Below, piece after piece: positions 1-37,634 of a stretch of DNA of 37,634 nt. Both the position numbers and the translations under genes were made by a program. The DNA lies in the IMG/VR virus record IMGVR_UViG_3300027863_000091, positions 1 through 37,634 of that record; one strand, written 5' to 3'. The first letter of the stretch is position 1; each line of letters opens with the position of its first letter. Origin of the DNA: a virus. Taxonomy: Duplodnaviria; Caudoviricetes. Below the pieces are notes generated by a model. That model was not told where the DNA came from. It saw nothing but the letters and a program-made list of their open reading frames with translations, and did no database searches.

Positions 1-39
1 CGGCTGCGGCTACGGCTACGGCGACGGCGAGGGCTACGG
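1..39. repeat. Terminal overlap with 37596-37634 (38/39 identical)
   Basis: cggctgcggctacggctacggcgacggcga(g/t)ggctacgg occurs at both ends; the single mismatch is nt 31 versus 37626. Confidence 0.85.
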
Positions 40-70
40 CTACGGCGACGGCTATGGCTGCGGCTACTAA
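1..70 (+). CDS. 3' end of Gly-Tyr/Gly-Asp repeat protein (continues from 37396 across the contig junction)
   Basis: Frame from nt 2 reads GCGYGYGDGEGYGYGDGYGCGY-TAA (68-70), the same repeat and phase as the ORF running off the window end. Confidence 0.8.
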   Translation, partial: GCGYGYGDGEGYGYGDGYGCGY

Positions 71-76
71 TCACCA

Positions 77-246
77 GCGTCCCGCCGACCACTCGGCGCT
101 GTGGCGGGCGCGACCGGGACCAGCGTGTGCTGGACCGGCAAGTTGACGGCGCCGAAGTGGAAGGCTCCGCGGGCCGCGAGGCCCACGGTATCAGTCGAGG
201 AATCGCAGGTCGCCCCGCGCCGGAGTTGAGCGGCCGGCGCGGGGCC
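77..246 (+). ncRNA. Putative structured RNA or leader upstream of the recombination operon
   Basis: Stems CCCGCC/GGCGGG (81-108), CCAGC-GTGT-GCTGG, GGGCC-GCGA-GGCCC (171-184), GCGACC/GGTCGC (110-115/208-213) and 12-bp GCCCCGCGCCGG/CCGGCGCGGGGC (212-245). Confidence 0.4.
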
Positions 247-263
247 TTACCGAGGAGGTACAC

Positions 264-515
264 ATGCCGCTCCTGACGATCGAAACCGCACACCTGAGCT
301 ACGACGAGGCGACCGGGCTGGTGTCGATCCGGTGCCTCGACGACGAGATTCCACTGGGGCTGCTCGAGTCGGCCGACGACGAGTGCCCGTCGGCGCTGGC
401 GGCCGAGCTGGAGCAGATCCGCACCGAGATCCGCGAGAGCCGGGATTACGCCAGCGGGTGCCTGGCGACGGCCCGCGCGGCGGACCGCATGAGGAATTCA
501 CCAGGGGGGTGGTAA
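264..515 (+). CDS. Hypothetical protein, 83 aa
   Basis: GAGGAGG RBS; TAATG coupling to the next gene. Confidence 0.7.
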   Translation: MPLLTIETAHLSYDEATGLVSIRCLDDEIPLGLLESADDECPSALAAELEQIRTEIRESRDYASGCLATARAADRMRNSPGGW

Positions 516-1501
516 TGAGTACCGGACTCGCGCCGGGCCGGCCGCAACAGGCGCCGATGCCCGAGATCATGGAGAGGGTCATCGCGATGGGCGACCTATC
601 GCGGCTCTCGGCTGAGGACAGGATCGCGTACTACGCGGCCCGCTGTGAGGCTGCGGGGCTCGACCCGCGCACCCAACCTTTCCAGTATCTTGCGCTCCAG
701 GGCAAGCTCGTCCTGTACGCGACCAAGACCGCGACCGACCAGTTGATCGCGGCGCATCGGCTCACCGTGCAGGTCCTGGAGCGACGGCATGACCGGGATC
801 TCGGGATCTTCGAGGCGCACTGCCGCGTGAGCTTCCCGGACGGTCACCATGTCGAGGACTTCGCCGCGCTATCGGTCGGAGGACTCAAGGGCGACGCACT
901 CTGCAACGCGCTGATGAAGTGCGTCACAAAGGCCAAACGCCGGACGGTGCTATCCGCCTGCGGGTTGGGCATGCTCGACGAGACTGAGGTCGAGACGATC
1001 CCCGGTGCGGCAATCGTGCAGCCCGGAGCCAGGCCCGACAATCAGAGCGGCCACGGCAAGGGGATGTACGCGTCGCTCGAGCAGACCGAGGCGTGGCTCA
1101 AGCGGCTGTCAGACTACGTCTCGACCCGCAATCAGCGGTGGCTCGACAGGTGGACCGACGACGTGACCGGGGAGATCCCCGGCCACCTTAAGGATCTCTG
1201 CAACGTCTGGCAGGCCGACAACCACCTGCTCAAATGGGCCAAGGAGACGGGCCGGCTCGACCCCGCCAGCGGCACAGAGAACGGCCAGCAGCACCGGCAG
1301 ATCGGCCGGTTCACGGCGGTCGTCGTGAATAGGTCCAAGGCCGACGAGAAGGCGACGTGCAAGGAGCTGGAGCGCTACCTCGACGAGCAGGAGAGGCGGC
1401 AGGCCGAGCGGCTGCGCTCGCTTCACCCTGAGCTGTACGGCGGCCTCGACGAGGCCCAGGCGGCGGCGGACGATGACACCCCCACACCGGAGGCACCATG
1501 A
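515..1501 (+). CDS. RecT/Bet-like single-strand annealing protein
   Basis: GDLSRLSAEDRIAYY..C...GLDP..QPFQY...GKLVLYA and NALMKCVTKAKRR motifs typical of phage SSAPs; start set at the coupled ATG 515. Confidence 0.7.
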   Translation: MSTGLAPGRPQQAPMPEIMERVIAMGDLSRLSAEDRIAYYAARCEAAGLDPRTQPFQYLALQGKLVLYATKTATDQLIAAHRLTVQVLERRHDRDLGIFEAHCRVSFPDGHHVEDFAALSVGGLKGDALCNALMKCVTKAKRRTVLSACGLGMLDETEVETIPGAAIVQPGARPDNQSGHGKGMYASLEQTEAWLKRLSDYVSTRNQRWLDRWTDDVTGEIPGHLKDLCNVWQADNHLLKWAKETGRLDPASGTENGQQHRQIGRFTAVVVNRSKADEKATCKELERYLDEQERRQAERLRSLHPELYGGLDEAQAAADDDTPTPEAP

Positions 1502-1821
1502 GCACGAAGGCGATCGAGTGGGGGCGCAGGGCGGCGACGCGCGTCGCCGGCGACCCCCTCACGGCGAAGCAGCGGGCGATCCTGGAGTTTGTCCGCGCGA
1601 AGTACCTCGAGCGCGGAGTGCCCCCGTCGCTCCGCGAGGTCCGGGACTTTACCGGGTTGAGCAGCACGAGCGCAGTAATGGTTCACTTCGAGCCGCTGAT
1701 GCGCAAGGGCTTCCTGCGGCAGGTCGGCGCGGGCGTAAGCCGGGGATACCTGCCCGTCACTTCGCCCGGCTCCTGCCCCTGCTGCGGCCGCCCGCAGCTG
1801 GAGGGAGGGGGTGAACCGTGA
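1498..1821 (+). CDS. LexA-type DNA-binding domain protein lacking the peptidase domain, with C-terminal CPCCG
   Basis: LTAKQRAILEFV...GVPPSLREVRDFTGLSSTSAVMVHFEPLMRKGFL matches the LexA N-terminal winged helix. Confidence 0.8.
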   Translation: MSTKAIEWGRRAATRVAGDPLTAKQRAILEFVRAKYLERGVPPSLREVRDFTGLSSTSAVMVHFEPLMRKGFLRQVGAGVSRGYLPVTSPGSCPCCGRPQLEGGGEP

Positions 1822-2356
1822 TCGTCGCCCTCACCGCCACAGCCGCCGTAACCGCGTATATCCGAAAGTACAAGTTCATAGGACTATACCCTGACCCATC
1901 GACCGGAGGGCCTCTGGTGCCTCCTCCCATCGCGATCCGCTACATGCAGGACCACGACCTCCGCGCTGTGACTGAGATCGACAACCTCGCATCTGATGGC
2001 CCGTGGCCGCTCAGGCTCTACTAGGCCGAGCGGCGCAAGCAGAACACGATCGGACTGGTCGCTGAGATCAAGGGCTGCATCGTCGGTTTCGCGCTTTACT
2101 CGTTCGAGCCGCGACACATCGACCTGACGAAGCTCTGTGTCAGCATCTACGCCCAGCGCCGCGGCGTCGGCAGGGTGTGGGCGTCGTGCTGGACGAGCGC
2201 AACCTCGGCGCCCAGCTCTTTCTGCGGGCCCGCGGCTTCCGCGCTGTTGGCCTGATGCCGGGGTTCTACGAGGACCACGACGGGATCGCGTTTACCTGCG
2301 AGGTGCCGCAGCCGTCGGGGATGATCGCGACGGCGAGTACGAGGAGGACCCGGTGA
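1818..2356 (+). pseudogene. Disrupted RimI-like GNAT N-acetyltransferase
   Basis: Reads IRYMQDHDLRAVTEID..GPW, then in-frame TAG (2022-2024), then NTIGLVAEIKGCIVGFALY..QRRGVGR (acetyl-CoA motif), then a frameshift/deletion near 2175, then ERNLGAQLFLRARGFRAVGLMPGFYED. Confidence 0.75.
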
Positions 2357-2931
2357 TCCCCAAGAAGCCTTACAAAATGCGCCGCCGCCCCGCACCGCTG
2401 ACCACCGCACAGCAGGCCCTCGCATCGGAGGCGTGGGGATATGTCGCTGACCTCGCGGCGCGGGCCGAGCGCCGGTGCCCGGCGACCTGTGCATCGGCCG
2501 AGGTCGCGTGCCGGATCGTGCGCACGATCGGGACGTACGACCCGTCGAGGTCGTCGCTCAAGAGCTGGGCGTTCCGGCAGGCCCGTGGCGCGATCCTCGA
2601 CGCGCAGCGGTCGAGCTTCCCAGCAGGCGCACGGCGGCACACCAAGGCGCCGCCAACTCAGCGCCTCGATATCTGCGGCGAGGACGACCACCCCGTCGCA
2701 CCAGACGACCGGGAGGCCGTTGACGAAGAGGACGCGATACGACACCTGCTGCGGGGTCTGTTGCCCCGCGAGCGCGAGATCGTGCGGGCCACGGTGATCG
2801 ATGGCGAGCCGCTGTCGGTGGTGGCCGATCGCCTGGGCTGCACGGACTCGCAGGTGTGCCGGTTGCGCGCCGGCGCGCTCGAGCGGCTGGGGTATGCCGC
2901 ATCGAACTTTAACCACATGAGGACCCAATGA
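2353..2931 (+). CDS. Sigma-70 family RNA polymerase sigma factor (FliA/ECF-like)
   Basis: GAGGAGG RBS and GTG start; region-2-like YDPSRSSLKSWAFRQARGAILDAQR and region-4 LLPREREIV...LSVVADRLGCTDSQVCRLRAGALERL. Confidence 0.8.
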   Translation: MIPKKPYKMRRRPAPLTTAQQALASEAWGYVADLAARAERRCPATCASAEVACRIVRTIGTYDPSRSSLKSWAFRQARGAILDAQRSSFPAGARRHTKAPPTQRLDICGEDDHPVAPDDREAVDEEDAIRHLLRGLLPREREIVRATVIDGEPLSVVADRLGCTDSQVCRLRAGALERLGYAASNFNHMRTQ

Positions 2932-3788
2932 GTGCGACTGCAGAGTTCTCGAAGAAGCCGTGGGATGACCCGACGGAACGGGCCGAGGTTTATACTTTCA
3001 CTCCAGAGGAAGCGCGGTGGCTGCTCAGGGAGCGGAACCCAGCCAATCGCCCCTGCAATCCCGGCCAGGTCAAGATGCTCGCCTCCGAGCTGGAAGGGGG
3101 GTACTGGCGGCGCAACGGTGAGACGATCATCTTTGACAGGGAGGGCCGCCTCATGAACGGTCAGCACCGCCTCACCGCCTGCGTTAGTTCTGGCGTAATG
3201 CTGGAGAGCTGGTGCGTCTTCGGCGTCGAGCCCGATGTCTTCGACACGCTCGACCGCACCAGGCGGCGCAGTACATCCGACGACCTCGCAATCCGGGGGG
3301 AGCGGCATTACACGACCCTCGCGGCAACCCTCGTCCTGATCGACCTGGAAGAGCGCGGCAAGTTGGACCAGATGTGGAGCGGCTCGAATCAGCACGTCGC
3401 GGCAGAGCTGCTGGCTCGTCACCCGCGCGTGCGCGGGGCTGTCGCCTACGTCTGCGCCCGAGCGTCCCTTAGGCGGCTGATGCCGGGGCGCGTGGCGTCG
3501 TTTTGCTTATACCGCTTCTCCGAGATCGACCACCACATGGGCTACGAGTTCTTCGAGCGTCTTGCGACAGGGGAGATGCTTGAAGAGGGCAACCCGATCC
3601 TTTTGTTGCGGAATCGGCTGCTCGAAAACCACGAGCACGGCACCATCTCCAGGATGCAGACGACCTACATCCTCGCGATCACCGTCAAGGCCTGGAACGC
3701 CTGGCGGGAGGGCCGGAAGCTGAAGTTCCTCCGATACAGGGGCGACCAGTCCGACGCGAAGCCGGAGAGCTTCCCGGTCCCCCATTGA
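2928..3788 (+). CDS. ParB/Srx-like N-terminal domain protein
   Basis: NR...GYWRRNGETIIFDREGRLMNGQHRLTA, a DGQHR-type motif of phage ParB-like proteins. Confidence 0.7.
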   Translation: MSATAEFSKKPWDDPTERAEVYTFTPEEARWLLRERNPANRPCNPGQVKMLASELEGGYWRRNGETIIFDREGRLMNGQHRLTACVSSGVMLESWCVFGVEPDVFDTLDRTRRRSTSDDLAIRGERHYTTLAATLVLIDLEERGKLDQMWSGSNQHVAAELLARHPRVRGAVAYVCARASLRRLMPGRVASFCLYRFSEIDHHMGYEFFERLATGEMLEEGNPILLLRNRLLENHEHGTISRMQTTYILAITVKAWNAWREGRKLKFLRYRGDQSDAKPESFPVPH

Positions 3789-3955
3789 CCCACGACGGAC
3801 CCCGCATGCCGGTGCGGGTTGCCCCTCGGATGGGGCGGTTATTTCTGGTCGGTGAATCCGAGGTGCTCAGCGATGATCCAGCGAGCCAGGGCGGCCGACG
3901 AGGACGCCAGCGACGACGAGTGAGCCACGACAAACCCCTAATCACAAGAGAACAT

Positions 3956-4438
3956 ATGAGCCATTTCCCGAACATGTTCAAGTCGCCCGCGAAGGGCTTC
4001 GAGACGTTCCTGGTACATGTGAGCGAATGCAGCCCTGAGACGGTCGTCTACAGGCTGGACGAGAGCGGCAAACCGCTCTCACTCGCCTGCGGGCCAGTAA
4101 AGGAGGTCATCGGCGAAGCGCTCAAAGCGGTGAACCCGCTCTTGCGCGTCGTGGATTATGGGCCAAATCGCCCGTTCAAGCCAGGCATGCCGTACTACTG
4201 GGACTTCTGTCAACTCAGGGAGAACAGGTGGAGAGCTCTCGTGCGAGTCCTCAACGGTCGCGGCATCCTGGCTGGCCGGTATCGCGAGCGACTTTCGGTC
4301 CTCGGTGGCCACGGCTTTGTCACCGAAATTGTATGCGGAGTCCGGGGATACCGGCTCACGCAGGCCGGCATCGAGGCCGACGCAGCGGCCGACGCAGCGG
4401 CCGACGCAGCGGTGGCGGCCGCAAAGCAGACGCCCTGA
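3956..4438 (+). CDS. Hypothetical protein, possible C-terminal winged helix
   Basis: ATG 3956 after an A-rich leader is preferred over 3785; GYRLTQAG wing-like motif; 12-nt tandem repeat x3 near 4376-4411. Confidence 0.55.
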   Translation: MSHFPNMFKSPAKGFETFLVHVSECSPETVVYRLDESGKPLSLACGPVKEVIGEALKAVNPLLRVVDYGPNRPFKPGMPYYWDFCQLRENRWRALVRVLNGRGILAGRYRERLSVLGGHGFVTEIVCGVRGYRLTQAGIEADAAADAAADAAVAAAKQTP

Positions 4439-4452
4439 CCGGACCGTGACGG

Positions 4453-4489
4453 GCTTCAATGGGGCCGCTCCGGTGAAGGAGCGGAAGAC
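4453..4489 (-). CRISPR. Solitary CRISPR repeat unit (type I-G/I-U-like), no array
   Basis: Minus strand reads GTCTTCCGCTCCTTCACCGGAGCGGCCCCATTGAAGC: 37 nt, 7-bp stem CCGCTCC/GGAGCGG, 3' ATTGAAGC handle; intergenic; no second copy found. Confidence 0.75.
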
Positions 4490-4525
4490 AACGCGGTAAC
4501 GACCGTGAGACTTGGGACCAACCCG

Positions 4526-5305
4526 ATGAAGTGGCTGAAGATGTGGACCGAAGCTCGCAACGACGGGAAGCTACGGTGCCTCAGCGATCGCCAGCATCGA
4601 GTGTGGTTCCGACTGTTGTGTTTCGCGGCCGAACAGGACCCGCCGGGGACGGTCCGCGCATCCTGGAAGATCCTCGCGGCCGAGTGCGCGGACGGCCAAA
4701 CCGAGACCGTCCAGGACGCTGTAACGGAGATGGAGTCGTTACAACTCGTTTCACTCGTTACATGCAACGACAAAGAGGTCGAGATCGTGTTTCCCTCCTT
4801 CGCCCGGAGGCAGGTGAAGTACCCTTCGGAGGACCCAAAGCGGGTCAACGCCCGCGTCCGAAAGCACCGTGGGGAAAGGAGGTTGCGTCAATCCGGTGCC
4901 GATGAAACGACATGTAACGAGTTGAAACGAGCGGAAACGGCTCAGAAGAAGAGTATAAATACCCCCCTTAATCCCCCCACGGGGGGCCGTTCGATCCGGT
5001 CCTTCGTCCCCCCGGATTGGGTACCCCGCGACGCTTGGGACGCCTGGGTCGAGCACCGCTCCAAGGGCCGCGCGAAGCCGACCCTCCGAGCGCTCGAACT
5101 CGCGGTGGGGAGGCTGGCGACCCTCCGCGACGAGGGCAGCGATCCCGGTGCGGTGCTGACGCAGTCGGTCGTCAACGGCTGGTCCGGGCTGTTCGCGGTC
5201 AAGGATGTCGGCGGCCGACCTCCAGCGCCTGCCCTCAAGCCTCCCGAAAAAATCGAATACTACGACCACGCGAAAGAACTTGAACGCATGAGGAACAGCC
5301 AATGA
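4526..5305 (+). CDS. Phage replication initiator / replisome organizer
   Basis: WLKMWTEARNDGKLRCLS...VWFRLLCFA N-terminus; PDWVP..AWDAWVEHR...QSVVNGWSGLF C-terminus; directly upstream of dnaB. Confidence 0.75.
   Translation: MKWLKMWTEARNDGKLRCLSDRQHRVWFRLLCFAAEQDPPGTVRASWKILAAECADGQTETVQDAVTEMESLQLVSLVTCNDKEVEIVFPSFARRQVKYPSEDPKRVNARVRKHRGERRLRQSGADETTCNELKRAETAQKKSINTPLNPPTGGRSIRSFVPPDWVPRDAWDAWVEHRSKGRAKPTLRALELAVGRLATLRDEGSDPGAVLTQSVVNGWSGLFAVKDVGGRPPAPALKPPEKIEYYDHAKELERMRNSQ
4736..4960. other. Putative replication origin (iterons) inside the initiator gene
   Basis: TGWAACGA at 4903, 4913 and 4923 (10-nt period) plus a variant at 4933; inverted TCGTTWCA at 4736, 4746 and 4755; AT-rich tract near 4944-4960. 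Confidence 0.6.
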
Positions 5306-6678
5306 ACGCCAATCGCCACGCGATCACCGACGGCGCCTCGAGCCTGCCCGAGCGCCTGCCGCCCCAGAACCTCGAGGCCGAGCGGGCGATGCTCGGCTGC
5401 TGCCTGCTTGACCCACGCAAGCTCGACGAAGCGGTGGAAGTGGTGCAGGCGGCCGACCTGTACCTCGACCAGCACCGCACAGTCTGGGATGCGATGGTCG
5501 CGATCCGGGAGCGGGGCGGCCGGCTCGACGCGATCACGCTTGCCGACGAGTTGATACGTCTCGGTCAGTTCGACCAAATCGGCGGCGACGAGACCCTGAC
5601 TGAGCTGGTGGACTCGGTTCGCCACGCCGCGAATGCCGCGTACTACGCCGGGATCGTCCGCGAGAAGTCGGTCGCGCGGCAGGTCCTGGAAGCCGGCGAG
5701 GAGATGCTGCGGGATGTCTACAGCTACCAGCACACCGCCAGCGAGCTGGTCTGCCGGGCCGAGGAGCGGATCTTCGCCGTGGGCGAGGCCGACGCCGGTC
5801 AGGCGTGGCCGATGGACGTGCTGACTGACGAGACGATGGCTCGCCTCGAGCTGCGGCGCGAGGGCGGCTCCCCGGGGCTCGCCAGCGGCTTCGGCGACCT
5901 CGACGGGATGACGGGGGGCTTCCAGGCCGGGACCGTCACGGTGCTGGCAGCGAGGCCGAGCCAGGGCAAGACGGCGCTGGCCCTGGCGATCGCCCGGCAC
6001 GTCGGATCGTCCGAGCCGGTGCTGTTCGTCTCGCTCGAGATGTCCCGTCACGAGATCGGTGACCGGCTGCTGTCGATGGTCTCGGGTGTGCCCGGTGCGA
6101 TGGTCCGCGAGGCCCGGATGCTCTCTGATCGCAGCCTCGGCCGGCTGCACGACGCGGCCGCCGAGCTGACCCGGCTCCAGGTGAAGCTCGACGACTCGCC
6201 GAATCGGACGGTCAGCCAGATCGCGGCCCTCGCCCGTCGCACTAAGCGACGCAGCGGCCTGGGGCTGGTCGTGGTCGATTACCTCGGTCTGATCGATGGG
6301 GTGCGGCGGAAGGGTGAGAGCCGGCAAGAGGAAGTGGCCCGGATTTCGCGCGGCCTCAAGGTGGCGGCCAAGCTGACCGGTGTGCCGTGGCTGGTGCTCG
6401 CCCAACTCAACCGCCAGAGCGAGCACCGCGAACGCAGGCGCCCCGAGCTGTCCGACCTCCGCGAGTCCGGCCAGATCGAAGCCGATGCCGACCTGGTGCT
6501 AATGCTCCATCGGCCCGAGTTCTACGACGCGAACGACCAGCCGGGCATCGCGGAGTTGTTGGTGCGCAAGAACCGCAACGGGGCGACCGGCGTCGTGCGG
6601 CTGGTGTTCCGCAAGGAGTGCACATCGTTTGATGGGACGGCGGCGTACGTCGAGCCAGCCGACTCGCCGGCGTTCTGA
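5302..6678 (+). CDS. dnaB: Replicative DNA helicase
   Basis: PPQNLEAERAMLG N-terminus; Walker A AARPSQGKT; VVDYLGL; AQLNR; SDLRESGQIEADAD. Confidence 0.95.
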   Translation: MNANRHAITDGASSLPERLPPQNLEAERAMLGCCLLDPRKLDEAVEVVQAADLYLDQHRTVWDAMVAIRERGGRLDAITLADELIRLGQFDQIGGDETLTELVDSVRHAANAAYYAGIVREKSVARQVLEAGEEMLRDVYSYQHTASELVCRAEERIFAVGEADAGQAWPMDVLTDETMARLELRREGGSPGLASGFGDLDGMTGGFQAGTVTVLAARPSQGKTALALAIARHVGSSEPVLFVSLEMSRHEIGDRLLSMVSGVPGAMVREARMLSDRSLGRLHDAAAELTRLQVKLDDSPNRTVSQIAALARRTKRRSGLGLVVVDYLGLIDGVRRKGESRQEEVARISRGLKVAAKLTGVPWLVLAQLNRQSEHRERRRPELSDLRESGQIEADADLVLMLHRPEFYDANDQPGIAELLVRKNRNGATGVVRLVFRKECTSFDGTAAYVEPADSPAF

Positions 6679-6691
6679 GGGGGGTGCGATA

Positions 6692-6871
6692 ATGCTGGTC
6701 CCGTGTGACGACTGCGACGGCGGCGGCAACGACTGCGAAATGTGTGACGACGCCGGGCTGATCTGCGATGACTGCGGGCTGTCGTCAGTCAGATGCTTAT
6801 GTGGGGAGGTGTACGACGAGGACGACGACGACTTCGACGAGGACGAGGACTTCGACGAGGACGACGACTGA
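6692..6871 (+). CDS. Small Cys-rich protein with a highly acidic tail (59 aa)
   Basis: CDDCDGGG..CEMC...CDDC...CLC followed by DEDDDDFDEDEDFDEDDD; G-rich RBS. Confidence 0.6.
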   Translation: MLVPCDDCDGGGNDCEMCDDAGLICDDCGLSSVRCLCGEVYDEDDDDFDEDEDFDEDDD

Positions 6872-6936
6872 CTCGGGTTCGCTCAGGAGTGCGAGGGAAT
6901 TTGCGATGTTTAGTGTAATCACATGTGAGGGCGGCG

Positions 6937-7515
6937 ATGCGAATCAGGCAAAAGCGTATGAGCGACGACGAGCTTCGCGAGGCGGTCAAGGCGGTCTTCG
7001 CGGCCAAGCTCCGCGAGGGGCTGCCCCGGCCCCCGTGGCACGTGCTGGGCTATAGGCTGCACGTCGGAAAGCACAGGGTGCGCAGGATCGCTGAGGCGAT
7101 GATCGAGGCCGGCGAGATTGCCGACCCTGGCAAGCGGACTCGCGGGCACGTCATGACGGAGGCCCAGATCGAGGCCGCGATTAAAGCGCTCTATCGCGAG
7201 CACGCCGAGGCAGGTCTGCCCAGGCCGACCCGCGAGCAGGCGTGCGCGACGGTAACGGGCGCCAGGGATCGCACCTGCCGGATTATCCGGAGGCTGGAGG
7301 AGACGGGCCAGCTGGCAGCGCTGTCGGGGCCTGGCTCGCGCCCCGGCGGCCGCGCGAAGCTCGGGCCGCGCAGGCGGAAGTTGACGCCGCTCGAACTGCT
7401 GGCCCAGCAGCAGGAGCGGCTGGGGCGCATTGAGCCGACGGCATATGACCGGTTGCGGCGCGAGCACTTCGGCCGCGAGCTGCGGATCGGACTGTTGAGG
7501 AGGGTCGCACAGTGA
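6937..7515 (+). CDS. Hypothetical DNA-binding protein with two similar helical units
   Basis: MSDDELREAVKA..EGLPRPP...IEAGEI resembles MTEAQIEAAIKA..AGLPRPT...EETGQL. Confidence 0.55.
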   Translation: MRIRQKRMSDDELREAVKAVFAAKLREGLPRPPWHVLGYRLHVGKHRVRRIAEAMIEAGEIADPGKRTRGHVMTEAQIEAAIKALYREHAEAGLPRPTREQACATVTGARDRTCRIIRRLEETGQLAALSGPGSRPGGRAKLGPRRRKLTPLELLAQQQERLGRIEPTAYDRLRREHFGRELRIGLLRRVAQ

Positions 7516-7934
7516 GCACATCACGCAGCGCGTGGCAGCGGGCGGAATCAGGTCTCGCGGCGCTCTTCGGGGCACGCCGGCGCGTGCTGAGCGGATCAGC
7601 CAACCGCGACGACATCGACTCCGATGACGGGACGCATCCACGTTTGTACCTAGAATCAAAGCTCCGTGCGGCGCACGCTGTCTGGTCGCTGTACCGCGCG
7701 ACCAAGGCGCGGGCGGCGAAGTCGCGGCGCGAGTACCAGGGCGGACACAAGGTGCCCGTGCTTGGCCTGCGCGAGAAGGGTAAGCACGGCGTGCTGCTGG
7801 TGGTGCACGAGGATGATTTCGCCGAGGTCGCGGCCGAATTCCTCGCGGCACGGACGGACGACGAGGTGCGCGAGTTCGAACAAGCCGTGCGAGTGCGGCG
7901 GCTGGGGCTCTTGGGCGATCAACAGGAGGTGTGA
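7512..7934 (+). CDS. Holliday junction resolvase-like PD-(D/E)xK nuclease
   Basis: WQRAE..LA..FG.RRRVLSGS...D......YLESK pattern, located after the replication genes. Confidence 0.65.
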   Translation: MSTSRSAWQRAESGLAALFGARRRVLSGSANRDDIDSDDGTHPRLYLESKLRAAHAVWSLYRATKARAAKSRREYQGGHKVPVLGLREKGKHGVLLVVHEDDFAEVAAEFLAARTDDEVREFEQAVRVRRLGLLGDQQEV

Positions 7935-7935
7935 C

Positions 7936-8133
7936 ATGCTGGTGCTGGCGAGGCACGCGGACGAGGGGATCATCATCACCGTGGGTGATGTGCGGATCAG
8001 GGTCGTGCTGTGCGAGATCCGCGGCAACAAGGTACGCATCGGCATCGAGGCACCTGACGACGTGGTGATCCACCGCGACGAGGTGCAGCAGGCGATTGAC
8101 CGTGGCGAGCCGCAGCGGAGGAGGGCAACGTGA
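7936..8133 (+). CDS. csrA: Carbon storage regulator-like RNA-binding protein
   Basis: MLVLARHADEGIII...IRGNKVRIGIEAPDDVVIHRDEV is the CsrA signature; AGGAGG RBS. Confidence 0.92.
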   Translation: MLVLARHADEGIIITVGDVRIRVVLCEIRGNKVRIGIEAPDDVVIHRDEVQQAIDRGEPQRRRAT

Positions 8134-8219
8134 TCGCGATCGCGCTGGTCCTGGTCGTGCTGGGGCTGTGGATGGTGGGAGCCGAGGTGGGAGGGAGGCA
8201 ACGTCGTGAGCACCCGTAA
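8130..8219 (+). CDS. Putative small membrane peptide (29 aa)
   Basis: GTGA overlap with the csrA stop and GGAGG RBS; MIAIALVLVVLGLWMVGAEVGGRQRREHP. Confidence 0.4.
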   Translation: MIAIALVLVVLGLWMVGAEVGGRQRREHP

Positions 8220-8424
8220 GCGAGGAGAGGTGATCCTCGAATACCGCGGCTGGCAGATCACCGGCGCCCGCTCAGGCAGCCAGGGCGAGTACGCAGCCAG
8301 CATGATCCGGCTGTCGGGCAGCGGCGCCGCCCACACGTCCCGATACCCAGGCCCCGGCGCGCGGGACAAGGCGATCCGTGCGGCTAAGCAAGCGATCGAC
8401 AAATATGAGGATCATTATGGGTGA
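8206..8424 (+). CDS. Hypothetical protein, 72 aa
   Basis: GGAGG RBS; last gene before an AT-rich intergenic region. Confidence 0.6.
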   Translation: MSTRKRGEVILEYRGWQITGARSGSQGEYAASMIRLSGSGAAHTSRYPGPGARDKAIRAAKQAIDKYEDHYG

Positions 8425-8505
8425 CCGGCACCCACGGGACCGCGAATCGTGACTGATAAATGACAACCACTTTGTGGATGCCGGGAAAAATTCCTGTTCT
8501 CTCTC

Positions 8506-8534
8506 TTGACCTGGGTATATAGCCGGTATATACT
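8506..8534 (+). promoter_or_regulatory. Consensus sigma-70 promoter of the accessory cassette
   Basis: TTGACC-N17-TATACT; A-tract upstream (8486-8492); GGTATATA occurs twice across the spacer and -10, a possible operator. Confidence 0.8.
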
Positions 8535-8544
8535 CTAATCATGA

Positions 8545-8570
8545 GACGCGGACAAGTGATCCGCGGACCA
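8545..8570 (+). promoter_or_regulatory. Conserved leader hairpin, copy 1
   Basis: GACGCGGACAAGTGATCCGCGGACCA, 24/26 identical to minus-strand 34650-34675. Confidence 0.75.
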
Positions 8571-8596
8571 TGACCCCGAGAGACGGAGAGACGACG

Positions 8597-8959
8597 ATGA
8601 CCAAGACGCACAAGACGCACAAGACTTTTACCGAGGCCGCTATGCAGAGCATGCTGGGGGGCTACGGCGAGCGGTTCACCGGGGACAATCCGGCGGCCGC
8701 GGCCGCCGAGTGGCTCGACCACGGCTTCGGCGTCGTCGCCACCGCCCGGTGGTGCAACGTCGGCGTCTGGGACGCCGCCACAGCCGCCAGGTTCCGCGAC
8801 GCGGGCCTCTCGCCCGAGCAGGTCGCGGACGCGGCGGACAAGCTTGTCGCACATCTGGACGACGAGCGCCGCGCGGACCCCGTCTACGCGGACCCCGTCT
8901 ACGCGGTCTGCAACGGGGACCTCCCGGTGCGGCATATCATCGACGCCGCGAAGTCCTGA
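8597..8959 (+). CDS. Hypothetical protein, 120 aa (candidate anti-defence protein)
   Basis: GGAG RBS; first gene after the strong promoter; carries 9-nt and 15-nt microduplications. Confidence 0.7.
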   Translation: MTKTHKTHKTFTEAAMQSMLGGYGERFTGDNPAAAAAEWLDHGFGVVATARWCNVGVWDAATAARFRDAGLSPEQVADAADKLVAHLDDERRADPVYADPVYAVCNGDLPVRHIIDAAKS

Positions 8960-8970
8960 CGAGCTGCCCT

Positions 8971-8996
8971 CCGCCCCCGTCACTGGACGGGGGCGG
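8971..8996 (+). terminator. 11-bp hairpin, possible attenuator or weak terminator
   Basis: CCGCCCCCGTC-ACTG-GACGGGGGCGG followed by TGTT. Confidence 0.5.
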
Positions 8997-9055
8997 TGTT
9001 GCTGGGGACCTGGTCGCTTTGCCGACCGGGCCCTACACAGCCACGGAGACCCGAC

Positions 9056-9244
9056 ATGCCCAAGGCCAAGCCCCGAGAATCCTCCCGCAGCACGATCCGG
9101 CTCCCGGTCGTCTGGGTGAGCCGCGCGCTGCACGAGCAAGTCCACCTGCTTGTGTCGCGCGACCCCGAGACTACGATCGCCAGCCTGGTGCGCTCCGCCC
9201 TCCGCGACCGCCTGCGCGCCGAGGGGATCGATCCGGCTGACTGA
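9056..9244 (+). CDS. Ribbon-helix-helix-like small DNA-binding protein (62 aa)
   Basis: GGAG RBS; beta-strand IRLPVVWV, helix SRALHEQVHLLV, helix TIASLVRSALRDRL. Confidence 0.65.
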   Translation: MPKAKPRESSRSTIRLPVVWVSRALHEQVHLLVSRDPETTIASLVRSALRDRLRAEGIDPAD

Positions 9245-9268
9245 CCCTCCCCTCCCACGACGCAGCCC

Positions 9269-9297
9269 ACCCCGCCCTCGCCCGGCGGGGTTTTTTT
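9269..9297 (+). terminator. Rho-independent terminator
   Basis: CCCCGCC-CTCGCCC-GGCGGGG followed by T7. Confidence 0.85.
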
Positions 9298-9316
9298 GCG
9301 CCGCCAAAAGTCGCGC

Positions 9317-9346
9317 TTGACAGACCGCGCGCCGGAACGCAAAAAT
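9317..9346 (+). promoter_or_regulatory. Possible promoter, perhaps leaderless for ATG 9353
   Basis: Perfect TTGACA, but only a weak -10 (AAAAAT) at 18-nt spacing. Confidence 0.35.
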
Positions 9347-9352
9347 TATGGC

Positions 9353-9820
9353 ATGCTCGACTCAATGCCCTCCATGCATGCGGAAGTTGCTCGGGCGGTG
9401 GAAACGCGCGTCGAGATGGCGCGCAGGCTGGGAGTAAGCGTCGGGCACCTGCGGCGGCTGCTGGCTGAGGAGCGAGCCCGCGACGAGCGGCGCGAGAAAG
9501 AGCCCTATGTGACGCTCGTGGCCAACGGCGACCGCCCGGCGCGGGGCGAGTGGTATGACCTGGACACCGACCAGTGCTCGGTCGAGTGCGGACGTGTCCG
9601 GGTGCCGGATCGCAGCGGATTCCTCGGCAACCAGACGCCCGGCGGCTCACAGCGTATGCCGCGCCGCCCCCTCGAAGGCCAGCGGATCACGACCCGTGAC
9701 GTGAACGAAATGAAGGTGCTCAAGGCGTCCCCGAAGAAGCCCCCGGCCAAGTTCCGGCCGCGCGCCAAACGCAAACACAAGCTTCTCCCCAGGCCAGATA
9801 ACGATATGCAGGTGTGCTAG
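9353..9820 (+). CDS. HTH-containing basic protein
   Basis: RVEMARRLGVSVGHLRRLL HTH motif; Lys/Arg-rich C-terminus. Confidence 0.55.
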   Translation: MLDSMPSMHAEVARAVETRVEMARRLGVSVGHLRRLLAEERARDERREKEPYVTLVANGDRPARGEWYDLDTDQCSVECGRVRVPDRSGFLGNQTPGGSQRMPRRPLEGQRITTRDVNEMKVLKASPKKPPAKFRPRAKRKHKLLPRPDNDMQVC

Positions 9821-9907
9821 TCGTCGGTCGCGGTGCTCCTCCGGCCGGCGCCCGGATTGCTCGTAATGGGGTGGTCCGGGCGCCGGTTTGTCTATCGAAA
9901 GGTGATT

Positions 9908-10981
9908 ATGTCAAGCCCCACGGTGATCGACTGGCAAGCGGTGATCCAGGCCCTGGCGCAGCTCCTCCTGCCGCTCGGGATCGCGGAGTTGGAGCGGCTC
10001 GAGGCGGTCGTGACGAATCCGCTCGAGCTGGAGGCGATCAAGGTCGCGCTCCAGATCCTCCAGTCGCTCGAGACGCCGCCTCCGATCGCAGGGCGCCGTT
10101 ACATGCGCGGTGCGCGGCCCACGCCTCGCCACCAGCTCGCCGCGGCGCTGCCGCACCGGCCCACGGCTCGCGAGATCGCAGCCGCGCCTCCGACGTTTTT
10201 CACGTTGCCGGCAACCATGTACATGCTCGGCAACTCGACATATGGTGATTGTGTTACGGCTGAGCAGTGCGCCGCTATCATGGCCTATTCGATCTGGGGC
10301 CAGGGCCACGTGCAGCCCAAGGTCACGATCACCGACAGCACCGCGATTGGCTGGGCGCAGGCCCACGGCGTGCTCAACGGTGCCGGGCTCCAGGAGGTCA
10401 TGACCTGGAATCAGACCGACCCCATCGTGGGCACCAACGGCACCGGCTACACCGACGGGACCCACCTGGCCGTCGATTACACCAACGACGGTGCCGTCCG
10501 TGCCGCGATCGTCCAAGGCCCCGTCAAGATCGGCGTGGCGGCGAGCCAGCTCCAAGCCGCGCTCGACGCGTCCAACGGCCTCAGTGGGTGGGTGCTCAGC
10601 GGCGCTGGCACTGATCAGAATATCGACCACTGTGTAAGCTTGTGGTCGTACGGCACGTTTGCCGATCTGGTCGCTCTATTCACCGCCGCTGGCTTCGCGT
10701 GCTCCGTGCCGAGCGGTCAGGATCCGCACGAGCCTTCGTACGGCCTCTACACGTGGCAGACCGAGGGAATTATCAGCCGCTCATCGATGATCGCGATCAC
10801 CGGCGAGGGGTGGCTCCGTACGCCCACTTCTCCGCAGATCACGCCCACTCCGACTCCGACTCCGGCTCCGACTCCCACACCTGTGCAGGCCGGCTACACC
10901 GGCACCCTCACCGTGGACACCGGGCTATTCGGGCGCGTTGCCCTAGCCTATCAGGACGGCCGGCTGATCTCGGTCCAGTAA
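9908..10981 (+). CDS. Papain-like cysteine peptidase, putative endolysin
   Basis: MLGNSTYGDCV (catalytic Cys), DHCVSLWSYG (His) and YTW strand; Pro-Thr linker; adjacent to a holin-like gene. Confidence 0.6.
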   Translation: MSSPTVIDWQAVIQALAQLLLPLGIAELERLEAVVTNPLELEAIKVALQILQSLETPPPIAGRRYMRGARPTPRHQLAAALPHRPTAREIAAAPPTFFTLPATMYMLGNSTYGDCVTAEQCAAIMAYSIWGQGHVQPKVTITDSTAIGWAQAHGVLNGAGLQEVMTWNQTDPIVGTNGTGYTDGTHLAVDYTNDGAVRAAIVQGPVKIGVAASQLQAALDASNGLSGWVLSGAGTDQNIDHCVSLWSYGTFADLVALFTAAGFACSVPSGQDPHEPSYGLYTWQTEGIISRSSMIAITGEGWLRTPTSPQITPTPTPTPAPTPTPVQAGYTGTLTVDTGLFGRVALAYQDGRLISVQ

Positions 10982-10995
10982 GGTCACCACGCGAC

Positions 10996-11409
10996 ATGAT
11001 ACCGGGAGAAGATTTGCCTCACCGCACCTGGCAATTTTTGCAAGTCGGCGAGGGCGCCGGGTGGATCGCGCTGGTGGGAGCGATCTGGGGTGTCGCGGGA
11101 TCGATCGTGCACCTATTTTCTTCCATCACCGTGGATCATGTGCAACCCTGGCTGATCCTGATCGGTTCGGCGGCGGTGGGCGCGGTATCGGTCGGCGCGA
11201 TCGTCTATGCTCGGTTCGTCAAAGCGTATTGGGACGGCGAGCAGACGGAGGCGATCGCGCAGCAAAATATTCGCGATATCAACATGGGTAAACAACCGAC
11301 CTATCCCCAGTACCTGCCCGCACCGCGTCGCGGCTACGGCGACTCGCCGAGCGACATGACGCTGCCGCCCCGGCCCGCGCCGCCGGGCAGCCAGGAGCCG
11401 CCGAAGTGA
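10996..11409 (+). CDS. Holin-like membrane protein
   Basis: Two hydrophobic segments (GWIALVGAIWGVAGSIV; WLILIGSAAVGAVSVGAIVYA) directly after the putative lysin. Confidence 0.6.
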   Translation: MIPGEDLPHRTWQFLQVGEGAGWIALVGAIWGVAGSIVHLFSSITVDHVQPWLILIGSAAVGAVSVGAIVYARFVKAYWDGEQTEAIAQQNIRDINMGKQPTYPQYLPAPRRGYGDSPSDMTLPPRPAPPGSQEPPK

Positions 11410-11738
11410 GCGAGGAGATCCGACCGCCAGGATCCCGCCCCCGGTATGAGTTGCACCAGCAGCACGCGGCCGAGGTTCGCCCCGGCCCGACCGCGCCGCA
11501 TCCCGACCACGGCGGCACGCTCGCCGGGGTCGAGACCCTCCTCGACGCGATCCGGCAGACACGCGAGCTGTTCCGGGTCGCTCGCTCCCCTCGCACCGAC
11601 GCGCTGTGGCCGCACCTGCGACCGTTGCTGTGCGAGGCCGAGGCGTGGCTCCAACGACAGCTGCGCGCCGATCCGCAGGACGGTGCGAGCAGCGTGCTCC
11701 TGCAAGAGGTACGGCGATACCTGGGCCGACACGCGTGA
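11406..11738 (+). CDS. Hypothetical protein, 110 aa
   Basis: GTGA coupling on both sides; AGGAG RBS. Confidence 0.55.
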   Translation: MSEEIRPPGSRPRYELHQQHAAEVRPGPTAPHPDHGGTLAGVETLLDAIRQTRELFRVARSPRTDALWPHLRPLLCEAEAWLQRQLRADPQDGASSVLLQEVRRYLGRHA

Positions 11739-11892
11739 GACTCCTCACCCTCCTCGTCTTCCTCGTCTTCGCGCCCTGGTGGTCGTACGGGCCATCGCTG
11801 GGATCGAGTGGGACCTGATCTGTGGGGTGATGTTGATGGGAGTTGGTGTTGGGTACTGGATCGGATCGGGACCAAGGGCGAAAGGACCCTGA
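11735..11892 (+). pseudogene. Small two-helix membrane protein apparently split by a 1-nt frameshift
   Basis: MRLLTLLVFLVF in one frame continues as ALVVVRAIAGIEWDLICGVMLMGVGVGYWIG in another near 11770. Confidence 0.4.
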
Positions 11893-11894
11893 AA

Positions 11895-12014
11895 ATGGCT
11901 GAAAAGAAGAGCACGGCGCGGAAGAAGGAGGCGGCCGCTGGCCGCAAGTATAACAAGAGTCCCGAGCACAAGCAGGCCGAGAAGAAGGACGGCAAGAAGG
12001 CCAAGGGCAAGTGA
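11895..12014 (+). CDS. Small Lys-rich basic peptide (39 aa)
   Basis: AAAGGA RBS; MAEKKSTARKKEAAAGRKYNKSPEHKQAEKKDGKKAKGK. Confidence 0.6.
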   Translation: MAEKKSTARKKEAAAGRKYNKSPEHKQAEKKDGKKAKGK

Positions 12015-12337
12015 GCGAGGGGGACTTGGGGGGCGCCCGCAAACCCACGGATCAATCGCTTGCTCATTCCCGCATGGAAGAGCGTGCGCTGGCTCGTGGG
12101 TGGGCGATGCCTCAGGAGAAGCGCGAAGAAATTGCAGCCCGGCTCCTCGAGGTGATCAGCGGGCCGAAGAAGTACCGCATGCGGTACGTGCTCAGCGCGG
12201 CGAAGGCGCTGGTCGCAGCCGACCTCAGGCAACAAGAGCTTGACATAAAGAAGAATGAATCCCTCGTCTCCCTCGCCGACGCCATCGACGAAGCTCTTAG
12301 CGCAGAAGATCCGGCTGCTCCAGCAGAAGTACCGTGA
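12011..12337 (+). CDS. Putative terminase small subunit
   Basis: Helical 108-aa protein immediately upstream of and overlapping the large terminase (positional call). Confidence 0.5.
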   Translation: MSEGDLGGARKPTDQSLAHSRMEERALARGWAMPQEKREEIAARLLEVISGPKKYRMRYVLSAAKALVAADLRQQELDIKKNESLVSLADAIDEALSAEDPAAPAEVP

Positions 12338-13775
12338 CGACCCGGTGGGCTTCAATCAACGTGTGCTCAAGCGGCTGCCGTTCGACCCCAACCCGACCAC
12401 GCGGCAGTATCAGCGCGAGGTGTGCCAGTCGGTGCTCGACTATCGCGTAACGGTGGTGTTCTCGGGCAATTCGACGGGTAAAGACTATCTGTTGGGATGC
12501 CTGATCCCCTGGTGGGGGTTCACCCGGCCCAACAGTCTCACGATGGTCACCGGCGTATCCCAGACCCTCCTTGGTAGCGTCACCTTCAAGGAGGTTCGGC
12601 GCGCTATCTCCGGGTCGCCCGTGCTGCGTCAGCTCGGCGTGAAGATGAGCCAGGGCGTAAAGGCCAGCCCGCAGCTCGTGGAGTTTGGGCCCGGCTGGCA
12701 TGTCCTCGGCTTCTCCACGACCAATGTGGAGCGCGCGTCGGGTCAGCACTCACCCGAGTTGTTTGCTGTCATCAACGAAGGCTCAGGCGTTGATGACCAC
12801 ATCTATGACGCGGTCGATAGCTGGGTCTATAAGCGGCTGCTGGTCTTCGGCAACCCCATCCGTGCGGATGGCCGTTTCATTGAGCTGATCCGGCAGGCTG
12901 AAGCCGATCGCCGCGACGGCGTGCCGAAGCACCTCGCGGTTAACGCGATCCAGATCCCCTCAACCGACTCGCCCCACGCCCACCTCGACCATTCGCCGTT
13001 TGGCCTGGCCGATAGGACGTGGCTCGAGTCGATGTACCGTCAGTACGGGCCTGACAGCCTGTGGGTACGCAGTCACATCAAGGCTGAGGTACCTGTTGTC
13101 TCCTCCGATGCCCTGCTGCCCGAGGCATGGCTCGATTGGGCGGCTTGCGACGAAAACGGCCAGCGCGTCCGGCCGCTTGCCCATCCTGTCACGGCCACGC
13201 GACGGATCTCGTGCGACCTGGGCGAGGGCGTGGGACGTGACTCGAGCTGTGTGCTGGTACGCGACGAGTGGGGCATCCTGGATGTGGTTTTTGGCTCGGC
13301 GCTCGGTCTGCCCGAGGCGGCCGATCTGATCTACCAAAAGGCACTCGCCTGGAACGTACCACCCAACCGAATCACCTATGATCGCGCCGGCATCGGTCGG
13401 GACTTCCCCTTGCACCTGCGGCGCAACTTCGGCGACGTGGCACGCCAGATCCAGGGCTACGCCGGTGCGGGGTCGCCCCAGAGCAAGGACTTCGCCAACT
13501 TGCGTACCGAGGCGGCGTGGCGGCTGCGCCAGCGTCTCGAGCCGGGTGCCGATCTGCACGGCTCGTCCGTGGATCGATTCGCGCTCAGGCTCAAGGTGCC
13601 GTTCGGCATCCCGCGCGGCCCGTATTGGCCACGGCTGCGGGAGGAGCTGAAGACGCTGTCCTACTCGATGGCCGGTCGCAAGATCAAGCTGCTGCCCAAG
13701 GCCGATCACGCGATCCTGCTTGGTCATTCACCGGACATCGGTGATGCGCTGATGCAGTCTTTTGCGTTCCCATAA
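12255..13775 (+). CDS. terL: Terminase large subunit
   Basis: YRDDPVGF; Walker A SGNSTGKD; Walker B FAVINEGSG; coupling motif FGNP; nuclease ISCDLGEGVGRDSS and SPDIGDAL. Confidence 0.9.
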   Translation: MNPSSPSPTPSTKLLAQKIRLLQQKYRDDPVGFNQRVLKRLPFDPNPTTRQYQREVCQSVLDYRVTVVFSGNSTGKDYLLGCLIPWWGFTRPNSLTMVTGVSQTLLGSVTFKEVRRAISGSPVLRQLGVKMSQGVKASPQLVEFGPGWHVLGFSTTNVERASGQHSPELFAVINEGSGVDDHIYDAVDSWVYKRLLVFGNPIRADGRFIELIRQAEADRRDGVPKHLAVNAIQIPSTDSPHAHLDHSPFGLADRTWLESMYRQYGPDSLWVRSHIKAEVPVVSSDALLPEAWLDWAACDENGQRVRPLAHPVTATRRISCDLGEGVGRDSSCVLVRDEWGILDVVFGSALGLPEAADLIYQKALAWNVPPNRITYDRAGIGRDFPLHLRRNFGDVARQIQGYAGAGSPQSKDFANLRTEAAWRLRQRLEPGADLHGSSVDRFALRLKVPFGIPRGPYWPRLREELKTLSYSMAGRKIKLLPKADHAILLGHSPDIGDALMQSFAFP

Positions 13776-13786
13776 GGATATGATCC

Positions 13787-14020
13787 ATGGCCAATAAGAA
13801 GGCGCCGAAGTCCGGGCACTGGATTCAGGGCGCGATCAAGCGTCCCGGGGCGCTGCGCAAGAAGCTCGGCGCGAAGCCGGGCCAGCCGATCCCCGCGGCC
13901 AAACTCGAGAAGGCAGCCCACAGCACCGACAAGCGGCTCGCCGACGAGGCGAGGCTCGCCATCCAGCTCGGGAAAATGTCCAAGAAGGGCACCAAGAAGA
14001 AGGCCGCTAAGAAGAAGTGA
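13787..14020 (+). CDS. Conserved small basic phage protein
   Basis: WIQGAIKRPGALRKKLG....IPAAKL...ARLA motif, seen in small basic proteins near phage packaging genes. Confidence 0.7.
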   Translation: MANKKAPKSGHWIQGAIKRPGALRKKLGAKPGQPIPAAKLEKAAHSTDKRLADEARLAIQLGKMSKKGTKKKAAKKK

Positions 14021-14024
14021 ACGA

Positions 14025-15542
14025 ATGATCGACGTCAACAAGGTCATCACCGAGGTGGAGGGTGGCCTCCAGACCGAGGCACGCCACCGCATGGACCGTG
14101 CGCTCGAGGCGCTGGCGTTCTACGACTTCCGCGGTCATTCTTATATGCAGGAATTTAAGAATGATGCCGAGACGCCGCTCGAGTACATCAAGCGTCCATA
14201 CCGCGAGAGCGGTATCACGCGGGAGGCGGTGCGCATCCTGACACAGCACCTGTACGCACCGGGCCCACGACGGATGTGGGACGACGAGGGCGTCCAGGCG
14301 TTCTTGGACTCGGTGTACTTGGCGAACCACATTGACATCAAGATGCTGCGGGCTGACCAGCTCTCAACGCTCTCCGATGTTTGCGCGATCCAGGTCGACG
14401 CGGACCAGGGCGACCCGAGCAACCCGATCAAGCTGAGACTGTGGGGCGCAGAGGAATTCCACGTCTGGGAGGACCCGGACGACCGTTGCACCCCGGCCGC
14501 GGTCGTGACCAAGGACGTTTACGACATGACCACGCGGTATCGCCTGTGGACTCAGGAGTACGTTTATACGTTCATCACTCGCAAGGCCACGGCGACGGCT
14601 GGCGGGAGGGTGGCCCATCGTGTGAGCAAGGACGAGAACACTTATGGGTGTCTACCCTTCGCGTTCGTTCACAACGAGTACCCAGCACGCGCTTTCTGGG
14701 AGACGGGGATCGGCGAGCTGATCGTGCGGGCCGAGGTACGGGTCAACGATCGGTTGAGTCGGCTCGACCAGGCGATCAGCAAGCATCTCAACCCGTTCCC
14801 GTGGGCCCGCGGCGTGCCCGAGGGCTTCGAGGTGATCCTCGGTAATGCGGGGAATATGTTTATCACTTTGCCGGGTCGTGGTCGGCTGCCATCGCCGAGT
14901 GGCGACTATCAGGCACCCGATCAACCCGAGGTGGGATACCTTCAAGCGGTGATCGATATCGCTGGCGCATGGGAGGATATCAGGAGCTTCGTCACCCAGA
15001 TTTTCGAGGCGGCCGGCGTCCCACAGGCGGCTTATCGAATGGAGCAGACGGGCGTCGCATCAGGGATCTCGCTGATGGTGGAACAGGCTCCCCTCCTCAC
15101 GCGAGCCAGGGAGCGACGACCGTACTTTGCGTCGTATGAGCATGAGCTGGGGCGAGTGATTTTGAGATGTGCTGGCACCCACTACGGTCGTCCCGGTCTA
15201 GTGGCGGCTGCGGATCGGGCCAAGCTCACGCTGGACTGGCCAGAGCCGTCGATCCCGATCCCGACCGACGACTGGTACACTCTCCAGATGTCGCGTGTGG
15301 CGACGGGTACGACGAGCCTGATCCGGGTGGTGATGCAGGAGCGCGGCTGTGCTCGTGACCAGGCCGTCGAGATCCTCCGACAGATCGAGGACGACCGTCA
15401 GGAGCTGGCCAGGATCATTCCCGGCTTGCAGCTACCCAGTTACGCAGGTCAGCAGCTCGCGCAGGGGGGCGACCAGGGGGACGCCTCTGTACCGGCTGCG
15501 GATAACGTGCAGGAGACTCCGAGTGATAGTACCGATCAGTGA
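14025..15542 (+). CDS. Portal protein (SPP1 gp6-like)
   Basis: 505 aa after terL; NTYGCLPFAFVHN, ASGISL and acidic tail typical of portals. Confidence 0.85.
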   Translation: MIDVNKVITEVEGGLQTEARHRMDRALEALAFYDFRGHSYMQEFKNDAETPLEYIKRPYRESGITREAVRILTQHLYAPGPRRMWDDEGVQAFLDSVYLANHIDIKMLRADQLSTLSDVCAIQVDADQGDPSNPIKLRLWGAEEFHVWEDPDDRCTPAAVVTKDVYDMTTRYRLWTQEYVYTFITRKATATAGGRVAHRVSKDENTYGCLPFAFVHNEYPARAFWETGIGELIVRAEVRVNDRLSRLDQAISKHLNPFPWARGVPEGFEVILGNAGNMFITLPGRGRLPSPSGDYQAPDQPEVGYLQAVIDIAGAWEDIRSFVTQIFEAAGVPQAAYRMEQTGVASGISLMVEQAPLLTRARERRPYFASYEHELGRVILRCAGTHYGRPGLVAAADRAKLTLDWPEPSIPIPTDDWYTLQMSRVATGTTSLIRVVMQERGCARDQAVEILRQIEDDRQELARIIPGLQLPSYAGQQLAQGGDQGDASVPAADNVQETPSDSTDQ

Positions 15543-15555
15543 GGCCCGGGGTCGT

Positions 15556-15744
15556 ATGATCCGGTGTCCGGACCACGGCTGTGGCCATCCCGTGCTGGTG
15601 TTGCGGTCCCAGGCCAGGGTGCGGCCCAATGCGGCTCAGTCTGCACCGATCCCTACGGCAGACCAGTGGTATCGGTGCAACTGCCCCCGCACTGGGGCGA
15701 AGCTATATAGGGCTCATACGCAGGTCGAGGTGATCGATGAGTGA
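15556..15744 (+). CDS. Small Cys-rich hypothetical protein
   Basis: CPDHGC...CNC, 62 aa between the portal and scaffold genes. Confidence 0.5.
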   Translation: MIRCPDHGCGHPVLVLRSQARVRPNAAQSAPIPTADQWYRCNCPRTGAKLYRAHTQVEVIDE

Positions 15745-16324
15745 AATGGCAACCCCCACCCCAACCCCCGCGATCCGCGATGACGGGCGCGGGGAGCTGA
15801 TCGGGCGCCTCAAGGCAAAGCTCAAGGACGCGATGCTCAGGCTCAAGGCGGCCGAGGAGCGAGCCACTCGGGCCGAGGGGAGCGTGGAGGAGGCTCGCAC
15901 CGCGGCCCAGCAGGCCGAGGCGAAGTACAGTACCGACGCGCTCAAGGCCGAGCTGGATCGGCTCCAGGGCGAGGTGCGCACGACGAAGCATCGCACTGCG
16001 TTCGACGCGGCTCTCACCGAGGCCGGCGCACCCAAAGACGCGCTGGACCTACTCTGGCGTGAGAGCGGGTGGAAGACCGAGGCCGACGCACCCGACCCGG
16101 CTGAGCTGGGCAAGACCGTCGAGGCACTCAAGAGCCGTGCCGACCTGGGGCGATTCTTCGGCGAGCCACCCCTCGAGCGTAAGCCGGGCCCTGGGAGGGG
16201 CCAGGGCACCCCGGTACGCGAGGGGAGCCGGATCAAGGCCACGACGGCTCAGATCCGGGACCCCGACTGGTGCTGGCGCAATCGAGCGGCTCTGCGTAAG
16301 GGGCTCGTCGACCAGATCGATTGA
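15737..16324 (+). CDS. Head scaffolding protein
   Basis: Coiled-coil N-terminus and Gly/Pro-rich C-terminal linker; directly before the capsid gene. Confidence 0.7.
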   Translation: MSEMATPTPTPAIRDDGRGELIGRLKAKLKDAMLRLKAAEERATRAEGSVEEARTAAQQAEAKYSTDALKAELDRLQGEVRTTKHRTAFDAALTEAGAPKDALDLLWRESGWKTEADAPDPAELGKTVEALKSRADLGRFFGEPPLERKPGPGRGQGTPVREGSRIKATTAQIRDPDWCWRNRAALRKGLVDQID

Positions 16325-16346
16325 ACGATCAACCTGCGGCCTCGTG

Positions 16347-16432
16347 CCGTCGAGGCCCGGCGCTCACCGGGCCGATCCCTCTCTGAATCACTGCGGGCGT
16401 GAGCGCGCCCGTCGAGGCCCTTCTGGGCCGAT
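16347..16432 (+). ncRNA. Structured cis-RNA with complementary hairpin loops upstream of the major capsid gene
   Basis: GGCCCGG-CGCTCA-CCGGGCC (16354-16373) and CGGGCG-TGAGCG-CGCCCG (16394-16411); repeated CCGTCGAGGCCC..GGGCCGAT unit. Confidence 0.55.
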
Positions 16433-16457
16433 GGCCATATAGCCCCATGAGGCGAAA

Positions 16458-17453
16458 GTGGCCAATCCCAACGCGGGAATCATGCTCACTCTGTTGGCCG
16501 AGGCCAACGAGGCAGCACGGTATCTCAAGTATCAGAATGCGTTTCTCCGTAGGATCTACTGGGACAACCAGCCCATCGTGGGCGTCCCGTACCAGACGTT
16601 GACGGTGGTGATCCCGCAGGTCAACGAGGGTGCAGTCGTCGATATCGGCACCGGGCCGATCCAGCCCGTGGATTACAGCTATTCCACGGTGAATGTCACG
16701 CTGTCCATGAATCTGAGCGTGACAAACGTATTCAAAGACTTTGATCAGGCTCGCACGCCTCGTCGCCTTAGGGACTTTTTTCAGAGCAACTTCGAGGCGC
16801 TCCTGCGGGCGATCAACCGTCGCGTCGTGGGCTATCTCACGCCCGCGAATTTCGGCAACTACTCGCTGTTCACGGGCGACGGCACCGCGAGCAACCAGAT
16901 CACGCGCGGTGATATCACCACGGCCTGGACCAACCTGGCCGCGGTCGGTGTGCCGCTCGACGACACGCGCAACGTGTCGCTGATGCTTACCACGCCGAGC
17001 TACGGGTATATGCTGCAAGACCAGACGTTCATGTATCAGTACATCACGGGCGAGCAGCAGGCCCAGGACATCCAGCAGCGTGCGATGCTTCGCACCCAGT
17101 ACGGAGCCGAGATCTACTACGACCAGATGATGCCCAATTTCAATGCGGGCCATCAGGGCGCGGCACTCTTGCACCGCTACGCGATCGCGGGTGTCACGGC
17201 TCGCAGTCCAGCCGGTGGGCCGAATGTCGAGGAGGGTGTGGTCTACCTCAACGGCGACGATGAGGAGACGCAGGAGGTCGGCGGTATGGACGGGTCGAAC
17301 AGCCTCACCGAGGGCCAGCCGACCGGCATCCCGGTCCGCATTCAGGCGAGTTACAGTCAGAATGATCAGGGCTGGGTCGTCTCCATGAACGCGCTGGTGG
17401 GCGTGGCCGTGGCTCGTCCTGAGATGTGCACCTTGTTCCAGTCCGCGTCGTAA
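16458..17453 (+). CDS. Major capsid protein (HK97 fold, P22 coat-like)
   Basis: 331 aa after the scaffold gene; TLTVVIP, LRTQYGAEIY, LHRYAIAGVTA and VGVAVARPE motifs. Confidence 0.8.
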   Translation: MANPNAGIMLTLLAEANEAARYLKYQNAFLRRIYWDNQPIVGVPYQTLTVVIPQVNEGAVVDIGTGPIQPVDYSYSTVNVTLSMNLSVTNVFKDFDQARTPRRLRDFFQSNFEALLRAINRRVVGYLTPANFGNYSLFTGDGTASNQITRGDITTAWTNLAAVGVPLDDTRNVSLMLTTPSYGYMLQDQTFMYQYITGEQQAQDIQQRAMLRTQYGAEIYYDQMMPNFNAGHQGAALLHRYAIAGVTARSPAGGPNVEEGVVYLNGDDEETQEVGGMDGSNSLTEGQPTGIPVRIQASYSQNDQGWVVSMNALVGVAVARPEMCTLFQSAS

Positions 17454-17497
17454 TACTCCGATCGGTTCACATCTTCATATAAACGAAAGGGCAAACG

Positions 17498-18070
17498 ATG
17501 GCAGGTGAACTGATCGCCCAGCTGTCGCCGGGCGATTTTTATCGCGAGACGACGGTCGGGTATGACGACACCACATTCAGCGTGGTCGTCGGCCAACAGA
17601 CCATGCCGGCCGCGGGTGGGACGCCAAATGGCGTAGTCCGCGGCGTGGGGCTCAACAAGGTGCTCCTGGCCACCCTGGCCCAGGAATACTATCAGGCGTC
17701 GTTCATCATCCCGGCCAATCTCACGATGGGCACCGGGATTACAATCGTCCTGCACCTCACGGACGATGGCAAGAACGCAGCCGATCTCGGGACCGCTGTT
17801 GAACTCGGTATCACGGCATTCAATGTCGATGGGACGGGTTTCAATGTCAATCTGGGCGCGAACAACGGCACCGAAGAGACGACTGCTATCACACTGTCGA
17901 GCACCTCGGGCAATGTGGTGTCGGGCACGATCGCGATCCCGATCGCGCAGCTCGCTTCGGCGGCCGTCGGCAATCGGGTGCTGATCCGGCTTCGTCGCGT
18001 GGGGACGAGCACCTCGGATACGTGCCCTGGCAGGCCGGTGTTGATCGGCGCATACGTGCACAATACCTGA
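17498..18070 (+). CDS. Putative capsid decoration or structural protein
   Basis: Beta-rich 190-aa protein directly after the capsid gene; AAAGGG RBS. Confidence 0.55.
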   Translation: MAGELIAQLSPGDFYRETTVGYDDTTFSVVVGQQTMPAAGGTPNGVVRGVGLNKVLLATLAQEYYQASFIIPANLTMGTGITIVLHLTDDGKNAADLGTAVELGITAFNVDGTGFNVNLGANNGTEETTAITLSSTSGNVVSGTIAIPIAQLASAAVGNRVLIRLRRVGTSTSDTCPGRPVLIGAYVHNT

Positions 18071-18122
18071 TCTTCCCCGCAGCAGGCATGGGGCATGGAC
18101 GCCCGCTTCTCTCTGCATATCT

Positions 18123-19874
18123 ATGAGCAGCCCTCTCTACACCCCCGTCGACGACGTCCTGGGGCTCCAGCTCGCCGCAGCCTACACGGCCGGGGCGGGC
18201 ACCATGACACTCCAGAGCGGCCAGGGTGCGCGCATCACGAGCGTCCCCACGCTGATCACCTGCGTCGTGGCCGCGGACTACCAGACGGGTACCGGCGAGA
18301 TCGGAAACAAGGCGAGTTACGTCGTCTCGGCGGTCGCAGGGGACGTGCTGACGGTGTCAGTCGCGACCGGGTCGACCGACCGCGATTTCGCGATCGGTGA
18401 CTACGTCGACTGCCGCCCTCAGGCCCTGTATATCACGGGCCTCAACGAGGCCGTCACCGCGCTCAACACCGGGCAGGCCGGCATGTTCTGGTCCGTCCCG
18501 GTCACCGCCGACCGCGACGCGATCCCGCTGACCTCGCGCACCGAGGGGATGCAGGTTTTCACCCAGGACACACAGCTCTACTGGTCGCTCCTACCCCCTC
18601 CCTGGACGGGCACGGGCACCGATTGGATCGAGTCGGCCCCTCTGGTGGTTGAGGATGGTGGGACCAGCGTTGGCACCAGCGGAACCCTCAATTTTATCGA
18701 GGGGACCGGCATCGTCCTTACCGTTGCGTATAACACGACTGACAACCGGATCGATGTCACGGTGGGGCTCGCCACTCCGATCTCGGTCTCGGAGCTGTCC
18801 GCGGACTCAGTCACGATCACCCCCGGAGCCGGTTTGACCGGCGGCGGCGCGGTCGCACTGGGCGGCTCGACGTCGCTCGCGCTGGTGACGCCGGTCTCGG
18901 CGCCCGACGGTGGCACCGGCCTGGCGACGGTCCCGACCGATGGACAGCTTCTGATTGGCAATGGCACCGGGTATACCCTCGCAACGCTCACCGGGGGCAC
19001 CGGGATCGCGATCACCAACTCAGCCGGCGGGATTGCGATCGCGACCACGGGCGGCGGCAGTGGGCCGGTTGTGTCCCTGATCACATCATCGACGACCTGG
19101 ACCAAGCCCACGGGGTGTGCTGTCCACTATATTGCCGCGATCGGCCCCGGCGGCGGCGGCTCGGCGGGCTCCGTTCAGGCGAGCGGGACGGCCGTGCAGG
19201 GAGGGGGAGGCGGGAGCGGTGGCGGCTACACCTGGGGCTGGTTTCCCGACGCCGATGTGCCCAGCTCGGTCACGGTGACTATCGGTGCGCCAGGCGCGGG
19301 GGGGGTGGGCTCAACCACAGTCGGGACCGGAGCGTCGGGAGGCAATGGCGGGGCAGTCACTTTTGGCTCACTGGTCCAGGTCGGTCCCGGATTGGGAGCG
19401 GGCGGCCCAGGAGGCCGGCTCGGCGGTTGGGGCTTGAGTTTGGGCAATACAGGGGCTACAGCCATCGCGGCAGGAAACCAAAACGGCTCTCCCGGTCAGT
19501 ACGCCTCGACCACCACGTTCCCCGGCTGCGCCAGTGGTGCGGCCGGCGGCGGCGTGACTGCGGCCGTTGCCGCCACGGCAGGCGGCGTCGGCGGCCTGGG
19601 ATGGGGTCCGGTGTACGCGCTGGGTGGCACGGCCGGCGCGGCCGGCGGTACGGCCGGCGGCAACGGCTCCAACGGCTACACGGCTGCGGACCAGCTCGGC
19701 CTCGGAGCGGGTGGTGGCGGCGGCGGCGGCTCCACGACCACCAACGGCGGCAACGGCGGCGCTGGAGGCAGTTACGGCGGCGGCGGCGGCGGTGGCGGCG
19801 GCTGTCTCTCGGGCTACACCGCGGGCTCCGGTGGCGCCGGTGGTCCCGGCGCGATCCTGGTGATTTCCTTCTAA
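18123..19874 (+). CDS. Fibre protein with a glycine-rich C-terminal domain
   Basis: GQLLIGNGTGYTLATLTGG fibre repeat; SSTTWTKPTG...GPGGGG...GAILVISF Gly-rich domain. Confidence 0.75.
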   Translation: MSSPLYTPVDDVLGLQLAAAYTAGAGTMTLQSGQGARITSVPTLITCVVAADYQTGTGEIGNKASYVVSAVAGDVLTVSVATGSTDRDFAIGDYVDCRPQALYITGLNEAVTALNTGQAGMFWSVPVTADRDAIPLTSRTEGMQVFTQDTQLYWSLLPPPWTGTGTDWIESAPLVVEDGGTSVGTSGTLNFIEGTGIVLTVAYNTTDNRIDVTVGLATPISVSELSADSVTITPGAGLTGGGAVALGGSTSLALVTPVSAPDGGTGLATVPTDGQLLIGNGTGYTLATLTGGTGIAITNSAGGIAIATTGGGSGPVVSLITSSTTWTKPTGCAVHYIAAIGPGGGGSAGSVQASGTAVQGGGGGSGGGYTWGWFPDADVPSSVTVTIGAPGAGGVGSTTVGTGASGGNGGAVTFGSLVQVGPGLGAGGPGGRLGGWGLSLGNTGATAIAAGNQNGSPGQYASTTTFPGCASGAAGGGVTAAVAATAGGVGGLGWGPVYALGGTAGAAGGTAGGNGSNGYTAADQLGLGAGGGGGGGSTTTNGGNGGAGGSYGGGGGGGGGCLSGYTAGSGGAGGPGAILVISF

Positions 19875-19890
19875 TTATCGGCGGATCGAT

Positions 19891-20337
19891 ATGAGTAAGT
19901 ACATCGCATTACTCGACGCGTCGACTCCCGCCAAATGCCTGGGCGTTGCGCTCTGGGACGGCATGTCAGAGTGGTCGCCCGTGGGCGAGCGGATCGCGGG
20001 TGAGGTGGTCGCCGCGACCGAGGATGTGACGGCTGTGACGCCGCGTCCGTCGGCCGGCTGGACCTACGCCGCGGGCGCCTGGACCGCTCCCGGCGAGGCC
20101 GCTCGGCCCGATCCGGCTGGCTTTGTCACCGCGGTGGCGGCCGACGGGTCGCTCGCGCCTGCGACCCGACTGGCGGCGGTCAACGGCCTCGCCAGCCTCG
20201 TCGCGGCGGTCCAAGCCGGAGATACACCGCTAATCACCGCTGCGTGGCAGCTGGCCGTCGCCGTACACGGGATCTCCTCGGCCGATCAGACCACCGTGGC
20301 CAAGCACGCCAGCGACCACGCGATTCCGGGGATCTGA
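19891..20337 (+). CDS. Putative fibre assembly or accessory protein
   Basis: WDG..W.P and PSAGWTYAAGAWTAP motifs, typical of genes following fibre genes. Confidence 0.5.
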   Translation: MSKYIALLDASTPAKCLGVALWDGMSEWSPVGERIAGEVVAATEDVTAVTPRPSAGWTYAAGAWTAPGEAARPDPAGFVTAVAADGSLAPATRLAAVNGLASLVAAVQAGDTPLITAAWQLAVAVHGISSADQTTVAKHASDHAIPGI

Positions 20338-20339
20338 CT

Positions 20340-20528
20340 GTGTCACCCTCCCAGTCCTGGAACGGCGCGGCGTGGAATCAGCTCGCGTGGAACGCGACGA
20401 TGGTGATCGTCGTATCCATCGCATCTCCATGCTTTGTGGACGCGGACGCAGGAACGCTGATCGTCACCGCGAACGACCCGACCCTCGATGAGATTGACCC
20501 TGAAGCGGGGACGGTGATCATCATATGA
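20340..20528 (+). CDS. Small hypothetical structural protein
   Basis: WNGAAWNQLAWN motif; ATGA coupling to the next gene. Confidence 0.45.
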   Translation: MSPSQSWNGAAWNQLAWNATMVIVVSIASPCFVDADAGTLIVTANDPTLDEIDPEAGTVIII

Positions 20529-21655
20529 CCCAGATCGAAATCATCGCCGGATCCAAGGAAGACTGGCCGCTGCAGTGCTGGAATCGCGGAAGCGTCAGCT
20601 CACCGACCGACTGGGCGTCCACCGACACGCTCTCAGCCTACGTGTACCAGGGCCAGAGCGAGACGCAGGTCTTCGCGCCGACGGTCGCGTGGTACACGGC
20701 CGGTGGCACGCAGACGGGCTACGGCCAGGCTCAGGTGCTCCTGACGATCGGCTCGAGCGACTCAGGCGCACTTGAGCCGAACGGCACGTACACGGTCATC
20801 ATCTGGAGGACTCCGACCGGGTCGACGCAGCCATCAGCCGTCTGGCGTGGGACGCTCAAGGTGCTCCCCGCAGCAGGCACGTCGACCCAGCTCGTCACAC
20901 CGTACTGTCAGCTCTCCGATATGCTGCTGTACGCGCCGTGGCTGCGCGACATCGGCGATGTCGACACGATGCAGGAGGGCTTCTACACGCAACGCCTCCA
21001 GGCCCGGCAGTGGCTCGACTGGCTTGTGGTCAAGCAGTGGCGTGGGGGAGCGTGGGGTGTCTTCGGAGATGCCTCTTTACCGGCCTCTCAGTGGTCAGGA
21101 TGGGGCATGTGGCGCACGCCATTGCCAAGTCCCTACTTGATGAATATACTCGCAGGTGGATTCGTCCCACAAATTGGCGGTGTGACGATCACGGCACCCG
21201 GGAGCGGGTACACGACCGTCCCGACCGTCACCGCACCGGCGCCGACGGGCACGCAGTGGGGTAACGAAACAGCCACCTTTTTGGCTGCTCTCAACGGCAC
21301 CGGCGGCGTGGGTGCGATCACCGTGGGGATCGCGGGCATGGGCTACCCACCCGGCTCGACACTCACGCTGTCCATCTCGGGAGGTGGTGGGTCGGGTGCC
21401 ACAGCCACGGCTAACGTGTCGGCCGGCGCGCTAATGATCCGCCCGCAAATCACGCGCCTCACGGCGTACAAGGCCATCGCCTTTGTAGCGGCGGCTCAGA
21501 TCGCATCCAACAACAAATTGTCATCTTTTGCAAATTACTTCCTGGACCTGGTTTCGGCGGAATTCCAGCAGACGGTGGCGGAACTGGACATCAACGGCGA
21601 CGGCCTGGCGGACATGGCGATCCCGCTGGGCCGATCCAACACCATTTATACGTGA
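20525..21655 (+). CDS. Putative head-tail adaptor fused to beta-rich domains
   Basis: Beta-sandwich-like N-terminus; PYCQLSDML adaptor-like motif; inserted ITAPGSGYTTVPTVT/GGGGSGATATA repeats. Confidence 0.5.
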   Translation: MTQIEIIAGSKEDWPLQCWNRGSVSSPTDWASTDTLSAYVYQGQSETQVFAPTVAWYTAGGTQTGYGQAQVLLTIGSSDSGALEPNGTYTVIIWRTPTGSTQPSAVWRGTLKVLPAAGTSTQLVTPYCQLSDMLLYAPWLRDIGDVDTMQEGFYTQRLQARQWLDWLVVKQWRGGAWGVFGDASLPASQWSGWGMWRTPLPSPYLMNILAGGFVPQIGGVTITAPGSGYTTVPTVTAPAPTGTQWGNETATFLAALNGTGGVGAITVGIAGMGYPPGSTLTLSISGGGGSGATATANVSAGALMIRPQITRLTAYKAIAFVAAAQIASNNKLSSFANYFLDLVSAEFQQTVAELDINGDGLADMAIPLGRSNTIYT

Positions 21656-21663
21656 GAGGTTTC

Positions 21664-21912
21664 ATGGGACTGTTTCGGAAGTCGAAGACAGTGGTTGCGG
21701 TGCATAGGTACGACGGACCCGGCGCAAAGACGGGGGATCAGTGTGCATCGTTCAACATCTACGAATACGAGGACGGCTCCTGCAAGACGATCGAGTTCGA
21801 CCGCTCCGGCAAGCGCCTCGCGGAGTACGCCGGTGAGCCTCAGTTCGCCGATGGGCGTACGCCCGAGGCGCTCACCGAGGGGCAGCCCCCACGGAGCAAG
21901 CCGAGGAGCTGA
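21664..21912 (+). CDS. Hypothetical protein, 82 aa
   Basis: GAGG RBS; TGATG coupling to the next gene. Confidence 0.55.
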   Translation: MGLFRKSKTVVAVHRYDGPGAKTGDQCASFNIYEYEDGSCKTIEFDRSGKRLAEYAGEPQFADGRTPEALTEGQPPRSKPRS

Positions 21913-23255
21913 TGGGCGCTCGCGTCACACTGATCGATGACGGGTACGCCATCCGAGGGGGTGAGCCGCCGGGGCTCCGCAATCAGCCCGAGGGGGTGCG
22001 GCTGATGTACTGGGGATGGATCGTCGAAGAGGGCCTGCGCCAGAAAGATCGCGACCTGGCCCGGGGCCTCGACAAAGACGGCAAGAAGCTCCGGCGCATC
22101 AAGCGAGCCACGAAGAAGTATCGCCGCTCAGCCATGACTCCGCGCAAGGGCCTGGCGCTGACCGGCCCACCCCTGATGCCGGCCCGCGAGCTGTCGCGCA
22201 CCCGGGCGCTTCTGACCGGCCGCGCGGCGGTGGACAGCGCGCAATTCTGGTGGAAATTCGACCCGTTCACCGGTGAGTCGTGGGCTGTCATCTTAGGCTA
22301 TCAGAAGGAGGAAGGGCGCGATGTGTTCGGGCTCTCGACACCGGCACTTAAGCGGACCGTGACGACGGCCTGGGCGAAGTACCAGCGGTGGGAGGAGGGT
22401 AAGACCGTTACGCTGCCGCGACCGATCACGATCCCACAAGCGGCTCGCATCGAAGTCGTCGGTTCTGTGGATATGGCTCATGCGACGGTCGGAATCGGCA
22501 TGCCGACCCAGATGGGCCAGTGGTCCGGTGGCATGCGGGCCGAGGACTGGATCAAGCGCATGCAGCAGCCGGCCAGGGTCAATATCCCCGGCCGTCCCGC
22601 AGGGACCTACAATCGGATCCTGGGGCATATCTGGGGCAACCATGGAACGCCGACGAAGGTCACGAAGCCCGCGCCGAAGCCCGCACCAAAGCCCGCACCA
22701 AAGCCCGCGCCGAAGCCGACGCCTCCCCCTGTCCCCGCGCCGCCCCTCTCGAGGTCGCAGGTGCATCTTGAGCGGCTGAAAACGTACGCTCGCTCCCAGG
22801 GCTGTGAGCTCGAGATGGCCAGCGAGCAGCTCCTCGACGAGCTGAAGTACACCGCGGAGAAGCGCGCCGACGTGCCGTTGTTCTACATGACCAGAGATAA
22901 GCGGATCTATATGAATCCACACGCATTGCTCTGGCAGTGGAAGGACCCGGCGGCGAAAATCCGGGAAGCGGCCGACGAGCGGTGGTGGGTCGCGCGCACG
23001 ATGGAGGCCCTGGTCGATCACGAGATCGGCCACGCGCGACATCACGAGTCGGTCGGTATGTTCATTTACGACCCGTCATTGCGCGAGGCGTTCGACGCCG
23101 ACACCGCGGCCAAGATCGCGGAGTTGGTCAGCGTCTACGCCTCGACCAACCGGGGCGAGTTCGTCGCCGAGGTGTACACTGGATTAAAGAATGGCCGGGT
23201 GTTCCCGCAGTCGATCCTGGACTACTTCCGCGACTTGGGAGGAGTGGCCCCGTGA
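21912..23255 (+). CDS. Virion-morphogenesis-like domain, PAPK linker and zincin metallopeptidase domain
   Basis: N-terminus shares GLDKDG, GPPLxP...SR and RDxxG motifs with 23440-24066; (KPAP)4 linker; HEIGH...YASTNRGEFVAE. Confidence 0.7.
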   Translation: MGARVTLIDDGYAIRGGEPPGLRNQPEGVRLMYWGWIVEEGLRQKDRDLARGLDKDGKKLRRIKRATKKYRRSAMTPRKGLALTGPPLMPARELSRTRALLTGRAAVDSAQFWWKFDPFTGESWAVILGYQKEEGRDVFGLSTPALKRTVTTAWAKYQRWEEGKTVTLPRPITIPQAARIEVVGSVDMAHATVGIGMPTQMGQWSGGMRAEDWIKRMQQPARVNIPGRPAGTYNRILGHIWGNHGTPTKVTKPAPKPAPKPAPKPAPKPTPPPVPAPPLSRSQVHLERLKTYARSQGCELEMASEQLLDELKYTAEKRADVPLFYMTRDKRIYMNPHALLWQWKDPAAKIREAADERWWVARTMEALVDHEIGHARHHESVGMFIYDPSLREAFDADTAAKIAELVSVYASTNRGEFVAEVYTGLKNGRVFPQSILDYFRDLGGVAP

Positions 23256-23443
23256 CGGTCCTGCCGCAGTGCCTTCGGTGCAAGCACTTCCAGCCGCCCC
23301 CGCGCACCGGTCCCGCGCCCTACGCTTGTGCCGCGTTCCCGGCCGGCATCCCGCGTGAGATCCTGCTCGCCGAGCATGACCACCGCAGGCCCTTCCCCGG
23401 CGACCATGGCATCCGGTTCGAGCCCAGAGACGACCCGAAGTGA
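23252..23443 (+). CDS. Small Cys-rich protein, putative immunity partner of the metallopeptidase
   Basis: CLRCKHF...CAAFPAGIP..I....HDHRRPFPGDHGIRFE; GTGA-coupled with GGAGG RBS. Confidence 0.65.
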   Translation: MTVLPQCLRCKHFQPPPRTGPAPYACAAFPAGIPREILLAEHDHRRPFPGDHGIRFEPRDDPK

Positions 23444-24066
23444 GCACTCAGACTGTCGACACCTCGGCCATTGACGACACCATGGCCGGGCTGCGCGCGC
23501 TGGGTGACCCGGACGCGACCGACCTGATGGTGAGCTGGATCACCATCATCGACGACGACAACCGCCGCGGCGTCCTGGCCGGCCTCGACAAGGACGGCAC
23601 CCCGATGGTACCGGTGACCTATCGACCGCGCCGTGGGCCCCTCAAGCCGACCAAGGGGCAGCGCGGCGGTATGCGGGCCAACGTCCGCAAGGGCGGCTTC
23701 CAGGGCCTCGGTGCGGCGCGTTATGGCAACCTCACGTCGGCAGAGTACCGGCTCCTGGGAGGGCCGCCACTCGCCCCACGCGGACAATTCTCTCGAGTGA
23801 TCACCAATCTCAAGACCGGCTACGGTCGCACCGGGCCGCTCGATATCCAATGGTTCGCTGCCGGGTACTGGGACGAGGTGGTGGATCGTAAGGGTAAGCC
23901 GTTTTTACTGTATCACTTCGACGGCGCGACGGGCGGCGGCAAGCGGCACAACGTCACGCTGCCGAGGCGCGATCTCCGCGGCGTGCGACCTGGCGGCATG
24001 ACCAAGGCCATGAAGGCCCTCGATCTCTGGGTGCGACTCTTACTCAGACAGGTATTCGGCCAATGA
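23440..24066 (+). CDS. Virion morphogenesis / tail completion protein
   Basis: Position before the tail terminator; DKDGTP and LPRRDLRG motifs. Confidence 0.6.
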   Translation: MSTQTVDTSAIDDTMAGLRALGDPDATDLMVSWITIIDDDNRRGVLAGLDKDGTPMVPVTYRPRRGPLKPTKGQRGGMRANVRKGGFQGLGAARYGNLTSAEYRLLGGPPLAPRGQFSRVITNLKTGYGRTGPLDIQWFAAGYWDEVVDRKGKPFLLYHFDGATGGGKRHNVTLPRRDLRGVRPGGMTKAMKALDLWVRLLLRQVFGQ

Positions 24067-24572
24067 GAACGCTCTCCAAACGGGCCGGTAAGACGCTGGA
24101 CCTTCCCACATTTCAGCATACGTCCATCTTTCGGGCGGTGAGCCAGGTGCTGCGCACCGACCCCCTGTTTTCTCGCGCGTGCGAGATGTTTCTGGACTGG
24201 TCTGGGACCACTCAGGATGAAGTCGATCCCCAGTATGCCTATTGCCCGTTCTGTCGGATCAGCCCCGGCCCGATGTCGTCGGCCATGGTCACGGAACGGC
24301 AGCACACAGCGCCGTTGTCGGTCGCAGTTGAACTCGCCGTGCAGGGGACGGATTCGGATAATCTGATGAATTTCTGGGGCATCATGGTCGCGGCTCTCTG
24401 GCCGCAGAACGACCCCGTTCGCCGCGATCAGGTGATGACCATCCTGCAGGTAGCGGGCGTCACGCGGCCGGTGATCTCGCTGCAGGGATTCGGCTACGCC
24501 GTAGACAATCAGACCAATTTCATGCTGGTCAGCCAGGGCAGCATTACGTTCAATTCGCTACTTAACACATAA
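24063..24572 (+). CDS. Putative tail terminator
   Basis: 169 aa immediately before the tail tube gene (positional call). Confidence 0.5.
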   Translation: MRTLSKRAGKTLDLPTFQHTSIFRAVSQVLRTDPLFSRACEMFLDWSGTTQDEVDPQYAYCPFCRISPGPMSSAMVTERQHTAPLSVAVELAVQGTDSDNLMNFWGIMVAALWPQNDPVRRDQVMTILQVAGVTRPVISLQGFGYAVDNQTNFMLVSQGSITFNSLLNT

Positions 24573-24602
24573 CACTTTGAGCATTCGGGAAGGGGGTGAT
24601 CC

Positions 24603-25529
24603 GTGGGCTGGGCTGGGCAAACGTGGATCGAGATCGTGCAGGAGGGGACGGCCGGAGCGAATTACGGCGTGTTCAACACCGCGCCGGTGGCCGGGCAGAC
24701 GCTGTATCCGACCATTTACGGCGGCAACGCCTTCACCGTGCGCAGGGTACCTCAACGGCAGGTGATTCGCACCGCGGACGCGGGCAACCGCCGCAAGATG
24801 GTTGTGGCCAATCGCACGGTGTATCAGGGAACGTTCAGCACGCTGCTGCACCCCGATCAAGCGTCCTACTGGCTCACCGCGGCCTCGACCCTGAGCGCCG
24901 ACGCGGGTGGCCACCTCTGGCTTCCCTCGTACAGCTTCAACTACTGGGACTCGGTCCAGGCATGGCAGCTCCTCGGTGGAATGCTGCAAAAGCTGACGAT
25001 CACGTCGAACGCTCAGCAGGATTACGTGTCGATGTCTCAGTCCTGGATCTTCCAGACGCGGAACACGACATTCACGAGCTTCCCCGAGCCCGCCGAGACC
25101 AATTACTCGACGCTGGTGCCGTATCAACACGTGGAGACTGCGAGCAACTGCACGTTGGGTGGGACCGCCTTCACGAAGTACAAGAGCGTCACGATTAATC
25201 TCACAAACCTGCTCACCGGGACATGGGACGAACTGCCCTACATTTCAGCCCTGTACTACGGCGGTCGCGACTTCGATTTCGCCTTCGGGCCTCAGTACCT
25301 CGCGACGGCATACCGCGGTGATTTCGAGGCTCAGACGGCCCTCACGTTCGCGCTCAAGTGGGCCCGTGCGACCCCGGCCCACAGCCTCTCTCTCGATCTC
25401 AACACCAACTCTTATATCAGCAACATCCAGGACGAGCTGCCGCTCGAAGGGCCCGGGTATCAGGACGTGGACGTGCAGTGCTTCTACGACGCGACGAACA
25501 CGGCCGACTTCTCCTTCACGGCAAGCTGA
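24603..25529 (+). CDS. Major tail tube protein
   Basis: QEGT....YG N-terminus; beta-rich 308 aa; directly precedes the tape measure gene. Confidence 0.65.
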   Translation: MGWAGQTWIEIVQEGTAGANYGVFNTAPVAGQTLYPTIYGGNAFTVRRVPQRQVIRTADAGNRRKMVVANRTVYQGTFSTLLHPDQASYWLTAASTLSADAGGHLWLPSYSFNYWDSVQAWQLLGGMLQKLTITSNAQQDYVSMSQSWIFQTRNTTFTSFPEPAETNYSTLVPYQHVETASNCTLGGTAFTKYKSVTINLTNLLTGTWDELPYISALYYGGRDFDFAFGPQYLATAYRGDFEAQTALTFALKWARATPAHSLSLDLNTNSYISNIQDELPLEGPGYQDVDVQCFYDATNTADFSFTAS

Positions 25530-25532
25530 CCG

Positions 25533-26918
25533 ATGGATCAACAACAAGTCATCAAACTGGTATTCGACATCCTCGGCAAGGAGGCCGCGGACAGGATGCG
25601 CGAGTCGTTCGACCGGCTCAAGGGGTCGGTGCACACGACGGCTGACTCGTACGAGGTCCTCGAACGACAGGTCGGTGAGTACGAGGTCCTCCAACGTCGC
25701 GTCACGACAACCACTCAGACCGTGGTACAGGCTGAGGCCGAGCAGATCGACATGCTCAAGCACCTGGGTGTGCAACTCGAGGTGACAGCGGCGGCATCGG
25801 CCCACGTGGGCCACACGCTGGAGCGTAATGGCTCGTTTGGCCAGGGCGTGATGCAGGCATCCTACGCGATCCAGGACTTTACCTCGGTCATGGGAACCCA
25901 GGGCCTGGGGCGCGCGCTCGGCGCGATTCAGAACAACATCCCGACACTTGTCTCGGCTCTCGGCGTGGGCGCCGGCCTTACGGGCGTGATCTCGGTCCTG
26001 TCGGTGGGTGTGGGACTGCTCGTCGACAACTGGGGCAAGCTCACTGGCCACTGGAAGACGGAGGAGACCGAGAAGGAGGCCAAGCGAATGCAATCGCTGG
26101 CCAAGGCGACCGAGGACGCAGCCGCGGCAGCTGAACGGTACGCGAGGACCCATTCCCGGCCTCAGCGCGAGGAGGAAGGCGCGTTGAAAAAGGCTGTCGA
26201 GGAGTTTGGCGGCCCAGCCGTGGTCAAAGAGCTGGAGGAGGCGCTCAAGGCCCACCAGGGTGACTTCGGTCCCGAGACCAATCGCAAGCATGCGCAAACA
26301 TTCTTCGCGAATTTGATGCAAGGCAATCGCAAGGCGTGGAACATGCTCCAGGATCTCGACCTGCACGGCGAGGTCGGAGCGGTCTTGCACGGGGGGCCGA
26401 CGCCCCAGGAACGCGCGCAAAAAGCGCAGCGGTGGCGCGACACTGAGCGGCGACTCGTCGAGGATCACCAGCGCAAGCAGAAGGAGGAAGCCGACCACGC
26501 GGCGCAGCAGAAGCAGCGCCAGGAGGAGCAGGCACGCCAGGACTGGGAGCGATTCCAGAAGCCGGCAAAGGAGGCGTGGGAAAAGGGAGAACGACGCGCG
26601 GTCCCCAAACGAGTCGAGCAGCATACCCCCAGCAACGAAACACCGAAGACGAGTCTGCTCCTGTTCTCGCGCGAGCAGATCAGGGATGTGCAGGACACCG
26701 TGTTCTTCAACACGGGTAAACGCATCGATATGGCAACAGGTGCCCGGATGCTGGCTCGACAGCAGGACGAACTCAATCGAGCCCAGCGCGAGTTCGGGGA
26801 CGCGATTCTCACGCAAATGAGCGGCAATGACCGTCAGATCGCTATCCTGCGCGAGCTGACGAGGCGCGCACGTATAAGCATGGACCAGGGTGTCATGCCC
26901 TCGGGGCTCCCTCGATGA
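25533..26918 (+). CDS. Tape measure protein (short, 461 aa)
   Basis: QASYAIQDFTS...AIQNNIP motif, hydrophobic Gly/Ala segment and long helical charged region. Confidence 0.7.
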   Translation: MDQQQVIKLVFDILGKEAADRMRESFDRLKGSVHTTADSYEVLERQVGEYEVLQRRVTTTTQTVVQAEAEQIDMLKHLGVQLEVTAAASAHVGHTLERNGSFGQGVMQASYAIQDFTSVMGTQGLGRALGAIQNNIPTLVSALGVGAGLTGVISVLSVGVGLLVDNWGKLTGHWKTEETEKEAKRMQSLAKATEDAAAAAERYARTHSRPQREEEGALKKAVEEFGGPAVVKELEEALKAHQGDFGPETNRKHAQTFFANLMQGNRKAWNMLQDLDLHGEVGAVLHGGPTPQERAQKAQRWRDTERRLVEDHQRKQKEEADHAAQQKQRQEEQARQDWERFQKPAKEAWEKGERRAVPKRVEQHTPSNETPKTSLLLFSREQIRDVQDTVFFNTGKRIDMATGARMLARQQDELNRAQREFGDAILTQMSGNDRQIAILRELTRRARISMDQGVMPSGLPR

Positions 26919-26938
26919 GAGAGCCCCTTGGGCGATCG

Positions 26939-27379
26939 TCAGGGCAGGTACGGGCCGACGATCGGAGACTGCCCCGGATACACCAGGCCAGCCGCGCGCT
27001 CCATCGCGCCCACCTCGCGCTGCATCAGCCGGTTGCGCTCGAGGTCGGTCTGTCGCTGCAAGAGCTGCCGACTCAGCTCGAGACGCGCCGGCAGCGTGCG
27101 CTCGAACTCGGCCTTCGCCTCTTGGAGGGCCCGCCCCTCAAGCTGCGCCTCGCGCGCCTCGCGATTGATCCGGCCGACGTACGCCCTGTGCTGGTGGGCC
27201 TTGCGCCTGGCGATCAGGCGATCGGCCTCGGTGCGTCGGGTGGAGCGTGGGACAGCCCGCGTCTGTGGGACGACACGGGGAGCCCTGGCCAGCGCCGACG
27301 CCTTTGGCGCGGCCGTGGGCGACCTGGTGGGAGTGGGTGCCTGACACACCAACGCGACCCCCAGAATCACAGTGAACAT
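26939..27379 (-). CDS. Putative exported protein (signal peptide, Pro linker, coiled coil), antisense to the tail operon
   Basis: GGAGGG RBS; MFTVILGVALVCQAPTPT...; fills the gap between tape measure and tail tip genes. Confidence 0.65.
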   Translation of the reverse strand: MFTVILGVALVCQAPTPTRSPTAAPKASALARAPRVVPQTRAVPRSTRRTEADRLIARRKAHQHRAYVGRINREAREAQLEGRALQEAKAEFERTLPARLELSRQLLQRQTDLERNRLMQREVGAMERAAGLVYPGQSPIVGPYLP

Positions 27380-27411
27380 CGAACCCTCCACGTAGAGGTA
27401 CTGGAGCAGTC

Positions 27412-29436
27412 GTGGCCAGCGTCCTGACCATCGGCGGGAGCACGATCAGCCGTGCGTCCGCTCGCATTGTACTCAATACCATGACCCTGAGCCTAGACGG
27501 CCAGCCTGACGAGCTGGCGTTCACCGAGCTGAACGCGACCCTCCCAGGCTCGTACGCACCTGAGGAGACCGTCACTCTGACCGATGGGACAACGACCCTT
27601 TTCTCGGGCTGGATTTTCTCGCGCGAGTCATCGGGGTTCGGGCAGGTCTCGGGCCGTGTGGGGTATCGCGCGCTGGGACTGTCCTACGGCGCGTCGCTGA
27701 TCGCGATCACGGCCAGCGACGGCACCGGGACCATGGCGTTCAACCTACCGATCACCGATCCCTACTATAGCGCCACTGAGTCCGGTCTGAGCGTGGGGAC
27801 GATCATCTCGCAGGTGATCGCACAGCACTCGACCCAGCTCACAGCCATGGGGATTTCGACCGACAGCACCACGACGACTCAGCTCTCCGCGTTGACGATC
27901 GTCCCACCCGAAGCGATCTATATCGCGGGGAACTCGCTCTGGGGGCAGCTCCTGCAATTCTTGCAGCAGTGGTACGGTAACCGGTACGCGCTGCGTGTCG
28001 AGCCGTCAGGCCTGGTGCGGTGCTGGGACACCCTGACGCTGACCACCGAGACCATCACGCTCGACACCGACCCCGCGATCCTCTCCTCGATCAGCGAGGA
28101 CACAAGCGAGTGTTATACCCAGGTCGTCCTGCGCGGCCGCGACGACGTTGAGCCGGTGTACCTGTCGCTCCACGACGGGACCCTCGTGGGGGAGGCCGCT
28201 TCGGGCGGCGGCTGGACGGCCGCCGAACAGGGCGAGTGGACGATCGCGGACTACCTCTACCCACAGGGAGGGTACGATCAGGGCAAGATCACCGCGCTCA
28301 CCTCCACCGTGGTCACAGTGCAGAGCGATTATGCCGCAGCGAGCTGGCCGGTGAATTACTGGAGCGGTATCCAGGGTCAGATCAACTGCATCAACCCGGT
28401 GGCGACTGGTATTGATATGACAGAGTACCGTCATATCACCGCGGACTCGGCATTGACGGCCGGTGGCACGGCGACGATCACAGTGGACCGAGCATTCGCC
28501 GCGACTGGGTACACGCGCTATCAGATCACCGGGATTCCGTCGGGCCTATCGCAGGTGTGGCGCAAGTATATGATCCCGAACACATATATCGCTGAGCATC
28601 TCGTCGAACAGTTCAATTTCGCCGTGCCCTTCAGCACGAGCCAATCGGCCGTGGCGATGACCACCGGCCCAGCGGCTGTCCTGTGCTACAACGCTGGCGG
28701 CGGTGGAGCGGGGATCGACGTGCAGATACCGGTGAATTTCGAGGTCGTGCCGTACGACGGCACAAATCCGGGCTACCTGCTCTTTTTCATTCCTACCTGC
28801 GTATCAACAAATCAGAATACACAGGCTACACTGGAGGCTGGCGGCACAGGCGTTGTCGGTCCGACCGATATCATCGCGCTGGTGCCGTATAGCCGGGGGA
28901 CGCTGACCGTCACCAGCCCATCGGCAGGAGGGTATTCGGGTACCGCGTACAGCCGGTTCAGCGTGGAGCGCACGCTCTACCGAGACTATCCGACCTGGAT
29001 CGACGCGGGGAACAGCAGCAGCATGCAAGAGCTGGCTGACCTCATCCTGTCGACGGTGTCGAACGCAGTCCAGGAAGGCTCCGTCACCTACTTCGATCGG
29101 TACGCCCCCGCGCTGCCGGACGGGTCGTGGCCGATCGCGCTCAACCTCGCCAAAGCGACCGGGACGACCGGGTACGAGTCGATGGGCGCACCGGTGCGGC
29201 GCGTCGAGCTGACCTGGCCGCAGGATGGTGCGGCCATCTGGACGACCACGCTCCACTTCACGACCAGGCGACAGATGTTTTCAGGTGAAAAAGTCTATGT
29301 GCACCCGATGTATCTCGACAGCGGCGCACCCCTCTCGGGCGTGCAGCAGACCATGGTACCCCCTGGCTATCAGCCCCCCGGCGGCGCAGGGTACGTGACC
29401 AGCGATAGCGGATCAGCACCTGGAGGGGACGCGTGA
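27412..29436 (+). CDS. Tail tip / hub protein
   Basis: 674 aa, Thr/Ser-rich beta protein after the tape measure; hub-like YTQVVLRG and C-terminal VRRVELTW. Confidence 0.65.
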   Translation: MASVLTIGGSTISRASARIVLNTMTLSLDGQPDELAFTELNATLPGSYAPEETVTLTDGTTTLFSGWIFSRESSGFGQVSGRVGYRALGLSYGASLIAITASDGTGTMAFNLPITDPYYSATESGLSVGTIISQVIAQHSTQLTAMGISTDSTTTTQLSALTIVPPEAIYIAGNSLWGQLLQFLQQWYGNRYALRVEPSGLVRCWDTLTLTTETITLDTDPAILSSISEDTSECYTQVVLRGRDDVEPVYLSLHDGTLVGEAASGGGWTAAEQGEWTIADYLYPQGGYDQGKITALTSTVVTVQSDYAAASWPVNYWSGIQGQINCINPVATGIDMTEYRHITADSALTAGGTATITVDRAFAATGYTRYQITGIPSGLSQVWRKYMIPNTYIAEHLVEQFNFAVPFSTSQSAVAMTTGPAAVLCYNAGGGGAGIDVQIPVNFEVVPYDGTNPGYLLFFIPTCVSTNQNTQATLEAGGTGVVGPTDIIALVPYSRGTLTVTSPSAGGYSGTAYSRFSVERTLYRDYPTWIDAGNSSSMQELADLILSTVSNAVQEGSVTYFDRYAPALPDGSWPIALNLAKATGTTGYESMGAPVRRVELTWPQDGAAIWTTTLHFTTRRQMFSGEKVYVHPMYLDSGAPLSGVQQTMVPPGYQPPGGAGYVTSDSGSAPGGDA

Positions 29437-29834
29437 GGACCTACCTCGAGCAGCGCGTGTGGCGACTGGAGAAGGATCTCGCGCTGCTGCAACAGCAGGT
29501 CGCTTCCCTGCAATCGGAGGTCGCGCAGCTCAATCAGCAAGGCTGGACAGTAAGCGGCGGCTACCCCTGGATGCAGTCTCCGACCAGCGCGGGCGGCTAC
29601 TACGGCTGCCTCACCACGGCTGACCTGCCGGCTGGCTCAGGTACCACCCCGACAGCGCTGGCGAATCAGACCGTCTGGCAGCTCAAGAGTGGGGCCCGGA
29701 CCAACCTGAGCGGCACGTACACGATCTACAACGACACCGGATCGGACGTACCCAGTGGGTCGCAGGCGATCCTGGCCGCGAATCCGGACGACACATACAC
29801 GGTCGTCTCCGTTGCGTGCACGGCAAATACCTGA
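29433..29834 (+). CDS. Minor tail protein (coiled coil plus beta domain)
   Basis: GTGA coupling; N-terminal heptad repeats. Confidence 0.55.
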   Translation: MRTYLEQRVWRLEKDLALLQQQVASLQSEVAQLNQQGWTVSGGYPWMQSPTSAGGYYGCLTTADLPAGSGTTPTALANQTVWQLKSGARTNLSGTYTIYNDTGSDVPSGSQAILAANPDDTYTVVSVACTANT

Positions 29835-29846
29835 TCGGAGGGGATC

Positions 29847-30419
29847 GTGGCGTCATTCGGCAGGTGGGATATCGGCGGCTGCAATTGCGACGTGACCGAG
29901 ATCACGGTGGTCGGCTGCGGCACCCCCGGCAACTACCCCGGCATCACGCTCTCGATCTACACCGCGTCGGGGGGCACGCTGCTGTACAGCGGGACCTCGG
30001 ACAGCAACGGACAGATCCACCCCACCAGCCTCCCCGCGGGGACCTGGTACGTGACCAGCAGCGGACAATCCGCCGCCTTTTACCCCATCGACGGAAACGT
30101 GGTCTTTTTGCCCGGGCCGAACGTCATCCAGCTCACCCCCAGCGAGGGCGGTTCGTTGGCCTATTTCTGCATCGCCGGGCCCTGCGTCCAGCCTCTGCCT
30201 CAGACGCTCAGCTACTCGGGAGCGTTCAAGGATACATTGGTGATCACATCAAGCGGCGTCCTTTGGCAAGGGGAGGGGAGCAACGTCTACTTCGACGGCG
30301 GCAGCTGGCCCCCCGTCCTCTTCACGGGGGCCGCGACCAATCCCACCCTGACCTCTTACTCGTGCCCACCGGGGGCCGTCTATACTTACTCCGACGGGTC
30401 CACGGTGACCTCCGCATGA
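29847..30419 (+). CDS. Minor tail or receptor-binding-like protein
   Basis: GGAGG RBS; GGCNC N-terminus followed by a beta-rich Ser/Thr/Gly body. Confidence 0.55.
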   Translation: MASFGRWDIGGCNCDVTEITVVGCGTPGNYPGITLSIYTASGGTLLYSGTSDSNGQIHPTSLPAGTWYVTSSGQSAAFYPIDGNVVFLPGPNVIQLTPSEGGSLAYFCIAGPCVQPLPQTLSYSGAFKDTLVITSSGVLWQGEGSNVYFDGGSWPPVLFTGAATNPTLTSYSCPPGAVYTYSDGSTVTSA

Positions 30420-30667
30420 CCTGGGACGACGCACTCGAGCAACTGTCGGCGCAGGGCCACGCCCACGCGGACAAGTTCCGCGAGCTGTGCACGCGGGACG
30501 CTGATCCCACGCAACGGGACGCCTATCGGCGGGCGGTCGTGCGACTCGCGACCACCGGCCTAGACGCCCCAACGCCACTCCCGGTCGACTATGGCACGGA
30601 CGGCCCCGGGCCCTGTCGGGGCTGCGGCCACCACGCCCCCACGTCACTCCCGGAGAGATCACCATGA
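30416..30667 (+). CDS. Hypothetical protein, 83 aa
   Basis: ATGA coupling on both sides; C-terminal PCRGC. Confidence 0.55.
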   Translation: MTWDDALEQLSAQGHAHADKFRELCTRDADPTQRDAYRRAVVRLATTGLDAPTPLPVDYGTDGPGPCRGCGHHAPTSLPERSP

Positions 30668-31227
30668 TTCGCCCCTGGGAACCCCTCACGATCGAGCAAC
30701 AGCGTATCGTCGAGCATTACGCTGGATACGCCCACGCGCTAGCGTACGCGCACCGGGTGGATCTCCAGGACGCCGACCGACTCGACCTGCGGCAGGATCT
30801 CTGCCTGCGGCTTATACGCATGGTCGAGACTTACACACATGACGAGCGGTTGCATCGGTCGATCATCCACGGGCTGCGAATGCACCAGCGGCGCTGGATC
30901 ATCGACCGTCGCCGGCAGCGACGCTTGCGCGACGTCACGGTCTGGTGGTCCGAGGACGACGACGGATACCCGCCCCCGCCCGCGCCGCCGGGCGACGCGG
31001 ACGACCGCGAGGAGTTCCGCATGCTCATCCTCGACCGGCTGGGACACCTCACACCCCGGCAGCGGCAAGCGCTCGAGCTCTACCTCGAATGCGGCTGCTG
31101 GTCCGAGGTGGGCCGCAAGATGTGCATCCGCGGGCGGCAGGAGGTGCAGAAGCTCAAGTCGCGGGGCCTGTCTCGCCTCCGCGCCCTTGCGTGCACTACG
31201 CCAGCCGCTGCCTCCCTAGCCACGTAA
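30664..31227 (+). CDS. Second sigma-70 family sigma factor-like protein
   Basis: LTIEQQRIVEHY...DLRQD...LIRMVETY region 2; LTPRQRQALEL...WSEVGRKM...VQKLKSRGLSRLR region 4. Confidence 0.7.
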   Translation: MIRPWEPLTIEQQRIVEHYAGYAHALAYAHRVDLQDADRLDLRQDLCLRLIRMVETYTHDERLHRSIIHGLRMHQRRWIIDRRRQRRLRDVTVWWSEDDDGYPPPPAPPGDADDREEFRMLILDRLGHLTPRQRQALELYLECGCWSEVGRKMCIRGRQEVQKLKSRGLSRLRALACTTPAAASLAT

Positions 31228-31243
31228 TCGCACCGGCGCGCCG

Positions 31244-31690
31244 TCACTCGCTCCGCGGTTCGAACCCCTCGCACAAGTCCGGCTCGCGCTCGAACCAGTG
31301 CTCCCAGCCGCACCGCCGCCCACGACCGCCGGGTCCAGTGCGCTGGACATGGACCGCCGCGCCACCCGGGAACTGCAGCCCCTCGCCACCGTTCGCCTTC
31401 GCCCGCGGCGACCGGCAGCGCGAGCCGTCGCGATGCTGGCAGCCCTCACAGATCGACATCACACCACATGCCGGCGCATTAGGTGCGAGCCGTCGGTACA
31501 TGCGCGGATGAGGCTTGACCACGCGGTCCGCGCACGGCTCGCACAGCACGACGTGGCATACCTCCGGCCGGTCTCTCGCGTCGCACTCTTGCCAGGTCGT
31601 GAGCCGCTCATAGGCCCCGCACCGCTGGCAACGGTGCGGGAACTCGATCGGCCGGAGCGTCTCCGATAGTCGTGGCCGGAGGTCGGTCAT
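31244..31690 (-). CDS. Cys-rich putative Zn-binding protein (148 aa)
   Basis: CQRC, CEPC and CEGC motifs; GGAGG RBS; ATGA coupling. Confidence 0.6.
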   Translation of the reverse strand: MTDLRPRLSETLRPIEFPHRCQRCGAYERLTTWQECDARDRPEVCHVVLCEPCADRVVKPHPRMYRRLAPNAPACGVMSICEGCQHRDGSRCRSPRAKANGGEGLQFPGGAAVHVQRTGPGGRGRRCGWEHWFEREPDLCEGFEPRSE

Positions 31691-32412
31691 CTCGCCCCCT
31701 CCCCGGGTTCGCCCGTGTGCGCCAGGGAACCCAGCTCGTCGGACGTCCGACCCGCAACCAGGCGATTGACGAGTCCGGCCCACTCCGCGGGCGTGGCCCC
31801 GTCCGGCCGGGCTCGCCAGAGCCAGTCCGGGCGGTAAGTGTGTCTGGGGAACCAGGAGGGCAGCCCCAGCGAGGTCCGCAGCCCCTCGCTGGCCAGTGTC
31901 ACCAGCCAGGGAGCGAGGCCGAGTCGATCGAGCGCGTCGACCGCCACGGTGGTCTCCCGGTCCTCCCAGCCGACCTCGTCGAGCCGGCACCTGCCGGCCA
32001 CGGCGATCACGTCCGGTCCCCGTGGTCCGACGCGGAGGTCGTGGCCGCCGACCCCGGCGAGGAAGCGCCCCGCCGCCGCGATCGCCGCCGTCCAGGCCGG
32101 CCCGTCCGACGCCCGCTTGCGGCCCTTGCCCAAGGTCGCGAACTGGGGTATCCGCGCCGTACCGTCCCCGCCGACCCCGAGCCGGCCGCCGATTCCGTAG
32201 CTGTCGAGGCCGCAGAGCAGCCCCGCCAGGAGGTCACGGTCTCGGTCGGAGCCGGCTCCCAGCTCGACCGCGGCCGTCCGCGCGGTCTCGACCACCAGCT
32301 CGACCCGCGCCGCGTGCCGCTCGGGTCCAGTCTCCAGTGCGATCGCCAGCGCGGCCTCTCCGGTCACCCCGAGTTCCTCGAGCCGCTCGATCAATGCTCG
32401 TCGCGTTTCCAC
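31687..32412 (-). CDS. Hypothetical protein, 241 aa
   Basis: GTG start after a G-rich RBS; coupled to the next gene. Confidence 0.6.
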   Translation of the reverse strand: METRRALIERLEELGVTGEAALAIALETGPERHAARVELVVETARTAAVELGAGSDRDRDLLAGLLCGLDSYGIGGRLGVGGDGTARIPQFATLGKGRKRASDGPAWTAAIAAAGRFLAGVGGHDLRVGPRGPDVIAVAGRCRLDEVGWEDRETTVAVDALDRLGLAPWLVTLASEGLRTSLGLPSWFPRHTYRPDWLWRARPDGATPAEWAGLVNRLVAGRTSDELGSLAHTGEPGEGAR

Positions 32413-32479
32413 GTTTTGCCCCCCTTGAAATTCCGCCGCCCGGCCGGACCGCCCGGACCGGGCGGCGGGATCAGTCGTC

Positions 32480-32698
32480 TCAGTTGGTCGACGCCGCCTG
32501 CCGCCGGGCCCGGTAATCGTGCGACGCCTCGCGGAGCCGGCAGATCCGCTCCCGCAGGTGCGCGGCACGGGCCGAGAGGATCTCGGCCGCGCCGGTCTGG
32601 CCCTGGAGCCGCGCCTCGTGGGCGCGGCGCGTGAGGCTGATCTCGCTCAGGATAATCCGCAGTGCCACGCACGTCGCTCTGCTGTCAAAGCCCTGCAT
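32480..32698 (-). CDS. Hypothetical protein (may be the frameshifted 3' half of 32685-32924)
   Basis: Helical ORF overlapping the upstream stop; no clear RBS. Confidence 0.4.
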   Translation of the reverse strand: MQGFDSRATCVALRIILSEISLTRRAHEARLQGQTGAAEILSARAAHLRERICRLREASHDYRARRQAASTN

Positions 32699-32924
32699 CG
32701 TGGATGGCCTCCTCCAGCACGCCGATCCGATCGTCGAACTCCACCGGGGACTGCGCGCCGACGAACCGCGCCGTCCGCGCCAGCTCGTCGATCTTGCCCG
32801 CGAGCCAGTCGGCCGCGGGCGAGCCTTGCATCCGCACGACGGCGGCCTGCACGGCCAGCCACGCGGCGAAGGGTACCGTCGGGCCGGCCTCGACCGGGCC
32901 GGGAATCTCGAGTAGACTGCTCAT
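32685..32924 (-). CDS. Hypothetical protein, 79 aa
   Basis: GGGAGG RBS. Confidence 0.55.
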   Translation of the reverse strand: MSSLLEIPGPVEAGPTVPFAAWLAVQAAVVRMQGSPAADWLAGKIDELARTARFVGAQSPVEFDDRIGVLEEAIHDAGL

Positions 32925-32981
32925 GTAAGTTGCCTCCCAGAGGGGGGCACCGGGATGGCGACCCGTCGGCCCCCGACTATT

Positions 32982-33551
32982 TCACCGATCGCGTCCCGGA
33001 CCGCCCGGGACCATCTGCCTGTCTGATTCAATCCGCTCCCGGCCCGTGGACCGGGAGAGCCCCGCCGGCGACCGGAGCTGGCCGGCGTACTGGCGGCTGA
33101 CGCCGTACTCCCGCGCCAGCGCCGCGAGCGATTCGCCGGCCCGGGCGCGCCGGGCCAGCTCGGCGCGGCGCCCGTCGTCGAGCTTGAGCGGCCTGGCGCC
33201 TTTGCCGAGGCGGACCGAGGCCAGCTCGCGCCAGAGGCGCTGTGTGCCGGGGTTGAAGCGCGGGACCTTGAGCGCGTGCCGCCAGCGGCGGACGGTCCAG
33301 CGCGACACGCCCCAGTGGTACACGATCGCCTCAACGCTCTCGGTCTCGACGGCGCGTCTGAGTTCGGCCGTCATCGCCGGCAGGGGAGCCGGCGCGGTCG
33401 GCGCCGACCGCACCAGCGGCCAGGGGACCGGCGCGTCGGAGATCGCGACGACCGGCGTGTCGCCGTGCAGCAGGTCGTGGATCGGCTTGCCGACCCGACA
33501 GCGGGGCGACCGGTATGGCGCACCGATCAGCGCGGGGACCGTGTCCGACAT
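32982..33551 (-). CDS. Double-HTH DNA-binding protein
   Basis: TGATG coupling; ELRRAVETESVEAIVYHWGVSRWTVRRWRHAL and GESLAALAREYGVSRQY HTH motifs. Confidence 0.7.
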   Translation of the reverse strand: MSDTVPALIGAPYRSPRCRVGKPIHDLLHGDTPVVAISDAPVPWPLVRSAPTAPAPLPAMTAELRRAVETESVEAIVYHWGVSRWTVRRWRHALKVPRFNPGTQRLWRELASVRLGKGARPLKLDDGRRAELARRARAGESLAALAREYGVSRQYAGQLRSPAGLSRSTGRERIESDRQMVPGGPGRDR

Positions 33552-34576
33552 CAGGCACCTCCCTTGCAGCGGACAGCCGCCGACCGCCGGAGCTGGTCGA
33601 CCTCCTGCTGTTTTGCCCGGGCCAGGTCCGCCGCGGCCTTCTCCGCGGCCGCCGCCCGCAGCCGGTCCTGGGTCTCGGCGTCGGCCTCGACCACGGCTTG
33701 GTGCACGTCGGTGCCCCGGCAGCCCTCGTGCTGCGACAGCCACTCGGCCGAGCGCTCCGGCGTGTACCCGGCCTCGGCCGCCGCGTCGAGCCGCGCCTGG
33801 CGGGCCGTCGCAGGCGGCAAATACCAGTAGCGGGCATAATTGTCGTAGGTGGAAATCGTGTGCTCCCACCCGATCTCGCCGGTCTCGAGCCGCACCTGGC
33901 GGGCCGTCGCGGCCTTGCCGAAGACGATCTCCTCGCCCGTGTACTCCACCTGACCGGGATCGGCCTCGGTCGCTTCGAGGCCGCACCGAGCCGCCTCCCA
34001 CCGCGCGGCCCGGTCGGCCTTCTCGGCCTCGGCGCGGGCCAGGGCCTCGGCCGCCTCGCGCTCCTTTGCAGCCGCCGCGTCCGCCGCGGCCCGGTCCGCC
34101 GCCGCCTCCTCGGCGGTCGGCATGACCTCGACACCGTCCCACTGGTACGACCCGCCCGGCTTCTCGCCGAATAAATCGCAATCCTCGAGCATTTCGCGGG
34201 ACAGATATCGCCGCTCTGTGCGAGCGACCTGTACGTAACGCTTGCCGCGGACGAGCCGGATCGAGCCGTCGGGGCGCCCCTCGTCGCCCTTGGCCAACCC
34301 GTACACGACGAACGAGACCACCTTCGCGCCGTCGGCCGCGCAGCGGCCGAACCGGGCCGCCAGGTCGGCGGGGCCGGCCGTGCCGAGGTCGGCCGGGGGC
34401 GGCGAGTTGTACAGCGGGGGCGGCGAGACGATGTCGCGGGCCCGCGTCGCCACGTCCTGGGACTCGGCGTACCAGGCCCGCCGGTCCTTGTCCCACCGGC
34501 AGCCGATCGCCTTGAGCTGCTCCTTGACGGGGTAGGTCTCGCCCTTGATGTAGATCCGCGTAGAATAATCACTCAC
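33551..34576 (-). CDS. Hypothetical protein, 341 aa, first gene of the leftward cassette
   Basis: AGGAG RBS; N-terminal GETYPVKEQLKAIGCRWDKDRRAW module common in mobile-element early proteins. Confidence 0.75.
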   Translation of the reverse strand: MSDYSTRIYIKGETYPVKEQLKAIGCRWDKDRRAWYAESQDVATRARDIVSPPPLYNSPPPADLGTAGPADLAARFGRCAADGAKVVSFVVYGLAKGDEGRPDGSIRLVRGKRYVQVARTERRYLSREMLEDCDLFGEKPGGSYQWDGVEVMPTAEEAAADRAAADAAAAKEREAAEALARAEAEKADRAARWEAARCGLEATEADPGQVEYTGEEIVFGKAATARQVRLETGEIGWEHTISTYDNYARYWYLPPATARQARLDAAAEAGYTPERSAEWLSQHEGCRGTDVHQAVVEADAETQDRLRAAAAEKAAADLARAKQQEVDQLRRSAAVRCKGGA

Positions 34577-34649
34577 TGGAGTCTCCTGTCTCTGTCAGGG
34601 GGTTCCCATGGGCCGGGGCTGTTCCACCAGCCGCCGGCCCGCTCTCATT

Positions 34650-34675
34650 TGGTCCGCGGCCCACTTGTCCGCGTC
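34650..34675 (-). promoter_or_regulatory. Conserved leader hairpin, copy 2
   Basis: Minus strand GACGCGGACAAGTGGGCCGCGGACCA. Confidence 0.75.
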
Positions 34676-34684
34676 ACTGAGTAT

Positions 34685-34716
34685 ATAGTACGTCGATCGA
34701 GACTTGCCGTCAAGTC
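34685..34716 (-). promoter_or_regulatory. Consensus sigma-70 promoter with a palindromic operator over the -35
   Basis: TTGACG-N17-TACTAT; GACTTG-CCGT-CAAGTC at 34701-34716; A9 tract upstream (34738-34746). Confidence 0.8.
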
Positions 34717-34939
34717 GCAATCCGCGTGCTCGGCGAATTTTTTTTTGCCCGCGCGGCGACCTCGCTCCGCCGCGCGCCCGAGGCGAGCGCCGGCAGGGGA
34801 GGGGCCGCTCGGATTACTGAGGACTCACTACGAGCGCGAGCTGACGCTTCTCACCTCAACGCACGCAGTCAGGTCAACGGCCTCGAGCGGGCGGCCGGCG
34901 GCCTCGCCAGCGGCCTCAGGGGCGTCATCGAGGCGGGGG

Positions 34940-35143
34940 TCAGGCAACATGACCACCCCCTTTCGGGCGGGCGGCCTGGCGGCCTTTCTTACGGGTCACT
35001 CGCCACCCGAGGCGGTCAAGCTCTCGGCGGGCTTCGGCGGCGGCCTCAACATCCCCCCTCGCTTCGGCGATTTCGAGGGTCAGGAACCAGTTCGACGCCT
35101 GATCCTCAGGGCGTTGTGGCCGCGGATTTCGATCTTTGCTCAT
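34940..35143 (-). CDS. Small hypothetical protein, 67 aa
   Basis: GAGGA RBS; WFLTLEIAEARGDVEAAAEARRELDRLGWRV resembles small proteins I associate with planctomycete mobile elements. Confidence 0.6.
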   Translation of the reverse strand: MSKDRNPRPQRPEDQASNWFLTLEIAEARGDVEAAAEARRELDRLGWRVTRKKGRQAARPKGGGHVA

Positions 35144-35198
35144 CGGGTTGATCCTCGGGGCGCCAACGACCATCGAGGGCGTCCCGTAGGATCAGGGC

Positions 35199-35311
35199 CG
35201 ATTCAACCTTGCGTTGGGGTTGGAACGGCGTAAGTGATTCGTGGGCAATGGGAAGAAAATCTGAGATTCAACCACGGATTCAACTTTCAACCCACGTCTA
35301 AGGTTGAATCG
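35199..35311. repeat. GATTCAAC repeat cluster bounded by a perfect 12-bp inverted repeat
   Basis: CGATTCAACCTT (35199-35210) and AAGGTTGAATCG (35300-35311); direct GATTCAAC copies at 35265 and 35277. Confidence 0.7.
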
Positions 35312-36168
35312 TCCGGGCAGTCGGCAACCCCTTCGACCTTCCACCCGCGCCGGATTCTTCGCGCACAGGCGGCTTCATATTCCTTCATGAACTCGGGCGA
35401 CTTGTAAAGGTTTTGGGCGGTGCAAGCGACGTAGGGATCACCGGCGATATCCTCAACCCGGATCGATTCCCTCGCCGTCTTGGCTCGATAACTCAAGAGC
35501 ACGAGGGCTCGCTGAACCTTGCTGATCCGCCTCGGGCGTCGGGCTCGCTTCGGTTTGGCGTCCGCGCCGGCGGCCTGGCGGCCCGGTGACTCGCCGGCGG
35601 CCTCGGTCGCCTCACTCAAGAGCCGGCCAAGGATCAAGGCCGATGCCTCGAACGCGCCGCATTCCAGGGCGTGGGCCAATGCGCCTCCACTCAGCTTGAA
35701 GCTTCCGACGCAGGGGGTCGATCGCAGTCCGGGCGGCGCGCCGGGCCGCTCCCTCGCTTGCCGATGGAGAAACAGTAGCCATTCCCTGGCGTGGTAGCCT
35801 CTGATCCACGCGTCCGGGACGTGAACCCACGGCGCGGTGAGGTCGGGGGGCGGTTCGGTCGGCTGGAAGATGCCGTGTTTGCTCAGCATCCCGATCGCCG
35901 TCCCCGCCAGCGTCCCGAGGGCGTCAATGGCGGCCCGGAGTCGCCGGTGGTCACTGTCGATGAACACCCAGATCCGACCGTGTTCCTTGTCGGTATGCGC
36001 GATAGTTCTTCCCCCCTCGATGACAGGGGGGACGTCCATCACGTCGGGCAGGTCGCTCGCTTCGATCAGAACTGCCCGCAAGCCAGGGTGGCGGCCGGCC
36101 TCTTCGCGGAATCGGGATCGGAAATGTTCGAGCGCGGCGCGGGCGTCCGCAACGGTATCGATTGGCAT
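35287..36168 (-). CDS. Protein with a C-terminal HTH-like domain, in the repressor position
   Basis: KVQRALVLL...IRVEDIA...CTAQNLYKSPEF; divergent from the Cro-like gene; start ATG 36168 preferred over 36399. Confidence 0.6.
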   Translation of the reverse strand: MPIDTVADARAALEHFRSRFREEAGRHPGLRAVLIEASDLPDVMDVPPVIEGGRTIAHTDKEHGRIWVFIDSDHRRLRAAIDALGTLAGTAIGMLSKHGIFQPTEPPPDLTAPWVHVPDAWIRGYHAREWLLFLHRQARERPGAPPGLRSTPCVGSFKLSGGALAHALECGAFEASALILGRLLSEATEAAGESPGRQAAGADAKPKRARRPRRISKVQRALVLLSYRAKTARESIRVEDIAGDPYVACTAQNLYKSPEFMKEYEAACARRIRRGWKVEGVADCPDDSTLDVG

Positions 36169-36348
36169 GACGTGTCCCCAGATGGCGGGCCGGACCGACC
36201 AGTGCGGTCTGGGGTCCGCACCGGCCGATCCGCTTCGGGCCTGGCGGTGTCGACTCCGCCAGGCCACCCGACCGTTCGAATGTACAGCACGGCGGCTCCG
36301 CTGGTAAAGTGGACACGTAGAGCCGCGCAAATCTGTTTCGGTCCTCTC

Positions 36349-36377
36349 TTGCTTCTTGATCACAGCGGGCATATAGT
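36349..36377 (+). promoter_or_regulatory. Rightward early sigma-70 promoter
   Basis: TTGCTT-N17-TATAGT, followed by ACAAGTG at 36396-36402. Confidence 0.7.
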
Positions 36378-36419
36378 CTGGTGGTTGGGAGGCACACAAG
36401 TGAGTCTCAGGAGGCCACT

Positions 36420-36626
36420 GTGTCCACGAGCCTAGTCACGATCCGCCACGCTGCGAAGGCTCTGAGGCGAGCTCAACATCTGGTCTCGGGTGTCGCGATC
36501 GGGCTGCGTGTCCCGATTGTCCCCGGAGGTCGAGGGAGGTTAATCAACCCCTGCGACGTCGAGCAAATCCGGCGCCGGCTGGCCGAGCATGAGGCGTATC
36601 CGTCCGAGACGGCCACCAGAGAGTGA
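36420..36626 (+). CDS. Cro/excisionase-like small DNA-binding protein
   Basis: AGGAGG RBS; VTIRHAAKALRR...GRGRLINPCDVEQI has a MerR/Xis-like pattern. Confidence 0.55.
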   Translation: MSTSLVTIRHAAKALRRAQHLVSGVAIGLRVPIVPGGRGRLINPCDVEQIRRRLAEHEAYPSETATRE

Positions 36627-36651
36627 TCCGCCGCAGATCGAGTTCTGTTGT

Positions 36652-36673
36652 GCCCGAATCACGTGATTCGGGC
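36652..36673. promoter_or_regulatory. Perfect 22-bp palindrome (operator or parS-like site)
   Basis: GCCCGAATCACGTGATTCGGGC, intergenic. Confidence 0.6.
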
Positions 36674-36710
36674 GGGGATAATGGTACGTACGCATCGAGG
36701 AGGGACGACG

Positions 36711-37058
36711 ATGGACGTTTGGAGGGCGATCGAGCGGTACCGGGACGCGCTGGCCGGGCAAAAGACAGCGTACCAGAAATACCGCGAGGCCGACGAGCGG
36801 CTCGATGCGGCCGAGCTGGCGCTGCGGGAGATCCTGGAGCGCGACGGCTGTCCGCCGCTGGCGCACGAGGCCAACGGGACGACCTACCTCGTCCAGCTCG
36901 ACGACGACGACGTGGCGATGACGCCGCTCCACAGCTCGCTCGACCCCCTGCCCGAGCCGACCCGGTCGCAGCCGATCGCAGCCGAGGCCGCGACGGACGA
37001 CGACGGGGGCGACCTCGACAAGCGGATCGTGCTGTTCGCGCCGAAGCAGGTGCCCTGA
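36711..37058 (+). CDS. Hypothetical acidic protein, 115 aa
   Basis: GAGGAGG RBS. Confidence 0.7.
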   Translation: MDVWRAIERYRDALAGQKTAYQKYREADERLDAAELALREILERDGCPPLAHEANGTTYLVQLDDDDVAMTPLHSSLDPLPEPTRSQPIAAEAATDDDGGDLDKRIVLFAPKQVP

Positions 37059-37135
37059 GAGCTCATTCGGGCTATCCCGCCGCCCAGACCGGCCCGACCG
37101 GGCGGCAGCATCACGAGGGCCGAGGGGATCGATCA

Positions 37136-37414
37136 ATGTCAAAGACGAAGACTGATACGAGGCCCACGCAAATCGTCGTGGCCGACCGGGGGTTCGCGTA
37201 TGTCGGCCTGGTCGATCTGACGGCCGACTGGGTCATCGTGAGCGAGGCGCGGAATATCCGCTACTGGGGCACCACACGAGGGCTCGGCCAGCTCGCGCTC
37301 GAGGGGCCGACATCCTCGACGCAACTGGACGACGCGGGCACCGTGCGCATCCCCGTCCGTGCGGTCATCTCCCTGATTGATACGGAGGGCCGGCTGTGGA
37401 CTCGCAAGAGCTGA
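37136..37414 (+). CDS. DUF6948-like small beta-barrel phage protein
   Basis: IVVADRGFAYVG...ARNIRYWGTTRGLGQLALEGP motif; followed by the Gly-Tyr repeat gene. Confidence 0.7.
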   Translation: MSKTKTDTRPTQIVVADRGFAYVGLVDLTADWVIVSEARNIRYWGTTRGLGQLALEGPTSSTQLDDAGTVRIPVRAVISLIDTEGRLWTRKS

Positions 37415-37634
37415 TCCTGACGCTTGACGGCTCCGGCGACGCCTGCGGCTCCGGCGACGGCTATGGCTGCGGCTACGGCTACGGCTACGGCTACATCTCC
37501 GGCTACGGCGACGGCTACGGCTACGGCGACGGCCACGGCTCCGGTTACGGCGGCGGCTACAGCTCCGGCTACGGCTACGGCGACGGCGATGGCTACGGCT
37601 GCGGCTACGGCTACGGCGACGGCGATGGCTACGG
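37396..37634 (+). CDS. Gly-Tyr/Gly-Asp repeat protein, 5' part (ends at nt 70)
   Basis: GGAGG RBS at 37384 and GTG start; MDSQELILTLDGSGDACGSGDGYGCGYGYGY... Confidence 0.75.
   Translation, partial: MDSQELILTLDGSGDACGSGDGYGCGYGYGYGYISGYGDGYGYGDGHGSGYGGGYSSGYGYGDGDGYGCGYGYGDGDGY

Follow-up and report, generated by a model that had tools for sequence, protein, structure and literature searches.

RNA anti-CRISPRs (Racrs) have been validated for the CRISPR subtypes I-C, I-E, I-F and V-A (PMC10651486, section 12), and the solitary repeat units described so far are often located directly behind a promoter. A second group of related elements, the virus-borne mini-arrays, carry host-identical repeats, target related viruses and contain self-avoiding mutations (Medvedeva et al., 2019, PMC6858448; PMC11656645), and leaderless phage mini-arrays have been mentioned as well (PMC6858448). 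Cracrs and viral crlRNAs are likewise phage repeat-derived RNAs aimed at host Cas (10.1101/2024.10.29.618823). For subtype I-G, Csb2 of Thioalkalivibrio was reported to bind the repeat hairpin at ~43 nM, to cut 4 nt past the 7-bp stem and to stay on the hairpin (10.1101/2022.08.08.503147), and no test of an I-G Racr was found in our literature search. Further literature drawn on here comprises 10.1101/2023.03.03.530964, PMC10274657 and PMC6547450.

The locus considered here is a single 37-nt repeat in a 37.6-kb phage record, estimated to be 91% complete and analysed over its whole length of 37,634 nt (the window). The repeat is already known as a Racr candidate: supplementary file 3 of Camara-Wilpert et al. 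(2023, PMC10651486) lists it at row 626 as a solitary repeat unit of subtype I-G (same contig as our L013, positions 4453-4486, 91% identity to a database repeat) and again, from a second assembly, at row 1698, among 25 I-G rows; both listings are solitary. The proposal of a candidate Racr made in the preliminary description is therefore reasonable, but not new. Beyond this publication, the present analysis adds the exact host repeat, host-lineage spacers, the orientation of the unit, a likely insertion scar, a second mimic and a repeat-spacer-repeat contig from sequencing run X2. Like the validated RacrIF1 and RacrIC1, the unit consists of one host-like repeat whose processing hairpin is intact, lies between genes and is not accompanied by cas genes; its distance from the gene in front of it is 14 nt, compared with 11 nt for RacrIC1. 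However, RacrIF1 and RacrIC1 are transcribed in the processable sense, either from a promoter or together with an acr gene, whereas the phage unit is antisense, and no acr gene was recognised beside it. The unit and its neighbours are as follows.

3956 to 4438, plus strand: 160-aa protein with 40 relatives, left neighbour, without Pfam, PHROG or PADLOC family
4453 to 4489, minus strand: solitary type I-G CRISPR repeat with Csb2-type geometry (exact scan, fold, Rfam)
4505 to 5305 (start 4505 or 4526), plus strand: O-like replication initiator, right neighbour (phrog_678, E 1e-17)
5302 to 6678, plus strand: DnaB, 3' of the replication initiator

The 37-mer occurs once in the window, and no chance match at up to 3 mismatches was obtained in 100 shuffles. 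Its predicted fold opens with 5 nt, followed by a 7-bp stem closed by a 6-nt loop, 4 further nt and, at the end, the handle ATTGAAGC of 8 nt (MFE -13.4 kcal/mol, z -2.6). The Rfam family CRISPR-DR16 covers it over its full length with 26.1 bits (E 0.0013), short of the gathering score of 35. Scan and fold thus bear out the intact minus-strand unit with 7-bp stem and 8-nt handle that had been described from the letters alone. Stem, 4-nt spacing and handle have the layout of a Csb2 site, and the minus strand can be regarded as the processable strand because this geometry equals the Csb2 substrate of Thioalkalivibrio I-G. The unit is full-length and intergenic, with no like repeat within 100 bp; PADLOC recognised no defence or cas family in 57 ORFs of the window, and PHROGs no cas family among 61. 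Two further candidates were rejected, i.e., a second exact ATTGAAGC at 12349, which is a chance match in coding sequence, and a degenerate second I-G repeat near 4365-4400, which is the Ala/Asp-rich coding tail of the 160-aa ORF. The earlier statement that the unit stands alone consequently holds for cas genes and I-G repeats, but a type I-C-like mimic is present at 33025-33061 (see below).

Early genes (LexA-like, sigma-like, replication initiator, DnaB) form a rightward operon in the window, which further contains head and tail genes and, at ~31.2-36.4 kb, a leftward block. For the 160-aa protein the start at 3956 is backed by its 40 relatives, most of which align from their first residues; the family measures 150-170 aa, and several relatives are located on 30-42-kb contigs. 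It yielded weak winged-helix-like leads and Atlas matches all below 0.9, and a genomic-context search of the family returned no loci. The neighbours of the 37-mer matched no known defence or anti-defence family in PHROGs, PADLOC and Pfam, which include no dedicated Acr library. Both record ends (1-70 and 37411-37634) lie inside one Gly-Tyr/Gly-Asp tandem repeat, which makes it probable that the genome is circular and that the contig is interrupted within an ORF of low complexity; the proteins of the window are also encoded by a contig of 37,736 bp.

The exact 37-mer was found in one of 185,579 species genomes, the Planctomycetota MAG G001, in which 140 of the 153 repeats of an array are identical to it and 13 carry a single-base difference. 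Upstream of this array lie cas4g/1g, csb1, csb2, cas3g and a Cas3-extension gene, i.e., a complete operon of type I-G families that is frameshifted in the assembly (cas2 was not scored in this assignment), so that the phage 37-mer equals the repeat of an array that neighbours csb1/csb2/cas3g/cas8g/cas4-1. The I-G subtype proposed for the unit is accordingly right, being anchored to a real array and its cas operon; a near-exact match in real arrays had been expected to reveal host and subtype, and the exact match found gives the host lineage together with subtype I-G. Among 121 genomes of the family of G001, possibly the Isosphaeraceae, the repeat is present at up to 3 mismatches in one, and csb1 in 33. 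The exact repeat was absent from the viral contigs and from GenBank phages and plasmids, and in metagenome contigs it was found only in the window's own contig, L013. Close phage relatives were not found by replication protein, and an I-G-like repeat was absent from 9 distant loci sharing the 2928-3788 protein and from 4 prophage loci identified by replication protein.

The processable strand is antisense to both flanking genes, and no sigma-70-like promoter was detected in 3500-5400 by a consensus scan that is weak for planctomycetes and unsuited to other sigma factors. The caveat on orientation and promoter raised in the preliminary description thus holds. Two sigma-70 region 2/4-like proteins and a CsrA-like regulator are encoded in the window (2353-2931, 30664-31227 and 7934-8133), and the phage sigma-like proteins could direct transcription from promoters that a sigma-70 consensus scan overlooks. 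The same orientation makes it unlikely that the unit is a Cas-processed site controlling the replication genes, as had been suggested, because the operon mRNA would bear the reverse complement rather than a Csb2 substrate.

A degenerate repeat pattern retrieved 68 viral loci, 27 of which contain at least two repeats. Orientation was surveyed for the 42 single units (41 of the 68 loci plus the window) with a crude, home-made gene caller based on amino-acid frequencies; 16 units were dropped owing to a stem of less than 6 bp or as duplicates, and two loci (L047, L060) lie at contig ends. Among the remaining 26 solitary hairpin units, 11 are sense and 9 antisense to both flanks, 3 are sense and 1 is antisense with one flank only, and 2 are mixed; the strand of both flanks was confirmed with PHROGs for two antisense (L019, L081) and two sense loci (L056, L061). 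Antisense placement is therefore common for I-G-like units (9 of 26), a frequency that the standard Racr model leaves unexplained. In many unrelated viruses the captured piece is exactly one whole repeat. One further solitary I-G-like repeat (L014/L036, 1501-1537) follows DnaB in a replication operon, to which it is antisense, and overlaps the ends of two small ORFs.

Antisense placement raises the question of whether the early mRNA itself, carrying the complement of the repeat, might pair with host pre-crRNA, mask the Csb2 hairpin and block the maturation of new crRNAs. Such an anti-repeat RNA would make an extra promoter unnecessary and would account for the perfect identity, and the duplex is favoured by ~50 kcal/mol in context, a value that holds for any exact complement; the 9 units that are antisense on both sides, including the two confirmed ones, fit as well. 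However, sense placement is at least equally common, a single site per mRNA would face ~150 repeats per array, and the literature searched offered no precedent. A variant in which the complement serves as a type III 'self-tag' finds no Cmr2 or RAMP match in G001, a genome that is possibly incomplete. Altogether, this mechanism is considered very unlikely.

The repeat is enclosed by a pair of direct repeats, which likely mark an insertion or duplication boundary.

4442 to 4449, plus strand: 8-bp direct repeat GACCGTGA, left copy
4501 to 4508, plus strand: 8-bp direct repeat, right copy, including the possible GTG start (4505) of the replication initiator

The pair encloses 3 + 37 + 11 nt (51 nt), and a comparable flanking 8-mer pair occurs at 332 of 37,000 window positions. 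Deletion of the 51 nt and one 8-bp copy leaves a 7-nt gap ahead of the GTG start. In the prophage L102, the replication gene shares 43% identity over its N-terminal 130 aa with the initiator, aligning with the N-terminus of the latter, and no repeat is present upstream of it. The 51 nt together with the 8-bp duplication are thus likely an insertion scar, and the arrangement suggests that an array fragment was captured by short-homology recombination; a Rad52-like annealing protein at 512-1501 is a lead only. The leader end common to both I-G arrays of G001 is absent at the phage unit.

These boundaries would also be expected if the unit were a functionless, recently captured piece of a host array, left as a recombination scar in a tolerant intergenic gap. 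The 37/37 identity, the duplication enclosing 51 foreign nt, the repeat-free L102 prophage, the annealing-protein lead, the missing promoter and the mixed orientation of the 26 units are all in line with this view. Nevertheless, the left junction is unchanged in two sequencing runs, exactly one whole repeat was captured in many unrelated viruses, and the same genome carries a second mimic that has diverged while preserving its stem, so that mere capture appears rather improbable. This second mimic is located in the leftward block.

33025 to 33061, minus strand: type I-C-like repeat mimic, 29/36 nt identical to the I-C array repeat of G110, from the host family

The mimic was flagged weakly by Rfam (E 0.48), and a pattern derived from it finds arrays in the host family beside type I-C operons; a match in G029 was dismissed as chance, as it lies in a ribosomal-protein-like operon and the loose pattern can match by chance. 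Its identity of 29/36 was scored post hoc and compares with 22 for the next site of the window and with maxima of 25 both in 150 Markov simulations and in 82 other loci. The 9-bp stem is kept through one compensatory (C-G to T-A) and one wobble change (C-G to T-G). The mimic is sense to its leftward operon and is situated in the non-conserved tail of an HTH gene, whose stop region it replaces; it starts at the point where the two closest HTH homologs, with 75% and 64% identity, stop. Another imperfect hairpin lies 13 nt past the mimic, and for these 13 nt no promoter target was found. The mimic is not listed in supplementary file 3 of PMC10651486, and none of the 63 I-C spacers tested match the phage below 10 mismatches. 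That a genome of only 37.6 kb carries a second mimic with a preserved stem speaks for repeat mimicry being under selection.

Spacers directed against the phage were found in both I-G arrays of G001. In array 1, 5 of 152 spacers match the phage at 5, 7, 8, 9 and 9 mismatches, as compared with 0 of 760 shuffles below 10 mismatches and 0 of 152 reversed spacers below 11; in array 2, 1 of 100 spacers matches at 2 mismatches, the next best having 11. The two closest protospacers, one of which corresponds to a spacer from run X2, are as follows.

15253 to 15289, minus strand: protospacer, 35/37 nt to a spacer of the second I-G array of G001, 5' flank GAC
29390 to 29426, minus strand: protospacer, 36/37 nt to a run X2 spacer lying between two I-G repeat copies, 5' flank TCC

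A TTN flank has been reported for I-G, and 2 of the 6 G001 protospacers carry it, against a TT background of 2.5%. The closest protospacers lack TTN (TCC, GAC, CGC), which suggests that the phage may also escape by mutation. The exact repeat and the matching spacers make a planctomycete host of the G001 lineage likely, with G001 as a proxy and not a proven host. The cognate subtype expected of a Racr's host is, at the level of the lineage, evidenced by the G001 arrays and the X2 spacer.

Three sequencing runs cover the region (X1, X2 and X3, all DNA). X1 shows both junctions of the repeat and X2 the left one, and no Logan contig bridges the whole repeat; X2 has no cover at 4490-4601 and X3 only partial cover, and neither gap is taken as evidence. 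Run X2 contains a 104-nt repeat-spacer-repeat loop contig at a depth of 6.59, next to phage pieces at 3.0-6.0, of which the adjoining left piece is at 5.89, and the 37-nt spacer of the loop is the one matching the phage. In a depth model that assumes length-weighted k-mer depth, the value expected for a phage form with two repeats is 6.6, and the upper limit for a host array at depth 2-4 is ~19 to 5 repeats, contig depth not being readable as copy number according to the tool's own warning. No leader or trailer contig was seen beside the loop. The loop is either a host array or the mini-array of a sibling phage; whichever its origin, it confirms that the repeat and anti-phage spacers co-occur with the phage in X2. 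In X1, a 187-nt foreign flank at depth 10.1 is joined to the handle end of the repeat (window position 4453). Its last 30 nt contain TATAAC, loosely like the leader end of G001 but at the opposite repeat end, and the flank is either the end of a host array or a phage variant. Neither the X2 spacer nor the X1 loose end occurs in the viral contigs, and the latter is also absent from the 121 family genomes.

The loop brings into play a collapsed or expandable viral mini-array. Here, siblings of the phage would carry repeat-spacer-repeat at this position and use the host I-G Cascade against close relatives, the form in the window having lost or not yet gained its spacer. The phage-like depth of the loop agrees with this scenario, as do the at least two repeats in 27 of the 68 viral loci. 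The unit has the host-identical repeat of the described virus-borne mini-arrays, and the X2 spacer likewise targets the phage lineage with a mismatch and a non-consensus flank. In contrast to such mini-arrays, however, the window holds one repeat without spacer or leader, and the phage origin of the loop is only putative. Assembler graph simplification can shrink a low-depth host array to one loop, which could produce the same contig from a long host array. No X2 contig joins the loop to the right flank of the phage, both published listings are solitary, neither a leader-end motif upstream nor a promoter was found, and the same missing minus-strand promoter would be required. On balance, a mini-array at this site is unlikely.

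A use at the DNA level would be independent of orientation. The unit could serve as a decoy integration site for Cas4/1-Cas2, i.e., a spacer sink silenced by its orientation, or as an attachment site of the prophage for insertion into the host array; integration into arrays has been cited (PMC10651486, section 12), and it would be understandable why a spacer derived from the phage is seen between two repeats at phage-like depth. On the other hand, the unit lacks the leader end that is conserved in both G001 arrays, the I-G integration assays consulted used leader plus repeat, and the X2 spacer differs from the window by one mismatch and has a non-TTN flank there. Tyrosine integrase (PF00589) and resolvase (PF00239) genes, one of which an attP would call for, were absent from the 91%-complete record, with positive controls in 14/14 and 12/14 cases. 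Such a use has little probability.

The lineage of G001 also harbors repeat-derived elements of its own. Between the cas2 region and csb1 (L012, ~11650-11840; G001:C31), a CreR-like mini-array is located on the strand opposite the I-G operon; 11 nt plus 4 of its spacer match just downstream of csb1 promoter-like boxes, with a TTA flank, making it a candidate autoregulatory guide for type I-G by sequence. The main text of the crlRNA survey does not mention 'I-G' (10.1101/2024.10.29.618823). Another solitary repeat (L130, ~10862-10898, minus strand; G001:C11), a copy of the 37-nt I-G repeat with 4 mismatches behind a TTGACA box, lies near the second I-G locus of G001, whose array uses another repeat; it is possibly a regulatory guide.

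A Cracr-type circuit thus appears to exist in the host lineage, since G001 has a repeat-like guide to the csb1 promoter, and the phage unit might be a regulatory guide of this kind that silences a host promoter. However, it lacks the second pseudo-repeat, and the sequence after its handle differs from the csb1 guide of G001. No seed match of at least 9 PAM-proximal positions was found in the cas promoters of G001, the proxy host; the best TYN-flanked seeds (9-10 nt including wildcards) lie outside promoters there, and seeds occur in 4 of 12 csb1 loci. I-G is not among the subtypes named for Cracrs (section 7). The earlier idea of a single-repeat mini-guide found no support: what follows the handle is coding sequence from the 3' end of the adjacent ORF, and no PAM-flanked seed match to it was found in host cas promoters. 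An assembly chimera through the repeat would be consistent with the lack of a bridging Logan contig, but not readily with junctions seen on the left in X1 and X2 and on the right in X1, or with the same unit in a second assembly. Guide and chimera are, even taken together, the most remote of the explanations.

The reading we favor, tentatively and at a little short of an even chance, is that the exact copy of the host-lineage I-G repeat acts as an RNA decoy of the Racr type. In this model, a piece of a host array would have been captured by short-homology recombination, as indicated by the 51 nt and the 8-bp duplication, and a minus-strand transcript would start at a putative promoter within the 5' part of the replication gene. 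Host Csb2 would bind this RNA and cleave it, and Cas7, by analogy to RacrIF1 (PMC10651486), would load upstream of the hairpin, thereby withdrawing subunits from crRNA assembly. Csb2 and Cas7 would then be held in a non-functional complex, resulting in CRISPR inhibition, and with the I-C-like mimic a further CRISPR subtype of the host family would be countered in the same way. The decoy is favored because the unit is identical to the array repeat, has the geometry of a Csb2 substrate and stands alone between two genes, and because the host lineage carries anti-phage spacers; its transcription, Cas binding and inhibitory effect are predicted by analogy. Its main weakness is the processable strand being antisense to the operon with no sigma-70-like promoter found; moreover, the perfect identity, including loop and 5' end, fits a recent unselected capture as well, and the neighbours match no known defence or anti-defence family.

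The decoy and the mini-array might also be two states of one element. In this speculative and rather unlikely extension, a switchable CRISPR socket would exist within one phage population either as a lone repeat serving as decoy or as a sibling-targeting repeat-spacer-repeat, and would be filled without a leader; antisense placement would keep read-through from the early operon from making self-targeting crRNA.

By itself, the unit adds little, as it is a catalogued candidate. It nonetheless offers an unusually well-anchored I-G test case, in which the exact cognate repeat and the cas operon are known and the I-G Cascade can be reconstituted, and repeat and spacers link a phage that has not been cultured with a host lineage among the planctomycetes. 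Should the X2 loop belong to a phage, it would show how solitary repeats and mini-arrays interconvert. If true, the socket would be the first direct link of solitary repeats and viral mini-arrays at one locus and, together with the I-C-like mimic, would mean that a planctomycete phage counters two CRISPR subtypes by RNA alone.
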